In this document: positions 1-64,000 of the stretch, piece after piece | Numbering within the stretch: the first letter of the stretch is position 1 | How the letters are laid out: each line of letters opens with the position of its first letter | Source of the DNA: Mycoplasmatota bacterium | GTDB taxonomy: Bacteria; Bacillota_I; Bacilli_A; Izemoplasmatales; Hujiaoplasmataceae | Assembly: GCA_016342455.1 (NCBI GenBank) | Contig: JAEIOE010000003.1 | Coordinates: forward strand, 6,073 to 70,072 | Length of the DNA stretch: 64,000 nt | Reading direction: 5' to 3' | Notes under the pieces: generated by a model | The model's input: the letters and a program-made list of their open reading frames with translations, nothing else | Told to the model about the DNA's origin: nothing | Databases searched by the model: none | Made by a program: the position numbers and the translations under genes

Positions 1-279
1 TCACATGTATATTTAGACTGTTCGGTAGTTTTGCATTTATGATTCGAGAACGGTCAGAACGAAAGTATAAAAACATAAACAGTAGTACATAAATCTCAAA
101 GTAAAACTGAAATAGTATAGAAATTGAACAGCTGATTTGATATCTTAACCATACAATAACTAGTTGCAACTACTATTGTTAAAACGAGCCATATCATAAA
201 GAGTTACAAGCAATGGTATTCAGATTATAATAAAGTTCTTTAAGTATTTGCATTTATTATCATTGTATATAGAATATAA

Positions 280-310
280 AAAAAAGGTGCTTATAAAAAA
301 CACCTTTTTT
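280..310. terminator. Intrinsic terminator downstream of the LRR ORF
   Basis: AAAAAAGGTG / CACCTTTTTT inverted repeat with flanking A/T runs. Confidence 0.6.
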
Positions 311-333
311 GTTTATTAAGCAAGTACTAGAAA

Positions 334-783
334 TTAAGGACGTGTTTGAACTCCTAATAACGCGATAGGTAGACCAATTTCTTCCCATCTTGAATCGAAT
401 CTTGAAAAATCACCAAATATGTAAACATCGTTAATAATATTGCCGCTAAAAGCTTCATTACCAATATCAGTTATGTAAGCACCAATTCCTACACTTAGTA
501 AGTTGTTGTCTCTAAATGCACTTTCACCAACATGCATACATCCATTTTTAAGAGAAATATTATTGTTTAATGAATTACTTGCAAAAGCAAAACTTCCAAT
601 ACTAATTACAGAAGAAGGTATAAGTATTTCTAAAATACTATTATCATAAAATGCAGAATTACCAATTGTTACTAAAGTTTCAGGTAATGTTACCTCAGTT
701 AAACCTTTAGATCTAAATGCATCGCCACCAATTTCAGTTACTGTTAATCCGCCTATACTATTTGGTTTAGTAACAAATGACAA
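334..783 (-). pseudogene. BspA/TpLRR-type leucine-rich repeat protein, probably a 5'-truncated fragment
   Basis: Repeated (T/S)IGxxAF motifs (TEIGGDAF, TIGNSAF, SIGSFAF, HVGESAF, DIGNEAF). TTG start with no RBS, directly abutting the upstream gene's terminator; no signal peptide. Confidence 0.55.
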
Positions 784-790
784 ATGAAAA

Positions 791-816
791 GATGCAAGTA
801 AATTAATACTTGCATC
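791..816 (-). terminator. Intrinsic terminator of the 836-1297 gene
   Basis: Perfect 10-bp stem GATGCAAGTA/TACTTGCATC, followed by TTTTCATTT on the - strand. Confidence 0.8.
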
Positions 817-835
817 TATTTTTATTATTTTTTAA

Positions 836-1297
836 CTATTTTTTATTGATAAACATATAGATAGATAACAATAATCCAAACATCGCGAAAACTATCGCCA
901 TGATTAATCCGTATGTAATTACCCATTCTATATCAATATCTGTAACAGTACCTAAGACTGTAATGGATGCTTGTGTATAAATAGGCATCGTAATTAGTAA
1001 TACCGCTCCAGCAGCAAACAATGCGATAGAAGCAGCTTTTATTTTCTTGTAATACATTGTGATAAGACTAGCAATTAAAGGAAAAACAAATCCTAATATC
1101 GCTAAAATGCTCCAATTGATTTGCCCTGAAGCAAAAGAACCTAGATTCACAAATTCAGTTCCAAATGCTACTTCATATCCTAAAAATGATGAATCAGAAT
1201 CTGGAAAAGACAAAGTTGGTAAAAAAATCATGATAACCACAGCGATTCCAAATATGATTAGAATAAATGATAATAAATTATTCGTGCTTTTTTTCAT
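836..1297 (-). CDS. Hypothetical integral membrane protein (about 4 TM)
   Basis: 153 aa, GAAGGAG RBS, four hydrophobic segments. Confidence 0.8.
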   Translation of the reverse strand: MKKSTNNLLSFILIIFGIAVVIMIFLPTLSFPDSDSSFLGYEVAFGTEFVNLGSFASGQINWSILAILGFVFPLIASLITMYYKKIKAASIALFAAGAVLLITMPIYTQASITVLGTVTDIDIEWVITYGLIMAIVFAMFGLLLSIYMFINKK

Positions 1298-1371
1298 AAT
1301 TAAACTCCTTCTTAATGCAATTTTTTAAAACAGTGGAAATTATACATTTATAACATTACAAACGTTTCAAT

Positions 1372-1632
1372 CTAACGACGTTTTCCCGTTTTAAAAAAGT
1401 TAATAAGCGATAACAAGATAACAGCTCCAAATACTGCAAAAACAAATCCCCAAATACTGAAACTGCTTAACGACGCAATACCAAGTAATGATGCGATATA
1501 TCCACCAATTAGTGAACCTATCAAACCAACGATAACATTAGCAATTAGCCCCATGTTTTTATTTGTATCAGCGATAATACTGGTGATCCATCCTACAAAG
1601 CCACCAAAAATAATCCAATATAAAATATACAT
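1372..1632 (-). CDS. GlsB/YeaQ/YmgE (transglycosylase-associated) family membrane protein
   Basis: WIIFGGFVGWITS..., NVIVGLIGSLIGG, FAVFGAVILL family pattern; AGGAGG RBS. Confidence 0.9.
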   Translation of the reverse strand: MYILYWIIFGGFVGWITSIIADTNKNMGLIANVIVGLIGSLIGGYIASLLGIASLSSFSIWGFVFAVFGAVILLSLINFFKTGKRR

Positions 1633-1892
1633 ATAATGTACCTCCTTTCAGGAAATATCAATTGAATTTAGTATCTTTAAAGCAAAATAATCATTGTTTA
1701 CAAAAAAAACCAGAAATATATTTTGCTTTTATATCTGGCCGTTTACTTTAATAAATATTATGTAATTTTTGAAACAATGTATTATAGAGTCAATATACCA
1801 TGAAACCGAGTAATAAGCAATTTAAATATGTTAAAAGATGCTCGAATAAAAATACCTAAATTATAAAACAAAAAAAGAAATGGAATATTGGC

Positions 1893-2786
1893 TTAAGTCT
1901 CCAATATTCCATAATTTATTAAGAACATATATACGATAAAGTTAGGTATGGCAAATGAGTAAATATCATCAGATTGTAAGCCCCAAGTATTCACTCCTAA
2001 AAGATTTCCATCTACATCAACTAATGCACCACCACTAGATCCTTCATCAATTTGTGCATTATGATAAATAACATCATAATCCACGTTTTGAATGGACTCG
2101 ATACTAAAGTATTCACCAAAGGTAACGATATCATTTACCTCTAAAGGATTTCCACAGGCCATTACTAATTCGCCTGGAGTAAATTTATAGTAAAGTCTTT
2201 GATAGATATCAATGATTGTGATTTCAGTTCTTTCAGCTTTCAAAAACCTAATTACAGCTAAATCAATATCCGCATCACTAACAACTACTTCACATTCACT
2301 AAATTCAGGGTCGCCATAGGCTTTTAGTTCATAATCAACTAAGTACTCTTCTGGGTCTATTACATGATAATTCGTAATTGCATAATAGTATTCTGTATCT
2401 TCCATAAAAATAAATCCTGAGCCTGTACTAATGCCAACTTCTCTTCTCTCTGTCTCTGTAGACCAAGGAACTATTTTTAATTCTTCATAGAGAGTTACTA
2501 TTAGTTCTATATTTGCATGACGAACATAATCTTGAGTGTTGAATAACACGTCATTATAGTCATCTATGCTTTCAAGACTATACGTATCAGATACATATTG
2601 TGGATAACTACTGTAATCTTCACTTTCATAAGTGATAGTTCCATTAACTAGTGTTGGTAAGGTTGTTGTGATAGGTAAATCTGTTGTGGTATTGAAACCA
2701 AAATAGAAAAGTTGATCACAGCTTATCAAAACTGGTGTTAATAAAACGATTAGCAGTAGTAGTAATGTTTTTTTGAGTTTCATCAT
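1893..2786 (-). CDS. Trypsin-like (S1C) serine protease lipoprotein without PDZ domain
   Basis: Lipobox LISC; catalytic triad motifs TNYHV, DLAVI, GSSGG. Confidence 0.9.
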   Translation of the reverse strand: MMKLKKTLLLLLIVLLTPVLISCDQLFYFGFNTTTDLPITTTLPTLVNGTITYESEDYSSYPQYVSDTYSLESIDDYNDVLFNTQDYVRHANIELIVTLYEELKIVPWSTETERREVGISTGSGFIFMEDTEYYYAITNYHVIDPEEYLVDYELKAYGDPEFSECEVVVSDADIDLAVIRFLKAERTEITIIDIYQRLYYKFTPGELVMACGNPLEVNDIVTFGEYFSIESIQNVDYDVIYHNAQIDEGSSGGALVDVDGNLLGVNTWGLQSDDIYSFAIPNFIVYMFLINYGILET

Positions 2787-2939
2787 ATCACCTACTATTT
2801 ATACGGATATTATACTATATTTATTGCTAAAAGCTTAAAATTTCACTGAAAAAACACACATTTTTCATGTTTTCACCTATTATGATATATAATATATTAT
2901 AATAAATAGAATTATAAGTATTTATAAGGGGGAGAAAAC

Positions 2940-5900
2940 ATGACGACAGATATGGATTTTGGAATGTATTTCAATATTGCATTTTTATCAATACTTGGAC
3001 TCGGAATACTATTCGGGTTCATCAAGGGATTTAAAAAATCTTTATGGAGCTTTTTAGTTACCTTAATATTTTTTGCCTTTTTTTTCCTAACAATAGATCG
3101 AGTAGTTAATGTATTATGGACTATTAACATGCCGTTCTTAGGAGGGCTTTTAGCTAATGTTAACACTGAATTAGAAAGTGTAACATCATTATTTGAAGCC
3201 CTGCCGATTTTGTTAGGCGCGTATTTACCTGGAGAATTTGCGGCTACCGCAACGAATGCGAACTTATTGGAGTTTATCACTTCTATTTCTTTGTTTGTCG
3301 TTAAGATAGTCTATACGATTCTTTATTTTACAGTAATTCAAGTACTATATCGTTTGATTCTTTGGATACTTAGGATGATTATAGTTCCATCAAAGAAGAA
3401 AACAGATAAATATAAATCGAAGAACCGTCTACTCGGTTCTGTATTTGGTTTATTACAAGGTGGAATCAGTGTATACCTTACTTTGATTATATTTGGGGGG
3501 ATTATTAGTATTGCATCATCTGTAGCTAGTATCGTACCTAATGCCAACCCAACGCCAGTAAGACATATCGAATATCGAGAAGAATTTAGACAACCAACTG
3601 CATCTATCATTCAAATGGCAGCGATTGCGTTACCAGATGGTGGTAACTTAGATGATGCAATGGATTTATTAGAGGGAATGATTGAAGGTTATGAAACTAA
3701 TATTTTAGTAACATATCAAAATACAATCACCATCACAGATCCATATGATCCAGAAGGAGAGATGCCTTTAAATCTATATCTATTTGATTCTGTGTTATCG
3801 ATGAATTATCAAGAGGAACAAATAGCATTTAGAGCGGAATTAGATGTGTTAACTCAAGTTGCAGCTAACGTGATTAATTCCGATTTCATGGAATCAGGAG
3901 ACGTTGGCGACCTTACAGGAGAAGAAGTAAGAGCGGTTTTTACCGATTTAGGGAAATCGCATCTTATTACATCCATTATACCTTTAGCGGTGGAAGTTGC
4001 TTCAGAAGCTTTTGAGGTTGACTTAGAATTACCTTTAGATGAGCTATACGAAATCGAATGGGACATTGAAATCATGCAACTAGGTGAAGTGGCAGCTAGC
4101 GCTTTAGATATCGTTAATGCAGCAGGAGTTTTTAATGGAAGCTTTGAATTAGATACGATTGTCTTAGATGGTGATGAGGTAGAACAACTATTCGTAAGTC
4201 TTGGTCAAAGTGAATTAGTTACTTTAGCAGCTTTCGTAGCTATCGAACCTATACTTGAAATTGCAGGAGAAGGAGTTTCTGCTTTTATTACTGTTCCAAC
4301 TGACTTAGACTGGGCAGCAGAATTCGCAGCTATTGGAGCTTTGGCAGGAGAAGTATTAAATTCTGGTTTAACAGTTGGTGCGGTTAATTCTGGGGATATA
4401 GGTGCTATATTACCAATCCTTGCCAATATTGACTTTACTGTTTTACTAGATTCTAAAATTATCACAAACGCTATGATTAATATCCTAAGCGGTCAAACAT
4501 CAATTGATATTTCTGAATTTATTACCATTCCAGATGGAATTCAATGGCTAAATTTAGAGGTTGATGGTGAAACTGTTTATGGTGAACTATATAATATTTT
4601 AATGGCTATTAACGCCTTAGCTAAATCAGCTGGCAATATTGATTTTAATGATTTTCAAAATTTATCATTAAATACTATTGCTCAATTCACAGCTGATGAT
4701 ATCAACGCTTTGTTTGAATCGAAAATCTTGGTAGCGACAATCACTTCCTATTTAACTGATTTAGATTTAGGGGATGGTTTTACAATTATAATGCCAGACT
4801 CTGCCTTTGATGAAGATGGATATATTAAGAAAACAGAGCTTCAAAATGTCGTTAACGCTGTATTTATGCTTGTTAATGAACTAGCTTGTCCAGTAGATAA
4901 AGTAGCTTGTCAAGACCTAGGTGTTGATATTGACTTAATATTTACTCTGGATGGTGAAGACTTAGATACTTTACTAGCATCTGATGTATTAGCTGCTTCA
5001 GCAGGTAATTTAGTGCTAGAACTAGGTGGAGACATGTTAACTGTACCAGGTTCTGCACTAGTAGAAATATTTGTTGATGATGTTGCTAGAGATGTTGTAA
5101 GTAGAGCAGAGATTAAAGCTGCTTTCCTAGCTATATCAACACTTGGTATTTCAAGTATTGATAATTTAGCAATAGACCCATCAATCCTGACTAACCTAGC
5201 TGTAGATGGACAACCAACTGTATTAGACTCTACAAAAGCAGATAAGTTGTTTGGTTCTAAGATATTAAATGCTACACTATCATCATATTTATTTGATTTT
5301 GCTACAGGTGCTGAATCATTTATTGTTGTTCCTTATTTCGCTGAAAACAATTCAACTGAAATAAGAGTAATTGACCCAATTGATTCAACTGAATATATTT
5401 CTGAAGATGAACTTACAAACATACTTCAAGCTGTACTTGTTCTAGATATTACTGATTTTGAGAATATCGATCAATTAGATATCGCAAGTATACTTGCTGA
5501 TGTAGATGTATTATTAGATTCATCTATTCTTCACGCAACTATTTCAAAAATGTTAATTGATATGGATGATATTGTTGCTGTTCCTTTAAATGACCAAGCT
5601 GGAGATCCGCTTAAAATTACAGTGGGTACTGGCGTTACGGAATCAACATACATCGCTAAAATTGAATTGGAAAATGTATTTGATGCATTATCAGTATTAA
5701 ATATTACAGATATTGAAGATGTAGCAATTGATTTAACTATATTAGAAAATTTAGCAGTTGAAGGAGAACCTACTGTATTAGATACAGCTAAATCAACTAG
5801 ATTATTCTCTTCATCAATTATTAACGCTACTTTAGCGAAATACTTACTTGATTTTACTGGTGGAGCAGAAGCTTTAGTTGTTGTTCCATATGAAGATCAA

Positions 5901-8900
5901 GATGGAACTACAATTAGATTTACAGATGCTGCAGATGGCACTGAATATATTGTGGAGTCTGAATTAACAAATATTTTAAAAGCTGTCCTTGTTTTAGATA
6001 TAACAGACTTTGAAAATATCGAAAATATTGATATTGGAGAAATACTTTCTAATGTATCTACTCTTCTTGATTCAGCGATATTACACGCAACTGTTTCAAA
6101 ACAATTACTTGATTTAGATACAGTAATAGTAGTTCCTACTAGTAATGAATTAGGAGACCCAGTTAAAGTTATAACAGGTCCAGTTGGTAATGAAACTACA
6201 TTTATCGAAAAAGCTGAATTAGAGGCTGTTTTCGATGCTTTATCTGTGCTACAAATTACTGATATTGCCGATGTAGCTATTGACTTAACCATCCTTGAAG
6301 AATTAGCAGTTGAAGGTCAACCTACTGTTTTAGACACAAATAAATCAGATACGTTATTTGCCTCGGCTGTAATTAACGCAACCTTATCAAAATTCTTAAT
6401 TGATTTCTCAGAAGGTGACTCGGCAATATTATCTGTACCTTATGAAGATCAAAATACTGTAGTTATAAGAGTTGTTGACCCTGTAGATGGTGTTGAAATG
6501 ATATCGCAAGCAGAGTTAACAAACATCCTAAAAGCAGTACTTGCTTTAGATATTACTGATTTTGAAAATATCGATAATATAAATATAGATGTAATCTTAT
6601 CAAATGTTTCTGTTTTACTGGATTCAGCAATATTACACGCAACTATTTCTAAACAATTAATGGACTTAGATACGGTTATCGTTGTTCCAACTAATAACGA
6701 ATTAGGCGATCCTGTTAAATTAGTAACTGGACCTCTAGCAAATGAAACCACCTTTATTGAAAAAGCAGAATTAGAAGCTGTATTCGATGCTTTAACAGTA
6801 TTAGGTATCGATGATATAAACAACGTAACTATGGATATGACTATTATTGGTAATTTAGCTGAAGATGGTGACGATACTGCCTTAGATATGCTAAAAGCAG
6901 ATATCTTATTCTCATCAGCTGTTATCAACGCTACCTTATCAAAATATATTATGGACTTCTCAGCAGGAGATGATCCTTTCTTAGTAGTACCGGATAATGC
7001 TCAAGATGGAACTGTTATTACAGTTACAGATCCTGTTGATTCCATTACTGTAATTGCAGAATTAGAGTTAACAAATGTATTAAAAGCAGTACTGTTACTA
7101 GATTTACAATCATTCGATTCAGTAGAAAGCTTAGACCTTAATACTATTTTAGGAAATGTTTCTGCTATCTTAGATTCAAGTATCATGCATGCATCGATAT
7201 CAAAACAATTCCTTGATTTAGGAGATGGTATTGTAACGATTCCAACGCATCACGAAAACGATGACGCTTTAATAATCACTCAAGGTACAGTTGATTTTAT
7301 CAACCGTTTAGAACTAGAACATACCTTTGAGGCCTTAGAAGTATTAGGAATGAGTGACATTTCAAATATGTCAGTAGATATTACAAAGATATTAGATAAC
7401 TTAGGTGAAGACTTAGATCCAACTGTTTTAGATAATTCAAAAGCAAATACCTTATTTAGTTCAACTATCTTAAAGGCAACCATTGCTAAATACATCCTAG
7501 ATTTCTCAGAAGGAGCAACACCTATTTTACAGGTTCCACAAATTAATGAATCAAATGTATATATTAAAACACAAAACTCATTTGATACAACAGTATTTAT
7601 TAATCAAGATGAGTTAACTTCTGTTCTTAGTGCTATTCTTGCATTAGGACTAAGTGATTTTGATAATGTAAGTACCCTTTCACTTGATGTAATCATCGCT
7701 AACAAAACAGCGATATTAGATTCAGCTATTTTACAAGCTACTGTATCTCAACAATTAATTGATTTAGGCGGCGGCACCGTAATTATTCCTGAATTTGAGG
7801 ATGATAACGTAACTGAAGTTTTAGTAACAAAAGGTGATGTAGGACAAGAGATGACTTTCATCGCAAGACTTGAATTAGATGCCTTATTCGATGCCTTAGA
7901 AATATTAGATATAGGTAACTTAGATAGTTTTGATGGTGGCGTTGACTTATCGGTATTAAATGAGCCAGGTGCTGTCCATACTTTAGTTCAATCAGCTATT
8001 TTACAAGCTACTATTTCTGCTCAAGTATTAGATTTAGCAGGCGGTACAGGGGAAACATTAGTAATAATCCCTTATCAATCACCTGATGGATTAGTTCAAC
8101 TTAGAAGAACAATAGGTGTCACATCACCAGTTGAAATGATCGAACAATTAGAACTTGAACATCTTATTGATGCATTCGTTGCCTTAGGTTTTACAGATGT
8201 AGATAATTTAGAATTAGCTATCTCAATCAGTACCCTAACAGACAATGCAGCAACAATCTTTGAATCATATACACTTCAAGCAACTGTTTCTAAACAAGTA
8301 CTTGATTTAGAATCAGCTACAGTAGTCATCCCTTATTATGATGATAATGTATTAACACCAACTAGATTAAGAAACATATCAGGTCCAGCCTTAGAAGAAA
8401 CTGAATTTATCGCTAAAGATGAATTAATTGCTTTAATGGCAGCACTTGATGTATTGATACCAGAAGGAGAAGGTGTTGAAAACTTTGATGGAGCAGTAGA
8501 TATTTCATTATTCTATGAAGTAGGACCAAGAACTATTTTAATTAGTTCAAGTATCTTACAAGCTACTATTTCAAAACAAATCGTAGATTTAGGAGCTGCA
8601 ATTGAGGTTCCATTGCAAAGAGATGATTTATCAGTGGTAAGATTAACTGCTGGTACAATTCTAGCTGAACAAAACGAATACTTAGTTGACGATGAAATTC
8701 ATGCTTTATTTGAAGCATTAGAATTATTAGGAATGGATGACATTGGAGACTTCGACGGAAATAACTTAAGCTTTGATATATTCTTACCATCACATGGTTT
8801 AGGATATGAGGATAATCAAAACACATTACTTGCCTCAGCTTGTATTCAAGCTACAGTCTCAAAACAAATCATTGATTTAGCCGTTGGCGATACATTAATT

Positions 8901-10850
8901 ATTCCAACCAAGGATTATAATGATAACGATGTAAGAGTCTTAGTTGGCCTTACAGACTATTTATTAGTTTCTGAGATAAAGAGCCTATTTAACGCTTTAG
9001 ATGTCTTAGAATTAGATATTAACAACTTCTCAGGTGATTTAGGCTTAACGAACTTGTTTGAGTCTTCTAAACCTTTAGAATATGCAGATAATCAAACTAC
9101 AATGTTGGCTAGTGCCATTATGCACGCAACAATGTCTGATCAAATACTTTCCTTATCTAGTGGAGGAGCAATTTTAATTCCAACAACAGATAAAGCAGGA
9201 AATACCTTCACAAAAGTAGTAGAAACAGTTTACTATATCGAAGGTACTGAAATTAAACATTTGTTAAACGCTATGGATGCGATGGGCTTCGGTAGTGCTG
9301 GTAGTTTAGGTGACTTTGGTGGTACTGTTAGTTTTGCAAGTCTTACAGATTCTAACAACCAAGATACGATGTTACTATCTATCATTATGCACTCAACATT
9401 ATCTGATAAGATATTTGATTTATCAGTTGGAGCAACACCTGCAATACTCATTCCAACAACTGACTTTGATGATTTAGCAATTCATGAAACAGTTTCAGGA
9501 AACTATTTTATTGAAAAAATAGAGATTAAAGCCTTAATTGACGCTATGAACGTATTATCACCTGGTGGTGATTTAGATGGCTTTAGCGGAACGATTGGTT
9601 TAACTAGTTTGATGAGTAACGGAGGGTTAAATCCTGATTACCAAACAAACCAAGTATTAGTATTAAGTTCTGCAATTATGCATCGTACGATTACGAACCA
9701 AATCGCAGATTTAGGAGTAACAGCACTTGTCGTTCCTGATACAGATATTGATTCATTCGCAATAGACGCAACTATATCAACTAACTTCTTTATTACCAAA
9801 GCAGAGATTCAACATTTATTCGATGCAATGGATATCTTAGGAGTAGGCGGAGATTTAAGTTCATTTGACGGAACGATAGATTTATCTGCAATCGCTGATG
9901 ATGCTTCACAAAATACATTATTGTTATCAGCTATCATGCACGCTACTTTATCTGATAAGTTAATTGATTCTGCTTTAAATATACCTGATATAGATATTAA
10001 TAGATTAGGTGGAGCAGTAGCACTTAGAGTAACACCTTCTTCAACTGAGTTCATTGAAAAAATTGAACTTAAGAAATTACTAATTGCATTAGATGAAATG
10101 GATATGACTGATTTTGGAGCAATGACTCCATCACTTGGTGTTATTTTCACAAAAGATATGAACGTGATATTAGATTCAGCAATTATGCAAACAACCATTT
10201 CATTCAACTTCTTATCAACAGCGAAAACTTATGACTTAGCTAGCAGTGGAGAATTTATTGTCCCTGAAGGCAAACGCGAGGCTATCGCAGTTGAAACAGT
10301 TGCTAAAGAATGGATTGAAGTTACTGAACTAAAAGCCTTAATCGCTGCTTTAAGTGAATTAGGTATATCTTCATTTGATGTATCTATTGATGGTTCTACT
10401 TTAAACGGTAAGACCGAAGCAGAATTAACAACAATCTTAGCTTCAGCTTCTATGCATTTAACAGCTGAAAATATGATTAAACAAAATGCAAACATTAATA
10501 GTTATGTACCTGATATTACAGGACAAGCAGTAATAATCGACTCACTATATGGGGAAACAGATATTGTAAGCTCTGTTGAGGTGATCAAGTTTATCTTAGC
10601 TATTGATGCATTCGGAGGAAGCCTTGAAGGCGACTTTGATTCATCAGTATTGAGTGGTCTTACAAACGCAGAACAACTTACAGTAATTGCATCAGCAATT
10701 GCAAGATGTAAGATGACTCCTGAATTAGTAACTGCTATGGCACTTAACTTTACTCCTTATGGACCTACAGATTATGAAACATTAGATACAACGCCACCAG
10801 CAACTTGCTTAACGGAAGCTGCTGCAGAAGATGCATTAGCATTATACTAA
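2940..10850 (+). CDS. Giant acidic membrane-anchored repeat protein (2636 aa), CvpA-like N-terminal TM module
   Basis: Uninterrupted ORF with GGGGAG RBS, four N-terminal TM segments, about 24 copies of an LxSxIxxATIS-centred repeat, own terminator. Confidence 0.9.
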   Translation: MTTDMDFGMYFNIAFLSILGLGILFGFIKGFKKSLWSFLVTLIFFAFFFLTIDRVVNVLWTINMPFLGGLLANVNTELESVTSLFEALPILLGAYLPGEFAATATNANLLEFITSISLFVVKIVYTILYFTVIQVLYRLILWILRMIIVPSKKKTDKYKSKNRLLGSVFGLLQGGISVYLTLIIFGGIISIASSVASIVPNANPTPVRHIEYREEFRQPTASIIQMAAIALPDGGNLDDAMDLLEGMIEGYETNILVTYQNTITITDPYDPEGEMPLNLYLFDSVLSMNYQEEQIAFRAELDVLTQVAANVINSDFMESGDVGDLTGEEVRAVFTDLGKSHLITSIIPLAVEVASEAFEVDLELPLDELYEIEWDIEIMQLGEVAASALDIVNAAGVFNGSFELDTIVLDGDEVEQLFVSLGQSELVTLAAFVAIEPILEIAGEGVSAFITVPTDLDWAAEFAAIGALAGEVLNSGLTVGAVNSGDIGAILPILANIDFTVLLDSKIITNAMINILSGQTSIDISEFITIPDGIQWLNLEVDGETVYGELYNILMAINALAKSAGNIDFNDFQNLSLNTIAQFTADDINALFESKILVATITSYLTDLDLGDGFTIIMPDSAFDEDGYIKKTELQNVVNAVFMLVNELACPVDKVACQDLGVDIDLIFTLDGEDLDTLLASDVLAASAGNLVLELGGDMLTVPGSALVEIFVDDVARDVVSRAEIKAAFLAISTLGISSIDNLAIDPSILTNLAVDGQPTVLDSTKADKLFGSKILNATLSSYLFDFATGAESFIVVPYFAENNSTEIRVIDPIDSTEYISEDELTNILQAVLVLDITDFENIDQLDIASILADVDVLLDSSILHATISKMLIDMDDIVAVPLNDQAGDPLKITVGTGVTESTYIAKIELENVFDALSVLNITDIEDVAIDLTILENLAVEGEPTVLDTAKSTRLFSSSIINATLAKYLLDFTGGAEALVVVPYEDQDGTTIRFTDAADGTEYIVESELTNILKAVLVLDITDFENIENIDIGEILSNVSTLLDSAILHATVSKQLLDLDTVIVVPTSNELGDPVKVITGPVGNETTFIEKAELEAVFDALSVLQITDIADVAIDLTILEELAVEGQPTVLDTNKSDTLFASAVINATLSKFLIDFSEGDSAILSVPYEDQNTVVIRVVDPVDGVEMISQAELTNILKAVLALDITDFENIDNINIDVILSNVSVLLDSAILHATISKQLMDLDTVIVVPTNNELGDPVKLVTGPLANETTFIEKAELEAVFDALTVLGIDDINNVTMDMTIIGNLAEDGDDTALDMLKADILFSSAVINATLSKYIMDFSAGDDPFLVVPDNAQDGTVITVTDPVDSITVIAELELTNVLKAVLLLDLQSFDSVESLDLNTILGNVSAILDSSIMHASISKQFLDLGDGIVTIPTHHENDDALIITQGTVDFINRLELEHTFEALEVLGMSDISNMSVDITKILDNLGEDLDPTVLDNSKANTLFSSTILKATIAKYILDFSEGATPILQVPQINESNVYIKTQNSFDTTVFINQDELTSVLSAILALGLSDFDNVSTLSLDVIIANKTAILDSAILQATVSQQLIDLGGGTVIIPEFEDDNVTEVLVTKGDVGQEMTFIARLELDALFDALEILDIGNLDSFDGGVDLSVLNEPGAVHTLVQSAILQATISAQVLDLAGGTGETLVIIPYQSPDGLVQLRRTIGVTSPVEMIEQLELEHLIDAFVALGFTDVDNLELAISISTLTDNAATIFESYTLQATVSKQVLDLESATVVIPYYDDNVLTPTRLRNISGPALEETEFIAKDELIALMAALDVLIPEGEGVENFDGAVDISLFYEVGPRTILISSSILQATISKQIVDLGAAIEVPLQRDDLSVVRLTAGTILAEQNEYLVDDEIHALFEALELLGMDDIGDFDGNNLSFDIFLPSHGLGYEDNQNTLLASACIQATVSKQIIDLAVGDTLIIPTKDYNDNDVRVLVGLTDYLLVSEIKSLFNALDVLELDINNFSGDLGLTNLFESSKPLEYADNQTTMLASAIMHATMSDQILSLSSGGAILIPTTDKAGNTFTKVVETVYYIEGTEIKHLLNAMDAMGFGSAGSLGDFGGTVSFASLTDSNNQDTMLLSIIMHSTLSDKIFDLSVGATPAILIPTTDFDDLAIHETVSGNYFIEKIEIKALIDAMNVLSPGGDLDGFSGTIGLTSLMSNGGLNPDYQTNQVLVLSSAIMHRTITNQIADLGVTALVVPDTDIDSFAIDATISTNFFITKAEIQHLFDAMDILGVGGDLSSFDGTIDLSAIADDASQNTLLLSAIMHATLSDKLIDSALNIPDIDINRLGGAVALRVTPSSTEFIEKIELKKLLIALDEMDMTDFGAMTPSLGVIFTKDMNVILDSAIMQTTISFNFLSTAKTYDLASSGEFIVPEGKREAIAVETVAKEWIEVTELKALIAALSELGISSFDVSIDGSTLNGKTEAELTTILASASMHLTAENMIKQNANINSYVPDITGQAVIIDSLYGETDIVSSVEVIKFILAIDAFGGSLEGDFDSSVLSGLTNAEQLTVIASAIARCKMTPELVTAMALNFTPYGPTDYETLDTTPPATCLTEAAAEDALALY
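5170..7930 (+). repeat. Five higher-order tandem repeats of about 552 bp (184 aa, two basic units each) inside the giant ORF
   Basis: PTVLD-like anchor (..TTAGA) at 5221, 5776, 6328, 6880, 7426 (spacings 555, 552, 552, 546); GATTCAGC at 6069 and 6621. Confidence 0.9.
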
Positions 10851-10866
10851 AATTAAACCTAAAAAT

Positions 10867-10896
10867 AGCGGTGATTTAACAAATCATCGCTTTTTT
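10867..10896 (+). terminator. Intrinsic terminator after giant protein 1
   Basis: AGCGGTGATTT/AAATCATCGCT stem plus T-run. Confidence 0.85.
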
Positions 10897-10973
10897 AATC
10901 GAATTACTATTAAAGAATAAACATATATAGTATAATTGTATATAATAAACAAAATTAAATAAGGAGGAAGATT

Positions 10974-13900
10974 ATGTTTTTAGCATTAGATTTATCATCT
11001 TTGGCCGCGATTAATAATATTTTTTATGTCGTTCTTGTACTAGCTATTTTAGCTGGTTTAGCCCGTGGCTTTAAGAAAACGCTTTTCACTTTAATAACTA
11101 TGGCAATATTCTATGTTGTCTTTTTTGTAACGATCAATCAAGCAGTTGAATTCTTATGGACATTCAATATGCCTTGGTTAGGAGGGATATTATCTCAAGT
11201 GGATCCTAGCTTAGACTCATTCACAACTTTTGAGTCAAGCTTAAATCAGCTTATGCAAGTATTCCTAGGAGATACAGTGGACCTATCTACTAGTTCAGCT
11301 CAAGTGGTAGCCTTAGCTACCGGACTTATAAAGTTCGCGCTTAAAATAGTATGGACACTTGTATACTTTACAGTAATCCTAGTTATTTATAAAATACTAT
11401 GTTGGATTATTGCGGCTATTTTCTTTAAAAAACGAAAAGGTGAAAGCAAAAACCGTGGTTTAGGAGCTGTAATTGGTGTTTTAAATGGTTTAATGGCAGT
11501 CTTTGTAACACTTATCATGTTAGGTGGAATCATGTCTGTTATGGAATCAGCGGCCTCTTTACTAGAAGAAAATGAACCAGCACCATTGAATTATTTACAA
11601 GAGTTTAACCATTCAAGTATGGATAATCCATTTGATGCTTCAATTCCTGTAACGTTTTTAGCAGTAGAAGATAACCCGCTAAGTGAATATGCAGATGGCT
11701 TGAATGATGTTGTTGATGCATATAACAACAATATCTTTGTAAAACTCGCAAATAAGATTACCACAACATCAACAATTAATGAGAACATCGAAGTTCCATT
11801 ACACATTAATTTATTTGATACGGTTTTATCTTTTGACTTTAATGAAAATACGATTGGTATTCGATACGAACTTGCAGTATTTGCAGCTGCAGGAAAAGTT
11901 TTACTAGATTCTGATTACTATATTAGTCAAGAAATAACAGATATTACAGGAGATGACATTAGAGATGTATTCACTAACTTATCTGATTCTGTATTAATTA
12001 CTAGTTTATTACCAGTTGCAATAGAAGTCGCAGCTGATATGTTTGAACAAGACTTACCTATTGACTTAGATGAGTTATATGATATAAACTTTGAAGCAGA
12101 GCTAGCAAGTCTTGGATCTATTGCTGGTGCTTTATTTGATATTATCAATGGCGCTGGATTTATAGGTGGAGATGGAACTGGAACTGCAATTGATGCAGAC
12201 GCAGTAAGAGATGTATTCTTAGATATATCAGGTTCTGAAGTAATTCTTCTTTTAACAGATAATCTATTACTTCCAATGCTTGAAGATCAAGAAGGTGATT
12301 TAGCATCGATTATTACTGTTCCAGATGGATTAGATTTGGAAGCTGAATTTTTAGCTTTAGGTGAAATATTCGCTGAGATATTAGACGCTGATATTGACTT
12401 TGCTGATTTTGAAGATGCTGATGTATCTGTTTTACTAAATGCTGTTAGCCAAATTGACTTAACAGTTCTTCTAGATTCAGAATTAGTTACTGAAGCATTA
12501 ATCAATATCTTAAGTGGTACAGCAGAAATAGAAGGTCTTGATGTTTTAGAAGTTCCAACAGGTATCGTTTGGAAAGATAATGGCGGTGTTGATGGTGAAC
12601 TAAGAAAAATCTTGGTTGCGTTAAACGCTTTAACAGAAGTTGCTAGCGACGTTGATTTTGATAATCTTGATGTAACCCTATTAACAGATATGTCTGACAC
12701 AGTAATAAATGATTTCTTTAGTTCTTATGTAATAAGAGCTACGATATCAAATATAATTTTAACTACTGAACTTGGGGATATTCCTTTAGTTTTTCCTGAC
12801 GAAATATATGATTCGCAAGGATATTTTATTGAATCTGAACTAGGCAATGTAGTAAAAGCAGTTAAACTTATTTTAGGAGCTGCTGGTGAAGACTTTGATA
12901 TCATGGAAGTCTTAAATTTAACAAGTGCAGAGATTGATACTTTGTTAGGCTCAGCTATAATCTCAGCTACAGTAGGGCAGTACTTATTTGACTTAGGAAG
13001 TACAAGTCTCGTTATTCCTAACTATGTTACAGATACTATAGTTGTAGGGTCAACAACCCCAACAATTGTAATCCCTGCTGAGATTAAGAATATTTTATTG
13101 TCTTTACAAGTATTAGATATATCAGACTTAGATACCATGTCCTTTGATGCGACGATTATTAATCAATTAGAAAATACTGCAGAAGATGATATTGATGATA
13201 CAAAAGTTGCTACTTTATTAGGTTCAACTATTATTCACGCAACTATTTCAGATATGATCTTAAGCCTAGGCACAGACAATGGAGGAATACTTACTATTCC
13301 AGACATGGATGTAACTGGAGCTACATTACTATCTACTGTAGCTACATATGAATTTATTTCTGTAACTGAGATAACAAATATGTTAAAAGCACTTTACTCA
13401 ATAGATATAACTGATTTTGATGATATGGATTTTGATGATACAAGCTTACTATTAAACAACTTAAGTAATTTGACAGTGTCATCAATACTTCAAGCAACGA
13501 TTTCTGAACAAATATTAGGATTAGATGGAATCATGACGATACCTGAATTCGATGTAGATAATTCACCAATTCTTATCGCTCAAGGGTCACAAACCTATAT
13601 AGACGAAACTGAGTTAAGTAATTTAGTTGCTGTACTCGATATGTTAAATATTACAGATCCTACAGCTTTAAGTGATACGTTTAATTTGAGTAACTTTGAT
13701 ACAGAAGTAGAACAAAACACATTATTAGCTTCAGCGATTATGCATGCGACTATTTCAGATACATTGACAAGTCTTGGTGCAGGAGTATTAATCATACCTG
13801 AAACTTCAGAAACTGGACTTGTAGATATTCAAGTTGAAAGAGGTAGTTTGGGAAATGAAGTAACATATATTTATGGGTTTGAGATAAAAGCCCTAATTAA

Positions 13901-14942
13901 CGCTTTCGTTGCTATGGGCTTTAATGATCTAACTTCATTTGGCGCTGGTATCGATACAGCAGACTTCTTAGATAATGCAGCTTTAATGCTAGAATCTAGT
14001 TCTTTGCAAGCTACTATTTCAAATATTATACTTACAAGTGACGCTGTAACTGGACTTACACCTTCATTGATTATACCAGATGAAGATCAACTAGCTGTAG
14101 ATATTAGAATAGTGTTGGCAGATGTTACTTATATTTCAAAACTAGAATTAACCGCTTTTATTAATTCGATAAATACACTTGGATTGGACGATTTTGATAC
14201 CTTTAGCTTTGAAGCTTCAGCTATCTTCGCTGTTGGGGACAAAAATGCTTTATTCAATTCAAATATTATGCAAGCAACAGCTTCAAAATACATCCTTGAT
14301 GTAGCAGGTGATGAATCTGCTGGATCAGGAACTTCAGTAATATTGGTTCCAACAACTTTAAGAGAAGATATTACGGTAGCTACAGTTGCTTCAGAACAAA
14401 TAGAAAAAACAGAGTTAATTAGTATATTTAAAGCTTTAGAAACATTAGGAATGAATAATTTCAGTGATGGAATGGATGTTTCAAGTGTTCAAGGATTAAC
14501 TAGACCTGTAATGATTAATGATGTATTAGTAAGTGGTTCTTTCCATGTTACAATTGACAACATGCTAAGAGATAACCCAACATTAGGCTCTCAAATACCT
14601 AATATTGCGAAAGCAACTTATTACAGTCTATTAACAGATATCACTACAAAAGAAGAAGCAGCTGACTTAATCTTCGCGCTGAATATAATCTTAGGCGGCG
14701 GAAACTTCATGACTTCCAATATTAACGTAAATGATATCTTGAATCTTCCAGTAGGAGATAGAGATGAAGTAATTTACTCATTAACAATTAGACAATATAT
14801 TACACCAGGTCTTGAAGCAGAAGATGCATTAGATCCAGGTTATACAATTGATCCATTAACATCTTATGAAGTTACGGATCTAGTGGATCCAGTAATCTTA
14901 ACTTATGCAGCAGCAAAAGCAGCATTAGATTACTTCCATTAA
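10974..14942 (+). CDS. Paralogous acidic membrane-anchored repeat protein (1322 aa)
   Basis: AGGAGG RBS; same TM module (KNRGLGAVIGVLNG vs KNRLLGSVFGLLQG), about 10 SxIxxATIS repeats, similar C-terminal cap. Confidence 0.9.
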   Translation: MFLALDLSSLAAINNIFYVVLVLAILAGLARGFKKTLFTLITMAIFYVVFFVTINQAVEFLWTFNMPWLGGILSQVDPSLDSFTTFESSLNQLMQVFLGDTVDLSTSSAQVVALATGLIKFALKIVWTLVYFTVILVIYKILCWIIAAIFFKKRKGESKNRGLGAVIGVLNGLMAVFVTLIMLGGIMSVMESAASLLEENEPAPLNYLQEFNHSSMDNPFDASIPVTFLAVEDNPLSEYADGLNDVVDAYNNNIFVKLANKITTTSTINENIEVPLHINLFDTVLSFDFNENTIGIRYELAVFAAAGKVLLDSDYYISQEITDITGDDIRDVFTNLSDSVLITSLLPVAIEVAADMFEQDLPIDLDELYDINFEAELASLGSIAGALFDIINGAGFIGGDGTGTAIDADAVRDVFLDISGSEVILLLTDNLLLPMLEDQEGDLASIITVPDGLDLEAEFLALGEIFAEILDADIDFADFEDADVSVLLNAVSQIDLTVLLDSELVTEALINILSGTAEIEGLDVLEVPTGIVWKDNGGVDGELRKILVALNALTEVASDVDFDNLDVTLLTDMSDTVINDFFSSYVIRATISNIILTTELGDIPLVFPDEIYDSQGYFIESELGNVVKAVKLILGAAGEDFDIMEVLNLTSAEIDTLLGSAIISATVGQYLFDLGSTSLVIPNYVTDTIVVGSTTPTIVIPAEIKNILLSLQVLDISDLDTMSFDATIINQLENTAEDDIDDTKVATLLGSTIIHATISDMILSLGTDNGGILTIPDMDVTGATLLSTVATYEFISVTEITNMLKALYSIDITDFDDMDFDDTSLLLNNLSNLTVSSILQATISEQILGLDGIMTIPEFDVDNSPILIAQGSQTYIDETELSNLVAVLDMLNITDPTALSDTFNLSNFDTEVEQNTLLASAIMHATISDTLTSLGAGVLIIPETSETGLVDIQVERGSLGNEVTYIYGFEIKALINAFVAMGFNDLTSFGAGIDTADFLDNAALMLESSSLQATISNIILTSDAVTGLTPSLIIPDEDQLAVDIRIVLADVTYISKLELTAFINSINTLGLDDFDTFSFEASAIFAVGDKNALFNSNIMQATASKYILDVAGDESAGSGTSVILVPTTLREDITVATVASEQIEKTELISIFKALETLGMNNFSDGMDVSSVQGLTRPVMINDVLVSGSFHVTIDNMLRDNPTLGSQIPNIAKATYYSLLTDITTKEEAADLIFALNIILGGGNFMTSNINVNDILNLPVGDRDEVIYSLTIRQYITPGLEAEDALDPGYTIDPLTSYEVTDLVDPVILTYAAAKAALDYFH

Positions 14943-14956
14943 AATAATTTAGATTT

Positions 14957-14989
14957 AGAGGACGAATTTATTTTCGTCCTCTTTTTTTT
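14957..14989 (+). terminator. Intrinsic terminator after giant protein 2
   Basis: AGAGGACGAA/TTCGTCCTCT stem plus T8. Confidence 0.9.
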
Positions 14990-15029
14990 ATGATATAATA
15001 AAATGCTAGAGAAAAATGGAGGACAGTAT

Positions 15030-16754
15030 ATGAAAAAAACACTTTTATTTATAACAATAATTTTATTCGCAATTGTATTTGTTAGTTGTGATTTCTTAAG
15101 TACGACAACTTATTTAACAACTGCTCAAGGAACTACTTTAGAAACGAATAGTGAAGCTACAACAAACACAACTACAACGAATCAAATAACGAATACAACT
15201 ACGAGTCAAACAACTAATGCTACTACGACTCAAACTACAACACAAACGACAACTCAAGCAACGACTTCTCAAAGCACAACACAAGTTACTACCACAGAAG
15301 TTGTCTATGATAGATATCAAACAATAAATTTCTATTCTCTAAATGATTTTCATGGTGGAACTTACTCGGATATCGCCAACTTAGAGGAAATAGGAGCTTT
15401 CTTAAAAGCTGAAAAAGCAAACAGTGAAAACACAGTTATTCTTTCAAATGGAGATATTTTCCAAGGAGCTGCTTTATCTAATTACTATTATGGTAGACCA
15501 ATTGTTGATGTATTTAATAACATAGGTTTTGATGGTTTTGTTATTGGAAATCATGAGTTTGATTGGGGTATTGACAAAATAACGGAATATAATGATGGCT
15601 TAACTGAAAATGGAGAAATGGACTATCCAATTCTCGCAGCCAATATTGTTTATCAAGATACTCAAGAACAAGTAGAAAATACAGTTCCATATATTATAAA
15701 AGAAATGAGCGGGGTCAAAGTAGGAATTATCGGTTTAATTGGAGATGTTATTAACTCCATTTCTGCTTCAAGAGTAGATAATATTGAATTCTTAGATCCT
15801 GCAGATACCATTTATCAATACGCAGAAGAATTAAGAGTAGATGAAGCTTGTGATATTGTAGTAGTATATATTCACAATGGTTCAAGTATTAATAGTGAAG
15901 TCGCTAATTTTTCCGGGAATCATTATGTAGATGCTATCTTTAATGGACATACCCATCAATCAGAAACAGCTTCTGTTTCTAGAAGTAATGGAGGCCTACC
16001 ATTATATTACGCACAAGCAGGTAATAGAGAATCCTCATTATTTGTAGGTATTAGTTTGGTATATGACCATGACCAAGATATGGTCACGAATGGTTCTGTT
16101 ACTAACTATGAATTTGATGATATAGATTATCTATCTGATTCTGAAATCTTCAATATTTTAAATAGCTATATGACAGATACTATTTATACCAATTTTGTGA
16201 CAGAAGAGTTAACAGTTGCTTCCGATTATTATAGTAGATACGATCTAGTTGAATGGGGAGCTACTGTTTTAAGAGACTATGTAGGAATTGATGCAGGAGC
16301 GCTAAATAGCGGCGGATTTAGAAATGGTATTGAATCAGGCATTCTAACAATGGGAGACATGATTGAAATATATCCATTTGATAATTACATTAAAACCTGT
16401 GAAATGACTGGATATGAGTTTTCAAACTTATATGACAATTTATCCGGAGAAGATGTTTACTGGGATCAAGGCGTTTATAAAACGAATGGTACTTTATACA
16501 TTAATGGTGCAGCAGTAGTAAATGAACAAATATATGTAATTGGCGCAGTTGATTATGTCTTTGATAAAACTTATTATGATTTCTTAGATGGCAATAACGT
16601 TACACTTACTACCTATTTAATGAGAGACTTATTAATAGAAGACTTAAGAAACACAGTTGGTAACTTTAATCCAGATAATGGAACGAGCTATCAAGAATTA
16701 TTCACAGTATATGACCCGAATTATTATAGAGAATTAGAACTTTCATTAAGATAA
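15030..16754 (+). CDS. 5'-nucleotidase / bifunctional metallophosphoesterase lipoprotein with Thr/Gln-rich linker
   Basis: GGAGG RBS supports ATG 15030; lipobox FVSC; motifs NDFHG, GDIFQG, GNHEFD, GHTH; C-terminal NSGGFR/IYPFDN substrate domain. Confidence 0.9.
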   Translation: MKKTLLFITIILFAIVFVSCDFLSTTTYLTTAQGTTLETNSEATTNTTTTNQITNTTTSQTTNATTTQTTTQTTTQATTSQSTTQVTTTEVVYDRYQTINFYSLNDFHGGTYSDIANLEEIGAFLKAEKANSENTVILSNGDIFQGAALSNYYYGRPIVDVFNNIGFDGFVIGNHEFDWGIDKITEYNDGLTENGEMDYPILAANIVYQDTQEQVENTVPYIIKEMSGVKVGIIGLIGDVINSISASRVDNIEFLDPADTIYQYAEELRVDEACDIVVVYIHNGSSINSEVANFSGNHYVDAIFNGHTHQSETASVSRSNGGLPLYYAQAGNRESSLFVGISLVYDHDQDMVTNGSVTNYEFDDIDYLSDSEIFNILNSYMTDTIYTNFVTEELTVASDYYSRYDLVEWGATVLRDYVGIDAGALNSGGFRNGIESGILTMGDMIEIYPFDNYIKTCEMTGYEFSNLYDNLSGEDVYWDQGVYKTNGTLYINGAAVVNEQIYVIGAVDYVFDKTYYDFLDGNNVTLTTYLMRDLLIEDLRNTVGNFNPDNGTSYQELFTVYDPNYYRELELSLR

Positions 16755-16788
16755 GTAAAACAAAGTCAATTCAAAAAAGGAGTAACAC

Positions 16789-16992
16789 ATGGATGGTAGA
16801 AATAGAGACGATATCAAGATAGGTCAAGAGGTAGCTATTGTTGAGAAACATAATCAACGAAGTGGTGAATTAACTGAAGGCTTTGTTGCTAGAATACTAA
16901 CAAACTCAAAATTTCATCCACATGGAATTAAGGTTATGACTGAGGATGGAATTGTTGGTAGAGTAAAAAAAATTATTGATTCAAAGGATTGA
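16789..16992 (+). CDS. YwbE family (DUF2196) protein
   Basis: QRSGELTEGFVARILTNSKFHPHGIKV signature. Confidence 0.9.
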   Translation: MDGRNRDDIKIGQEVAIVEKHNQRSGELTEGFVARILTNSKFHPHGIKVMTEDGIVGRVKKIIDSKD

Positions 16993-17001
16993 ATAAAACA
17001 C

Positions 17002-17030
17002 AAAAAGGACTAAAATTAGTCCTTTTTTTT
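17002..17030. terminator. Bidirectional terminator between ywbE-like gene and hydrogenase
   Basis: AAAAAGGACTAA/TTAGTCCTTTTT. Confidence 0.85.
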
Positions 17031-17060
17031 ATGTGGATATTAAATTATATATCATAAAAT

Positions 17061-18569
17061 CTAATCTAAATCTTGTAGTAGATGTAGTTTATCTGCGTAT
17101 ATTGATTCATCGGATAACTTTAATTTAGAAGTTTTGGCCGCTACCGTTACTAATGCACTAGAAACTGTAGGTTTTGCTAAGCAACCAGCTCCAGCGATAC
17201 AACCACCAGGGCAGGCCATACCTTCTAATAGGTAACCATTAAACTTGCCTTTCTTAGCTCCCTCCATCATCTGAACACATTCTCTAAGTCCATCAGCTTT
17301 AAAGGTTTTCACTTCAATACCTGGTTCTATCTTTTCAATCAAATCAACGACAGCCTTAGCAACGCCACCAGTAACTGCAAAGCCTCTACCTGAACCGGTA
17401 GCTTCTTCATTTTGGCTTTTGTCCGTACCAACTACTTTAACTTCTCTTGCATCTAACATACCAGAAAGTTCTTCAAAGGTAATTACAAAATCTACTTCAC
17501 TTTTCACAGTTCTTCTTGAAGCTTCTAACTTTTTAGCGGAACAGGGACCAATAAATACAATCTTGGCAAATTTATTTGTTTCTCTTACCAATCTGGCAGT
17601 AAATACCATAGGGGTTAAAGCCATTGAGATATTATCTTTATAGTCAGGATAATTTGTCTTCGCCATAATAGACCATGATGGGCAACAAGAAGTAGCTAAA
17701 AAGTCTAAGTCATTTGGAACTTTCTCTAAGAAATCATTCGCTTCTTCAATAGTACAGATATCTGCGCCTATCGCAACTTCAATACAATCTTTAAAGCCAA
17801 GTTCTATTAAGGCTCTCTTGAAATCATTGAATCCGACATTCTTTCCAAACTGTCCCAGAAAAGAAGGAGCGACACAGGCAATAATATCTTCTGAATTATT
17901 CATTGCCATGATCAATTGATAGATTTGAGACTTATCAGATATGGCTCCAAAAGGACAGTTGACAAGGCACATGCCACAAGAGACACATTTGTCGTAGTCA
18001 ATTTCAGCTCTACCGAACTCATCCGAACCAATTGCATCTACACCACAGGCTTTTGCACAAGGCCTCTCATGATGGATAATCGCTGTATAAGGACATGCTT
18101 TAGCGCATAAGCCGCACTTGATACACTTGTCCTGATCAATAACCGAACGACCATTAACCATGCTAACAGCTTTAGTAGGACAGACTTCAACACAAGGGTG
18201 TGCTAAGCAACCTCTACACATATTCGTAACTTCATAACTATTAGTTGGACAGGCATTACAAGCAAATTTAATAATATTAATCAATTGAGGTTCATAATAC
18301 TTTTCCGGAATATTTGCTAATTCAATTCCTTCAGTAATTGGTCTTCTTTTATCGTTAGGTCTTAAGTTTAGACCCATTGCTAAACGAATTCTTTCTCCAA
18401 CAATTGCTCTTTCTAAAAATGCACTCTCTCTATAGGTTGCGATATCTCCTTCAATGATTTCATAAGGAATATCACCAATACAATCTAAACACTCATCGAA
18501 AGCCATCTTACTAACTGCTGTAAATACTTTATGTCTTATATTAGCTAAACTCTTTTACTCGTATTTCAT
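17061..18569 (-). CDS. Monomeric [FeFe]-hydrogenase (group B-like, ferredoxin-type Fe-S domains); RBS-linked start at 18569 is interrupted by TAA at codon 5
   Basis: H-cluster motifs TSCCPSW, GPCSAKKLE, EGMACPGGCIAG; CxxCxxCxxxC clusters; AGGAGG-ATG AAA TAC GAG TAA in frame with ATG 18506. Confidence 0.85.
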
Positions 18570-18689
18570 ATATGCCTCCTAATAGTCTTAATCTTCGATA
18601 TTATTATATCATATATATGAAATGTTTTAGGAAAGCCAAAGAGAAATCGCTATATAAAAAAAGCATATCCGTAGATATGCTTTAAAGGT

Positions 18690-19268
18690 TTATGCTAATG
18701 GGTTTATATTATAATCTATTACTTCAATTAAACCATCGTTAATAACAATATGATTTAAAGAACAATTATGTAAGTAACTCTCCCAGGTAAAATCTGGAAC
18801 TAATTTAGTTAGTAATGATTTAATCACATGAGAATGTGTAACGATAAGTAGTTTCTTATCAGGATACTTCTTACAGATATCCTTTAATGCTTCTAAAACT
18901 CTCTCTTCTAATACTTCAGAAGTTTCCATATTAGGAACTAATCCTCTTTTAACTAGATAGTAGTAATCATCGTTGATCTCTTTACCATCATAATCGCCAA
19001 AGTTTCTTTCGATTAATCCCTTATCCAATACAATAGGTCTTCTTCTATGACGCATTCCCTTATTTACAAGCTCTGCAGTTTTAAAAGCTCGTTTTAAAGG
19101 AGAAGCAATTACCATATCAAATTCTACCTTTTCATTTAGTAGGTATTGACCGGTAGCGAAAGCTTGGTCCATACCTTCTTTATTCAAAGGGTTATCCATT
19201 CTTCCTTGTACTATGTAATTTTTATTTGCGTTTGTTAAACCATGTCTCATTAATATTATATCATTCAT
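18690..19268 (-). CDS. Histidine phosphatase (phosphoglycerate mutase superfamily)
   Basis: RHG motif, SPLKRA, ERNFG, VTHSHVI. Confidence 0.9.
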   Translation of the reverse strand: MNDIILMRHGLTNANKNYIVQGRMDNPLNKEGMDQAFATGQYLLNEKVEFDMVIASPLKRAFKTAELVNKGMRHRRRPIVLDKGLIERNFGDYDGKEINDDYYYLVKRGLVPNMETSEVLEERVLEALKDICKKYPDKKLLIVTHSHVIKSLLTKLVPDFTWESYLHNCSLNHIVINDGLIEVIDYNINPLA

Positions 19269-19356
19269 ATCATCACCGTATGCTATTATAACAAATTTTT
19301 GAGTTTTTTAAATATAAAAAAAAATTGTAAGTGGTTTCATTTAGAAGTATTTATGG

Positions 19357-19385
19357 TTTACAAGAGCCAAATATCGTTGTATAAT
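19357..19385 (+). promoter_or_regulatory. Sigma70-type promoter of pdp
   Basis: TTTACA-17 bp-TATAAT. Confidence 0.7.
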
Positions 19386-19412
19386 ACTATTACTAGAAAA
19401 GAGGTAATAATT

Positions 19413-20708
19413 ATGAGAATGGTAGATATTATCGAGAAAAAACGTATGGGGGAAGTAAATACCCAAGCAGAAATCGATTTTTTAATAAACGGATACGTTG
19501 CAGGAGATATTCCTGATTATCAAATAAGTTCATGGCTAATGGCTGTATTCTTTCAAGGGATGACTGAAGAAGAGGCATATCATTTAACAATAGCAATGCT
19601 TCACAGTGGAGACATTATTGATTTAAGTCAAATAGCTGGAGTGAAGGTAGATAAACATTCCACTGGTGGCGTTGGAGATAAAACGACACTTGTTTTGGGA
19701 CCAATCGTAGCTTCAGTAGGCGCGAAACTTGCGAAGCTTTCAGGTAGAGGATTAGGACATACTGGTGGTACGCTTGATAAAATGGAATCTATTGATGGTT
19801 TAAGCTTTGCTTTACCAGAAGATAAATTCATCAAACAAGTAAATGATATTAATATGGCAGTTGCTGGTCAAACTAAAAAAATAGTTCCAGCTGATAAATT
19901 GTTATATGCCTTGAGAGATGTAACAGGTACAGTACCTTCAAAACCATTAATCGCATCTTCTATTATGTCTAAAAAACTAGCAAGTGGTGCGGATGTTATC
20001 TGTTTAGATGTAAAAATAGGCGATGGTGCTTTTATGAAGACAATTGAAGAAGCAGTAGACCTATCAAAACTAATGGTTTCAATAGGGTCTCAATCAGGTA
20101 AGAAAGTAACTGCTTTTATCACAAACATGGATCAACCATTAGGAATGACTATTGGTAATCGTTTAGAAATAAAAGAAGTAATAGAAACGTTATCTGGTAA
20201 TGGGCCAAATGATTTAGAAACACTATGCTTAGATATCGCTTCTTATATGATTTTCTATGCTAAAAAAGCTGATTCAGTAGAAAGCGCTAGAATTTTAGCG
20301 AAAGAACAAATCACGAACGGAAAAGCATTGGCTAAATTCTATGAATTCATTGAAGCACAAGGCGGTAAAATTGGTGATTTAGACAAGTTTATCACCGTCA
20401 AAGAGATTATCCCTTATTATGCTAAAAAAACAGGATACATTAAAAGAATCAAAGCCTTAAATATTGGCCTTGTTTCTATGAAACTTGGTGGCGGTAGAGA
20501 AACAAAAGAACAAGACATTGATCCAAACGTTGGTGTTGTACTGCATAAGAAAGTTAGTGACTATGTTAAAAAAGGTGACTTACTATGTGAATTGTATTGC
20601 AACAAAGCAATTGGTTCGGACATCGTTCCAATGCTAGATGATGCTTATGAATTAGTAACTGAAGTAGTTAAGAAACCAGATACTATCTTAGAAATAATTA
20701 CTAAATAA
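19413..20708 (+). CDS. pdp: Pyrimidine-nucleoside phosphorylase
   Basis: DKHSTGGVGDK, SGRGLGHTGGTLDKME, SIMSKKLA; GAGGT RBS supports ATG 19413 rather than the ORF-track start. Confidence 0.95.
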   Translation: MRMVDIIEKKRMGEVNTQAEIDFLINGYVAGDIPDYQISSWLMAVFFQGMTEEEAYHLTIAMLHSGDIIDLSQIAGVKVDKHSTGGVGDKTTLVLGPIVASVGAKLAKLSGRGLGHTGGTLDKMESIDGLSFALPEDKFIKQVNDINMAVAGQTKKIVPADKLLYALRDVTGTVPSKPLIASSIMSKKLASGADVICLDVKIGDGAFMKTIEEAVDLSKLMVSIGSQSGKKVTAFITNMDQPLGMTIGNRLEIKEVIETLSGNGPNDLETLCLDIASYMIFYAKKADSVESARILAKEQITNGKALAKFYEFIEAQGGKIGDLDKFITVKEIIPYYAKKTGYIKRIKALNIGLVSMKLGGGRETKEQDIDPNVGVVLHKKVSDYVKKGDLLCELYCNKAIGSDIVPMLDDAYELVTEVVKKPDTILEIITK

Positions 20709-20751
20709 TATTCTTAGTAAATAACGAAGACTTATGTTATAATAAAGAAGA

Positions 20752-20845
20752 AATAAGGGGAGCTGAGAAGACTTGGCTGAGAGTACAACTAATCTGTTGT
20801 AGACCACACCTGATCCAGATAATGCTGGCGTAGGAGAAATATTCT
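20752..20845 (+). ncRNA. TPP riboswitch aptamer
   Basis: GGGG...GCTGAGA...ACCTGATCCAGATAATGCTGGCGTAGGA core upstream of a thiamine S-component. Confidence 0.92.
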
Positions 20846-20854
20846 ACTATTTAG

Positions 20855-20879
20855 GTCCCTTATTATTTAAGGGACTTTT
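20855..20879 (+). terminator. TPP riboswitch expression-platform terminator
   Basis: GTCCCTTA/TAAGGGAC plus TTTT; left arm is complementary to AATAAGGG at the aptamer 5' end. Confidence 0.8.
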
Positions 20880-20908
20880 AATTTGTCCCAAATAATCGAA
20901 GGAGAATC

Positions 20909-21496
20909 ATGAAAAGAAATCAAATTAGAGTTATCGCTGAAATAGCGACATTCGTAGGCTTAGCTATTGTACTTGACTTACTAGCCGGTCTATTCTCACC
21001 ATTTAAGCAAGGCGGATCTATTTCCCCTGCTATGTTACCAATCTTTATCATAGCCTTTAGACACGGTTGGAAAAACGGGATATTTGCTGGATTAATATTT
21101 GGGGTATTACAACTAATCTTAGTTGGTAGTGAAATTTTTGGTTGGATCTATGATCCAACACCTTTCAAAATCTTTATGGTAATTGCATTTGACTATATTA
21201 TTCCATTTTCTTTACTTGGCTTAGCTGGATTATTTAAAGATCCATTTAATAAACCTAAATCCTTTGTCTTAGGTATTGCATTAGGATCTTTTCTAAGATA
21301 TTTATGCCACGGGTTATCAGGTGTTATTGTATGGGGTAATTTCGCAGCTGACTGGGGAATTGAAAATATTTGGTTCTATTCATACGTATTTTATAACCTA
21401 CCATACATGGCAGCTTCATTTGGACTCTGTCTGTTAATTGGTTTGGCTTTATACAGAAGAAAAGTTTGGGACTTTGGTTTACCAACAACAAGATAA
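20909..21496 (+). CDS. thiT: ECF S-component thiamine transporter
   Basis: QGGSIS..MLPI, DYIIPF, LCHGLSGVIVW, YNLPYM motifs; preceded by TPP riboswitch. Confidence 0.9.
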   Translation: MKRNQIRVIAEIATFVGLAIVLDLLAGLFSPFKQGGSISPAMLPIFIIAFRHGWKNGIFAGLIFGVLQLILVGSEIFGWIYDPTPFKIFMVIAFDYIIPFSLLGLAGLFKDPFNKPKSFVLGIALGSFLRYLCHGLSGVIVWGNFAADWGIENIWFYSYVFYNLPYMAASFGLCLLIGLALYRRKVWDFGLPTTR

Positions 21497-21537
21497 ATAT
21501 CACTAAAAATACACATAAATCATATATTTATAAATAA

Positions 21538-21564
21538 TTAGCAGTCGTTACTTGACACTGCTAA
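21538..21564 (+). promoter_or_regulatory. CIRCE-like inverted repeat (candidate HrcA operator) overlapping the htpG -35
   Basis: TTAGCAGTC-N9-CACTGCTAA vs consensus TTAGCACTC-N9-GAGTGCTAA; TTGACA 21552, TATAAT 21574. Confidence 0.7.
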
Positions 21565-21610
21565 TTTTTATGTTATAATAACTACTGTAAATACAATTTA
21601 GGAGGATATT

Positions 21611-23563
21611 ATGGCAAAAGAAATAAAACAATTTCAAACAGAATCAAAGAAACTATTAAACTTAATGATTAACTCTATTTATACAAATAAAGAGATTTTT
21701 CTAAGAGAACTTATCTCTAATGCATCAGATGCAATTGATAAGTATCATTTACTAAGTCTAACGGATGATTCATTAGAAAAAACGAATGATTATGAAATCC
21801 ATTTAGAATTAGATAAGAAGAAAAGAAAATTAATCATTTCTGATAATGGTATTGGTATGACTCATGATGAGTTAATCTCTAACATTGGTACTATTGCTAA
21901 ATCAGGAACTTTAGAGTTTTTGAAGAATCAAAAAGATAGAGATATGAAAGACGCTGATTTAATAGGTCAATTCGGAGTTGGATTCTATTCCGCTTTTATG
22001 GTAGCTAAAAAAGTTCAAGTAATCACAAAATCTCCATTCAGTGACACAGCTTACCGTTGGGTATCTGCTGGAGAAGACGAATTCACTATCGAAGAAAGCA
22101 AAAGAACAGAAAGAGGTACAGAAATCACTTTATTCTTTAGAAAAGATGAAGAAGATGAAAACTACTCTGATTTCTTAGAAGACTACAAAATTCAATCTCT
22201 TGTTAAAAAGTATTCTGATTATGTAAAATACCCAATCACTATGGATAGAGAAAAAACTACTCAAAGACTAGATGATGAAGGTAACAAAATTGAAAACGAA
22301 TATGATACAGAAATAGAAAACGAAACATTGAATCAAATGGTTCCTATTTGGAAAAGAAATAAAACAGAAGTGACAGATAATGAACTAAATGACTTCTATA
22401 AAGCGCAATACTATGATTACAATGATCCATCTTTTAGAATATGGACGAATGTAGAAGGAATGATTACCTATAAATCAATCATCTTTATTCCTTCAAAAGC
22501 TCCACAAAACCTTTATTCAGACAAATACGAAAAAGGCCTACAACTTTATGCAAAAGATGTTTTCGTAATGGATAAATGTAAAGAGTTAGTACCGGATTAC
22601 CTACGCTTTATCAAAGGCTTAGTGGTATCTCCTGACTTAAACTTAAATATCTCAAGAGAAATCTTACAAAAAAACCGTCAATTAGAAAAAATCCAAAAGA
22701 ATCTAGAAAAGAAAATAGTTAATGAATTAGAAAAAACGCTTAAAAACGAAAGAGAAACTTACGTAGCCTTTTGGAAAGAGTTTGGCGTAAATATCAAATA
22801 CGGTATTTATGAAAACTTTGGCATGAATAAGGATTTATTGAAAGACATTATACTTTTCCAAACAGTAAAAGAAGATTCTTTAGTTACCTTAAAAGAATAT
22901 GTAGAAAAAATGCCTAAAGACCAAAAAGAAATTTATTTTGGTTCAGCACCATCAAAAGCTTCTTTAAAAGCATCACCTCAAATGGATGTATTGAAAAAGA
23001 AAGATTATGATGTATTAGTGTTAGCGGATGATGTGGATGAATTCATGATTTCTATTCTAGCGGAATACGACTCAAAAAAATTCAAATCAATTAATCAAGG
23101 TGACTTAGACATTCAAGATGATTCTGTAAAAGAAGAAATTAAAACACTTGAAACTGAAAACAAAGACTTATTAGCAGCTATTAAAACAGCTCTAGGTTCT
23201 GAAGTTGATGAAGTAAAACTATCAACGAGACTTACTGAATCTCCAGTTTGTTTAGTAAGTGGAGAAGGTTTATCTTTCGAAATGGAAAAAGTTATTAATC
23301 AAATGCCTGGTGATAAGGATATGAAAGCTAAGAAAATCTTAGAAATCAATCCGCAACATGATTTATTCAAGGCAATTGAGAGAATATATACAAATAGCCC
23401 TGAAAGTATTGAAGATTACGCGAATTTATTATATAATCAAGCGTTGTTAATAGAAGGCTTAGCGATCAAAGACCCTGTTGAATTCTCAAACAAAATGGTT
23501 AAAATATTGATTAAAGCTGCGAATATCGGAGATACTAATGGAACAGATACTAAAGAAGATTAA
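21611..23563 (+). CDS. htpG: Hsp90 chaperone
   Basis: EIFLRELISNASDA, DNGIGM, GQFGVGFYSAF, LNISREILQ. Confidence 0.97.
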   Translation: MAKEIKQFQTESKKLLNLMINSIYTNKEIFLRELISNASDAIDKYHLLSLTDDSLEKTNDYEIHLELDKKKRKLIISDNGIGMTHDELISNIGTIAKSGTLEFLKNQKDRDMKDADLIGQFGVGFYSAFMVAKKVQVITKSPFSDTAYRWVSAGEDEFTIEESKRTERGTEITLFFRKDEEDENYSDFLEDYKIQSLVKKYSDYVKYPITMDREKTTQRLDDEGNKIENEYDTEIENETLNQMVPIWKRNKTEVTDNELNDFYKAQYYDYNDPSFRIWTNVEGMITYKSIIFIPSKAPQNLYSDKYEKGLQLYAKDVFVMDKCKELVPDYLRFIKGLVVSPDLNLNISREILQKNRQLEKIQKNLEKKIVNELEKTLKNERETYVAFWKEFGVNIKYGIYENFGMNKDLLKDIILFQTVKEDSLVTLKEYVEKMPKDQKEIYFGSAPSKASLKASPQMDVLKKKDYDVLVLADDVDEFMISILAEYDSKKFKSINQGDLDIQDDSVKEEIKTLETENKDLLAAIKTALGSEVDEVKLSTRLTESPVCLVSGEGLSFEMEKVINQMPGDKDMKAKKILEINPQHDLFKAIERIYTNSPESIEDYANLLYNQALLIEGLAIKDPVEFSNKMVKILIKAANIGDTNGTDTKED

Positions 23564-24002
23564 AACGGAATTAAAAGATATTAGAAAAGAATATGTTTTA
23601 AGATTAAAGCATATAAATAATAAGCACCAAGAAATTCTTGAATACACTCATTTCTATGGTCTAAACTTTAAAAAGCATAATCTTGTATGTAGATTCATTC
23701 TACAAAAACAAGAAAATGCCCTAAGTTTTACATATAAGTATATTTGCGATAAGAAAAACTGTGATGTCATACAAGAATACTCATTTATGTCTACTGACAC
23801 AGAGAAGTATCCTTGCTTTACCGAAGAAGATGTCTCAAAGATCAAAGAATTATATAAGTTTGAAGTAGTAGGAAACATAATTAAAAATACAACAGACCTA
23901 GAAACACAGGCTGATGTACTGGTCACTGCGTTTAAGAAAAACTACAAATCCTTATGTGAATTTGTAAAAAACCAAAACAATAACAAAGAAAACCCTGAAT
24001 AA
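23538..24002 (+). CDS. Hypothetical protein overlapping the htpG 3' end
   Basis: 154 aa, GGAG RBS inside htpG, followed by terminator. Confidence 0.7.
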   Translation: MEQILKKIKTELKDIRKEYVLRLKHINNKHQEILEYTHFYGLNFKKHNLVCRFILQKQENALSFTYKYICDKKNCDVIQEYSFMSTDTEKYPCFTEEDVSKIKELYKFEVVGNIIKNTTDLETQADVLVTAFKKNYKSLCEFVKNQNNNKENPE

Positions 24003-24013
24003 TCAGGGTTTTT
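23989..24013. terminator. Bidirectional terminator (htpG operon / recU)
   Basis: AAAACCCTGA/TCAGGGTTTT. Confidence 0.8.
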
Positions 24014-24584
24014 ATTTTAAGTAATATTCATCTATAACAGATATATAATCCACAGGCTTACTATAACCTTCTTTAATAGGATAAGCAAATTCTTCGAATT
24101 CTTCCAGTGAAATTGACTTTTTATCCGTTAGAGAACGTTGATAGAAAAAATCCATTTTTTCTGAATCTAGGAAAAATATCTTTTCTAGACTTGAAAAATA
24201 GATAATGACGAAACTAATACCTCCATGTTCTCTACATCTATTCAGATGGATAATTTGATGTTCATGGATATTTTTTATTGGAAATGAAGTCTTAGACTTC
24301 GTTTCCTTTGCTTCAAAGTCAATGTATCTACCTTTATAAACTCCATTATAATCCGTAGTAGAAGGTAGTTTATAATAAGCCTCAGTAATTCTAGCGGCGG
24401 ATCGTTTTAAATAATCAACTCCTACAATTTGAATAGGAATTGGCTTTTTATAAATAATCGCTATATTATTATCACGAAAAAACTCATTTGATTTATTGAT
24501 CATTAACTCGAAATTCATACCACGATTCGCCGTAGTTTTTGCCTTCACCTTTGAAGTGCTTCTCTTTATTGGATAATTTATCAT
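24012..24584 (-). CDS. recU: Holliday junction resolvase RecU
   Basis: NRGMNFE, KKPIPIQIV, STTDYNGVYKGRYIDFEAKET, HEHQ. Confidence 0.96.
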   Translation of the reverse strand: MINYPIKRSTSKVKAKTTANRGMNFELMINKSNEFFRDNNIAIIYKKPIPIQIVGVDYLKRSAARITEAYYKLPSTTDYNGVYKGRYIDFEAKETKSKTSFPIKNIHEHQIIHLNRCREHGGISFVIIYFSSLEKIFFLDSEKMDFFYQRSLTDKKSISLEEFEEFAYPIKEGYSKPVDYISVIDEYYLK

Positions 24585-24742
24585 ATTCTCACCATCCCTA
24601 TTTTACCATAAAACAATTCGTTTTTTACTTGAAAAAAGTATTTAAATTTTTATCTTTTTGAATAAATATATTCATATTGATTATCAAAACCACTATAAAT
24701 AGTGTATAATTATAGTAGTAAATTTGTACTATAGGAGGAATT

Positions 24743-26437
24743 ATGGGCCAAATAAAATTTTATGCACTAGGTGGCATGGGTGATAACGGCAAAAACCTTT
24801 ATGTACTTGAAATAAATAATAAAATAATAATCTTAGACGCAGGTCTTCAACACCCTTCGGGAGACCTACTCGGTGTCGATGCAATTGTACCAGATATTAC
24901 TTACTTATTATCAAGGAAAGAAGATATAGTTGGGATATTTTTATCTCATGCTCATGATAAACACATTGGTGCTTTACCAATGCTTTTATCACACATTAAA
25001 ACAAAAGTATACGGAACAGCTTTTACAATAGAAGTTGCGAGAGACTTTTTAGCTGACAACAAAATGAATCACTACGATTATGAATTTGAAGTAGTGAAAT
25101 ACAATTCCATCATGAAATTCGATGATTTCGCTGTGGAGTTTTTTCCAACGACTCACTCAGTACCATTATCAGCGGGAATTGTTATTTATACCGAAGATGG
25201 AGCTATTGTTTACGTAACAGACTTCACCTTTGATCAAAATGTAACAACCTACTTTAAAACAGACTTTAAAAAACTAGCTAAAATCTCTGATTACGGAGTA
25301 TTAGCTTTGTTATGCGAGTCTTCAGGAGCTACGAATACAGGACATTCTAATACGAATATGAACTTAAAGAAGATTATTAGAAATACAATAACGGAAGCAG
25401 AAGGTAGGATTATTGTTGGATTATATTCAACAGAGTTATCAAACATTCAATTAATCATTGATGAATCTTTAGCTGCTGGTAAGAAAATATCTATTATCGG
25501 TAGAAAAGCACAAAGAATGGTTAATATTGGGGAAAGAATGGGTTACATTCAAATACCTCAAGAAAGACTTGTAAACCTAAGGTATGTGGATGGGGAAAAC
25601 AAAAATGAGTTTGATGATGTAGTATTCTTAGTAACTGGTGAAAGACATGAACCATTCTTTATGTTACAAAGAATGGCAAAGAAATTTGATAGATTAATTC
25701 ATTTAATTGAATCAGATACAGTTATCTTTATGTGTCCTCCATTAATTGGAACAGAAAAGATAGCTGCTAAAACATTTGATGCTTTAAGTAAAGCCAATGT
25801 TCATATGATCAAAGTAGATAAACAACTACTATCAAAATTCCATGCATCTTCAGAAGATATTAAACTAATGTATTCTATTATCAATCCGAAGTATATTATT
25901 CCAGTATCTGGAGAATATAGAAATCAATTAGCACAATATGAAATAGCGCTAGAATATGGTTATACGGATAATGAGATATTCTTATTAGATAATGGAGAAG
26001 TAATTTCATTTACAAAGGGTAAAAAAGATACTGCTCATGATATGGTAGACAATGGTTCTATTATGATTGATGGTACTTATGAAACAGATATAAATGACGA
26101 AGTAATTAAAGAAAGAGAATTATTAAGTCAAGACGGCTTCTTAATGATTATCGCTAATATTAATGCCAAAACAAAAGAAATGCTTAATAAACCAGAGATT
26201 GTAAGCCGTGGGTTCATGTATATGAAAGATAATGAAGAAATGATTAAAGAAATCGAAATTATTTATCAATTAGAATCTAAAAAACAATTTTCAAAACAAA
26301 ACATCGATTGGAAAGAATATCGTGATAACATCCGATATCAAATTCAAAGGTATTTATATAATAAATCGAAAAGAAAACCTATATGTATACCAGTAATTAT
26401 TGATACTTCAATTGAAAATACTTGTGAGATAATCTAA
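24743..26437 (+). CDS. rnj: Ribonuclease J, J2-like (degenerate metal-binding motifs)
   Basis: beta-CASP architecture, THSVP, SRGF, PICIPVI; HAHDKH instead of HGHEDH. Confidence 0.85.
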   Translation: MGQIKFYALGGMGDNGKNLYVLEINNKIIILDAGLQHPSGDLLGVDAIVPDITYLLSRKEDIVGIFLSHAHDKHIGALPMLLSHIKTKVYGTAFTIEVARDFLADNKMNHYDYEFEVVKYNSIMKFDDFAVEFFPTTHSVPLSAGIVIYTEDGAIVYVTDFTFDQNVTTYFKTDFKKLAKISDYGVLALLCESSGATNTGHSNTNMNLKKIIRNTITEAEGRIIVGLYSTELSNIQLIIDESLAAGKKISIIGRKAQRMVNIGERMGYIQIPQERLVNLRYVDGENKNEFDDVVFLVTGERHEPFFMLQRMAKKFDRLIHLIESDTVIFMCPPLIGTEKIAAKTFDALSKANVHMIKVDKQLLSKFHASSEDIKLMYSIINPKYIIPVSGEYRNQLAQYEIALEYGYTDNEIFLLDNGEVISFTKGKKDTAHDMVDNGSIMIDGTYETDINDEVIKERELLSQDGFLMIIANINAKTKEMLNKPEIVSRGFMYMKDNEEMIKEIEIIYQLESKKQFSKQNIDWKEYRDNIRYQIQRYLYNKSKRKPICIPVIIDTSIENTCEII

Positions 26438-26510
26438 TAATATAAGCCAAGCATAATTTGCTTGGCTTTCTTTTTTAATAAAATATACTAATTAATATTT
26501 TTTTAATAAA

Positions 26511-26543
26511 ATTATTGACAAACGATAATTTTATAATTATAAT
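26511..26543 (+). promoter_or_regulatory. Promoter with palindromic operator overlapping -35
   Basis: TTGACA 26515-17 bp-TATAAT 26538; inverted repeat ATTATTG-N5-CGATAAT. Confidence 0.7.
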
Positions 26544-26571
26544 ATAATTGAAATAGAAGGAGGTTATACTG

Positions 26572-26799
26572 ATGCCAATCTCAATACATTTGGATGAAAT
26601 TCTTAAAAAACAAAAAATAACTTCCAAAGAATTATGCAGTATTATAAGTATAACTGAGGCTAATTTGTCCATATTACGGAGTGGAAAAGCAAAAGCAATA
26701 AGATTTGAAACTTTGGAAAAAATATGTCAAGCTTTAGGATGTAGTCCTGGAGACATACTAAAATATGAAGAAGGTGATAATAATGAAATGGATGACTAA
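26572..26799 (+). CDS. Cro/C1-type HTH regulator (YozG family)
   Basis: SITEANLSILRSGKAKAIRFETLEKIC..L.C.PGDIL. Confidence 0.93.
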   Translation: MPISIHLDEILKKQKITSKELCSIISITEANLSILRSGKAKAIRFETLEKICQALGCSPGDILKYEEGDNNEMDD

Positions 26800-27577
26800 A
26801 GTTTTAATAGTATATCTTTTAGCAGTAAGTACTCTTTGTGCAATATTGCTGTTTTCTAAAATAGAACTAGATAACTATTCCAGTATAACATTTACATTAA
26901 GCCCTGAAGCTTTAACTTATGCTCAAGACAATCAACTTAACGAAGATTATATTGATCCAGTACTTGAGTTTATATCGACTAAAGAACTTACTTTATTAGA
27001 AGAAGGTTATGAAGTTTTATATACAGCAATGTCCACTAATCCATATCTATATGAAAGAAATTGGTCATTATACGTTGAGTATTCTCAGATACCGGATATT
27101 GATTTACAATCTAGCTTATTTAAAGATAATAATGGAGTTTACTATATCTTGGCTCAGTATGATATGCCTTTGTTTGAATTAAATCAAGCAATTACAGGTA
27201 ACTTTATTCATTTTGGATTTTCTGATGAATATCAGGTTTCCAATGTATATTCAAATGTCTATTTTCTTTTAAATGATGAATACACCTTATATCAAACAGC
27301 TAATTCTTATGATTATGACAATAAATTATTTACTATGCCGACTAGCATAGTAGATACAAGTATTGATATTGTCTCCGTAGTTGGATATGTTTTCTTAGAA
27401 ATTCCAGTTGGTAATGATGCAACATTCTTTGAATGTAGTGTTGATATATTTGATGGTACAAATCATAAAGAAGATCCTGGAATAATACTTGGCTTTAATA
27501 AAATTGTATTTGCAGAAAGAGAAGAGTATTACAGTGTAGCTGCAACTTGGATAAAATATAGAAAGGAAATTTCATAA
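26783..27577 (+). CDS. Hypothetical protein with N-terminal signal/TM anchor
   Basis: AGGTGA RBS supports ATG 26783; N-terminal hydrophobic segment. Confidence 0.75.
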   Translation: MKWMTKVLIVYLLAVSTLCAILLFSKIELDNYSSITFTLSPEALTYAQDNQLNEDYIDPVLEFISTKELTLLEEGYEVLYTAMSTNPYLYERNWSLYVEYSQIPDIDLQSSLFKDNNGVYYILAQYDMPLFELNQAITGNFIHFGFSDEYQVSNVYSNVYFLLNDEYTLYQTANSYDYDNKLFTMPTSIVDTSIDIVSVVGYVFLEIPVGNDATFFECSVDIFDGTNHKEDPGIILGFNKIVFAEREEYYSVAATWIKYRKEIS

Positions 27578-27578
27578 A

Positions 27579-28166
27579 ATGGTAATTATATTAGCATTAT
27601 TAATAGCTTTAGTTATAGTTCTATTAGGATTAGTAATAAAAGTATTAATATTAATGCATCACAACAGAATTGAAGAATTTTCAACTTTCTTACAAAAGTT
27701 TGTTAAGATTATTTTGGTATTAACTATATTTGGATACTTTCTAGGACAATTTTTAGCGATAATTGCGTATTTCTCTGATGGTTATTCTGCACTAATGCAA
27801 AGTTCGAGAGCAGTTTATCCTGTTTTATTAAGCTTACGGTTAGTGTTTGAAGTTTCTTTCTATATCGCAATTATGTTATGGGCAGATAAGTTGCTTGGAA
27901 ATTTAAAAATCAACAAGATTTTCCATATCGATAACACCAAATACACAAAAAAGATAGGGATGGCTTTTTTAATTCTATTTGTAGCTGAGGTTACGACAGG
28001 CTTGCTCATAAACATCGCGCATTTTGCTTCAGTTGGTGGAACCTTTGAATTAACGACAAGTCCTAAGATGTTTATGTATTTAATCATTGGCTTTATTCTT
28101 TTAATTGTATCTTCATTATTTGAAAACTCAATTAAGATTTATGAAGAAAACCAATTAACAATTTAG
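27579..28166 (+). CDS. DUF2975 family membrane protein
   Basis: Multi-TM; IFHIDNTKYTKKIG and C-terminal YEENQLTI; next to a YozG-type HTH. Confidence 0.85.
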   Translation: MVIILALLIALVIVLLGLVIKVLILMHHNRIEEFSTFLQKFVKIILVLTIFGYFLGQFLAIIAYFSDGYSALMQSSRAVYPVLLSLRLVFEVSFYIAIMLWADKLLGNLKINKIFHIDNTKYTKKIGMAFLILFVAEVTTGLLINIAHFASVGGTFELTTSPKMFMYLIIGFILLIVSSLFENSIKIYEENQLTI

Positions 28167-28176
28167 AGGTGTATAT

Positions 28177-29202
28177 ATGATTATACAAGAGATAGTATTG
28201 TTACTTTTAATATTCATAGCAATATCCGGAATTCTAATATTTAGAAAAAAATTTACTTTTCTTTCAGTGAGTATTACGGTCCTTTGTATATCACTTGGAG
28301 TTGGACTGATATTATTAATAAATGTAATGTCTCAATCAGAATATTCAGATTGGTTTCGTGACTTAGAAATTCAAAATATTGCATTGGATGATGATATCGC
28401 CATAGAATCTATAGATGGAATTAAAGTTATATATAATAATACTACGGATGAAGAATTGACATATAAAAGCTTTACATTTGATCAATTTCAGCCTGTATTT
28501 CTATCCAAAGTAGAAAAATTCTATGTTATAGTCTTTAGTCAGGATACAAGTAAAGCATATGAAGACGGTCGTTTTTATCAAGGAGACTACGAAAGATTTA
28601 GACAAATCGATTTTTTAGCATTTATTGATACAGAAAATGGATATATTCATTCGTTAAGAGAGGTAGAATTGTTTAGTAGATCAATTGATTTATATTCTTT
28701 TATGGCAAATGATACTTCCCTAGTTTACAAGTTATATCACCACTACAGTGAAAAAACATTTGCATATGGCTTCATTTCATTCTTTTACACTGAAAATGCA
28801 TCTAGTCAACTTTCTTTTATTCCAACTCTTGATGTAGGAGCTTTCTTTTACCCGATGACTGATGTGCAAAATGTTGAAGGAGCGATACATGATAATGTCA
28901 CTAAGGTAGTATTTGGGGAAGATGATATAATGCTATTTACAACAGATGATGGAGTCATCTGTCTTGAAATAAACATCGAAGTATCCTATAGGGAGGATGG
29001 ACTTATTTCAGGATATAGTTATGGTAGTGAGGAATTAACTTATCTAGATAATCAAATCTATTTGCACCAAGGATATTACACAGAAGTAGGCAATAGCATT
29101 TACTATATAAACAACAATATGGATTTAAGAAAACTAGGTTCAAATCAAGTAACAATTCCTATTACTGATTTAGAGCATTGGAATGACATGATTCCAGAAT
29201 AA
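28177..29202 (+). CDS. Hypothetical protein, two N-terminal TM helices plus soluble domain
   Basis: 341 aa, GAGGTG RBS. Confidence 0.75.
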   Translation: MIIQEIVLLLLIFIAISGILIFRKKFTFLSVSITVLCISLGVGLILLINVMSQSEYSDWFRDLEIQNIALDDDIAIESIDGIKVIYNNTTDEELTYKSFTFDQFQPVFLSKVEKFYVIVFSQDTSKAYEDGRFYQGDYERFRQIDFLAFIDTENGYIHSLREVELFSRSIDLYSFMANDTSLVYKLYHHYSEKTFAYGFISFFYTENASSQLSFIPTLDVGAFFYPMTDVQNVEGAIHDNVTKVVFGEDDIMLFTTDDGVICLEINIEVSYREDGLISGYSYGSEELTYLDNQIYLHQGYYTEVGNSIYYINNNMDLRKLGSNQVTIPITDLEHWNDMIPE

Positions 29203-29253
29203 TCTATTCATATATAAGAAAAGACATTTCAAAATGAAATGTCTTTTGTTTAA

Positions 29254-29556
29254 TTATCCTAATACATTAACAATAATAAAAACCCAAAATAGTAAAAATA
29301 AGATAAAAAGTGCAATATAGAATAATATTCCTATAAACGACCACCTTAAGCACACTTTAGACTTTAAACTGTCTGAACTACTAAATATAATACTTAGTAT
29401 AAATCCTAATAAAGGTAGGATGAGACAGGTTATTTTAGTTAAAATCATCGTTCTTTTCTCGATTAAATCATTGTGAACATTGTTAATCTTTCTACCACAT
29501 TCTATGCAAACACTATCTCTTTTGTTAATCTGAGCACCACAATAACTACATTTCAT
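29254..29556 (-). CDS. Zinc-ribbon membrane protein
   Basis: CSYCG...CIECG followed by two TM helices; GAGGTG RBS 6 nt before ATG 29556. Confidence 0.8.
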   Translation of the reverse strand: MKCSYCGAQINKRDSVCIECGRKINNVHNDLIEKRTMILTKITCLILPLLGFILSIIFSSSDSLKSKVCLRWSFIGILFYIALFILFLLFWVFIIVNVLG

Positions 29557-29569
29557 TTCATTCACCTCT

Positions 29570-30805
29570 TTATTTATCTTTTAAAATCTTTTCGTTTTTT
29601 TCATATTCGTCTGCGAAAATTTTCTCAAGTTTTGTGTGTTTCTGAGGACTATAGTAAACTGTGTTTTTTAATTGATCTGGTAAGTATTGTTGCTTCACAA
29701 TATGACCTTCATAATCATGTGCGTATTTATATGGTTGTTTTGAATCATAGGTTGGATTATTAATTATATGACTTGGTACTTGGTAAGTCTTTCCATCATT
29801 AACATCAGCCAAAGCCTTTTCAATTGCTATATGAGCTGAATTTGATTTAGGAGAAATACATAGCTCGATAGTAATAGCTGCTAAAGCGTTCCTAGCTTCA
29901 GGCATACCAACTTTAAGCGCTGTATTACAAGCTGCATCAACTTTAACACCCATTAAAGGGTTTGCTAAACCGATATCTTCATATACGATAGCCCTTAGTC
30001 TTCTAGTTAATGACTCTAAATCACCTGCAGCTAGAAGTCTTGCTAGATAATGAATTGCAGCATTCGCATCTGATCCTCTTACTGATTTATGAAAAGCAGA
30101 GAGAATATCATAATAATCATCACCGGTTTTAAAAGTACTCTTTGCGGCTTCAGAGATATGCTTTTCCATATGAGCATAATCAATAACTTGACCAACATCT
30201 GCAGTAAGTACTAATAGTTCTAATAAGTTAATTGCAGTTCTTACTTCACCATTACAGTAAACACTTATCTTTTTATAAACGTCATCATCAACTGTGACAT
30301 TCTTTTCGTATACAGATAAATCAATATTTTTTAAGAAACTTTCAATATCCAATTCATCCGGCCTTGTTATCTTAAAGATAGAAACACGGCTTCTTACAGC
30401 TGGATTAACTGCGATATATGGGTTTTCAGTAGTAAGACCTAACATGATAATCGTGCCTTTTTCTACGTAAGGTAATAAGTAATCTTGTATATCGCGATTC
30501 ATTCTATGAATCTCATCTACAATCAATAATACATTACCATACATTTTAGCAGAATCAACGATAGTTCTAAGCGTCGCTTTTGAATCAGTTGAAGCATTAA
30601 ACTTAAAGTGATTCAATGGATAGTATTCTGATATGATCGTAGCTAATGTTGTTTTACCGACACCAGTTGGACCATATAAAATGATAGAAATCATATTGTT
30701 ATTATCTACTAGTTTTTCTAAGATATTTATGACTCTTTTATTTCCTAAAACATCACCAAATTTTTTTGGCCTAACAAAATCTGCTAGTGGACTCTGTAAT
30801 TTCAT
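29570..30805 (-). CDS. rarA: Replication-associated recombination protein A
   Basis: GPTGVGKTT, DEIHR, TTENP, SAFHKSVRGSD, EDIGLANP. Confidence 0.95.
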   Translation of the reverse strand: MKLQSPLADFVRPKKFGDVLGNKRVINILEKLVDNNNMISIILYGPTGVGKTTLATIISEYYPLNHFKFNASTDSKATLRTIVDSAKMYGNVLLIVDEIHRMNRDIQDYLLPYVEKGTIIMLGLTTENPYIAVNPAVRSRVSIFKITRPDELDIESFLKNIDLSVYEKNVTVDDDVYKKISVYCNGEVRTAINLLELLVLTADVGQVIDYAHMEKHISEAAKSTFKTGDDYYDILSAFHKSVRGSDANAAIHYLARLLAAGDLESLTRRLRAIVYEDIGLANPLMGVKVDAACNTALKVGMPEARNALAAITIELCISPKSNSAHIAIEKALADVNDGKTYQVPSHIINNPTYDSKQPYKYAHDYEGHIVKQQYLPDQLKNTVYYSPQKHTKLEKIFADEYEKNEKILKDK

Positions 30806-30930
30806 CTATATCACCTATCATTATTTTACCATATAATGCCTCAATTAGATATAATATATATAGCTTTAACCTTTGCAAAATAAAAAAAATGAGGTATAAT
30901 TTAATAGTACAAAAGAAAGAATGTGATTAT

Positions 30931-31827
30931 ATGCTTAAAGATGAAATACTGAAACTAAAAAAAGAAAAGAACGCTATTATTCTTGCGCATTTCTATCAAC
31001 ATGATGAAGTTCAAGATATCGCTGATTTTGTTGGAGATTCTTTAGCGCTTTCTAGAAAAGCAGCTTCTACAGATGCTGATGTAATAGTGTTCTGTGGAGT
31101 ATACTTTATGGCGGAAACTGCTAAAATATTATCTCCTGATAAAATGGTGTTATTACCGAAGCAAAATGCTTTATGTAATATGGCAGCTATGATTTCATAT
31201 GATGCACTTAAAAAATATAAAGAAGAACACCCAGAACGTAAAATAGTTACCTATGTAAATACCAGAGCTGAAATAAAAGCTTTATCAGATATTATAGTAA
31301 CTAGTTCAAACGCTGAAAAGATTATGAAAAACTTTGAAGGCGAAAAAATAATGTATACACCAGATAAAAATTTAGGTTTATATCTAAGAGATAAACTAGG
31401 CTATGATATAGAAGTATGGCCAGGACATTGTTACATCCATGACAGATTAACAATCAATGATGTAAAGGAACTTAGAAAGAAGTATCCTAATGCAGAAGTG
31501 TTAATCCATCCAGAAGCTCCGCTTGAAGTTTTAAAACAAGCAGACTATGTTGGTTCAACAAAAGGGATACTTGACTATGCAACTAATTCAGAAGCGAAAG
31601 ACTTTGTCATCGGAACTGATAAAGGGATTCTTCATGCATTAAGAAAACAGAATCCTGAAAAAAACTTCCATATTCTATCTCATGGATTATCATGTTTTAA
31701 CATGAAAAGAATTAAATTAGAAGACGTATTAGATGCCTTAAAATATGACCAACATCAAATAGAAGTTGATCCAGATATCGCAGCTAGAGCGAAGAGAGCT
31801 TTAGATGAAATGTTGAGGTTAAGCTAA
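30931..31827 (+). CDS. nadA: Quinolinate synthase
   Basis: LAHFYQ, GDSLALS, FCGVYFMAE, YVNT, HPE, YVGST; ATG 30931 preferred. Confidence 0.95.
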   Translation: MLKDEILKLKKEKNAIILAHFYQHDEVQDIADFVGDSLALSRKAASTDADVIVFCGVYFMAETAKILSPDKMVLLPKQNALCNMAAMISYDALKKYKEEHPERKIVTYVNTRAEIKALSDIIVTSSNAEKIMKNFEGEKIMYTPDKNLGLYLRDKLGYDIEVWPGHCYIHDRLTINDVKELRKKYPNAEVLIHPEAPLEVLKQADYVGSTKGILDYATNSEAKDFVIGTDKGILHALRKQNPEKNFHILSHGLSCFNMKRIKLEDVLDALKYDQHQIEVDPDIAARAKRALDEMLRLS

Positions 31828-33332
31828 TGGAAAATAAACATACAGATGTACTAATCATTGGGACTGGTTTATCCGGTCTTTTTGCTGCAATAAACATAGA
31901 TCCTAAATACCATGTTACACTTTTAGCTAAGACTAAAGTTAGTAATTCTAACTCGAATCTTGCTCAAGGTGGTATTGCTTGTGAATACAATGAAAACAAA
32001 GAATTACATGAATCTCATATCCAAGATACAATGAGAGCTGGAGCTTATTTCAATGATGAAGTTGCCGTGAAATATTTAGTGGATAATGCCTTTGATGCAG
32101 TGAAATATCTAGTCAATTTAGGTGTTGATTTTGACGTTTCAAAAGCCGGAGATTTTCTCTTTACTAAAGAGGGTGGACATTCAACAAATAGAATCCTTCA
32201 CAGTGGTGGAGATGCTACTGGACACAATGTGATTAAAGACCTTTTAAGCATTGTTAGAAAGCGAGAAAATATAGAAATAATTGATAATACAATGGCACTT
32301 GATTTAATCAAACAAGACAATAGAATTACAGGTTGTATTGTCCTGAGAAATCAAGCAAGTTATTATCATATCTACGCTAAAAAAACAATAATCGCGACTG
32401 GTGGCGTCGGGTCTGTTTACGGTTCAACAACAAACGATTTAAACGCTACAGGTGATGGTATCGGTATGGCTTATCGAGCTGGTTGTGTTTTCCAAAATAT
32501 GGAGTTCGTTCAGTTTCACCCAACAGCACTCTATTCAGAGTTTGTTACTTCTAGACAACGTTTCTTAATCTCAGAAGCAGTTAGAGGTGAAGGAGCTTAC
32601 TTAAGAAACGTAGAAAAAGAAAGATTTATGATTAAATATGATAAAGAAAGAATGGAGTTAGCACCTAGGGATATTGTATCTCAAGCAATCTATCGTGAGA
32701 TGTATGATACCTGGACTGACCATGTCTATTTAGATACAAAACATTTAGATCCAAAGTACCTAGAAAAAAGGTTCCCAACTATATTCAATAGATGTAAAAA
32801 AGAAGGTTATATTTTAGGCTTAGATTTAATCCCAGTAGCACCAGCAGAACACTTTCTTTGTGGTGGTATAAAAACAGACCTTTCTGCTAAAACAACTATC
32901 TCTAATTTATACGCTGTTGGTGAGTCTTCTTATACAGGAATCCATGGAGCAAATAGACTGGCTTCCAACTCTTTATTAGAATGCCTTGTATTTTCTAAAG
33001 CAGCTGCGAAAGACATCAATAATTCAATAGAATCTATTGATCAAGTCTCTCAAACAGCTATTAAAGGAATACCAAACTATAATTACAACTATAAACCTAT
33101 TCGCAAGAAAATAGGCGACTATATGGATGAACATGTATCTATTGTCAGAAATGAACAAGGATTGGCATTGACACTAAATGTTTTAACTGATATAGAAAAT
33201 AATCTAACGAAGTATCCTAATCTTACTAAATACTATTATGAAACTTTAAACATGGCATCAACTGCCAGATTAATCGCAAAAGCAGCTTTAGAAAGAAAGG
33301 AAAGCAAAGGATGTCATCTGAGAATAAACTAG
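31827..33332 (+). CDS. nadB: L-aspartate oxidase
   Basis: GxGxxG, SNLAQGGI, EGGHS, FVQFHPT, ISEAVRGEG, ELAPRD, HGANRLASNSL. Confidence 0.95.
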   Translation: MENKHTDVLIIGTGLSGLFAAINIDPKYHVTLLAKTKVSNSNSNLAQGGIACEYNENKELHESHIQDTMRAGAYFNDEVAVKYLVDNAFDAVKYLVNLGVDFDVSKAGDFLFTKEGGHSTNRILHSGGDATGHNVIKDLLSIVRKRENIEIIDNTMALDLIKQDNRITGCIVLRNQASYYHIYAKKTIIATGGVGSVYGSTTNDLNATGDGIGMAYRAGCVFQNMEFVQFHPTALYSEFVTSRQRFLISEAVRGEGAYLRNVEKERFMIKYDKERMELAPRDIVSQAIYREMYDTWTDHVYLDTKHLDPKYLEKRFPTIFNRCKKEGYILGLDLIPVAPAEHFLCGGIKTDLSAKTTISNLYAVGESSYTGIHGANRLASNSLLECLVFSKAAAKDINNSIESIDQVSQTAIKGIPNYNYNYKPIRKKIGDYMDEHVSIVRNEQGLALTLNVLTDIENNLTKYPNLTKYYYETLNMASTARLIAKAALERKESKGCHLRIN

Positions 33333-34111
33333 TTAATACAAACTATCATACACATATGTATCTTTGCCGACACGCAAAAGGAACAACAGAGGATTATGTT
33401 CTTCAAGCTATAAACTATGGTTTTAAGCAAATCGGCATGTCTGACCATGCTCCTTGGAAAGAATTAGCATTACGTTCTGAAAGAATGTATTTAAAGGATT
33501 ATCAAAAATATCTTCAAGGATTAGCAGAAGTTAAGAAAAAATACAGTGATCAGATAAAAATAGATACCGGGCTTGAGATTGAGTATTTCAAATTTAAAGA
33601 CAAGTATTACCAAGATTTTCTTAAAGACGTCGACTATTTAGTATTAGGTCAACACTATATTGAAATGAATGGGAAGCTTAGAAGTATTTATAAAATCAAA
33701 ACTTTAGAAGAACTTACAGTATATAAAGACACAATCATTGAAGCAATCAATACAGGTTATTTTAAATTTATTGCTCATCCTGATATATTCTTATTTCAAC
33801 AAAAAGAACTTTCAAAAGAAGTATTAGATTTATGTGAAGAGATAATTATAGCTGCTAAAGAAAAAAATATTCCATTAGAAATTAATGCGAACGGAATTCG
33901 AAAAGGTAGTTTCACTATTGATGGTGAATTAAGATATCGCTATCCAAGAGAAGAATTTTTTGAACTAGTTAGGAAGCATGATGCAACTTGTTTAATTTCA
34001 AGTGATGCACACAAACCAGAATTACTTTATGATGAAGCTGTAGAAATTGCAGTAAAATTTTCAAGGCGCCTGAAGCTAAGAGTAGTAGAAGAACTATCAC
34101 TCGACTCATAA
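33311..34111 (+). CDS. PHP-family phosphatase (HisJ/HisK-like histidinol phosphatase)
   Basis: NYHTH..CRHA, MSDH, GLEIE, GQHY, AHPD, SSDAH. Confidence 0.88.
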   Translation: MSSENKLVNTNYHTHMYLCRHAKGTTEDYVLQAINYGFKQIGMSDHAPWKELALRSERMYLKDYQKYLQGLAEVKKKYSDQIKIDTGLEIEYFKFKDKYYQDFLKDVDYLVLGQHYIEMNGKLRSIYKIKTLEELTVYKDTIIEAINTGYFKFIAHPDIFLFQQKELSKEVLDLCEEIIIAAKEKNIPLEINANGIRKGSFTIDGELRYRYPREEFFELVRKHDATCLISSDAHKPELLYDEAVEIAVKFSRRLKLRVVEELSLDS

Positions 34112-34207
34112 AATATTCGCGTTGATGGCAAAAATTGATTTCCTTATGTAACGATTTTTACCAAATGGTAGGGTATATTTACCGTAGTAAGTAATAAAAA
34201 TTAAAAA

Positions 34208-34237
34208 TTCGGCCGATTTTTCAGTCGAGTTTTTTTA
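34208..34237 (+). terminator. Terminator of the nadA-nadB-PHP operon
   Basis: AATTCGGCCGA/TCAGTCGAGTT stem (G-U pairs, one mismatch) plus T-run. Confidence 0.6.
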
Positions 34238-34399
34238 TTTTGTCAAACAGCAGTAACAGCATAAACTATTATAGTCATCGACTTTATTTGAATATGTTTA
34301 ACCAAGAGTAGGAGTGGGTAAAACCACTCATAATCATACAATCACATTCATTTGATAATTATTTGGGGACAAATTCTTAGTTTTCCCGTAACCTAAATA

Positions 34400-34427
34400 A
34401 GTACATATAATGTATATTATGTTAACT
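34400..34427. other. dif-like XerC/XerD recombination site
   Basis: AGTACATATAA-TGTATA-TTATGTTAACT; 23/28 identical to E. coli dif and 22/28 to B. subtilis dif; lies at the gene-strand switch. Confidence 0.85.
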
Positions 34428-34641
34428 TAATACAAATACCTAAACCGCGCGCTTTAGCAAAGCAGTGTTTACAAGGTGGAAAACAGCATGTTACTTTTTC
34501 TGCTAAAAATGGCTCTCTATTTTCACCCTTTCAAATACCCCTCTGAAAATTACCTTAGTCAATAGGTTATATTTGATATTAAGGTAATCGGTTTTAGCCC
34601 TTTATATGATATAATAATCTTAGATAAGAGGTGATTATACT

Positions 34642-35619
34642 TTGGGTAAGATATACATGATATTCACAGGTGGAACTATCTCAATGAAAATTGACGACGT
34701 TAGTCACACAGTAAAACCTGCTCTCTCTGCAAAACAAATTATGCAGAGTCTATTAGAGTCGGAATTATACAACGAGCTTGAGGTGATAGAATATTCTGAA
34801 GTTCCTTCTCCAGCAATTACAAATGAAATGATGTTGGACATTGCCAAGCTAATTAAAAAAATCATTCGTGAGAATGATCCAACCGGATTTGTTATCATAC
34901 ATGGTACAGATACTTTAGAAGAGACTGCTTTCTTTTTAGATACGATCATTGATACGGAAATTCCAATTGTAGTTACTGGTTCTATGAAGTCAAGTTCTGA
35001 ACTTGGATTCGATGGCATAAACAATTTGACCTCTTCCATATTAGTTGCGAGAGCAACTAAATCAAGAGGGCGTGGAGTGCTTGTTGTAATGAATGATCAA
35101 ATTAACGCAGCTGCTGAAGTTACGAAAACCAATACCTTAACATTAGATACTTTTAAATCTTTTGACTATGGTGCATTAGGAATCGTTGATAGCAGGCAAG
35201 TAATGTTTTATCGAAACATCAGTTATAAGCGCAAAAAAGTTTTAGTTGATAGCGTATGTAGCAATGTCTATTTAATTAAATCATATGCTTCCGCTCAATC
35301 TGATGTCATTATGATGATGATTCAGAATGGCCTTAAAGGTTTAGTTATTGAAGCACTTGGGAGAGGAAACCTCCCACCTACTATGATTTCTGGTATTCAG
35401 GCTTGCCTTGATAAGGGTATCCCAGTGGTTATTTGCTCCCGTTGTCCTTCTGGTAGAGTTTTAGACTCCTATGGCTATGTTGGTGGCGGTAAATACCTAA
35501 CTGAAATGGGATGTATTTTAGCTCCTTCACTGAACGGTCAAAAGGCGAGAATCCAATTGATGTTAGCCTTAGAGAAATCGAATGATTTCAACTATATTCA
35601 AGACTTATTTACGATATAA
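34642..35619 (+). CDS. ansA: L-asparaginase (type I-like)
   Basis: TGGTISM, HGTDTLEETA, TGSM, GRGN, SRCPSG; GAGGTG RBS, TTG start. Confidence 0.92.
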   Translation: MGKIYMIFTGGTISMKIDDVSHTVKPALSAKQIMQSLLESELYNELEVIEYSEVPSPAITNEMMLDIAKLIKKIIRENDPTGFVIIHGTDTLEETAFFLDTIIDTEIPIVVTGSMKSSSELGFDGINNLTSSILVARATKSRGRGVLVVMNDQINAAAEVTKTNTLTLDTFKSFDYGALGIVDSRQVMFYRNISYKRKKVLVDSVCSNVYLIKSYASAQSDVIMMMIQNGLKGLVIEALGRGNLPPTMISGIQACLDKGIPVVICSRCPSGRVLDSYGYVGGGKYLTEMGCILAPSLNGQKARIQLMLALEKSNDFNYIQDLFTI

Positions 35620-35623
35620 AAAT

Positions 35624-35659
35624 AAAACACTCAACCATTAATTTGGCTGAGTGTTTTTT
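35624..35659. terminator. Bidirectional terminator
   Basis: AAAACACTCAACCA/TGGCTGAGTGTTTT. Confidence 0.8.
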
Positions 35660-35662
35660 CTA

Positions 35663-36091
35663 TTATTCATCTTCTTCTTCGTTATCTTCATCTTTTTCCA
35701 ATAATAAACGATTCAGTTCATTCACTTCCGTCTTATACTTTTTAGAAGCTACTAATAAGGCAACTCCGTAAATAAGACCAATCACTGCTATTATGATGTA
35801 TATAGTGTAGGTGAACCTAAATAGGTAAGTGCCGTAGGTAGATCTGATGATTAATAAAGCTGGTATTATTAAGAGGAAGCCTAGTATTGCATTTATATAT
35901 CCTCTACCCTTTTCCGATTTAAATACTCTAATTGCTAAAGCAACGAATATAGAGATTAACAATACAGATACACTTATCTTTACATAAGCTAAAGCAATAC
36001 TAAATCTTCTAATAATTATTAGATTTAATACAATAGTTAGTAAGCTAGTAATGAAGAATGTTTTATAGAATGTTTTCATATATTTTCTCAT
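35663..36091 (-). CDS. Membrane protein (DUF3021-like, candidate LytTR-system inhibitor)
   Basis: Four TM helices, C-terminal VNELNRLL; coupled to the LytTR gene by AGGAGG and a TAATG overlap. Confidence 0.7.
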   Translation of the reverse strand: MRKYMKTFYKTFFITSLLTIVLNLIIIRRFSIALAYVKISVSVLLISIFVALAIRVFKSEKGRGYINAILGFLLIIPALLIIRSTYGTYLFRFTYTIYIIIAVIGLIYGVALLVASKKYKTEVNELNRLLLEKDEDNEEEDE

Positions 36092-36534
36092 TACAATTTA
36101 CCTCCTAATTTGCGTTTTAGAACTGAAACGTATTTCCTCGATATAATCAGCTTTTCTTTATTTAATAAAGTAGCTTCCATTCTACCATTTAATGAGCTTG
36201 AGAATGTTTGGATCTTTCTCGTATTCAGAATTGTATTCTTATTGATCCTAATAAATGGTGTGTCAGATAATATCTCCTCTAATTGATATAGTTTCAAACT
36301 AATTTCATAGACTTCATTTTTTGTATAAGCAAAAACTTTATTATCGGCACTATCGAAGAAATAGATTTTTCTAGGAGCTAGAGTGTATAAACGGTCATCA
36401 ATTTTTCCTGTAATTGTTTTGTTTAAGTAAGTTAGAATTCTAACAATCTCTTCTGTTTGTTCATTTTTAACTTTACAGCTAATCAGAACTTCAGTTTCTT
36501 CAATTGTAGGCCTTTCTTCCACTCTAATTTTCAT
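36091..36534 (-). CDS. Stand-alone LytTR DNA-binding regulator
   Basis: KLYQLEE, FIRINKNTILN, LNGRMEATL, ISRKYV; no receiver domain. Confidence 0.93.
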   Translation of the reverse strand: MKIRVEERPTIEETEVLISCKVKNEQTEEIVRILTYLNKTITGKIDDRLYTLAPRKIYFFDSADNKVFAYTKNEVYEISLKLYQLEEILSDTPFIRINKNTILNTRKIQTFSSSLNGRMEATLLNKEKLIISRKYVSVLKRKLGGKL

Positions 36535-36535
36535 A

Positions 36536-37174
36536 TTAACTCTCCATATAATCTGATAAAATTTCTTCTATGTTTTGGAACTCTGTAACTCCTAATCTTA
36601 GTGTAGCTAATCGGTATTCTAAGACTTCGTATACCTCATCAAACATCACTAAAACTTCTGGCAAATTTTCTCTCGTATAGCTTCCTCTAAAGTCATTAAT
36701 TCTTTGGTAAGCTAGACCCCTTGTTTCCAATAATCCTTCACGATAAAGAACTATTGTTTCTATCTTTGTTTGAACGCTTGCTAAATCATCCTCTAAGAGA
36801 ACAAATTCGCTATCTTTGATAAGCTGAGCCTTGTCTTTAATTGAAGCTACTAATACTTGGATATTTTCAACTTCAATTAAAATTTCTTGATGGATTGCAA
36901 TCAATTCTAGGCGCTTTTGATTGAACTGAATAATGTCACTTACTCCCTCATCAGAAAGCTCCACTACATAGTATTCTGTATTAGACAAGCTAGTTAATTC
37001 TATATTGTTTATAGACTCACTATCGCTTGAATCATAAGAATAACTTATCGCTTTAAAGTCATTCGATGCTCGAATTAGACTATCCATTAACGATGAATTT
37101 TCAGTACAACTCACAAACATAAATAAAGCCATTACTGTTACAAATAAACTTAAAATCATTTTTCCTTTTTTCAT
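36536..37174 (-). CDS. Helical lipoprotein, unknown function
   Basis: Lipobox FVSC; coiled-coil-like body. Confidence 0.8.
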   Translation of the reverse strand: MKKGKMILSLFVTVMALFMFVSCTENSSLMDSLIRASNDFKAISYSYDSSDSESINNIELTSLSNTEYYVVELSDEGVSDIIQFNQKRLELIAIHQEILIEVENIQVLVASIKDKAQLIKDSEFVLLEDDLASVQTKIETIVLYREGLLETRGLAYQRINDFRGSYTRENLPEVLVMFDEVYEVLEYRLATLRLGVTEFQNIEEILSDYMES

Positions 37175-37205
37175 AAAAAGACACTTCCTTTCTTAATCTG
37201 TCTCG

Positions 37206-37274
37206 ATTGTAAAACACATAAGAAAGATATTCAAGGAAATGTCTTGTAAGTTGCAAATATTGTATAGTAAGTTG
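37206..37274 (-). promoter_or_regulatory. LytTR-type direct-repeat site plus promoter
   Basis: CAACTTAC twice with 21-bp period (37267-74, 37246-53), 11 nt upstream of TTGAAT-17 bp-TACAAT. Confidence 0.75.
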
Positions 37275-37280
37275 TGTTAT

Positions 37281-37835
37281 TTACCTCAACATCATCGCTA
37301 AAGCATCTTTAATTAATTCGTTTGTATTCTTAGATGGGTCCAATTTAGGTAAGACTTTTCTTATTTCTTTATCCTTATATCCTAAGGCTTTTAAGGCTTC
37401 ATCCACATCAATTAAATTCAATGTTTTAACAGCTTTATTTTCGAACTCTATCTTTCCTTTTAAATCAAGAATGATTTGTTGGGAAGCTTTAGGTCCGATC
37501 CCTGGGAACTTTTGTAAGTACTTTGCATTACCGTCATCAATAGCTACCGTAATAGATTCTACTGAACCTGAGGCTAAAATAGCATTTGCGCTTTTAGGAC
37601 CAATACCATTCACTGATATTAGTTTTATGAATAGTTCTCTTTCTTTTTGTGTTTTAAAGCCATACAAGCTAATAGCATCATCCGAAACTTTTTGATAAAT
37701 AAATACAGTCATTTCTGAATGCAACAAGAAAGCATATGGATTAGCAGCTATTACTTTATAACCAACTCCATTGTTTTCTACAGTAATATAGGTAGGATTG
37801 ATTTCAGTAATCGCACCTTTAATATAATCATACAT
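37281..37835 (-). CDS. ruvA: Holliday junction branch migration protein RuvA
   Basis: MYDYIKG, GVGYK, LYGF, SVNGIGPK, GIGPKASQQIILDLKGK. Confidence 0.96.
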   Translation of the reverse strand: MYDYIKGAITEINPTYITVENNGVGYKVIAANPYAFLLHSEMTVFIYQKVSDDAISLYGFKTQKERELFIKLISVNGIGPKSANAILASGSVESITVAIDDGNAKYLQKFPGIGPKASQQIILDLKGKIEFENKAVKTLNLIDVDEALKALGYKDKEIRKVLPKLDPSKNTNELIKDALAMMLR

Positions 37836-37847
37836 TGTTATATCTCC

Positions 37848-39128
37848 TTACTCAACGAATTCTAATTCTAAATCCATTATGATAATAGTATCTCCTGATT
37901 TAGCTCCAGCATCTCTTAATCGATCATCAAGCCCTGCTTTTCTTAGTTTGGTGATGAATATCGTTAAAGATTCATCCGTATCAAGATTCGCTCTATTGTA
38001 TAGTTTCTCTACTAGTGCACCTTTTACATCAAAGGTAACATCACTGATACGATTGATAACAAAGTCCATGTCTTCTTCATTGTAAGTATATTCCACATAA
38101 TCATCCACAACTTCATCTTTCTTATAGAAGAATGGTGTTGTTTCTAAAAGAATAGACGCTTCGTAGACTAATTCTTTTAAATTGTCATTTACTATAGCAG
38201 ACACTGGAATGATCAATGTATCTTCATCAAAATGTTTCTTAAACGCTATTAATCTTTCTTCAGCACCTTCTACATCCATTTTAGAAGCTACAATGATTTG
38301 AGGTCTCTCTAAAAGATTATAATCATAGTTCTTTAATTCTTCATTAATGGTTACATAGTCTTCATAAGGTTCTCTTAAAGATTCCGGACTCATTTCTACC
38401 ACATGAATTAACACTCTCGTTCTTTCAATATGTTTTAAGAATTGAATACCTAATCCTAATCCTTCTGAAGCGCCTTTGATAAGTCCTGGCATATCAGCTA
38501 AAACAAAACTTTGTCTTCCTGGCACTTGAACAACTCCTAAGTTAGGAATTAAAGTTGTAAAAGGATAGTCAGCTATTTTTGGTCTTGAATTAGATAAGAC
38601 AGTAATCAAAGTAGATTTACCAACTGATGGGAAACCGATTAATCCAACATCAGCTAAAAGTTTTAATTCGATATGAAGGTTCATCTCAATTCCTTGACCA
38701 CCATTTTCTTGGAAGTTAGGAGCTTTATTTCTTGATGAAGAAAAAGTTGTATTTCCTCTACCACCATGACCACCTTTTGCAATAATTTCTGCTTGGCCAT
38801 GTTCTGTGATATCAGCGAGCACTTCTCGAGTACCTTCTCTATATATAGTAGTTCCTAATGGAACCTTAACCAATACGTCTTTTGCATCGGCACCTTTCAT
38901 TTTCTTTCTCATTCCGTTTTCACCAGCTTTGGCATAAACGTGTTTTTGGAATTTTAGATCTAGTAAAGTAGACATTCCTTCATCTCCAACAAAGACTATA
39001 GAACCACCTTTGCCTCCATCTCCACCATTTGGTCCACCAAGTGGAACATGTTTTTCACGACGAAAAGAAACGATTCCATCGCCACCTTTTCCTGATTTTA
39101 TTAATATATCGACTTCATCTATAAACAT
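37848..39128 (-). CDS. obgE: GTPase ObgE
   Basis: FRREKHVPLGGPNGGDGG, GFPSVGKST, YPFTT, DMPGLI. Confidence 0.97.
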   Translation of the reverse strand: MFIDEVDILIKSGKGGDGIVSFRREKHVPLGGPNGGDGGKGGSIVFVGDEGMSTLLDLKFQKHVYAKAGENGMRKKMKGADAKDVLVKVPLGTTIYREGTREVLADITEHGQAEIIAKGGHGGRGNTTFSSSRNKAPNFQENGGQGIEMNLHIELKLLADVGLIGFPSVGKSTLITVLSNSRPKIADYPFTTLIPNLGVVQVPGRQSFVLADMPGLIKGASEGLGLGIQFLKHIERTRVLIHVVEMSPESLREPYEDYVTINEELKNYDYNLLERPQIIVASKMDVEGAEERLIAFKKHFDEDTLIIPVSAIVNDNLKELVYEASILLETTPFFYKKDEVVDDYVEYTYNEEDMDFVINRISDVTFDVKGALVEKLYNRANLDTDESLTIFITKLRKAGLDDRLRDAGAKSGDTIIIMDLELEFVE

Positions 39129-39152
39129 AATACACCTCTACTTAATAGTATA

Positions 39153-39632
39153 CTATATACAGCGTTCATATGCTAAGCGATTGATTCCTGATAAATACCC
39201 AATATCTTCGAAGCCCATTTTTTTAATGAGTGCTTGCATTCGGTAATTATCTGGGTGAGTGTCTATTTTAATAGATTCATAATTTAAACGCTTCCCAAGT
39301 TCAATCGCATAACCAAACATCTGTTTAGCTATACCTTGTTTTTGAAACTCTGGATCTACAATCATTCTATGAATAACCAATGAATGATTCTTTTTCCAAA
39401 CGATTTCTTTGTATGCTTCCTCATTTTCTTCCAAAACAGTAATAGAAGCGATAATCTTACTGTCTTCCTTATATATATATAAGCCTAAATTATTGTAATC
39501 AGTCAAAAAATGAGCCTGATTAGGATAATCACCTATCCATTGAAATAAGCCCATTTCTAACATATGTGTTCTTGTTTTCTTTGCTAATAAAGATATTTCT
39601 TCTATATCCTCTTTTTTAGCTAACTCAATCAT
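39153..39632 (-). CDS. GNAT family N-acetyltransferase
   Basis: QW..DYP, IHRMIVDPEFQKQGIA, IDTHPDNYRMQ. Confidence 0.9.
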   Translation of the reverse strand: MIELAKKEDIEEISLLAKKTRTHMLEMGLFQWIGDYPNQAHFLTDYNNLGLYIYKEDSKIIASITVLEENEEAYKEIVWKKNHSLVIHRMIVDPEFQKQGIAKQMFGYAIELGKRLNYESIKIDTHPDNYRMQALIKKMGFEDIGYLSGINRLAYERCI

Positions 39633-40789
39633 TAAATTTCACTTACTCCATCAGTAGGTTCAAAGATATTAATTACTGGTTCTAATTGATACTTTTCTCT
39701 ATAGCTCTCACTGAAATTTTTAATGAATTGGTCTAATTCATCAGCTTTTACGATGTTCAAAGTAGAACCGCCAAATCCTCCACCAATCATTTTAGAACCT
39801 AAACTACCAGACGCTAGCGCCATTTCAACTAAGTCATCTAATACTTCAGAAGATATCTCATAAAGGTCTCTAGCAGAATTATGAGCTTCTACCAACAACT
39901 TGCCTAATGCAATAAAATCACTATTCTCCAAAGCAAGCTTAGCCGCTCTTACTCTTACATTTTCAGTTACAAGATGCAACACGCGTCTTCTAAGCATTGA
40001 ATCAGTTAAATAGATTTTGTTTGCTTCATACTCTTCAGGAGATAAATCACATAGATCTTTAATGTCAGTGTGTTTTCTCATTATCTTCAAGGCATCTTGT
40101 GTTTCTTGTTGCCTTACATTATATTTAGACTCAGTTAGTTTTCTTGTTTGATTAGAATTTACTAATAACAATTTATGATTTGTCGTATCAACAGGAACAT
40201 ACCTGTAATCTAAAGTATTTGCATTTAAGAAAATCGCATGATCTTTTTTACCATTTGCTATGATAAATTGGTCCATAATACCACAGCTTACTCCAATATA
40301 CATATTCTCAACTGTTTTAGTGATTAAAGCCATTCTTACTCCATCTATATTAAGATTGAAGTAGTCATTTACTATCTTTGTAATAAGAATTAATAAAGCA
40401 GCACTACTAGATAATCCTCCACCTCTAGGTAGGTTTCCTACCATACAGATATCGAATCCTCTATTGATATCAAATTTTCTTACAGTTAATTCCATTAATA
40501 CTCCACTTACATAGTTAGCGAAGTCTCTATCTTTATCGTAACTAAGATTTTCAAGAGAAAAAGTCATGATGCCTTTTCTAGATAAATTATCTGAATAAAC
40601 ATTAACCTGGTTATCCTCTCTTAAAGAAACAGCTGCGTAAATACCTGCATTGATACAGAAAGGTAAAACAGATCCACCATTGTAATCCGTATGTCCACCA
40701 ATAATATTTACACGACCAGGAGAAAAATAAGTTTTATCTGGGTCGTAGTGAAAAACTGATTTGAATATCTCAATAATTTGCTCTTTCAT
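39632..40789 (-). CDS. galK: Galactokinase
   Basis: PGRVNIIGGHTDYNGG, GGGLSSSA, CGIMDQF, GGGFGGS; GGAGG RBS supports ATG 40789. Confidence 0.93.
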   Translation of the reverse strand: MKEQIIEIFKSVFHYDPDKTYFSPGRVNIIGGHTDYNGGSVLPFCINAGIYAAVSLREDNQVNVYSDNLSRKGIMTFSLENLSYDKDRDFANYVSGVLMELTVRKFDINRGFDICMVGNLPRGGGLSSSAALLILITKIVNDYFNLNIDGVRMALITKTVENMYIGVSCGIMDQFIIANGKKDHAIFLNANTLDYRYVPVDTTNHKLLLVNSNQTRKLTESKYNVRQQETQDALKIMRKHTDIKDLCDLSPEEYEANKIYLTDSMLRRRVLHLVTENVRVRAAKLALENSDFIALGKLLVEAHNSARDLYEISSEVLDDLVEMALASGSLGSKMIGGGFGGSTLNIVKADELDQFIKNFSESYREKYQLEPVINIFEPTDGVSEI

Positions 40790-40913
40790 ATAATCCTCCA
40801 TTTGTTTAACTAAATTATATCGTAATTTATGCTATTTTTCAATCATTCTTAGCACTTACTGGCTCTTTTAGCATAAATAATAAGTTTTTATAAACAATAA
40901 TACCGGAAAACAT

Positions 40914-40940
40914 AAAAAAAACAGGTTATGACCTGTTTTT
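40914..40940 (-). terminator. Terminator of rplU-rpmA
   Basis: AAAAACAGGT/ACCTGTTTTT. Confidence 0.8.
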
Positions 40941-40945
40941 AAATA

Positions 40946-41236
40946 TTATTCTTGTGCTGCGTAAACGCTAGCTTGTTTTCTATCTCTTCCAACTCTTTCG
41001 TATTTAACGATTCCATCGATTTTAGCGAATAGAGTATCGTCTTTACCAATTCCTACGTTTTCTCCTGGATGAATCTTTGTTCCTCTTTGACGGAAGATAA
41101 TTGACCCGGCTGTACAGAATTGACCATCTGATAATTTGGCTCCTAAACGGCGTCCTACAGAATCACGACCATTCTTTGTAGATCCTACACCTTTTTTGGA
41201 AGCCATTAGTTCAAGAATATTAATATTTAGTATCAC
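40946..41236 (-). CDS. rpmA: 50S ribosomal protein L27 with N-terminal extension
   Basis: [25 protein letters not shown]; GGAGGTG RBS precedes GTG 41236. Confidence 0.97.
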
Positions 41237-41288
41237 TTAAAACACCTCCAAAATGTTATTTTTAATTTTTTATAATATATTACAATGA

Positions 41289-41600
41289 TTATTCAACTAC
41301 TATGTCATTAACTGTTAGTTTCGTGTAAGCTTGTCTATGACCTTGCTTTTTATGGTAATGTTTCTTCGCTAAGTATTTGTAAATTATAATCTTAGGACTT
41401 CTACCATTTTTCACTACAGTTGCTTTGACGCTAGCATTTTTAACATAAGGTTTTCCAACTTTAGTTTTTTCTCCACCAATCAATAATACTTTATCAAAAG
41501 TAATTTCTTGACCTGCTTCAACTTCAAGTTTTTCTACAAAAATTTCTTGTCCAACTTCAACTCGTAATTGTTTTCCACCTGTTTCAATAACTGCGTACAT
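41289..41600 (-). CDS. rplU: 50S ribosomal protein L21
   Basis: [21 protein letters not shown]; GAGGAGG RBS. Confidence 0.98.
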
Positions 41601-41621
41601 TTCAGCACCTCCTCTAATTTT

Positions 41622-41690
41622 AAGACTCGCCATGGATTGGTAACCTTTTAAGTATTTAAGACCAATGATGAGCGGTATGCATTACATACG
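41622..41690 (-). ncRNA. L21 leader (ribosomal protein autoregulatory element)
   Basis: TATGTAA..ACCGCTC...ATTGGT/ACCAAT stem...TGGCGAGT in the 5' UTR of rplU. Confidence 0.75.
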
Positions 41691-41695
41691 AAAGT

Positions 41696-41724
41696 ATTAT
41701 ACATAAAATTCGCCTTAAAGTCAA
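41696..41724 (-). promoter_or_regulatory. Sigma70-type promoter of rplU-rpmA
   Basis: TTGACT-17 bp-TATAAT. Confidence 0.8.
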
Positions 41725-41822
41725 TAAAAACATTTCGAAACGTTGCTAAGATTGGTTATTTAACTATCTTTAACAAAATATTCTCAAATAGCGAAAATTA
41801 TGATACAATAATCCTAAAGGAT

Positions 41823-42800
41823 GTGATTATTTTGCCACTAATAACTTTAGGAATCTCTACACCTATTATTATACTATTAATTGTAGCTATATTGCTAGTT
41901 ATTTATTTTGCAATATCTTATATCATCTATAAAAAGGTCTTAGTAGACTATAATGTACCTGAGGTTAACTTAGTAGACCAGACTGATAAATTCTTTAAAC
42001 CATCCTTCGATTGGTTCCAAGAAATACCTAAAGAAGATATTGAAGTAACATCTTATGATGAACTGAAGTTATATGGTTACTATATACCTTCTTATAATAA
42101 GAACTCAAAAGACATCGCTATTATTGTCCATGGTTATCAATCAAAAGCAACTGATATGATAATCATTGCGAAGATGTATGCTGAAATGGGCTTTCAAGTA
42201 ATCTTAACTGATTTAAGAGGTCATGGACAATCAGAGGGAACTTTTACTACTTTTGGTTATTATGAAAAATATGATTTAAAGAAATGGATCAACTTCGCTA
42301 TCAGAACTTATGGCGCTGATTCGAATATCTTAATCCACGGAGTGTCTATGGGTGCCGCTACGGCTATGATGGTCACAGGACTTGATATCCCTAAAGAAAA
42401 GATTAAGTTCCTTCTATTAGATTCAGGTTTTAATAAACTTAGACACGCTTTATTAAATCCTAATAAATCCAGATTGTTAAAAGTTTTCTATCCTGGGTTA
42501 AATGTAGTCACTTATAGCAAACATCGTTTTGTACTAGATCGAGTAAACCCGATTAAACAAATGAAAAGAAATACCATTCCTTTCTTAATTGTTCAAGGGG
42601 ATAAAGATACTGCAGTAACAGTATCTATGGCAAAAGATATTTATGATTCATCACCAACCATAACAAAAGAATTACTTATTATTAAAGATTCAAAACACGC
42701 ACTAGGTTTTAAAGATGATTACCAGTTATGTTATGATACCTTATATAAAATGATTAAACCAATATTTGATATTAAGAAGATATATGAAACAAAGAGCTAA
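41823..42800 (+). CDS. Membrane-anchored alpha/beta hydrolase
   Basis: N-terminal TM, VHGY, DLRGHG, GVSMG nucleophile elbow, QGDKD, H near the C-terminus. Confidence 0.9.
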   Translation: MIILPLITLGISTPIIILLIVAILLVIYFAISYIIYKKVLVDYNVPEVNLVDQTDKFFKPSFDWFQEIPKEDIEVTSYDELKLYGYYIPSYNKNSKDIAIIVHGYQSKATDMIIIAKMYAEMGFQVILTDLRGHGQSEGTFTTFGYYEKYDLKKWINFAIRTYGADSNILIHGVSMGAATAMMVTGLDIPKEKIKFLLLDSGFNKLRHALLNPNKSRLLKVFYPGLNVVTYSKHRFVLDRVNPIKQMKRNTIPFLIVQGDKDTAVTVSMAKDIYDSSPTITKELLIIKDSKHALGFKDDYQLCYDTLYKMIKPIFDIKKIYETKS

Positions 42801-42821
42801 GTCCAGGGACTTAGCTCTTTT
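42791..42821. terminator. Bidirectional terminator
   Basis: AAAGAGCTAAG/CTTAGCTCTTT. Confidence 0.8.
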
Positions 42822-42840
42822 AGTATTCTGAAATATATAT

Positions 42841-44460
42841 TTATTTATAGTAAACCCTTGCTTCATATGGCTTTAACACAAAGTCATCGTTTTCTTTATA
42901 GTTAGAAAGAATAAGTTTATGGTTTTTATACTCAAATTTATCCATAGTATAATCTTTATCAGTAAAGTTACATAATACAATCAATTCATTAGTTTTGTCG
43001 TATCTTCTATAAATGAACAATGATTTATTATTGAAATCTATGTCACGATACTTACCATATACTATTACAGGATATACTTTTCTAAGTTTAATAATCTTTT
43101 TATAGTAATTATATATCGAGTCTTTATCCAAATGCTCTTTTGCAACATTGATATCTTTATAATTAGGATTTACCTTAAGCCATGGTTTCTGATCAGAGAA
43201 ACCAGCGTTCTTTGAATCATCCCATTGCATTGGAGTTCTCCCATTATCTCTTGAAACATATTTGATTTTCTTCATAATACGTTTCTTAGAGAATAACATT
43301 TTTCTCATAAGCTTATAGATATTATGTGTTTCGACATCTTGATAATCTTCTAAGTTATCGAAACTAATATTCGTCATACCTATCTCTTGACCTTGATAGA
43401 TAAAAGGAGTTCCTTGTTGGAAATATAACATCGTAGCTAGCATCTTAGCTGATTCATCATGAAACGCTAAAGATCCAAACCTATTGATAGAGCGTGGTTG
43501 ATCATGACTTTCTAAGAATAAGGTATTCCAGCCTTTTTCATTCACATTGTTTTGCCAATTCGATAAAGGTTTTTTAAGGTTCATTGGCTTGAATTTCTTA
43601 ATAAACCATTTCACAAAGTAATTATCTGCATCCATATGTTCAAATTGAAATACCATGTCTAATTCCTTGCGCTTTGGACTAGTCAATAATACGCCATCCT
43701 TTGGGCTTACAAAGACCGTTTCACCGACAGTAAAACAATCATATTTAGAAAAGACATCTCGATTCAATTCATGAAGGTATTTATGTAGGTTGGGATATGA
43801 TAAGTAATGTTCTCTACCTGTAAGAATAAGTCTTTTACGACCTCTTGGGTGTAAATTGTTTTTAGCAATAAGATTGATAACATCACATCTAAAGCCGTCC
43901 ACTCCCAACTCTAGCCAGTAAGTAATCATTTTCTTGATATCACTGCGAAGCTCTGGATTGTCCCAATTTAGATCTGGTTGACCTTTTGAAAACAAATGTA
44001 GATAATATTGTTTTCTTTCTTCATTATAAGACCAAGCTTTTCCACCGAAGAAGCCAGTCCAATTTCTAGGTTTATCTTCCCAATGATAGTAATCACTGTA
44101 TTTGCCAACTCTTTTCACAGATTTTTTAAACCAATCATGTTCAGAAGAACTGTGGTTAATTACAAGATCCATTACTAATTTAATCTTCACTTTATGTAAT
44201 TCTTTTATCAGTTTTTTCATATCTGATAAATCGCCAAATACAGGCGCTATATCTTGATAATCTGATATGTCATAGCCATTGTCTTCCATAGGAGATTTAT
44301 ATACAGGAGATAACCAAACTATCGCTACCCCTAAGTCTTTTAAATAAGGGATTTTTTCTATAATTCCTTTTATATCACCGATACCGTCGTTATTAGAATC
44401 CTTAAAACTTCTAGGGTATATTTGATATACAATGCCTTCTTTATACCAAGCTTTTTCCAT
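42841..44460 (-). CDS. GH13 alpha-glucosidase / oligo-1,6-glucosidase
   Basis: YQIYPRSF, DNGYDISDY, DLVINH, QPDLNW, DGFRCDV, SHDQPR, RDNGRTPMQW. Confidence 0.93.
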   Translation of the reverse strand: MEKAWYKEGIVYQIYPRSFKDSNNDGIGDIKGIIEKIPYLKDLGVAIVWLSPVYKSPMEDNGYDISDYQDIAPVFGDLSDMKKLIKELHKVKIKLVMDLVINHSSSEHDWFKKSVKRVGKYSDYYHWEDKPRNWTGFFGGKAWSYNEERKQYYLHLFSKGQPDLNWDNPELRSDIKKMITYWLELGVDGFRCDVINLIAKNNLHPRGRKRLILTGREHYLSYPNLHKYLHELNRDVFSKYDCFTVGETVFVSPKDGVLLTSPKRKELDMVFQFEHMDADNYFVKWFIKKFKPMNLKKPLSNWQNNVNEKGWNTLFLESHDQPRSINRFGSLAFHDESAKMLATMLYFQQGTPFIYQGQEIGMTNISFDNLEDYQDVETHNIYKLMRKMLFSKKRIMKKIKYVSRDNGRTPMQWDDSKNAGFSDQKPWLKVNPNYKDINVAKEHLDKDSIYNYYKKIIKLRKVYPVIVYGKYRDIDFNNKSLFIYRRYDKTNELIVLCNFTDKDYTMDKFEYKNHKLILSNYKENDDFVLKPYEARVYYK

Positions 44461-44462
44461 AG

Positions 44463-46856
44463 TTAGTCCTTTCTAAAATAATACTTAATCGCTTTGAAAT
44501 ACTTTCTGTTCGCAGCGGCTATTATTGCTTTTGTTAGATTCACTCTTAATTTTCCATCACTAATAAGGGCTAATGCTCTTAGCGGCATCTGTTTTAAGCC
44601 TGCCATGAACATCTTTAATTCTTGAGGACTCTGCTCAGAATTTTCAGCCATAGCCATGTCATATAATTTTTTGGACATGAACTTGCCAATCCTTGTATCA
44701 GAGATATCCTCTAAATTGTTATTTATAGTAAAGGGTCTCGTATGTTTTACATGTTGATGACTTAATTCTTGATTGACAAGTAGTTTGTAATCATCATTAC
44801 TAAAACTTAAACCTTTAATAGGATGATAGCTTTCAAGATGATTCCAAACACTATCAACGTGTTCAAGTCCTCTATTAATATCTATCACTTTCTCCGTAAG
44901 TATATCTCTTGCATTCTTACAAATTTGAAGATTATAAACACCATCATCCGTAGTGAATTGTTTTAGTTCAGGATGATAATATTTAAATGTTTCTATATTT
45001 ACTTTAAAACTGATAGTTTTAGTTTCTCCATTTTTAATCATGACTTTTGAGAAATCAATTAATTCTCTTTTTGGCCTTGGCATAGCAGGATTCTTTGCTT
45101 CAAAGAATAGTAGTACAACTTCCAAGCCATCCATTGGTCCATTGTTTGTAACATCAACACTTACAGTTAATTTATCAGTCTCTTTTAAAAGCTTTGATTT
45201 ACTAATTAACATATTCGAATACTCGAAATGAGTATAGGATAAACCGTAGCCAAATGGGTATCTTACTTCAACATTCGCAGAAGCATAATACCTGTATCCT
45301 AAATAGATACTCTCTTGATAAAACGTATTGTTATTGCCAGTGTTAAAAAACTTGTCACTGGATATATCATTATGCTTTAACGGGAAGGTTTCAGCTAGTC
45401 TACCACTTGGATTAACTGCTCCGAACAAAACGCGGTCTAAGGCAATTCCTAGCGCTTCCCCGCCTAAATAGCAATTCAAGATTGCCTTTACGTTATGATA
45501 ACTTGGAATAACAATAGGAGAACCTATTTGTAAGACTAATATTATATTTTGATTCAAATTATATACTTGATTAATAATGTATTCTTGATTCGCGGGAATA
45601 GATAAATGATTCCTATCATAGCCTTCTGATTCATAGTCATCAGTAAGACCACAAACAATGACGATTTTGTCATAGTTTGGAGCTAGATTCTTAATGTCAT
45701 CTAAATACTCACTATTTACTTCATCACTTCCTGAATCATATCCTTTTGTATAATATACTAACTTATGTTTTGTTAGGATATCTTTAATAGAATCCACTTT
45801 ATAAGCGCTGATGTGACTTGAGCCTCCACCTTGATATCTTACAATATCTGCCATATCTCCAATTACTAAAACTTTATCTTTTTCAGATAATGGCAACATA
45901 TTATCTTTATTCTTTAAGAGAACCATTGAGCCTTCCGCTATCAACGCAGCTTTTTGATGATTCTTATCTAAATCTACTTTCTTTATTTCTTGGTCTTTAA
46001 ACTTATTTACTAGTTCTAATATCCTTTTTACAGAAGCATTTATTTCATCAATAGAAACTTTCCCTGCTTTATATCCTTTAATCAATGTATTCACACCATA
46101 CATACAACCAGGCATTTCTAAATCTAAACTAGCAATTAATGCATTCGTTCTATCATTAACAGCTGACCAATCACTTACTATGACTCCTTTGAATCCGAAT
46201 TCGTCTCTTAATACTTCTTTTAGTAAGTTTATATTTTCAGAAGCATAAACACCATCTACTTTATTATAGGCACACATTACCATATCAGGCTCTAGTTTTA
46301 CTAGTTCTTGAAAACTTCTATAATATAACTCATATTTAGCACGATCATCCGCTATAGAACTATTCGTCATACGATAATCTTCTTGTGAATTCAAAGCGAA
46401 ATGCTTTAAACAAACTCCAACCTTTTCTTTTTTAGCTCCTTCGATAAAGGCAGTTGCCATTTTTATCGTTACTAATGGATCTTCTGAAAAGTATTCAAAG
46501 TTTCTACCACAATAGGGGTGTCTTTTTAAATTGACTCCAGGTCCTAAAATAAGATTCACTCCATTGGCTCTATACTCAGAGGCTATTGCTTGACCCATCA
46601 TTTTAGCTAGTGAAGGATCGAAACTAGAGGCAAGCGTAACTAAAGAAGGATAGCACACAGCTGTTTCAGCTGCTTGGCTAACCGATGATGAATCAGTTAC
46701 TTTTCTTAAACCATGAGGTCCATCAGCCATAAATACAGAAGGAATATCTAATCTGTCGATATTCATTGTATTCCAAGCATCTTTTCCCGTCAGTAAACTA
46801 CATTTTTCTTCCACTGTTAAATCTTTAACTAATTGATCAATATTCACAATCATCAC
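44463..46856 (-). CDS. GH3 beta-glucosidase
   Basis: DGPHGLRK, RNFEYFSEDP, KHFALN, VSDW, ESEGYDR, YPFGYGLSYT. Confidence 0.93.
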   Translation of the reverse strand: MMIVNIDQLVKDLTVEEKCSLLTGKDAWNTMNIDRLDIPSVFMADGPHGLRKVTDSSSVSQAAETAVCYPSLVTLASSFDPSLAKMMGQAIASEYRANGVNLILGPGVNLKRHPYCGRNFEYFSEDPLVTIKMATAFIEGAKKEKVGVCLKHFALNSQEDYRMTNSSIADDRAKYELYYRSFQELVKLEPDMVMCAYNKVDGVYASENINLLKEVLRDEFGFKGVIVSDWSAVNDRTNALIASLDLEMPGCMYGVNTLIKGYKAGKVSIDEINASVKRILELVNKFKDQEIKKVDLDKNHQKAALIAEGSMVLLKNKDNMLPLSEKDKVLVIGDMADIVRYQGGGSSHISAYKVDSIKDILTKHKLVYYTKGYDSGSDEVNSEYLDDIKNLAPNYDKIVIVCGLTDDYESEGYDRNHLSIPANQEYIINQVYNLNQNIILVLQIGSPIVIPSYHNVKAILNCYLGGEALGIALDRVLFGAVNPSGRLAETFPLKHNDISSDKFFNTGNNNTFYQESIYLGYRYYASANVEVRYPFGYGLSYTHFEYSNMLISKSKLLKETDKLTVSVDVTNNGPMDGLEVVLLFFEAKNPAMPRPKRELIDFSKVMIKNGETKTISFKVNIETFKYYHPELKQFTTDDGVYNLQICKNARDILTEKVIDINRGLEHVDSVWNHLESYHPIKGLSFSNDDYKLLVNQELSHQHVKHTRPFTINNNLEDISDTRIGKFMSKKLYDMAMAENSEQSPQELKMFMAGLKQMPLRALALISDGKLRVNLTKAIIAAANRKYFKAIKYYFRKD

Positions 46857-46966
46857 CTCTATTTAATATTATAATCCAAAGACATAACGATATCTATCTA
46901 TTTAAAGAAAAAAAAGCCAATTAATTGGCTTTTTGTAATTTATGTGAGAATCTATTCTAAATGCTA

Positions 46967-47647
46967 TCACTTATAGTTGTGGATTTCTTTTAAACTACTA
47001 ATTTCGTATGTTGGATTGATATCTTTTGTGTTTGGAAGTTCTAATGGATTATACCAAAGCGTATCAATACCAAAGTTAATTCCTCCTAAAATATCTGAGC
47101 CAAGACCATCTCCTATCATTAAAATCTTATCTTTAGCCGGTAATTCAATATCCTCAAGTCCTTTTATGAAAATCATAGGATTGGGTTTTGCATAACCGAT
47201 TTCATCAGATATTATAATCTTCTCAAAATAAGAAGCGATAACTGATTTTACAATTCTTATGTTTTGAACCCTTTTTAAACCATTGGTTACTAATACTAAT
47301 CGATGAGTTTTAGCTAAATCTTGAATCAATTCTTTTACACCATCAAATAGAAATGATCCTTGAGCTAAATGAGTTAAAAAGCTTTCAGAGAAAGAATAGG
47401 CATCTCTTTGAACATTGATTGCTTTGAAAAAGCGTTGGACTCTATCTATTTTTAATTCTTTTTGTGTGATCAATCCTTTTTCGAATTCTTGCCAAATAGC
47501 TATATTAATCTCTTTATATATTTTTAAGTACTCATCCTTAAATGGTATTTCACTCTCTTTCATAGCTTTATGAAAAGCAAATTCTTCAGTTTTTGAAAAA
47601 TCAAATAAGGTATCATCCGCATCGAATATTATCATTTTATAGTTCAT
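46967..47647 (-). CDS. HAD-family noncanonical pyrimidine nucleotidase (YjjG-like)
   Basis: FDADDTLFDF, VTNG, KP, GDGLGSDILGG. Confidence 0.9.
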   Translation of the reverse strand: MNYKMIIFDADDTLFDFSKTEEFAFHKAMKESEIPFKDEYLKIYKEINIAIWQEFEKGLITQKELKIDRVQRFFKAINVQRDAYSFSESFLTHLAQGSFLFDGVKELIQDLAKTHRLVLVTNGLKRVQNIRIVKSVIASYFEKIIISDEIGYAKPNPMIFIKGLEDIELPAKDKILMIGDGLGSDILGGINFGIDTLWYNPLELPNTKDINPTYEISSLKEIHNYK

Positions 47648-47791
47648 GTAATCACTCCAGTTCCTATGAAGATTATATCATAATATATTTATAATTTCAC
47701 ATTATTTGGACCTTAAAAAAGATGGAAATAAAATGCTATACTGTATTCTTGCTTTTTAATATATACCTATACTAATAAAATCCTCGTTTAG

Positions 47792-48469
47792 TTAAAATCT
47801 AATATTTTGCGGTGATTTCCTATTTACATCTACATTAGTAGAGGAATAACCTAATCCCTCTAGTATATCTCCTGATTCAAGTAATAAGGATAATACAATA
47901 ATCAATATTATGATAGAACTAAATGACATAATAGCTATATTTAGATTGATTTGCTCTATTTCTTCATCATTTGATATGGTACAAACCATTAAAGATATTG
48001 TAGCTATCAAAGAAAACATTAGAATGCTATACTCAAAATCTTCATTATAAATCCACAATACAGTAACTGCGATTAAAATGAGTAGTGATAGTATAACTAA
48101 GTACCATCCAGCATGTCTTAGTAAGAAAGGAATATATAAGGATACAACATACAAAAAATATACTACAATACATGCCAAGAATATAATAAATAGGTGATTA
48201 ATCACTAAAGAAACTTCAGCCTTCATTAAATATGCATTAGCTAAAAATGCGATACTTATTGCATTCACTAAAATTGGAACTATTGGTTTTAAGCCGTGAT
48301 TCTTTCTCGGTATGGAATAAAACAACGCAACGATTATAAAAAATATACCAATAGAAAAAGAAACCCAATAACTTCCAAATTCAATAGACTGTATAGCATA
48401 TAAACTAAGTAATTCTATCAATATAAAGATTGCTAGGTAACTTGCAATGTAATTTGCTTTATTCTTCAT
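47792..48469 (-). CDS. Hypothetical multi-pass membrane protein
   Basis: 225 aa, about 7 hydrophobic segments, AAAGG RBS. Confidence 0.75.
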   Translation of the reverse strand: MKNKANYIASYLAIFILIELLSLYAIQSIEFGSYWVSFSIGIFFIIVALFYSIPRKNHGLKPIVPILVNAISIAFLANAYLMKAEVSLVINHLFIIFLACIVVYFLYVVSLYIPFLLRHAGWYLVILSLLILIAVTVLWIYNEDFEYSILMFSLIATISLMVCTISNDEEIEQINLNIAIMSFSSIIILIIVLSLLLESGDILEGLGYSSTNVDVNRKSPQNIRF

Positions 48470-48554
48470 GTTTTATACCTTTCATTCGAAATGTTTTTTA
48501 TTTAGATTATTGCTATCACTTTTTATTACAAATATCATTTTTGCTTTCTCATTA

Positions 48555-49205
48555 TTATTTGTTGTCTTTGTTATATTTGATTGCGGAATTGCCTTCTTGT
48601 TTTTTTGCCTCATATAGAGATTTATCCGATTCAACTAATATTTCGTCTAGTGTATTAGAAAAATCTGTATAAGTATAGCCTAGAGAAATCGTAACACGTT
48701 TTTCTTGTAAGTATGAATCATCCTTTACATTACTCAAAATGTTCTCAATAACGCTTTCTAAGACTGATTTTTGTCCGATCATAAATCCAGTAAACTCATC
48801 TCCACCCCAGCGTGATAGTTTTCCATATTTACTTGCTTCTTTATTAATTAATTTCGCAAGATGTTGTAAAACAAAATCCCCCTCTGAGTGTCCATATTTA
48901 TCATTAACTAGTTTAAAATTATCGATATCTATAATAAAAATTAATGCTTCTTTGATATTCGAATCAAATTCTTCCACTTCTTGAGTGAATCCTCTTCGAT
49001 TTAATAAGAGAGTTAGATAATCGGTTTTGGCTAATGAGTATATTTTATTTTGATATTTTTTAATCGTTAAATGAGTAATATAAGCCACAGTAGAAACAAC
49101 AGCTATTACCATGATAATGGTAAAGTAAAGATAATCTAGGAAGAAGTGAGCTAAAATATTAGTATCTTTTGTTATAACTAAATACCAATCCAATCTGGAT
49201 TTCAT
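48555..49205 (-). CDS. GGDEF diguanylate cyclase with N-terminal TM
   Basis: DYLTLLLNRR, DIDNFKLVNDKYGH..GD, RWGGDEF, TISLG, AD-like SDKSLYEAK; start uncertain. Confidence 0.85.
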   Translation of the reverse strand: MKSRLDWYLVITKDTNILAHFFLDYLYFTIIMVIAVVSTVAYITHLTIKKYQNKIYSLAKTDYLTLLLNRRGFTQEVEEFDSNIKEALIFIIDIDNFKLVNDKYGHSEGDFVLQHLAKLINKEASKYGKLSRWGGDEFTGFMIGQKSVLESVIENILSNVKDDSYLQEKRVTISLGYTYTDFSNTLDEILVESDKSLYEAKKQEGNSAIKYNKDNK

Positions 49206-49461
49206 TCGAAACGCTGGCTGAAACCTTAGGAAGATGATAAATCAATTAAAAATATATATTACAATGATGTTAAAATATAATTAACCGTAAGACTATTGAA
49301 TTTTAACCAAAAATGAAATACAGCTAATTATCTATTCGCACTCTTCCTTACTATGTTCCATAAAGAAATATTTATCTGACTTTTACTATCTCTTTTAAAA
49401 GTCTTTTATGAAAATATTTAACTCCAATTCCCGTAGGATTTGTAAAAACTTGTTTTTTAAA

Positions 49462-51234
49462 TTATGCACCTGTGCTTACTTGATAATATATAGCTTGCGA
49501 ATTAAATAATTCATAATATTTCGAATTCTTATGTTCCATCAATTTCTTATGAGTATCTATCATTTGTACTTTGTTTTCATCAAGAACTATAATTCTGTCA
49601 CTAAACACACAAGATGACATTCTATGTGAAATATATATAGAAGTTCTATTCGCCACTAACTCACTAAAGTGTTCATATATATCAGCTTCAGCAATTGGAT
49701 CTAGTGCACTTGTAGGCTCATCTAGAATAATCAATGATGAGTTTTTGTAAAATGCCCTTGCAATTGCTAGTTTTTGCAATTCGCCTCCAGACATCTCTAT
49801 CCCCTTCTCATGATACTCTTTGGAAAGATATGTATCAATACCGTCTTCTAAGCTTGTAATCTTATCTTCTAATCCAGCTTGTTTGATACAATGTAAAACA
49901 GCTTCACGGTTTTTTGATTCCATATCAATATTTTCATGTAGTGTAAGAGCAAATAATTTAAAATCTTGGAATACTGCTGCAATTTGATTTAAGAATGATT
50001 CATATTGATATTCATTGATATCAACCTCATTCCAATATATTGTTCCAGATGTTGGTTTATATAAACGACAAATTAATTTAACTAATGTTGTTTTACCTGC
50101 TCCATTTAAACCAACAATACTAATCTTCTCACCTTTTTTTATTGTGAATGATATATTCTTTAGAACAATGTTTTCATGATTCGGATAATGAAATGATACA
50201 TTGTCAAAACGCAAGGAATCCATTTCGTTACAAATTTGTCCATATCGATAAAGGTCTTTAGATTCTTTTACATTCATTAGATCTACTAGCGGAGCTAACA
50301 TATTAGATGATGATTGAAAGCTAAATATACTTGTTATAAAACTACTTAAGGTTTCAGATGTTTTCGTTGCTGACGCGATTAGAAAAACAAATATACTTAC
50401 TCCTAAACTTAGAGTTATGGATTGTAATCCAATTAAGCTATATATAGCAATTATTTGAATCACACTAATAATTACAAACATACTTCCATAAAATGCATTC
50501 TTGAGATAGTAGTTTATCATTACTTTAGTTGTTTTCTTTAGGAAAGTACTATATTTGTCAAACATTAAATCTGACAAAGGATACATACTAAAATCTTTAG
50601 CACTTGTTACATCTGACACAATAACTTGGTAATAATTGAATTTTCGATTAATTGGTCCTAATTTTTGAGAGATTTTTACTTGCTGTTTTGATGAAAACCT
50701 TGAGTTTATTGTATACAAAAGCAATGTCCCAAAAATTATTAATAATATCAATGGATTAAATGTGATCAATACCGCAAACATTGAAGCAATAACTAGAATA
50801 TAATATGTTATATCTGCTAAGCTTTTAAAGAGATTATCAAGTGCATCAAACTGTTCTATTGAATATTTTGATCGTTCTGACAAATCTAAATAGTATGGAT
50901 CTTCTAAATGTTGATAATCTATATTCATCAGTTTAAAATTGATTGTTTGATATACTTTTTGCTTTATTTCTTCCCGTTTAATATCAATCATACTAACTAA
51001 TTTTTTTTCAAAATAGTTAATCAAAAACTCTGAAACTAAGACAATCAATATCATTTGTATTGACTTATTATAATCATTACTAACTAAACCATCAATAATC
51101 AATTTAAGACCATAAACACCAATCAGTATTTTTGCAGTTCTAATAATCGCTTGTGTAAATATAGCAAGATAGAACGTTTTTGATAATTTGTTAGTAAATT
51201 TAATAATATTAAATGCTATTTTAAATTGCTTCAT
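49462..51234 (-). CDS. ABC exporter, fused TMD-NBD
   Basis: GLNGAGKTT, SGGELQK, LDEPT, SHR. Confidence 0.93.
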   Translation of the reverse strand: MKQFKIAFNIIKFTNKLSKTFYLAIFTQAIIRTAKILIGVYGLKLIIDGLVSNDYNKSIQMILIVLVSEFLINYFEKKLVSMIDIKREEIKQKVYQTINFKLMNIDYQHLEDPYYLDLSERSKYSIEQFDALDNLFKSLADITYYILVIASMFAVLITFNPLILLIIFGTLLLYTINSRFSSKQQVKISQKLGPINRKFNYYQVIVSDVTSAKDFSMYPLSDLMFDKYSTFLKKTTKVMINYYLKNAFYGSMFVIISVIQIIAIYSLIGLQSITLSLGVSIFVFLIASATKTSETLSSFITSIFSFQSSSNMLAPLVDLMNVKESKDLYRYGQICNEMDSLRFDNVSFHYPNHENIVLKNISFTIKKGEKISIVGLNGAGKTTLVKLICRLYKPTSGTIYWNEVDINEYQYESFLNQIAAVFQDFKLFALTLHENIDMESKNREAVLHCIKQAGLEDKITSLEDGIDTYLSKEYHEKGIEMSGGELQKLAIARAFYKNSSLIILDEPTSALDPIAEADIYEHFSELVANRTSIYISHRMSSCVFSDRIIVLDENKVQMIDTHKKLMEHKNSKYYELFNSQAIYYQVSTGA

Positions 51235-53038
51235 ATTGCTCTGCTCCTTCTTGATAATATTTACCTTGGGTTAGAAACATAGATTGATAGGTTCCTTCTT
51301 TATTTTTCATTAATGATTCATGTGTACCATATTCAAGAATAACTCCATCTTCAAACAAAACAATATTATCGCAGAATTTAGTTGAAGCTAATCTATGAGA
51401 TATAATCAAAGCAGTTCTTTTGTTTATCAATGTTTTAAAGTTTTCATATATTTCTTTTTCTGCAATAGCATCTAATGATGCTGTTGGTTCATCAAGAATT
51501 ATAAGTGAAGTATTTTCTTTATATGAAGCTCTTGCTATTGATAATTTTTGCTTCTCTCCCCCACTAAAGTCTGTACCACTAGGATCAATTACTTTTAGTA
51601 ACTCTTGATGCTCTTCTTTTGGAAAAGATTTTATTTTTTTATCAAGTCCTGCTAGTTTGAGAGCAGTCATTGCTTTTTCGTGTTCTTTAGGGTCTTGACT
51701 TAATCCAACAATGTTCTCTAGAACTGATGCTGCATATACCAAAACTTCTTGAAATATTACAGCCAACTTATCTCGGTAATGCCCTAAATTGATAGTTTTT
51801 AAATCGAAACCATTAATTAAAATAACCCCATCTGTTGGTTCATAGAATCCACTAAGTAATTTTACTAATGTTGTTTTCCCAGAACCATTTATACCGACTA
51901 ATGCTAATCGTTCTCCTGAATTTATTTTTAAGTTAATATTTTTTAAAGCATATTTATCTGAATTTGGGTATTTAAAACTAACATTTACAAACTCAATATT
52001 TATAGTTTCCAAGTCAATCTCGATTCCTTCTTGTTTAGGGAAAAACTCATCATTTTCAAGAAATGATATATATTCACTCGTATAACTTGTATCCTCTTTA
52101 ATTTTAGCTATTTCAGTGAACATTCGTTGCAGTCCTAATGTAATAGCTAATGTTGCCCATATAATCGATGATACTTGTCCAATTGAAACTACACCATTCA
52201 TGTAGGAATTTGCGACTAGAAAATATGTTAACCCATTTGTTATTGTAATAAAAAACAAACCTGGGATAGTAAATCTAAATCCAATGACATTAAGTTTCTT
52301 GTATAAAGATGTAAATATATTTGATTTTTCTTTATGATTATTCAAGAACTCTTTTTGAATTTGATTAATCCTTATGTCTTTTCCATAAGAAAAGTCATGT
52401 CCAGTACGAAAAAAGTAGAGCGCTTTTCTTTCACTTTCGTTAAGTTCATCTCGATGGTTAAATTTGTATTTTTTTCCTCTTAAATCAAACTGGTACTGAA
52501 GCAATGATAAAATGAATGCAACTATAACAATAACAGGTTGAAACAAACCTAAGACTATTGTTAGACCTATCACTGTCAGAATTTGAGGAAACAATCGAAA
52601 TAGACTTCTCAATGTTCCTTCGTAACCCATGTCGTTATTACCAAGTGCTGCCCACAATGCTGTTGATCTTTTTGCCTGAAATGTTGGGTCCTCTAAATAC
52701 CGATATGAAACATGTCTATATTTCTTGAAAAAAACTTCCCCTTGCAAAAACTTTAGTGCCATAGCATTTCCACTAAAAATATTTAATGATATTGAGGACA
52801 ATAGCATTAATATAAGTATTGAAAACCCATAAATAGTAATCCACAAAAATAAATCATTAATGTTTTGAACAACAATTGCATCAATAATATATCTTGGTAA
52901 TAATACAGTAACAATGTTCAATATTCCTGCTGAAATTGCATAGAGTATATAAATAATAAATATAAACCTTTTCTTTGATTCTTTAATGGCATTTATGTGA
53001 TACTTAAATACTTCCCATGTAGTATATTTTGTTTTCAT
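51221..53038 (-). CDS. ABC exporter, fused TMD-NBD (partner subunit)
   Basis: GINGSGKTT, SGGEKQK, LDEPT, SHR; overlaps the next gene. Confidence 0.93.
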   Translation of the reverse strand: MKTKYTTWEVFKYHINAIKESKKRFIFIIYILYAISAGILNIVTVLLPRYIIDAIVVQNINDLFLWITIYGFSILILMLLSSISLNIFSGNAMALKFLQGEVFFKKYRHVSYRYLEDPTFQAKRSTALWAALGNNDMGYEGTLRSLFRLFPQILTVIGLTIVLGLFQPVIVIVAFILSLLQYQFDLRGKKYKFNHRDELNESERKALYFFRTGHDFSYGKDIRINQIQKEFLNNHKEKSNIFTSLYKKLNVIGFRFTIPGLFFITITNGLTYFLVANSYMNGVVSIGQVSSIIWATLAITLGLQRMFTEIAKIKEDTSYTSEYISFLENDEFFPKQEGIEIDLETINIEFVNVSFKYPNSDKYALKNINLKINSGERLALVGINGSGKTTLVKLLSGFYEPTDGVILINGFDLKTINLGHYRDKLAVIFQEVLVYAASVLENIVGLSQDPKEHEKAMTALKLAGLDKKIKSFPKEEHQELLKVIDPSGTDFSGGEKQKLSIARASYKENTSLIILDEPTASLDAIAEKEIYENFKTLINKRTALIISHRLASTKFCDNIVLFEDGVILEYGTHESLMKNKEGTYQSMFLTQGKYYQEGAEQYEAI

Positions 53039-53092
53039 AATCTATCTCCTTAAATCACCTTAATTGTAGTATGTTATTGTAGAATTTACAAT

Positions 53093-53106
53093 CAACTAAA
53101 AGTTGC
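53093..53106. promoter_or_regulatory. Candidate XRE operator upstream of the ABC operon
   Basis: GCAAC-N5-GTTGA on the - strand, abutting TTGTAA-17 bp-TACAAT. Confidence 0.55.
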
Positions 53107-53186
53107 ATATGATAAGTACATACTAGAAGACTACAATTATAAAACAATATACCCTTTGAAAGTGTCTGTCTTATATCTAAAAAGAA

Positions 53187-53230
53187 AAAATAGACATACT
53201 AGATTAATGATAATCTAGTATGTCTATTTT
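53187..53230. terminator. Terminator between the XRE operon and ABC operon
   Basis: Perfect 20-bp stem AAAATAGACATACTAGATTA/TAATCTAGTATGTCTATTTT. Confidence 0.9.
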
Positions 53231-53246
53231 AATTTCGATATTTATA

Positions 53247-53609
53247 CTATTCCTGTTTTATTTTTTTTGCGGATTCGAGAGCTTCTTTAAATAATAATTT
53301 TACTTGTTTTTGATCTAGAAAAGGCATAATTGTTTCGATTTGTAATTTTTCAATACTACCAGATTGGATTCTTTCAACTAAATTTGAAAGTTCTTCTGAA
53401 CTTAAAAATGGTAGGAATCCAGATGAACATACTTCAATTTTTCCCTCTAAAGACGCTTCAAATAATCTAGTTACATCTTCTTTTTCTAGAAACGGAACAA
53501 TTTGCATAATTGATATTTTCTCATCCGATATCTCATTATTTATAATTGAATCAACTAATTCCTTTATTTCTTCATTTTCTAAAAATGGTAACATTCTACT
53601 TAGTTTCAT
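53247..53609 (-). CDS. Small helical-repeat protein (four PFL repeats)
   Basis: MLPFLENEE, IVPFLEKED, FLPFLSSEE, IMPFLDQKQ; ATGA overlap with the XRE gene. Confidence 0.8.
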   Translation of the reverse strand: MKLSRMLPFLENEEIKELVDSIINNEISDEKISIMQIVPFLEKEDVTRLFEASLEGKIEVCSSGFLPFLSSEELSNLVERIQSGSIEKLQIETIMPFLDQKQVKLLFKEALESAKKIKQE

Positions 53610-54160
53610 TTTTTAATCTCCTTTATTTTTTTAATTTCACTCATTGTCATCATTTGATTCAAAACACATAAATCTAATTGTATGTGCCCTTCTTTATACT
53701 TATGAATAATCATATGTCTTTCTTCTAGTGACAATCTTGGCCATAGTTCACCACTAATTGATTGATTCTGATCGAATAGTAAAAAGATAGCATAAAGCCT
53801 TTCTTCTTTTGATAACAGATGAATGATATCTTGTAAATATATATCTTTGATTTTATTTAGTATTACCTCATGAATAATATATTGCCTGTTGTGTTCTTGA
53901 AATAATCTATCAAGATCAAAGTCATTTGCTATTGCGTCAAGACATAATAGCTCTTCTAAACTGACTGAATACAGTTTCATTAGAAAGCACATATTATCAA
54001 TTGATGGAAGAGAGATTCCGCGTTCCCATTTAGATACAGCTTGATGGGAGACAAAAAGCATTTCTGCTATATCATCTTGAGTATGTTCTTTCTTTTGCCT
54101 AAGTTCAGCTAGTTTTTTACCAATACGTAATAAATCAAGCAAACTAACACCTACTTTCAA
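53606..54160 (-). CDS. XRE-family HTH transcriptional regulator
   Basis: LRQKKEHTQDDIAEMLFVSHQAVSKWERG..LP. Confidence 0.92.
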   Translation of the reverse strand: MKVGVSLLDLLRIGKKLAELRQKKEHTQDDIAEMLFVSHQAVSKWERGISLPSIDNMCFLMKLYSVSLEELLCLDAIANDFDLDRLFQEHNRQYIIHEVILNKIKDIYLQDIIHLLSKEERLYAIFLLFDQNQSISGELWPRLSLEERHMIIHKYKEGHIQLDLCVLNQMMTMSEIKKIKEIKK

Positions 54161-54203
54161 TTTAAGTTCACCTTAATTATACAATATATTTTAAAAAATA
54201 AAA

Positions 54204-54218
54204 GCAACCTCTAGTTGC
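54204..54218. promoter_or_regulatory. Candidate XRE operator upstream of the XRE gene
   Basis: Palindrome GCAAC-N5-GTTGC, 22 nt upstream of TATAAT. Confidence 0.6.
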
Positions 54219-54315
54219 ACCTATGAATATTGACAATATAAACAAAACAAAATAAATCTCATTTTTTTAGTGGTTTTGCTAATAAAATTTACTAAATGCA
54301 TATCACAAAAAAAAT

Positions 54316-54396
54316 GCAACCAATTAAGGTTACATTTAGTCCTTTAATGGCGACCCGGAAGGGATTCGAACCCCCGACCGACGGCTTAGGAAGCCG
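54316..54396 (-). repeat. Island-distal att site: 81-bp direct repeat containing the 3' 49 nt of tRNA-Arg(CCT) plus terminator
   Basis: Identical to 60856-60936. Confidence 0.97.
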
Positions 54397-54698
54397 AATA
54401 GTCACATTTTTAATTAGTTTCTACTAAGTTACCATGCAAGTCTTCCTTGTTCTTCAATAACTTGTCCATCATAAAAGATAAACCTACTAAAATTATCTCC
54501 ATAATCTACTAAGAATCCTACATACGTAGTTCATCACAAAATGACGAATGTGCGGGGGTTTATTCGTCCATTTCTAGCAAATATTATATATATATTATTT
54601 TCTGTGTAAGCCTACCGTTAAATTACTGTCAAGAGATACTCTTAAATAATATAAAACGACAAAAAAAACTTTTGTTAAAAATATATAAATAGACAAAT

Positions 54699-54727
54699 AA
54701 AAGGAAGCAGTTTTGAACTGCTTCTTT
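54699..54727 (-). terminator. Terminator after the methyltransferase
   Basis: GAAGCAGTT/AACTGCTTC plus T-run on the - strand. Confidence 0.8.
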
Positions 54728-54771
54728 GTATATTTTAATATAAATTTGTCTCCAGCTGTTAATACTTCAAA

Positions 54772-56001
54772 TTAATATACTTTTAATCTGTCTTTAGTTT
54801 TTTTATATACAATTACATATTCATTATTCATTGATGATATTTCAGTATTATCAACTTTTATTACTCTAGGTGTTCTTTTCCTTTGTATTTCTCTACTATA
54901 TTCGTTTATGAATTCTAGACCCTTAATGTTAAAAACATCTTTAGTGATTCTAGTTAAGTCAATCAATATTTTATCAACAGTTCTATTACCGAGAGTTAAA
55001 ATCAGATGACCACTAGTTATCCTTATTGCTTGATAAAGAAAGTCAAAGTAATCTCTCATAAACGATTTCACTTTCTTTACCTTGTCTTCGTTGATATTAG
55101 AAATATAGGGTTCAACAATTTTATATTCCTCTTCAGTTAAAGCTTTATTTCTTAAATGTCCACCTAGACTTTTCGAATCTATTATTGAATAATTTTCTAG
55201 TTCCCATCCTTCTAAATCTAAATCGTCTGCATTAATCCAGAATAATACTAATGATGAAAACTGTCCATATGGAACTGTGGTGTGATTATCCCCATAAGGT
55301 GGACTAGTAATAAGAATATCAAAGAAATCATCATTGAAAACATCAAGATATTGGATAGAATCATTTTTTGCAAGTTCTTTGTAATTGTAGTTGTTACAAT
55401 AGAATTTTTTGCCTTCCTGAAGAGATTTAATATAATGTTCCTCTATTTTCTCACTATTAATGTTATCGATTTTATCGGAGGGTTTCATGTGTAATTTATA
55501 TGTTGAAGATCTTGTGTTCGAGAATTTCCTTACTAGATTTGAAAATATAACCCAAAAGAACTTTCTATCTAAATTGTCTTTTTCAAGATTAATAGCTGCT
55601 CTTATTTTTGATAACGTCTTTATAACATCTTGCCTATACCATTTTTCTATATTTTCGAAATGATGAATCTCAAAGTTCATATCACTATTTAATCGCTTAA
55701 TTAATTGATTAATACTATTATTAATGTTTTTAGATGTCCCATCTAATTTTGTTTGGGTTATCAACTTTGCAAAGGGATTAATGTCACATCCATAAATTTG
55801 AACTTTTCTTGATATATTAGCGACTTCATAAAGGGATGTTCCAGAACCATAAAATGGATCTATTATTTTTGTTCCCATTTGGGTGTCAACATACTGAAGC
55901 AAAATATCCTTTTGTGCCGGTGCAATCATTGTAGCTGGATATAGTACAGTCCCATGAATGTCACTTTTTTTGTTATATTCTTGATAAGAAATATCCATCA
56001 T
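54772..56001 (-). CDS. DNA methyltransferase, N4-cytosine alpha-class, M.MvaI-like
   Basis: YPATMI, motif I DPFYGSGT, GCDINP, SNTR, motif IV TSPPYGD..TVPYGQFS, GNRTV. Confidence 0.88.
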   Translation of the reverse strand: MMDISYQEYNKKSDIHGTVLYPATMIAPAQKDILLQYVDTQMGTKIIDPFYGSGTSLYEVANISRKVQIYGCDINPFAKLITQTKLDGTSKNINNSINQLIKRLNSDMNFEIHHFENIEKWYRQDVIKTLSKIRAAINLEKDNLDRKFFWVIFSNLVRKFSNTRSSTYKLHMKPSDKIDNINSEKIEEHYIKSLQEGKKFYCNNYNYKELAKNDSIQYLDVFNDDFFDILITSPPYGDNHTTVPYGQFSSLVLFWINADDLDLEGWELENYSIIDSKSLGGHLRNKALTEEEYKIVEPYISNINEDKVKKVKSFMRDYFDFLYQAIRITSGHLILTLGNRTVDKILIDLTRITKDVFNIKGLEFINEYSREIQRKRTPRVIKVDNTEISSMNNEYVIVYKKTKDRLKVY

Positions 56002-56090
56002 TTATTTTTCCTTTCAAAGAGGGTTAATATATATATTACAATATTCTGGCATAAATTAACAGGATAATCTGTTGATTGTATAAATATTAT

Positions 56091-58262
56091 TTAATTAGAC
56101 AGTTTTTCATTAACAAAATCATTAATTAATATTTCATTTACGATTACTACAAAAAAAGCTATATGTTTTCCTAAGTCTTCAATATCGCTTTCACTTATGT
56201 GCATAGTTGAGCTATGAGTCGCTAAATTAGATTTTCTAACAGCATCACCAAATGCAGCTGTTGGTTTTGTCCCACTACTAATAAGTAGTTTATTTTTTAA
56301 AGCTTCAATAGATATACTTGTATTATTGGCTATGCTTTCCCTTATATCTTTATCGTTGATAAGGTTTATAACTTTATTCACTGCAACCTCTAAGTTTTTT
56401 GAGTATTTATCTTCATTAGGGAGTATTGAATTTCTAATTAATACTTGTATTGATAAGTCAAAAATAGTTCTTAAAGAGCAAGCTAGAACTTCTCTTTTAT
56501 CATCTTTTTTAATTGAATCATTTTGATATAACATATTAATTTGATTAATGAGTTTTGATACAAAATAATCATATGTTATTTTATAATCCGGTCTAGTGTA
56601 CAATGGTAATAAGTAGTTTTCACCTGTTTCAGCTACCAAGGGTTCTTCGGATTTATCAAATCTTATTTTTAGTGGTTCATTATGTGGACCGGTAATAGGA
56701 TCGTTATACGAAAATACAATTTCTACTTCTTGTTTACTGTCTATACCGCGTAAAATTTTATTGCTTGAGTTTACTCCATTTATTAAAACTTTTATTTCAT
56801 CTTTAATATTTTCAAGTTTACTATTCCTTGCATCTTCAACATAAGTCATTAAATCAATTTGTTGACTAGGTATAGCCATTATATCAAAACTCTTTATTAG
56901 TTTTATTCTAACGGGAAAAGTTTCATCCTTTTTCAATTTAGGAAGAGTATACGTTCCTAAATTATGTTTCATGAATTTGAAAGTGATTTTTTTGTTGTTA
57001 ATTGAGGTACTTATTAAACTTGAATGCTTAAACGAGGGATTTATACAAAATGATTTTATTGCAGTAATGTTGTCTTCATATGAATCACCTGGTAAAGATG
57101 GCATACCTTCAGGATAATTCTTTATGATTTTGTCTTTTTTAACTAATCCAAATTTATTCTCAGAACCCTTTGTCTGTATTTCAATATTAATTCTCTGTAA
57201 GAAATGAATTAATTCGTTTGAAAAAGAGTTATCTACTAATTTTGTTCTTTCAGCATTAAATTCTAATTCAGAATTTGTACTATATATATTAATGTATCCT
57301 GCAATTTGAGGTAAAACAATAGCACTCCTTATAGATCTTGTAATGCTTGGATTAAAAAGTTCATGAGATTGAAAAAGATTGTTATTAATATATACTAGTG
57401 GAGCAATAAACCTATCGTTTGATGTTCTAAAGATAAATAAAGGATCTGCCTCTTCTACGGAGGTACCTTTTAAGTCATAAATTGTTAAGCACAAGTCTAT
57501 TTCAAACTTATTTGATTCTTTTATAAATTCCGATTCGAATAACTCAATACTATTTTGACTGAATATAATTTTTCCAATCTTTGAATCATATTTTACAGTG
57601 TAAATTATTTTGTCTGAGAATTCTTCGTTATATGTATTCACTTCATTAGTGCTGGATATAATTTCATTGTTTATATTTAGATTGATAGACATACTTTTGT
57701 CTGAAAACGAATTTAGGATTTTTTCAGAATTTTCTTGATTTTCAAAAGTCCTTAAAAATTCTTTTTCAGTTTTTTCTGTCATAGCAATTCTTATAAATGT
57801 GTAATTTTTAACATTATTAACATTTTCTTCTTCAATTTTAAATCGTTTGTCAGATGCATTATCTTGTAGTTCTATTTCACGTATATTCATTGAAAAGAGT
57901 CTTTTAACATTATTATTAACACTTTCCCAATAAGCTTCTTCTCCAAACTTAAATACTGATAAAAAACCTAAGCCTTTTGACCCTTGAGTAATTCTACCAC
58001 ATTTGTTTTTATGTCCATATTTTTTTGAGCTCTTGGATACAGAAAGAAGAGTAGTGATACCTTTTTTATCCATGCCTTCTCCATCATCTCTAATTATTAA
58101 CGAGTTACTTTCGCTAGAATAGATTATTTCAACCTTTTTTGCACAAGCATCATAGGCATTTTTTAGTAACTCATTTAAGGCAATATACATGTTTGGTAAT
58201 TTTTCAGATACCTCTTTTAATATTTGACCAGAAATCTTTAATTGTTCTTCATAATAACTCAT
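56091..58262 (-). CDS. MORC-type GHKL ATPase with C-terminal HEPN-like helical domain
   Basis: ELLKNAYDA, RDDGEGM, GSKGLGF; S5-like PQIAGYINI/FNAERTKL; C-terminal SLRTIFDLS and RKSNLATH. Confidence 0.8.
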   Translation of the reverse strand: MSYYEEQLKISGQILKEVSEKLPNMYIALNELLKNAYDACAKKVEIIYSSESNSLIIRDDGEGMDKKGITTLLSVSKSSKKYGHKNKCGRITQGSKGLGFLSVFKFGEEAYWESVNNNVKRLFSMNIREIELQDNASDKRFKIEEENVNNVKNYTFIRIAMTEKTEKEFLRTFENQENSEKILNSFSDKSMSINLNINNEIISSTNEVNTYNEEFSDKIIYTVKYDSKIGKIIFSQNSIELFESEFIKESNKFEIDLCLTIYDLKGTSVEEADPLFIFRTSNDRFIAPLVYINNNLFQSHELFNPSITRSIRSAIVLPQIAGYINIYSTNSELEFNAERTKLVDNSFSNELIHFLQRINIEIQTKGSENKFGLVKKDKIIKNYPEGMPSLPGDSYEDNITAIKSFCINPSFKHSSLISTSINNKKITFKFMKHNLGTYTLPKLKKDETFPVRIKLIKSFDIMAIPSQQIDLMTYVEDARNSKLENIKDEIKVLINGVNSSNKILRGIDSKQEVEIVFSYNDPITGPHNEPLKIRFDKSEEPLVAETGENYLLPLYTRPDYKITYDYFVSKLINQINMLYQNDSIKKDDKREVLACSLRTIFDLSIQVLIRNSILPNEDKYSKNLEVAVNKVINLINDKDIRESIANNTSISIEALKNKLLISSGTKPTAAFGDAVRKSNLATHSSTMHISESDIEDLGKHIAFFVVIVNEILINDFVNEKLSN

Positions 58263-58457
58263 AAAATACCTCCATTATTCATTTTACTACAAATGGATAT
58301 ATATTTATATAGGTTTGAAAGTATTTTAATTAAATTCTAAAGTTAAATCAGTCAAAGTTGATATCCTAGTATCGTAATAAGTCTGCATCGATAGTTATTG
58401 TCTGGAATCAACAATAATATTTAGCCTGAGCGCTAATACTATTCTGTTTGTAAAGTA

Positions 58458-58488
58458 ATAGCCCATGAACATTGTGTTCATGGGCTAT
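58458..58488. repeat. Perfect 14-bp inverted repeat in the island intergenic region
   Basis: ATAGCCCATGAACA-TTG-TGTTCATGGGCTAT. Confidence 0.9.
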
Positions 58489-58637
58489 AACATTTGATAT
58501 ATTATGTAAATATTGATGTTTTCTACTTTATGAAAATATGATATTGCTCTTCTGAAATAAAATCAACAATCAATTCTTCATTAAATTCAGTATGTTGGAT
58601 TCATTATTATATAATAGTTTCATTAATTGTTTCTCCT

Positions 58638-59249
58638 TTAGTCAAAAATAGTTCTACCTTTTATAGTTAAGAAAAGTATATTAAGTTCAATACGTTGTTC
58701 ATTGCAATTCTCAATTTTTTTATTAAAAAGTTCTAGATTTTCTATATATTCGTTGTCTTCTTTTGATTTAATTTTATCTGATCCGTATAACGAGTATAGT
58801 AATAAAGAGGATGCAATAACTTTCATATGTTCAGTAGCATATTTGATAAGTTTTGAATAATATTGTGGGGGAAAAATGGATTGAGACAACTCAACTACTT
58901 TAACAAACTCATTATGAAAGTCAAAAGCTTCTTTAAGAGTTTTGTCTAATTGTTTAATTATACCATCTTCTCTTTTTATGAGCTTTTCAAAATTATAATG
59001 ATGAATATTAGATAGTTTCTCATTATATTCTGTTTGAGTTTGTGCTGTCTTAATAATATTTTGATATGCTTCGTATTGCTTTTCGTGATTATATTTTACT
59101 ATTTCAGATTTTAACTTAATTTCTTCTATATCTTTATTATTTTTTGACGTGTTTTTTTGTAGTAAAAAAAAGCTAATTACTGTCCAAACTAATACTAAAG
59201 TTGTTAGTAAATATGATACTCCGTAGTCTGTGAACCAATTTAGAAACAT
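58638..59249 (-). CDS. Hypothetical protein, single N-terminal TM plus helical domain
   Basis: 203 aa, AGGAG RBS, TM at residues about 12-31. Confidence 0.8.
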   Translation of the reverse strand: MFLNWFTDYGVSYLLTTLVLVWTVISFFLLQKNTSKNNKDIEEIKLKSEIVKYNHEKQYEAYQNIIKTAQTQTEYNEKLSNIHHYNFEKLIKREDGIIKQLDKTLKEAFDFHNEFVKVVELSQSIFPPQYYSKLIKYATEHMKVIASSLLLYSLYGSDKIKSKEDNEYIENLELFNKKIENCNEQRIELNILFLTIKGRTIFD

Positions 59250-59307
59250 ATTACTCTCCTTTTATTTATTCTTCATATTTTTAATAAATATCTATGCAGC
59301 CCCTAAG

Positions 59308-60141
59308 TTATATCTGATTACTAGCTAGATAATTTATGAAAGCTGAACATGATACAAGCATGTACTGGGCTTCCGCTAAAGTGTGAATAGAATCCAGACC
59401 ATAACTATGTCTAATTCCATCTTGATCACTAGTATATCCATATAAAGAAGTGAAAGCATTCTTAAGAGCTGGATGAATAGTGATCTTATTTTCTAATAGC
59501 GATAAAGCCTTTCCTAGTGTAACTTTCGATTCAGCAATTTCATTACATGCTGATTCTACTGCTAAAATACAATCTTTCATCCCATTTGCAAAATCGGGTT
59601 TATCTCTATTGAAGATTAAGTTAATAGCATTAGATATAAACACGTGTGCTTTGTTAAAAGGTGATTGTAATGCTTTGTTAACTTCCTCTAGTTCAATTTT
59701 AGAGACGATATTAGTGAATTTTCCATTTATCATTCTATAACCTACAAACTCATGTTCAAAAATACCATTAATTGAAGAAACTAGATTAATGTCATGGAAA
59801 TCCGAATAATAGTAATTATCTGAAATAATATAACCAATCAATGGTTCGAAATAAGAAAGAATTTCTGAGTAATTCCATGATTCACTAATACAACGATTAA
59901 CGTTCATTCTTACAAAATCTCTACCTTTATATTGATTAATTGGTAGAACAAATATTTCTGTATAAATGTATTCAGCAATTTCATAATTTGAGTATACTGA
60001 TTTAGCAAATATTATTTCATTAAAATTAATCAATCTAGATCTGACTCTTTCATTAAAACTTTCTAATTGAACAGTATCATCAATTTTATCTATATTCTCT
60101 CTATCTGAAAATGTTCCTCTTTTTCTTGGTACATAATCCAT
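59308..60141 (-). CDS. AbiJ N-terminal domain 4-like protein with HEPN-type C-terminus
   Basis: FSDRE..QLESFNERVRSRL N-terminus; HPALKNAFTSLYGYTSDQDGIRH C-terminus. Confidence 0.75.
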   Translation of the reverse strand: MDYVPRKRGTFSDRENIDKIDDTVQLESFNERVRSRLINFNEIIFAKSVYSNYEIAEYIYTEIFVLPINQYKGRDFVRMNVNRCISESWNYSEILSYFEPLIGYIISDNYYYSDFHDINLVSSINGIFEHEFVGYRMINGKFTNIVSKIELEEVNKALQSPFNKAHVFISNAINLIFNRDKPDFANGMKDCILAVESACNEIAESKVTLGKALSLLENKITIHPALKNAFTSLYGYTSDQDGIRHSYGLDSIHTLAEAQYMLVSCSAFINYLASNQI

Positions 60142-60598
60142 AGTATCTTCTCCTTCTTTTTACTAACAAAAGTTGGTAAACCTCACTCTTTGTAAAATTT
60201 GTTTTGATTAATTTACTTTTTCTCTCTATACTTAAACAGCTCAAAATTAACTGTTTTCGGATATTTTTTAAAATTGTTTCTAGTTAAATTTTTTACGTTG
60301 TTATATTTCATTGACTAAGTAACTTCATTTAATTGCTTTTTTTTACCTGTTTAAGCTTTTGAAAATAACATATACCAATATTCATTATAGAACTAATATA
60401 TGTATTTGTAAATGGGTTGAATTAAAAACCTTATCTAAAATATGTCCTATCTTCCTCTACACATAAAAAGATGCTAGCATTATGAACTACTAAATTCTAT
60501 TCTTTTTTAAAGTGCCAACTATATGTGTTCGCTATAATTTGCTGGTTGTTTATTTACAACTTTATTAATTTGTTGTAAATTAAATTATACTACTATAA

Positions 60599-60793
60599 TT
60601 GCGTAAAAAACTCTCTATAAGTCTTCATAAGTGGAGACAGACATTTGCCACTAGGTTTGTTAAAAAGAATGGTAACATGGAGGTTTTAAGGCAAATAATG
60701 GGACATACTAGCTTAAGAACTACACAAAAGTATTTACAAATTGATAAAGACGTTTTACATAAAGAATATTTAAGAGTTTCTAGTATTAACTGA
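60599..60793 (+). pseudogene. C-terminal remnant of a tyrosine recombinase/integrase
   Basis: HKWRQTFAT, LRQIMGHTSLRTTQKY; only 64 aa, no RBS. Confidence 0.88.
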
Positions 60794-60820
60794 ACAACGG
60801 CCGTGCAATGAACAACGGCC
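60791..60820 (+). repeat. Tandem 12-bp direct repeat, candidate integrase arm sites
   Basis: TGAACAACGGCC at 60791 and 60809. Confidence 0.6.
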
Positions 60821-60855
60821 TAGATTAAAATAAATGAGATTTTAGTAAAAAAAAA

Positions 60856-60936
60856 GCAACCAATTAAGGTTACATTTAGTCCTTTAATGGCGACCCGGAA
60901 GGGATTCGAACCCCCGACCGACGGCTTAGGAAGCCG
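60856..60936 (-). repeat. tRNA-proximal att site (81-bp direct repeat)
   Basis: Identical to 54316-54396. Confidence 0.97.
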
Positions 60937-60964
60937 TTGCTCTATCCTGCTGAGCTACCGGGTC
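60888..60964 (-). tRNA. tRNA-Arg(CCT)
   Basis: 77 nt cloverleaf: GACCCGG/CCGGGTC acceptor stem, loop TTCCTAA, TTCGAAT, encoded CCA. Confidence 0.97.
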
Positions 60965-60973
60965 ACGCTAAAT

Positions 60974-60996
60974 AAAAAAGCCAGTTACACTGGCTT
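60974..60996 (-). terminator. Terminator between the two tRNA-Arg genes
   Basis: AAGCCAGT/ACTGGCTT plus T6 on the - strand. Confidence 0.75.
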
Positions 60997-61006
60997 AATA
61001 AACAAA

Positions 61007-61083
61007 TGGCGACCCGGAAGGGATTCGAACCCCCGACCGACGCCTTAGAAGGGCGTTGCTCTATCCTGCTGAGCTACCGGGTC
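61007..61083 (-). tRNA. tRNA-Arg(TCT)
   Basis: 77 nt cloverleaf, loop CTTCTAA, encoded CCA. Confidence 0.97.
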
Positions 61084-61093
61084 AGCACATAAT

Positions 61094-61122
61094 ATTATAA
61101 TATGTTAAAGCCAGTTTGTAAA
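61094..61122 (-). promoter_or_regulatory. Promoter of the tRNA-Arg genes
   Basis: TTTACA-17 bp-TATAAT. Confidence 0.75.
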
Positions 61123-61171
61123 GAAAAAATTACTATTTTTTTCTTTTTTTTATAATTATTTAAATGCAGTG

Positions 61172-61651
61172 CTATTTTTTGAATTTTAACTCGATTGCTT
61201 CTTTCACTATTTTAGGTACAAAAGCAGATACATCTCCGCCAAAATGAGCTAATTCTCTAACTGATGAAGAAGACAAAAATACATACTTTCCTTCTGTCAT
61301 TAAGAATACAGTATCAATATCAGCGCTAAGCGATCTATTAAAACTAGTTTGTTGGAATTCATAGTCATAATCTGTTACTGCACGCAATCCTCTAAGAATA
61401 TGGCTAGCGCCTAATTGCTTACAGTGTTCAACAGTTAAAATATTACTAGTAACTACTTCAATGTTATCATAGTCTTTTACAACTTCAGAAACTAAATCAA
61501 CTCGTTCTTTCACGGTAAATAAAGGATCTTTTTGCGGGTTAGATGATATAGACACATATAACTTATCAAAAAGTTTCGCTCCTCTTACTATAATATCTAA
61601 ATGACCAAAGGTAATTGGATCAAATGTTCCTGGATAATATCCTATTTTCAT
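61172..61651 (-). CDS. coaD: Pantetheine-phosphate adenylyltransferase
   Basis: YPGTFDPITFGHLDII, RGLRAVTDYDYE, SSSSVRE; GGAGG RBS supports ATG 61651. Confidence 0.97.
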   Translation of the reverse strand: MKIGYYPGTFDPITFGHLDIIVRGAKLFDKLYVSISSNPQKDPLFTVKERVDLVSEVVKDYDNIEVVTSNILTVEHCKQLGASHILRGLRAVTDYDYEFQQTSFNRSLSADIDTVFLMTEGKYVFLSSSSVRELAHFGGDVSAFVPKIVKEAIELKFKK

Positions 61652-61653
61652 AA

Positions 61654-62202
61654 TCATTCCTCCATTGTATAAAAACCAAATAAGGTATTGCCAAATGATT
61701 TTTCTTTATACTTAACTATATTCTCTAGTTTTTCAGGTAAAACAGTAGTCTTATTAGCTTCAAATACAATTATACCACCATCTTTAAGTAAATGTCTAGT
61801 CACAATTATTTTTAATATTTCCTCATATTCTAGTAAAGCATATGGAGGATCTACTAAGATAACATCATAGGTATTTTCTGTGGTATATAAAAACCGAAAA
61901 GCATCAAGATTTAATATCTTATAGTTTTTCTTTTCATTGAGTAGTAAGAGGTTAGCTTTTATGGTTCTACAAGCTAATAAACTGTTATCTACGAAATCAA
62001 CATATCCTGAACCTCTACTGATAGCCTCAATCCCTAAAGCGCCGCTACCGGCGAATAAATCCAGAAATGTTTCACCATCAAAATATTGTCCTATGATATT
62101 GAATAAGGCTTCTTTATTTCTATCTGTGGTAGGTCTTGTATCTTTTGTATCTACTTGATTAATTTTACGGGAACGATGTGTTCCACCCACAACTCTTAAC
62201 AT
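61654..62202 (-). CDS. rsmD: 16S rRNA m2G966 methyltransferase
   Basis: TRPTTDR.KEALFN, LDLFAGSGALGIEAISRG, DPPY. Confidence 0.95.
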   Translation of the reverse strand: MLRVVGGTHRSRKINQVDTKDTRPTTDRNKEALFNIIGQYFDGETFLDLFAGSGALGIEAISRGSGYVDFVDNSLLACRTIKANLLLLNEKKNYKILNLDAFRFLYTTENTYDVILVDPPYALLEYEEILKIIVTRHLLKDGGIIVFEANKTTVLPEKLENIVKYKEKSFGNTLFGFYTMEE

Positions 62203-62225
62203 ATGCTAATCCTTCCATATAAAAA

Positions 62226-62410
62226 TACTTAATTACTTGGAAACCACTCTGGCAGACTTCTATACAGTCTACGTGGGTATCTCATACTATATCTTTAGGA
62301 TTCCCATTTTAACTTAAATAAATAAGCTGACAGGTTTTCAACACGGATATAGCCTCAATTCCCAAAATGTTCATGGAGTCGCGGGTGAGTGATTTCCAAC
62401 TAACTAAGTA
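62226..62410 (-). ncRNA. ssrS: Probable 6S RNA (SsrS-like)
   Basis: About 185 nt between a consensus promoter and a T5 run; 24-bp terminal stem with one mismatch; internal GAACATTTTGGGA and ACCCAC plus short hairpin. Confidence 0.7.
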
Positions 62411-62417
62411 TAGTTTT

Positions 62418-62446
62418 ATTATAAAGGACAAAAGATAAAATGTCAA
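62418..62446 (-). promoter_or_regulatory. Consensus sigma70 promoter of the 6S-like RNA
   Basis: TTGACA-17 bp-TATAAT. Confidence 0.85.
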
Positions 62447-62513
62447 CCGAACTAGCCATTTTTTTAAATAAGAAATATATGGAATGTTTTGTTATAATTA
62501 TGAATTTAAAAAT

Positions 62514-62542
62514 AAAAAAAAGAGCTTGAAAATTCAAGCTCT
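62514..62542 (-). terminator. Terminator of ppdK
   Basis: AGAGCTTGAA/TTCAAGCTCT plus T-run on the - strand. Confidence 0.85.
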
Positions 62543-62552
62543 AATCATTTAT

Positions 62553-64000
62553 TTATTTTCTTGGATTCTTAATATTTGCATGTGCAGCAGCTAATCTAGC
62601 TATTGGAACTCTAAATGGTGAACATGATACGTAAGATAATCCGATTTCATGGCAGAATTCAACTGATTCAGGATCCCCACCGTGTTCTCCACAGATACCT
62701 ATTTTCATATCAGGTCTAACTAATCTACCTTGTTCAGTAGCAAGTTTCATTAATTTTCCAACACCTTTTTGGTCAACATGAGCAAATGGGTCAACTACAA
62801 AGATTTTCTTGTCGTAGTAGTCAGCTAAGAATGTTCCAGCATCATCTCTTGAGAAACCGAAAGTCATTTGAGTTAAGTCGTTAGTACCAAAACTAAAGAA
62901 TTCAGCTTCCGTTGCAATTTCGTCAGCTAATAAAGCAGCACGAGGAATTTCAATCATCGTACCTACAGAGTAGTCTAATTTAACTCCTGCTTCTTTGATA
63001 ATAGCATCAGCAGTTGCTACAACGATTTCTTTTACATATTTTAATTCTTTGATTTCTCCAACAAGAGGAATCATGATTTCAGGAACTACATTCATTCCTT
63101 CTTTATTTACTTCTAAAGCAGCTTGAATTACTGCAGTTGTTTGCATAATAGCAATTTCAGGATATGTGATTGATAAACGAACACCACGATGTCCTAACAT
63201 TGGGTTAGATTCTTTTAAACTTTCAACTGTATGTTTAAGTTCTTCGAATGTTAATCCCATTTCCTTAGCTAATTCTTTGATTTCTGCATCTTCATGAGGT
63301 AAGAATTCATGTAATGGTGGATCTAAGAATCTAATTGTAACTGGGTAACCTTTCATTGCTTTATATAAACCTACGAAATCTTCTTTTTGCATAGGAAGAA
63401 TTTTATTTAATGCTGCAGCTCTCTCTTCAGGAGTTTTAGAAACGATCATTTGTCTAAATGGTCCGATTCTTTCAGCTTCGAAGAACATATGTTCTGTTCT
63501 ACATAAACCAATACCTTCCGCACCAAAGTCATAAGCAACAGCAGCGTCTTTTGGATTGTCAGCGTTCGTTCTTACTTTTAATGCTCTGTATTTGTCAGCC
63601 CATTTCATTAATTTTGCGAAATCTCCAGAAACGGAAGCTTCAACAGTTTTAATTTTGGCACCGTATACTTTACCAGTAGATCCATCTAATGAAATATATT
63701 CACCTTCTGCAAATGAATGTCCATTAACAGAGAAAGTCTTTGTTTTTTCATTAACTTTAACATCACCAGCACCAGCTACACAGCAAGTACCCATACCACG
63801 TGCAACAACAGCAGCATGTGAAGTCATTCCACCACGGCTAGTTAATACACCAGCAGACACAGCCATACCTTCGATATCTTCAGTAGTAGTTTCTTCTCTT
63901 ACTAAGATAACAGGAAGACCGTCTTTTGACATTTCAGCAGCTCTAGCAGCAGTAAATACTACTCTACCAGTTGCAGCACCAGGAGATGCATTTAAACCTT
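62553..64000 (-). CDS. ppdK: Pyruvate phosphate dikinase (5' part outside the window)
   Basis: GGMTSHAAVVARG, GLCRTEHMF, NPMLGHRG, SFGTNDLTQ, GICGEHGGD. Confidence 0.97.
   Translation of the reverse strand, partial: GLNASPGAATGRVVFTAARAAEMSKDGLPVILVREETTTEDIEGMAVSAGVLTSRGGMTSHAAVVARGMGTCCVAGAGDVKVNEKTKTFSVNGHSFAEGEYISLDGSTGKVYGAKIKTVEASVSGDFAKLMKWADKYRALKVRTNADNPKDAAVAYDFGAEGIGLCRTEHMFFEAERIGPFRQMIVSKTPEERAAALNKILPMQKEDFVGLYKAMKGYPVTIRFLDPPLHEFLPHEDAEIKELAKEMGLTFEELKHTVESLKESNPMLGHRGVRLSITYPEIAIMQTTAVIQAALEVNKEGMNVVPEIMIPLVGEIKELKYVKEIVVATADAIIKEAGVKLDYSVGTMIEIPRAALLADEIATEAEFFSFGTNDLTQMTFGFSRDDAGTFLADYYDKKIFVVDPFAHVDQKGVGKLMKLATEQGRLVRPDMKIGICGEHGGDPESVEFCHEIGLSYVSCSPFRVPIARLAAAHANIKNPRK

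What the first reader, a model, noticed from the sequence alone, without database searches (positions are those of the whole stretch)
2940..14942. Tandem pair of giant acidic membrane-anchored solenoid proteins built from an unrecognised ~80-95 aa repeat
Seen: 12 kb encodes two paralogues with the same four-TM anchor, N-terminal domain and C-terminal cap (TDYETLDT...AAAEDALALY vs TSYEVTDL...AAAKAALDYFH). They differ mainly in repeat number, about 24 vs about 10 counted by eye. Each repeat reads LxSxI(L/M)xAT(I/V/L)Sxx(L/I)xDL - L.(I/V)P...(Y/F)IxxxE(L/I) - LFxALxxLG(I/L)xD, suggesting helix/beta-hairpin/helix. Both are D/E-rich, K/R-poor and unusually rich in L/I/V/A, and each has its own RBS and terminator. 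The positive-inside rule (KGFKK, KKKTDKYKSKNR) puts the repeat array outside the cell. I do not recognise the repeat as a named family. Inference: two filaments of defined, different lengths forming a surface scaffold, spacer or hydrophobic-ligand/cation-binding coat in a wall-less cell.
Basis: partly seen in the sequence, partly recalled or inferred. Interest (0 to 1): 0.8.

Follow-up and report, generated by a model that had tools for sequence, protein, structure and literature searches.

The report
Paired giant CvpA-anchored surface repeat proteins
Two neighbouring genes of a wall-less marine Izemoplasmatales bacterium encode very large acidic proteins, each a four-helix membrane anchor carrying a rod of 22 or 7 copies of an undescribed ~88-residue repeat that most likely projects from the cell surface; they belong to a large, unstudied family whose function is not known.

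Summary
Window 2940-10850 and 10974-14942 are intact ORFs of 2636 and 1322 aa. They are paralogues: 37% identity over the first 600 aa and 34% over the last 237 aa. Each has its own RBS and terminator.

A repeat HMM finds 22 and 7 clear copies, not about 24 and 10. AlphaFold2 gives helix, beta-hairpin, helix per repeat (pLDDT 86, pTM 0.68). The repeat matches no family in Pfam or NCBIfam and no PDB structure.

An outside location is supported by:
- the positive-inside pattern across 32 homologues;
- K+R content that fits this genome's lipoproteins and not its cytoplasmic proteins;
- a natural chimera that carries the long paralogue's last repeats and tail on a lipoprotein with Flg_new and LRR domains.

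- Acidity is a trait of this organism's whole exoproteome, so it is not evidence of cation binding.
- The family also occurs in genomes that keep SEDS cell-wall genes.
- The length classes are old, but lengths vary within each class.

This scan has reported CvpA-anchored giant acidic proteins at least eight times on other DNA. Function is still inferred. I rate it a new variant of a known kind, interest 0.5.

The parts
1893..2786 (-). Divergently transcribed lipoprotein with a Trypsin_2 serine-protease domain. It is a conserved neighbour and a possible processing enzyme (that role is inferred).
   Evidence: Pfam PF13365, E 5e-17. The N-terminus ends in a lipobox (LISC). The same neighbour sits upstream of the long gene in three other genomes.
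2928..2934 (+). RBS (GGGGGAG) of the long gene. A promoter-like site lies at 2870-2900.
2940..10850 (+). Long paralogue P0001, 2636 aa.
2940..3530 (+). P0001 aa 1-197: four-helix CvpA-like membrane anchor. Cytoplasmic loops are KGFKK and KKKTDKYKSKNR.
   Evidence: Weak Colicin_V match, E 0.065. TM segments. Positive-inside pattern.
3642..4706 (+). P0001 aa 235-589: N-terminal ectodomain, alpha/beta then helical. It follows a linker that AlphaFold2 models with low confidence in P0002.
   Evidence: 37% identical to P0002. P0002 model.
4707..10430 (+). P0001 aa 590-2497: 21 repeat units. Units 3-10 alternate A/B, as if a double unit of about 184 aa had been amplified.
10431..10847 (+). P0001 aa 2498-2636: last, degenerate repeat plus the conserved C-terminal tail (TDYETLDTTPP...).
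10867..10891 (+). Terminator-like hairpin followed by a T run, after the long gene.
10961..10967 (+). RBS (AAGGAGG) of the short gene. A promoter-like site lies at 10918-10946.
10974..14942 (+). Short paralogue P0002, 1322 aa.
10974..11564 (+). P0002 aa 1-197: four-helix CvpA-like anchor. Cytoplasmic loops are RGFKK and KKRKGESKNR.
   Evidence: Colicin_V E 0.0039. AlphaFold2 helices 13-31, 33-63, 109-150 and 161-197. Structural match to B. subtilis YshB.
11676..12707 (+). P0002 aa 235-578: N-terminal ectodomain. The linker aa 198-234 before it has pLDDT below 50.
12708..14522 (+). P0002 aa 579-1183: 7 repeat units.
14523..14939 (+). P0002 aa 1184-1322: a marginal eighth repeat plus the conserved helical C-terminal tail.
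14957..14982 (+). Terminator-like hairpin followed by a T run, after the short gene.
15030..16754 (+). Lipoprotein 5'-nucleotidase (Metallophos + 5_nucleotid_C). It lies immediately downstream of the short paralogue in every locus examined.
   Evidence: Pfam. RBS GGAGG before the ATG at 15030. Synteny.

Best explanation
Both genes encode integral membrane proteins. The N-terminal four-helix domain is distantly related to CvpA and sits N-out/C-out. Its fourth helix follows a strongly basic cytoplasmic loop and acts as a signal-anchor, so everything after residue ~197 is exported, presumably by Sec (inferred). The exported part is a flexible ~37-residue linker, a ~350-residue N-domain, a continuous rod of 22 (long) or 7 (short) helix/beta-hairpin/helix repeats, and a conserved terminal module. 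I read the two proteins as cell-surface fibrils of two length classes. The rod would act as a stalk that holds the conserved distal module away from the membrane, and the pair would contribute to the protein coat of a cell that has no wall. Shown here: gene integrity and conservation, paralogy, repeat anatomy, a confidently modelled repeat rod, and no match to described families. Strongly supported but indirect: extracellular location. Inferred only: the coat or stalk role, Sec dependence, and whether the ectodomain stays attached to the anchor.
For: Topology. Across 32 homologues, loops 1 and 3 carry a mean of 2.9 and 4.8 K+R. The 57-residue loop 2 carries 0.2 K+R and 6.4 D+E, and the region after TM4 is acidic.

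Composition. The ectodomains have 3.7% and 2.8% K+R. In this genome the mature parts of 94 predicted lipoproteins have median 4.7% (5-95%: 2.3-7.6%), while 1089 TM-free ORFs have 12.7% (9.6-16.9%); only 5 of those 1089 are at or below 4%.

Natural chimera. P0160 begins with a lipoprotein signal (...LTGC) and carries 11 Flg_new stretches plus BspA-type LRR. It ends with about 490 aa that are 50% identical (E 6e-149) to the last repeats and tail of P0001. It occupies the long-gene slot, upstream of a 1321-aa gene (no Pfam hit; taken as the short paralogue from size and position) and the 5'-nucleotidase gene.

Analogy. Colicin_V-trypsin fusions exist in Actinobacteria (PMC2605481). MarP has four N-terminal TM helices and activates the peptidoglycan hydrolase RipA (PMC12183614). 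That the fusion class includes MarP, and that RipA is extracytoplasmic, I take from general knowledge.

Structure. AlphaFold2 on P0002:560-1322 gives pLDDT 86.4 and pTM 0.68, with only shallow dips between repeats, which implies a fixed inter-repeat geometry.

Conservation. The repeat was found in 110 of 151 genomes sampled from the order and in 515 clusters among 1.84 billion representatives. The trypsin | long | short | 5'-NT order persists down to 30% identity. In a tree of the N-terminal 560 aa, the short proteins form one clade of 51 (support 99) nested among long ones.
Against: There is no experimental topology, expression or localisation data. The one sequencing-run search returned a single DNA run that holds 6% of the words, and no RNA run. 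Both window proteins score below the Pfam Colicin_V cut-off (13.7 and 17.6 bits against 29.3), so the CvpA and MarP analogy rests on remote similarity. Model coordinates could not be read, so rod length and rigidity were not measured. The conserved gene order extends to His_Phos, PYNP, HtpG and RNase J, so adjacency to the protease and the nucleotidase may be inherited synteny and not a functional link. Nothing shows what the terminal module binds, if anything. Small residues after TM4 (e.g. SVAS in P0001, SAAS in P0002) could form a signal-peptidase site, which would release the ectodomain from the anchor.
Confidence: 0.6

Rival explanations
1. The ectodomain is cut from the CvpA-like anchor after export, by signal peptidase or by the neighbouring trypsin-like lipoprotein. 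It then acts as a released matrix or self-assembling coat protein. On this view the anchor is an export or pro-domain and not a permanent tether.
For: Residues 198-234, directly after TM4, are modelled with pLDDT below 50. Small residues follow TM4. A Trypsin_2 lipoprotein gene is a conserved divergent neighbour. CvpA-type domains are fused to trypsin domains in Actinobacteria.
Against: No cleavage site was tested. Nearly every full-length relative in hand keeps the anchor, which fits a lasting role. The released protein would have no recognisable wall- or membrane-binding module.
Confidence: 0.17
2. The four-helix module is a working CvpA-type transporter or channel, and the giant ectodomain serves it, for example by capturing or funnelling substrates. 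This could be linked to the adjacent 5'-nucleotidase and extracellular nucleic-acid scavenging, for which Izemoplasmatales are known.
For: Pfam places Colicin_V in the LysE transporter clan, and E. coli CvpA has been proposed to export solutes (bioRxiv 10.1101/563007). A 5'-nucleotidase gene always lies immediately downstream. Izemoplasmatales degrade extracellular DNA (abstracts).
Against: The genome has a separate CvpA gene that passes the Pfam cut-off (contig C50), whereas the giants' anchors are divergent. A strongly acidic rod is a poor direct binder of nucleic acids. The synteny block is much wider than these genes. In another lineage (f7) the homologue lies among unrelated genes.
Confidence: 0.08
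3. The repeat array is cytoplasmic: a membrane-tethered internal scaffold or cytoskeleton of a wall-less cell.
For: Wall-less bacteria do use large acidic cytoskeletal proteins (general knowledge). The topology has not been measured.
Against: The positive-inside pattern holds in 32 homologues. K+R content lies outside the cytoplasmic distribution, where only 5 of 1089 ORFs are that low. The same repeats and tail occur on a lipoprotein with Flg_new and LRR domains.
Confidence: 0.05

Closest known systems
CvpA / Colicin V production protein family (Pfam PF02674; E. coli CvpA, B. subtilis YshB)
   Same: The N-terminal ~190 aa have four TM helices, and Colicin_V is the best Pfam hit. Six homologues (P0014, P0028, P0029, P0046, P0053, P0054) carry a precomputed PF02674 hit. 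The predicted structure aligns with YshB (probability 0.94, 21% identity over 168 residues) and with Buchnera CvpA.
   Different: Both window proteins score below the Pfam cut-off. Canonical CvpA is about 160-180 aa with no large ectodomain, and the genome has a separate canonical CvpA gene. CvpA's own function is unresolved.
MarP (Rv3671c) and other Colicin_V-trypsin fusions of Actinobacteria
   Same: A four-TM N-terminal module carries a C-terminal domain that acts outside the cytoplasmic membrane. In this window a trypsin-like protease gene lies next to the CvpA-anchored genes instead of being fused to the anchor.
   Different: The exported part here is a 1100-2400-aa non-enzymatic repeat rod, not a protease. 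That MarP's own anchor is PF02674 is from my memory of domain databases; only the existence of the fusion class was checked.
'CvpA family protein' giants of Acholeplasma-type and gut Bacilli
   Same: The architecture is the same: a CvpA-like anchor plus a long acidic repeat region, often as a short/long tandem pair. AFDB cluster representative U4KRF9 aligns over the whole model (E 1.6e-8, TM 0.47 by query). The repeat profile detects giant ORFs of 1520-2810 aa in families f15 and f28.
   Different: Identity is only 14-15% to the AFDB hits. BLASTP against the f15 giant is not significant. Earlier notes describe all-helical modules of about 185-200 aa, whereas this repeat is about 88 aa with a beta-hairpin. 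Gene order here is long then short.
Fibrillar surface proteins and adhesins built from tandem repeats (e.g. Ebh/Embp of staphylococci)
   Same: Giant size, a repeat stalk, a conserved terminal module and a surface location are shared. This describes how the protein may work and is not a claim of homology.
   Different: There is no cleaved N-terminal signal peptide, LPXTG motif or wall-binding module, and the repeat is unrelated in sequence. No adhesive function has been demonstrated.

Membership tests
CvpA / Colicin_V (PF02674) | Pfam HMM score at or above the gathering cut-off (29.3 bits) | tested here: not met
   P0001 scores 13.7 bits and P0002 17.6 bits. The six-frame search of the genome finds only the separate gene on C50. 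Six homologues carry a precomputed PF02674 hit.
CvpA / Colicin_V (PF02674) | Compact membrane domain of about four TM helices | tested here: met
   AlphaFold2 helices 13-31, 33-63, 109-150 and 161-197. Hydropathy segments recur in more than 100 relatives.
CvpA / Colicin_V (PF02674) | Structural similarity to bona fide members | tested here: inconclusive
   YshB: probability 0.94, TM 0.40 by hit, E 1.0. Buchnera CvpA: probability 0.60. No CvpA chain appeared among the PDB matches.
MarP-type CvpA-anchored exported proteins | C-terminal domain located outside the cytoplasmic membrane | tested here: inconclusive
   Predicted from the positive-inside pattern, composition and the lipoprotein chimera. 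Not measured.
MarP-type CvpA-anchored exported proteins | Trypsin-like protease domain fused to the anchor | tested here: not met
   No protease domain in either protein. Trypsin_2 is a separate neighbouring gene.
Named surface repeats (Flg_new, LRR_5, Big, SLH and others in Pfam/NCBIfam) | Significant profile match of the repeat | tested here: not met
   Whole proteins scanned at E<=1. All 29 units scanned singly at E<=10: no family was hit by more than one unit. PDB profile search: best E 0.08.
S-layer proteins | Recognised anchoring module (SLH or similar) and lattice self-assembly | tested here: not met
   No SLH or similar domain. Self-assembly cannot be tested with these tools.
Gram-positive fibrillar adhesins (Ebh/Embp type) | Cleaved signal peptide plus LPXTG or wall anchor, and demonstrated ligand binding | tested here: not met
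   There is an N-terminal polytopic anchor instead, and no LPXTG or C-terminal TM segment. Binding cannot be tested here.
Solved protein folds (PDB) | Structural match of the repeat rod | tested here: inconclusive

The most novel reading that the evidence does not exclude
The long/short pair, kept since an early duplication in this family, forms an ordered two-tier coat of rigid rods rooted in CvpA-type membrane modules. This would be a protein exoskeleton or spacer layer that does part of a cell wall's mechanical or barrier work in free-living wall-less Bacilli. The conserved distal modules would make the lateral or ligand contacts.
Probability: 0.12. Interest if true: 0.75.

Novelty: new variant of a known kind. 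Interest (0 to 1): 0.5.

Why it matters
Free-living wall-less bacteria such as Izemoplasmatales must face sediment pore water with only a membrane and whatever they display on it. This gene pair takes up 12 kb of a 2.4-Mb genome. The repeat was found in most genomes sampled from the order, and it belongs to a superfamily of CvpA-anchored giants that no curated resource searched here describes. The pair is therefore a good candidate for a major surface structure of these cells.

The work also yields two practical things. One is a compositional rule for this organism, that exported proteins have about 5% K+R, which can be used to assign location. The other is a natural domain-swap that supports the topology. 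Cultured relatives exist (PMC8397711, PMC10470597), so localisation and structure can be tested directly. The repeat is also a candidate new fold family for structural study.

Tried and rejected
- Table 4 (TGA=W) reading: not needed, because both ORFs are open under table 11.
- Tandem Repeats Finder on the DNA: no arrays. The protein repeats are old at the nucleotide level despite 53-72% identity between alternate units 3-10.
- Pfam and NCBIfam on whole proteins, Pfam on single repeats, PDB sequence-profile search: no family for the repeat, N-domain or tail.
- Fold searches of both models against PDB (Foldseek and exhaustive VIA-align), the ESM Atlas and AFDB: only 'CvpA family protein' relatives and CvpA/YshB for the anchor; everything else is at noise level.
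- ESM Atlas feature search with a double repeat: no usable hit (one search was a format error).
- Search for sequencing runs: one DNA run holding 6% of the words and no RNA run, so expression could not be examined and read laying was not used.
- Hypothesis that acidity means cation binding: dropped, because the same bias is seen across the genome's exported proteins.
- Hypothesis that the family tracks wall loss: rejected by the SEDS cross-tabulation.
- Functional link to the 5'-nucleotidase or the protease from synteny alone: not accepted, because the conserved block is much wider.
Full report
**What is there**

Under table 11 the window holds two co-oriented ORFs: 2940-10850 (P0001, 2636 aa) and 10974-14942 (P0002, 1322 aa). 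Reading TGA as Trp changes nothing. Each gene has a Shine-Dalgarno sequence (GGGGGAG at 2928-2934, AAGGAGG at 10961-10967), a promoter-like site upstream, and a hairpin plus T-run downstream (10867-10891, 14957-14982).

The proteins are paralogues. The first 600 residues are 37% identical (E 4e-123) and the last 237 are 34% identical (E 5e-24).

**The repeat**

An iterated HMM finds 22 significant copies in P0001 (aa 590-2568). In P0002 it finds 7, plus a marginal one at the C-terminal end. The period is 84-97 aa.

Units 3-10 of P0001 alternate. Alternate units are 53-72% identical and adjacent units 28-41%, as if a double unit of about 184 aa had been amplified. Tandem Repeats Finder sees nothing at the DNA level, so this expansion is not recent. 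In the 2.43-Mb genome (97.8% complete) the repeat occurs only in these two genes.

**Structure**

I ran AlphaFold2 on P0002:560-1322 with 30 homologues. It gives mean pLDDT 86.4 and pTM 0.68. Each unit is a short helix, a 12-residue helix, a beta-hairpin and a 13-residue helix, with only shallow confidence dips between units. I take the high pTM for a 763-residue chain as evidence of fixed inter-repeat packing, meaning a rod and not beads on a string. I could not read the coordinates, so no dimensions are given.

The N-terminal model (pLDDT 73) shows four long membrane helices, a low-confidence linker (aa 198-234) and an alpha/beta-then-helical N-domain.

**Comparison with known families**

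- Pfam gives only a sub-threshold Colicin_V (CvpA) match to the anchor, E 0.004 and 0.065. NCBIfam gives nothing.
- No Pfam family is hit by more than one of the 29 units, even at E<=10.
- A profile search of PDB sequences has a best E of 0.08.
- AFDB fold clusters return only two real hits, both automatically named 'CvpA family protein' (U4KRF9, 1206 aa, E 1.6e-8; A0A7C6Y4S2).
- The anchor model aligns with B. subtilis YshB (probability 0.94) and Buchnera CvpA.

So the anchor is a divergent CvpA-type domain, and the rest has no described family. There is one caveat.

**Location**

Four independent lines point outside the cell.

1. Positive-inside rule. Over 32 homologues, loops 1 and 3 carry 2.9 and 4.8 K+R. 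The 57-residue loop 2 carries 0.2 K+R, and the region after TM4 is acidic.
2. Composition. In this genome the mature parts of 94 predicted lipoproteins have median K+R 4.7%, against 12.7% for 1089 TM-free ORFs, and only 5 of the latter are at or below 4%. The two ectodomains have 3.7% and 2.8%.
3. A natural chimera, P0160. It starts with a lipoprotein signal, carries 11 Flg_new stretches and BspA-type LRR, and ends with about 490 residues that are 50% identical (E 6e-149) to the last repeats and tail of P0001. It sits in the long-gene slot, before a 1321-aa gene (no Pfam hit) that I take to be the short paralogue from its size and position, and the 5'-nucleotidase gene.
4. Analogy. Colicin_V-trypsin fusions exist in Actinobacteria (PMC2605481). 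MarP has four N-terminal TM helices and activates the peptidoglycan hydrolase RipA (PMC12183614).

It is a trait of the whole exoproteome and therefore no evidence for cation binding.

**Distribution and history**

All named relatives are 'hypothetical protein' entries from Izemoplasmatales, Mycoplasmatota, Tenericutes, Bacilli or Firmicutes MAGs. The repeat profile finds 515 clusters among 1.84 billion representatives. Almost all full-length ones carry the same four-TM anchor. The repeat is present in 110 of 151 sampled genomes of the order.

At class level I crossed it with the SEDS family (PF01098) as a cell-wall marker.

| Family | Repeat (genomes with a match) | SEDS (genomes with a match) |
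|---|---|---|
| f1 | 20/21 | 0/21 |
| f2 | 14/24 | 0/24 |
| f7 | 10/12 | 12/12 |
| f26 | 3/3 | 3/3 |
| f28 | 10/11 | 5/11 |
| f10 | 0/40 | 1/40 |
| f14 | 0/22 | 0/22 |
| f22 | 0/21 | 0/21 |

The f7 genomes reach 3.6 Mb. A 1648-aa f7 homologue from a 3.3-Mb genome has the same architecture. The family is therefore not bound to wall loss. The window's own genome does lack SEDS and PBP transpeptidase genes, and it keeps a separate canonical CvpA gene.

Remote relatives in f28 are significant by BLASTP (4e-19). Those in f15 are seen only by the profile, inside giant ORFs.

This scan has already reported CvpA-anchored giant acidic proteins at least eight times on other DNA, often as tandem short/long pairs. 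The present pair is the Izemoplasmatales branch. It differs in having a shorter, hairpin-containing unit and in running long then short.

**The pair and its neighbours**

The order trypsin-like lipoprotein (divergent) | long | short | 5'-nucleotidase lipoprotein recurs in CP134495 (WC30), JBMNEZ01 and CP076020, down to 30% identity. It recurs partly in two more contigs. The window has the same neighbours.

The conserved block runs on through PYNP, HtpG and RNase J, with His_Phos as well in the three other genomes, so I do not treat adjacency as proof of a functional link.

A FastTree of the N-terminal 560 aa puts P0002 in a well-supported clade of 51 proteins, all 1172-1682 aa. That clade is nested among long proteins of 1833-3623 aa, which include P0001. 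So one early duplication produced a short lineage that has stayed short, while the long lineage varies from 14 to 34 repeats. 'Two defined lengths' is thus true only of classes. Part of the sampling came from a search seeded with P0002, which may inflate the short clade.

**Interpretation**

The best reading (0.6) is two membrane-anchored, extracellular, rod-like surface proteins of different reach, each presenting a conserved distal module. What they bind or build is unknown.

The alternatives are:
- release of the ectodomain by cleavage after TM4 (0.17);
- a transporter-centred role of the CvpA module linked to nucleotide scavenging (0.08);
- a cytoplasmic scaffold (0.05).

Noticed in passing
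whole genome G000 (e.g. window 1893-2786, 15030-16754, 26765-27577, 36536-37174): Exported proteins of this organism are uniformly depleted in Lys and Arg. Median K+R is 4.7% in the mature parts of 94 predicted lipoproteins and 12.7% in cytoplasmic ORFs; D+E is 16.0% and 13.6%. This is a strong compositional signature of location, and possibly an adaptation of a wall-less marine cell.
   Followed up: partly
G000 contigs C35:4544-12757, C106:11875-19422, C39:2803-9639, C36:309-7046, C3:1758-7433, C4:18849-23477: The genome encodes many other giant (1500-2700 aa) K/R-poor proteins, several of which begin with lipoprotein or signal-type N-termini. A large share of coding capacity goes to giant surface proteins.
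   Followed up: no
L014:101-6365 (ENA contig k141_476735): Here the long paralogue's slot holds a chimera: a lipoprotein signal, Flg_new and BspA-LRR domains, then the last repeats and tail of the long paralogue. A resolvase gene lies directly upstream, which suggests recombination replaced the anchor and most of the rod.
   Followed up: partly
window 15003-15032: The mechanical ORF for the 5'-nucleotidase starts at 15003. However, the GGAGG RBS and the lipoprotein signal (MKKTLLF...FVSC) point to the ATG at 15030 as the real start. A Thr/Gln-rich low-complexity linker follows the lipobox.
   Followed up: partly
window 334-783 (- strand): A 149-aa ORF with a BspA-type LRR_5 domain, a TTG start and no signal sequence. 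It may be a fragment of a larger surface-protein gene.
   Followed up: no
G000:C50:37558-38124: A separate, canonical CvpA gene (Colicin_V above the Pfam cut-off) exists elsewhere in the genome. The giants' anchors are therefore extra, diverged copies of the module.
   Followed up: partly
L009:6287-12673 (G233, family f7): The 1648-aa homologue in a 3.3-Mb SEDS-positive genome is a single gene, flanked by an ABC-F ATPase and an ISL3 transposase. It is not in the protease/nucleotidase context.
   Followed up: partly
window 4707-4967 (P0001 aa 590-676): The first repeat of the long protein carries an insertion with two cysteines (CPVDKVAC) in an otherwise nearly Cys-free ectodomain. This could be a small disulfide loop.
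   Followed up: no

What the first reader, a model, noticed from the sequence alone, without database searches (positions are those of the whole stretch)
54772..58262. MvaI-like m4C methyltransferase paired with a MORC ATPase-HEPN-like fusion instead of a restriction endonuclease
Seen: two adjacent co-oriented genes 89 bp apart, closed by a terminator. The MTase has the alpha-order motifs DPFYGSGT and TSPPY (55294-55305) and closely follows M.MvaI as I recall it (YPA.MI, SNTR, TSPPYGD..TV.YGQFS, NRTV). Its partner has GHKL N/G1/G2 boxes, an S5-like domain, a beta-rich spacer and a helical tail with SLRTIFDLS and R-x6-H (RKSNLATH, 56214-56237). I see no PD-(D/E)xK, HNH or GIY-YIG endonuclease gene in the island. 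Known: prokaryotic MORC ATPases associate with R-M loci, and HEPN domains use Rx4-6H for RNA cleavage in Abi systems. Inference: a two-gene methylation-gated defence system in which the ATPase clamp senses unmethylated or foreign DNA, or loss of methylation, and triggers an RNase (abortive infection) rather than cutting DNA. I know of no characterised system with this exact architecture.
Basis: partly seen in the sequence, partly recalled or inferred. Interest (0 to 1): 0.82.

Follow-up and report, generated by a model that had tools for sequence, protein, structure and literature searches.

The report
Methylase paired with MORC-like ATPase-HEPN effector
A mobile two-gene cassette pairs a DNA cytosine-N4-type methylase with a MORC-like ATPase that ends in a HEPN-like (RNase-type) domain instead of any known DNA-cutting domain. 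It looks like an untested restriction-modification-style immune system, of a design that was predicted on paper in 2008-2013.

Summary
Two co-oriented minus-strand genes lie 89 bp apart and are closed by a terminator: a 723-aa GHKL ATPase (56091-58262) and a 409-aa SPPY amino-methyltransferase (54772-56001).

- **Pairing.** The pair is an obligate unit. 58 of 61 usable loci of the ATPase family, from about seven phyla, carry the cognate methylase, 53 of them directly adjacent. The two proteins co-diverge (Mantel r 0.82). No third gene is conserved.
- **ATPase architecture.** The order is MORC-like GHKL plus transducer, a variable linker, an Ig-like sandwich, and a helical tail. The best structural matches of the tail are overwhelmingly HEPN domains.
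- **Tail dimer.** The tail is predicted to homodimerise, with its two invariant residues (R598, H683) in the interface.
The family signature is R598-x3-[E/D] in helix 2 and [H/N]-x3-H683 at the end of helix 3.
- **No DNase.** No DNase fold or metal-binding site is present.
- **Prior knowledge.** GHKL-HEPN fusions beside methylases were noted computationally in 2008 and 2013. This scan found m5C-linked versions on other genomes. This family has a different methylase class and a tail unknown to Pfam or PADLOC.

Verdict: a new variant of a known, uncharacterised kind. RNA versus DNA targeting is unresolved.

The parts
56091..58262 (-). GHKL ATPase-HEPN-like effector gene (723 aa, P0001)
   Evidence: ORF. 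Pfam HATPase_c_3 E 9e-16. 188 homologues, most full length. AlphaFold model with mean pLDDT 89.8.
57153..58262 (-). GHKL ATP-binding domain plus transducer (S5-like) domain, residues 1-370
   Evidence: VIA-align: MORC3 Z 22.5, SMCHD1 20.8, MORC2 20.8, GRP94 20.5, MutL 18.7, all over residues ~9-369. Foldseek: Hsp90, MutL, GyrB and Morc3 at E 1e-13 to 1e-12. E31, N35, D38, D59, G61, G63, G94-G99 and T155 are invariant.
56916..57152 (-). Variable linker with a small alpha/beta module, residues 371-449
   Evidence: Least conserved part: mean pairwise identity 0.21, length 19-127 aa among 72 homologues.
56628..56915 (-). Ig-like beta-sandwich, residues 450-545
   Evidence: Big_3 domain 2kpn Z 8.8 and many Ig/FnIII domains Z 7-8.6. 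Atlas Bact_surface_Ig-like/Big_3 TM ~0.5. Constant length of 93-99 aa.
56094..56621 (-). HEPN-like helical tail, residues 548-723, predicted dimerisation and effector domain
   Evidence: Domain model pLDDT 92.5. About 24 of the top 30 VIA matches are HEPN or HEPN-related domains, Z 6-8.6. Atlas PF05168 HEPN TM 0.53 and DUF4145 TM 0.51. Homodimer prediction 0.65 against best control 0.00.
56469..56471 (-). R598 codon, invariant arginine in helix 2 (S-L-R-x-x-F-[E/D]-L)
   Evidence: 82 of 82 sequences. Position 602 is always E or D. R598 lies in the predicted dimer interface as tail residue 51.
56214..56216 (-). H683 codon, invariant histidine at the end of helix 3 ([H/N]-L-G-A-H)
   Evidence: 82 of 82 sequences. 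Position 679 is always H or N. H683 lies in the predicted dimer interface as tail residue 136. It occupies the place of the HEPN histidine as described in PMC3710099.
56002..56090 (-). 89-bp intergenic spacer with the methylase ribosome-binding site
   Evidence: Read directly. No significant promoter or terminator.
54772..56001 (-). SPPY-type amino-methyltransferase gene (409 aa, P0002), predicted cytosine-N4
   Evidence: PADLOC MTase_II PDLC03322 E 8e-56 over the full length. Motif I at residues 48-55 and motif IV TSPPY at 232-236. All 120 homologues checked have [T/S]SPPY. Sources name relatives cytosine-N4-specific.
54704..54724 (-). Terminator-like hairpin closing the operon
   Evidence: 9-bp stem with 4 GC pairs and a T-run. 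5 such sites found in the region against 0.9 expected.
54307..54396 (.). Distal copy of the 90-nt direct repeat (3' part of tRNA-Arg-CCT plus downstream bases) bounding the island
   Evidence: 99% identical to 60847-60936, which overlaps tRNA-Arg(cct) at 60888-60964.

Best explanation
This is a horizontally acquired, self-contained two-gene restriction-modification-like immunity (or addiction) cassette.

The SPPY methyltransferase marks host DNA, most likely as N4-methylcytosine. Its partner is a MORC-like GHKL ATPase. It is held as a dimer by its C-terminal HEPN-like domain and can close its N-terminal ATP gate, so it would act as a DNA clamp in the manner of MutL or MORC.

When it meets unmodified DNA, or when methylation lapses, the ATP-driven change switches on the composite R598/E602/H683 site formed at the HEPN-like dimer interface. 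This site needs no metal and sits on a fold known only for RNases. The output is therefore most likely RNA cleavage (growth arrest or abortive infection) rather than DNA cutting.

Shown here: the obligate pairing, the domain architecture, the HEPN-like fold, the invariant residues and their predicted position in a dimer interface, and the absence of a DNase fold.

Inferred: DNA sensing, gating by methylation, ATP coupling and the RNA substrate.
For: Pairing and mobility:
- Of the 64 loci of the ATPase family fetched from species-representative genomes (L007-L070), three cannot be judged (L013 and L069 are cut by the contig end, L070 matches only at 1e-6). Of the remaining 61, 58 carry the cognate methylase, 53 within 300 bp and 57 co-oriented. 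Either gene order occurs, clade by clade.
- Mantel r is 0.815, with 0 of 999 permutations reaching it.
- All 3 methylase-seeded look-ups find the ATPase next door.
- No third gene is conserved outside one genus.
- The island sits between 90-nt tRNA-Arg repeats. The ATPase was not found in 40 relatives, including 12 of the same genus.

ATPase:
- All ATP-binding motifs are invariant.
- The nearest solved structures are MORC3, SMCHD1 and MORC2.

Tail:
- HEPN proteins dominate the structural matches.
- H683 sits at the end of helix 3. R598 and E/D602 sit in helix 2. There is an insert between helices 2 and 3. This is the HEPN layout given in PMC3710099.
- The homodimer prediction scores 0.65 against 0.00 for the best control. 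That mark was reached by 20 of 30 solved homodimers and 1 of 23 monomers. The interface contains R598, D602 and H683.

Other:
- The only invariant polar residues outside the ATPase module are R598 and H683, so there is no acidic cluster for a metal-dependent DNase.
- Broken copies: the ATPase is frameshifted beside an intact methylase in 3 loci, and the reverse occurs in 1. Loss of the effector first is the expected order if the effector is the toxic partner, as in R-M systems.
Against: - The canonical Rx4-6H arginine is not conserved.
- No HEPN Pfam model matches any of the 72 tails.
- hhalign gives probability 0.1% to Ymh. To DUF4145 it gives only E 0.07, although that alignment puts H683 on the DUF4145 histidine.
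- Foldseek finds nothing significant in PDB, AFDB clusters or Swiss-Prot.
- VIA Z of about 8 is within the range that helical bundles reach by chance, according to the tool's own note.
- Invariant residues in an interface may be structural rather than catalytic.
- GHKL-type R proteins of another family (HgiDII, BbrUII) are listed as DNA-cutting SalI isoschizomers.
- No DNA-sequence reader is evident in the ATPase.
- One locus has an intact ATPase beside a frameshifted methylase (L039). One has no family methylase within reach (L034).
- There is no experimental datum of any kind.
Confidence: 0.45

Rival explanations
1. It is a true, ATP-dependent DNA restriction system. The GHKL protein is the restriction endonuclease, as REBASE lists for HgiDII/BbrUII-type GHKL proteins. 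It cuts unmethylated DNA through an unconventional site in the tail or elsewhere, and the HEPN-like domain serves dimerisation or DNA binding.
For: - The position and strict pairing with a Type II-like methylase are those of an R gene.
- R.HgiDII is described as GHKL plus an unassigned C-terminus. Four further GHKL subfamilies are listed among Type II REases (PMC2441816).
- Pre-methylation with M.BbrUII and M.BbrUIII raises transformation of B. breve more than 1000-fold (PMC5829577).
- Tiamat, another GHL ATPase, is a DNase (bioRxiv 10.64898/2026.09.30.754977).
Against: - No PD-(D/E)xK, HNH, GIY-YIG or PLD fold appears in the model.
- No conserved acidic cluster is present.
- No match to NCBIfam NF050001 was returned at E up to 1.
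- A metal-free Arg/His site on a HEPN fold is known for RNA only, because that chemistry uses the 2'-OH (PMC3710099).
Confidence: 0.3
2. It is a non-nucleolytic clamp. The dimeric MORC-like ATPase entraps and compacts or blocks unmethylated incoming DNA (silencing, replication block). The tail is only the constitutive dimerisation domain, as in human sacsin, whose HEPN domain lacks the catalytic motif.
For: - The closest solved ATPase modules are MORC3, SMCHD1 and MORC2.
- The tail is predicted to dimerise.
- The canonical HEPN arginine is missing.
- Sacsin pairs Hsp90-like ATPase modules with a non-catalytic HEPN (PMC3710099). NCBIfam's sacsin ATP-binding model matches the N-terminus at E 1e-11, below its cut-off.
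Against: Absolute invariance of R598 and H683, an always-acidic 602 and an always H/N 679 across 82 sequences at about 33% identity. That is more than a dimer interface usually needs, and it mimics a HEPN active site.
Confidence: 0.12
3. It is not an immune system. It is an epigenetic regulator or repair module, or a selfish addiction cassette with no role against phages.
For: - MutL-like ATPases act in repair.
- The methylase could be a regulator.
- The cassette is mobile and could persist by post-segregational killing alone.
Against: - Patchy distribution across phyla.
- Location in an island next to an AbiJ-type gene, and beside integrases, transposases and other defence genes elsewhere.
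- No link to repair genes.
Confidence: 0.08

Closest known systems
paraMORC (GHKL) ATPases fused to Ymh-family HEPN domains in R-M neighbourhoods (R.NmeAIP type; PMC2441816, PMC3710099)
   Same: An N-terminal GHKL plus S5 ATPase, a C-terminal HEPN-type domain, a gene next to a DNA methylase, and no separate nuclease. These were proposed to be functional analogues of PrrC/RloC.
   Different: - The tail here is not Ymh: no PF09509 match in 72 tails and hhalign probability 0.1%.
- It lacks the canonical RNxxxH seen in the Ymh sequences fetched here.
- An Ig-like domain is inserted.
- The partner is an SPPY amino-methylase rather than the C5 methylases usually described (PMC2292703).
- Neither version has been tested experimentally in the library searched.
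HgiDII / BbrUII GHKL-type Type II restriction enzymes (NCBIfam NF050001, named in earlier scan notes)
   Same: A GHKL protein takes the place of the R gene beside a methylase.
   Different: No NF050001 match at E up to 1. Those enzymes are listed as SalI isoschizomers with a different, unassigned C-terminal module.
PrrC and RloC anticodon nucleases
   Same: An NTPase fused to a C-terminal HEPN RNase and functionally tied to an R-M system. They act as a suicide or second-line response (PMC3710099).
   Different: Those use ABC/Rad50-type ATPases and are linked to complete Type I systems. Here the ATPase is GHKL and the only partner is a methylase.
Eukaryotic MORC, SMCHD1 and bacterial MutL ATPase modules
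   Same: The same GHKL plus transducer fold, Z 18.7-22.5. Dimeric clamp logic.
   Different: No CW, coiled-coil or hinge domains and no MutL C-terminal endonuclease. The MORC-specific sequence motif was not examined.
Tiamat (TmtA) and sacsin
   Same: An Hsp90/sacsin-like ATP-binding N-terminus (NF047352 E 1e-11; TmtA HMM E 2.5e-5). Sacsin also ends in a HEPN domain (3o10, Z 8.0). In Tiamat the effector doubles as the dimerisation domain.
   Different: The matches cover only about 60-80 N-terminal residues. There is no DUF3684 and no PD-(D/E)xK nuclease. Near Tiamat, methylases are reported only together with helicases.

Membership tests
HEPN superfamily | [quoted passage not shown] | tested here: met
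   - Model helices are 566-580, 586-610, an insert at 611-669, then 670-684 and 691-713.
- About 24 of the top 30 VIA matches are HEPN or HEPN-related, including Roquin, HepT, sacsin HEPN, YutE, AF0298, AbiA, Csm6, RnlA, LsoA and Las1, at Z 6-8.6.
- Atlas gives PF05168 TM 0.53.
- Caveat: these Z values are in the grey zone for helical bundles, and Foldseek is not significant.
HEPN superfamily | Rx4-6H motif at the end of helix 3 | tested here: not met
   - H683 is invariant at that position, and the -4 residue is always H or N.
- The arginine position (676) is K 36, S 11, R 10, A 9 and others among 82 sequences.
- The invariant arginine is R598 in helix 2.
- PMC3710099 describes HEPN families that relocate the basic residue in a comparable way.
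HEPN superfamily | Dimer with the catalytic motifs facing each other at the interface | tested here: inconclusive
   The predicted homodimer passes (0.65 against 0.00). The interface lists tail residues 51, 55 and 136, which are R598, D602 and H683. This is a prediction only.
HEPN superfamily | Metal-independent RNase activity | not testable with these tools
   Needs biochemistry.
Ymh HEPN family (PF09509), the one reported fused to paraMORCs | Match to the family profile and an RNxxxH motif | tested here: not met
   No PF09509 match in P0001 or in any of the 72 tails. hhalign to 3 Ymh sequences gives probability 0.1%. That Ymh profile is thin.
MORC / paraMORC GHKL ATPases of R-M systems | GHKL domain with all ATP-binding motifs, plus an S5-fold transducer | tested here: met
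MORC / paraMORC GHKL ATPases of R-M systems | Family-specific motif that separates MORC proper from paraMORC1-5 (PMC2292703) | not tested
   The paper's alignments were not available as sequences. Assignment to a numbered paraMORC family is left open.
BbrUII/HgiDII GHKL restriction enzymes (NF050001) | Match to the NCBIfam model | tested here: not met
   The NCBIfam scan at E up to 1 lists sacsin-like, MutL, kinase (ActS/PrrB/RegB, TtrS) and MzaB models only.
Tiamat (TmtA) | Hsp90-like ATPase plus DUF3684 plus PD-(D/E)xK nuclease | tested here: not met
   The PADLOC TmtA models match residues 28-108 only. No such domains appear in Pfam or the fold searches.
Type II restriction-modification system | DNA methyltransferase with catalytic and AdoMet motifs | tested here: met
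   PADLOC MTase_II E 8e-56. DPFxGSG and [T/S]SPPY are conserved in 120 homologues.
Type II restriction-modification system | Cognate endonuclease with a recognised nuclease fold that cleaves unmethylated sites | tested here: not met
   No PADLOC REase model and no nuclease fold matches P0001. Cleavage itself is not testable here.
N4-cytosine methyltransferases (M.MvaI-like) | SPPY catalytic motif | tested here: met
   TSPPY at residues 232-236. SPPY is described as unique to N4-cytosine methyltransferases in PMC2532716.
N4-cytosine methyltransferases (M.MvaI-like) | Sequence similarity to M.MvaI itself, and CCWGG specificity | not testable with these tools
   No M.MvaI sequence or methylome data could be reached. 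Sources call relatives cytosine-N4-specific.

The most novel reading that the evidence does not exclude
It is a restriction-modification system whose attack arm reads DNA methylation but cuts RNA. A MORC-like ATP clamp senses unmodified DNA and fires a non-canonical dimeric HEPN RNase, with the arginine supplied from helix 2. Self/non-self discrimination on DNA is thereby turned into translational shutdown. This would be the first experimentally tractable example from a family that no defence-system catalogue lists.
Probability: 0.35. Interest if true: 0.8.

Novelty: new variant of a known kind. Interest (0 to 1): 0.55.

Why it matters
- **An untested design.** GHKL/MORC-type ATPases next to methylases have been flagged since 2008, yet no paper in the library searched reports how any HEPN-ended one works. 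If this one cuts RNA on sensing unmethylated DNA, it would join restriction-modification logic to abortive infection in only two genes.
- **A bacterial model for MORC.** It would offer a minimal bacterial model for how MORC-like clamps read DNA methylation.
- **Annotation.** PADLOC matches the methylase only as a Type II methyltransferase and has no model that covers the ATPase beyond its ATP-binding N-terminus. The methylase would therefore presumably be annotated as an orphan.
- **Reach.** The family has 256 clusters at 50% identity. It occurs in Bacillota, Mollicutes-like lineages, Spirochaetes, Bacteroidota, Verrucomicrobia, Thermotogae relatives and Proteobacteria. It includes bee-gut symbionts, oral streptococci and a frameshifted copy in Yersinia pestis.
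- **HEPN motif.** The tail also widens the known range of HEPN active-site arrangements.

Tried and rejected
- **Foldseek on the tail.** Against PDB, AFDB clusters and Swiss-Prot nothing was significant. Only the exhaustive VIA search and the Atlas structure search showed the HEPN likeness.
- **Sequence searches on the tail.** Pfam on all 72 tails gave no HEPN family. A profile search of PDB sequences gave nothing.
- **hhalign.** Ymh gave no signal. DUF4145 gave a weak, non-significant alignment. The Ymh-versus-DUF4145 control was also weak (E 0.006), so sequence profiles cannot settle HEPN membership.
- **The 203-aa upstream gene as a hidden restriction enzyme: rejected.** It has an N-terminal membrane helix and no homologue in the 70 related loci held at that point. 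A hairpin separates it from the pair.
- **A conserved third gene: rejected.** Only syntenic streptococcal neighbours recur.
- **Plasmids and phages.** No full-length relative was found.
- **Public sequencing runs.** None was listed, so there is no expression or read-level evidence.
- **The tail as a shuffled effector module on other proteins: not seen.** Almost all of the 150 best of 256 representatives carry it at the C-terminus of 600-830-aa proteins. Most of the rest look like fragments, and a few of 190-242 aa might be free-standing versions.
- **An RNA methylase protecting RNA from the RNase.** Considered because of a weak UPF0020 match in Pfam. Judged unlikely given the full-length match to Type II DNA methylase models.
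- **Link to R.LweSORF291P.** A link to the REBASE subfamily R.LweSORF291P (PMC2441816) could not be checked.


Full report
**Observation**

Both are on the minus strand.
- The 723-aa ATPase (56091-58262, P0001) comes first. An 89-bp spacer with a ribosome-binding site follows, then the 409-aa methyltransferase (54772-56001, P0002).
- A terminator-like hairpin at 54724-54704 closes the unit. The region has 5 such sites against 0.9 expected.
- Another hairpin lies between the upstream 203-aa gene and the ATPase.

**Setting**

- The pair lies in a 6.5-kb insert bounded by a 90-nt direct repeat (54307-54396 and 60847-60936, 99% identical). The repeat carries the 3' part of tRNA-Arg(CCT).
- The insert also holds an AbiJ_NTD4 protein and a membrane-anchored 203-aa protein. 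It holds no integrase.
- The ATPase occurs once in this 2.43-Mb genome. It was not found in 40 relatives, 12 of them of the same genus; several of those genomes are incomplete. The cassette was therefore acquired horizontally.

**The methylase**

- Pfam sees only fragments. PADLOC's Type II methyltransferase model PDLC03322 matches it end to end at E 8e-56.
- Motif I (DPFYGSG, residue 48) precedes motif IV (TSPPY, residue 232), with about 175 residues between them.
- All 120 homologues examined have [T/S]SPPY. Some sources name relatives cytosine-N4-specific.
- PMC2532716 describes SPPY as unique to N4-cytosine methyltransferases and M.MvaI as a known one.
- An m4C product is therefore a fair prediction. 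The recalled likeness to M.MvaI and any CCWGG specificity could not be tested.

**Architecture of the ATPase**

The full-length model, built from 72 homologues, has mean pLDDT 89.8.
- **Residues 1-370: GHKL domain plus transducer.** The exhaustive structural search puts MORC3 (Z 22.5), SMCHD1 (20.8), MORC2 (20.8), GRP94 (20.5) and MutL (18.7) on top. Foldseek agrees. The catalytic glutamate, the Mg-binding asparagine, DxGxG and the ATP-lid glycines are invariant. "MORC-like" is thus a fair structural description. Membership of MORC proper or of a numbered paraMORC family was not tested.
- **Residues 371-449: variable linker.** Mean identity is 0.21 and length ranges from 19 to 127 aa.
- **Residues 450-545: Ig-like sandwich of constant length**.
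- **Residues 548-723: the helical tail.**

**The tail**

*Fold.* Modelled alone, the tail has pLDDT 92.5.
- Foldseek finds nothing significant.
- In the search of all 48,161 PDB representatives, about 24 of the top 30 rows are HEPN or HEPN-related domains. These include Roquin, HepT toxins, sacsin HEPN, YutE, AF0298, AbiA, Csm6, RnlA, LsoA and Las1, at Z 6-8.6.
- The ESM Atlas structure search independently returns PF05168 HEPN (TM 0.53) and DUF4145 (TM 0.51).
- The Z values alone are in the grey zone for helical bundles. The concentration of one small superfamily among the best rows is what carries the argument.

*Layout.* The layout fits the description of the fold in PMC3710099.
- There are two alpha-hairpins with an insert between helices 2 and 3.
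- An invariant histidine (H683) sits at the end of helix 3.
- Conserved charged residues (R598, and E or D at 602) sit in helix 2.

- Among 82 sequences, including the divergent streptococcal clade, R676 is K, S, R, A, N or E.
- R598 and H683 are 82 of 82. Position 602 is always acidic. Position 679 is always H or N.
- The family signature is therefore R-x3-[E/D] in helix 2 plus [H/N]-x3-H at the end of helix 3. This is a non-canonical arrangement, similar to HEPN families in which the basic residue has moved.

*Sequence-level membership.* It is not demonstrable.
- No Pfam HEPN model matches any tail.
- hhalign to Ymh gives nothing.
- hhalign to DUF4145 gives only E 0.07, though it aligns H683 with the DUF4145 histidine.

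*Dimerisation.* A homodimer prediction of the tail passes its controls.
- The score is 0.65 against a best control of 0.00. That mark was reached by 20 of 30 solved homodimers and 1 of 23 monomers.
- The interface residues include tail positions 51, 55 and 136, which are R598, D602 and H683.
- This is what a HEPN composite site looks like. It would also give the protein the constitutive C-terminal dimer that GHL clamps need. It remains a prediction.

**Co-occurrence**

- Neighbourhood look-ups from the ATPase side and from the methylase side always found the partner.
- 64 loci were fetched from species-representative genomes (L007-L070). Three cannot be judged: L013 and L069 are cut by the contig end, and L070 is a 1e-6 match.
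- Of the remaining 61, 58 hold both genes. 53 have them within 300 bp and 57 have them co-oriented. The order is ATPase-methylase in 32 co-oriented loci and methylase-ATPase in 25, consistent within clades.
- Pairwise distances of the two proteins correlate (Mantel r 0.815, 0 of 999 permutations).
- No third gene recurs outside syntenic streptococci.
- The tail domain is found in only 256 representatives of 1.84 billion proteins. Nearly always it sits at the end of 600-830-aa proteins. It is therefore tied to this architecture rather than shuffled.
- Frameshifted ATPases beside intact methylases occur in 3 loci (Yersinia pestis NCTC5923, an Akkermansia MAG, Streptococcus oralis DD05). The reverse occurs in 1 (Oxalobacter). 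Losing the effector first is the expected order if the effector is the toxic partner, as in R-M systems, but the numbers are small.

**Mechanism**

Outside the ATPase module the only invariant polar residues are R598 and H683. No acidic cluster exists for a metal-dependent DNase, and no PD-(D/E)xK, HNH, GIY-YIG or PLD fold appears.
- A metal-free Arg/His/acid site on a HEPN scaffold is known for RNA cleavage through the 2'-OH (PMC3710099). I therefore rank the methylation-gated RNase reading first, at 0.45.
- True DNA restriction comes second, at 0.30. GHKL proteins of another family stand in REBASE as SalI isoschizomers (PMC2441816), and the canonical HEPN arginine is missing here.
- A nuclease-free clamp (0.12) and a non-immune role (0.08) remain possible.
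- How the ATPase would read a DNA sequence is open. It has no evident specificity domain, so it may borrow the methylase or sense modification in another way.

**Comparison with what is known**

- Iyer et al. 2008 (PMC2292703) placed MORC and paraMORC ATPases in R-M operons, mostly with helicases, nucleases and C5 methylases.
- Orlowski and Bujnicki 2008 listed five GHKL subfamilies among Type II R proteins, one with a Ymh C-terminus.
- Anantharaman et al. 2013 recognised Ymh as HEPN, noted its fusion to paraMORCs in R-M neighbourhoods, and proposed a PrrC/RloC-like role.
- Earlier notes of this scan report m5C-methylase plus GHKL-HEPN pairs in other genomes, related to the BbrUII/HgiDII family.
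- The present family differs in several ways:
  - no NF050001 match;
  - no Ymh match;
  - an inserted Ig-like domain;
  - a relocated arginine;
  - an SPPY amino-methylase partner.
- PADLOC knows the methylase only as a Type II MTase. It has no model for the ATPase beyond weak N-terminal matches to TmtA and MzaB.
- I found no experimental study of any such pair in the library searched.

**Verdict**

This is a new variant of a computationally predicted but uncharacterised kind. It is of moderate to good interest because it is compact, widespread and directly testable.

Noticed in passing
window 54307-54396 and 60847-60936: A 90-nt direct repeat (99% identical) carries the 3' part of tRNA-Arg(CCT) plus 41 downstream bases. 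It brackets a 6.5-kb island that has no integrase.
   Followed up: partly
window 58638-60141 (-): The island also carries an AbiJ_NTD4 protein (277 aa, Pfam E 4e-12). Next to it is a 203-aa protein with one N-terminal membrane helix, no Pfam match and no homologue in the 70 related loci held at that point.
   Followed up: partly
L030:1310-5509 (Colwellia maritima); similar spacing in L029 and L031: Here 4.6 kb separate the methylase from the ATPase. The gap holds a HATPase_c_3 fragment, a 719-aa protein with a C-terminal histidine-kinase-type HATPase_c, and two unknown genes (235 and 326 aa). It looks like a kinase-type GHKL cassette lodged inside the pair.
   Followed up: partly
L062 (Yersinia pestis NCTC5923), L066 (Akkermansia MAG), L036 (Streptococcus oralis DD05): The ATPase gene is split by a frameshift while the adjacent methylase is intact. 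In L039 (Oxalobacter paraformigenes) the methylase is the split one and the ATPase is intact.
   Followed up: partly
L034:3967-8082 (Colwellia MAG): An intact ATPase lies directly after a tyrosine integrase. No family methylase lies within the 2.6 kb of contig that follow.
   Followed up: no
L018, L020, L021, L068 (Gilliamella sp. wkB308); L050, L051 (Streptococcus symci C17): The same genome carries the pair on four (Gilliamella) or two (Streptococcus) different contigs with identical match statistics. This suggests a repeated mobile element or an assembly duplicate.
   Followed up: no
window 53606-54160 (-): An HTH_3 (XRE-type) regulator gene lies just outside the distal island repeat. It is not part of the island.
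   Followed up: no
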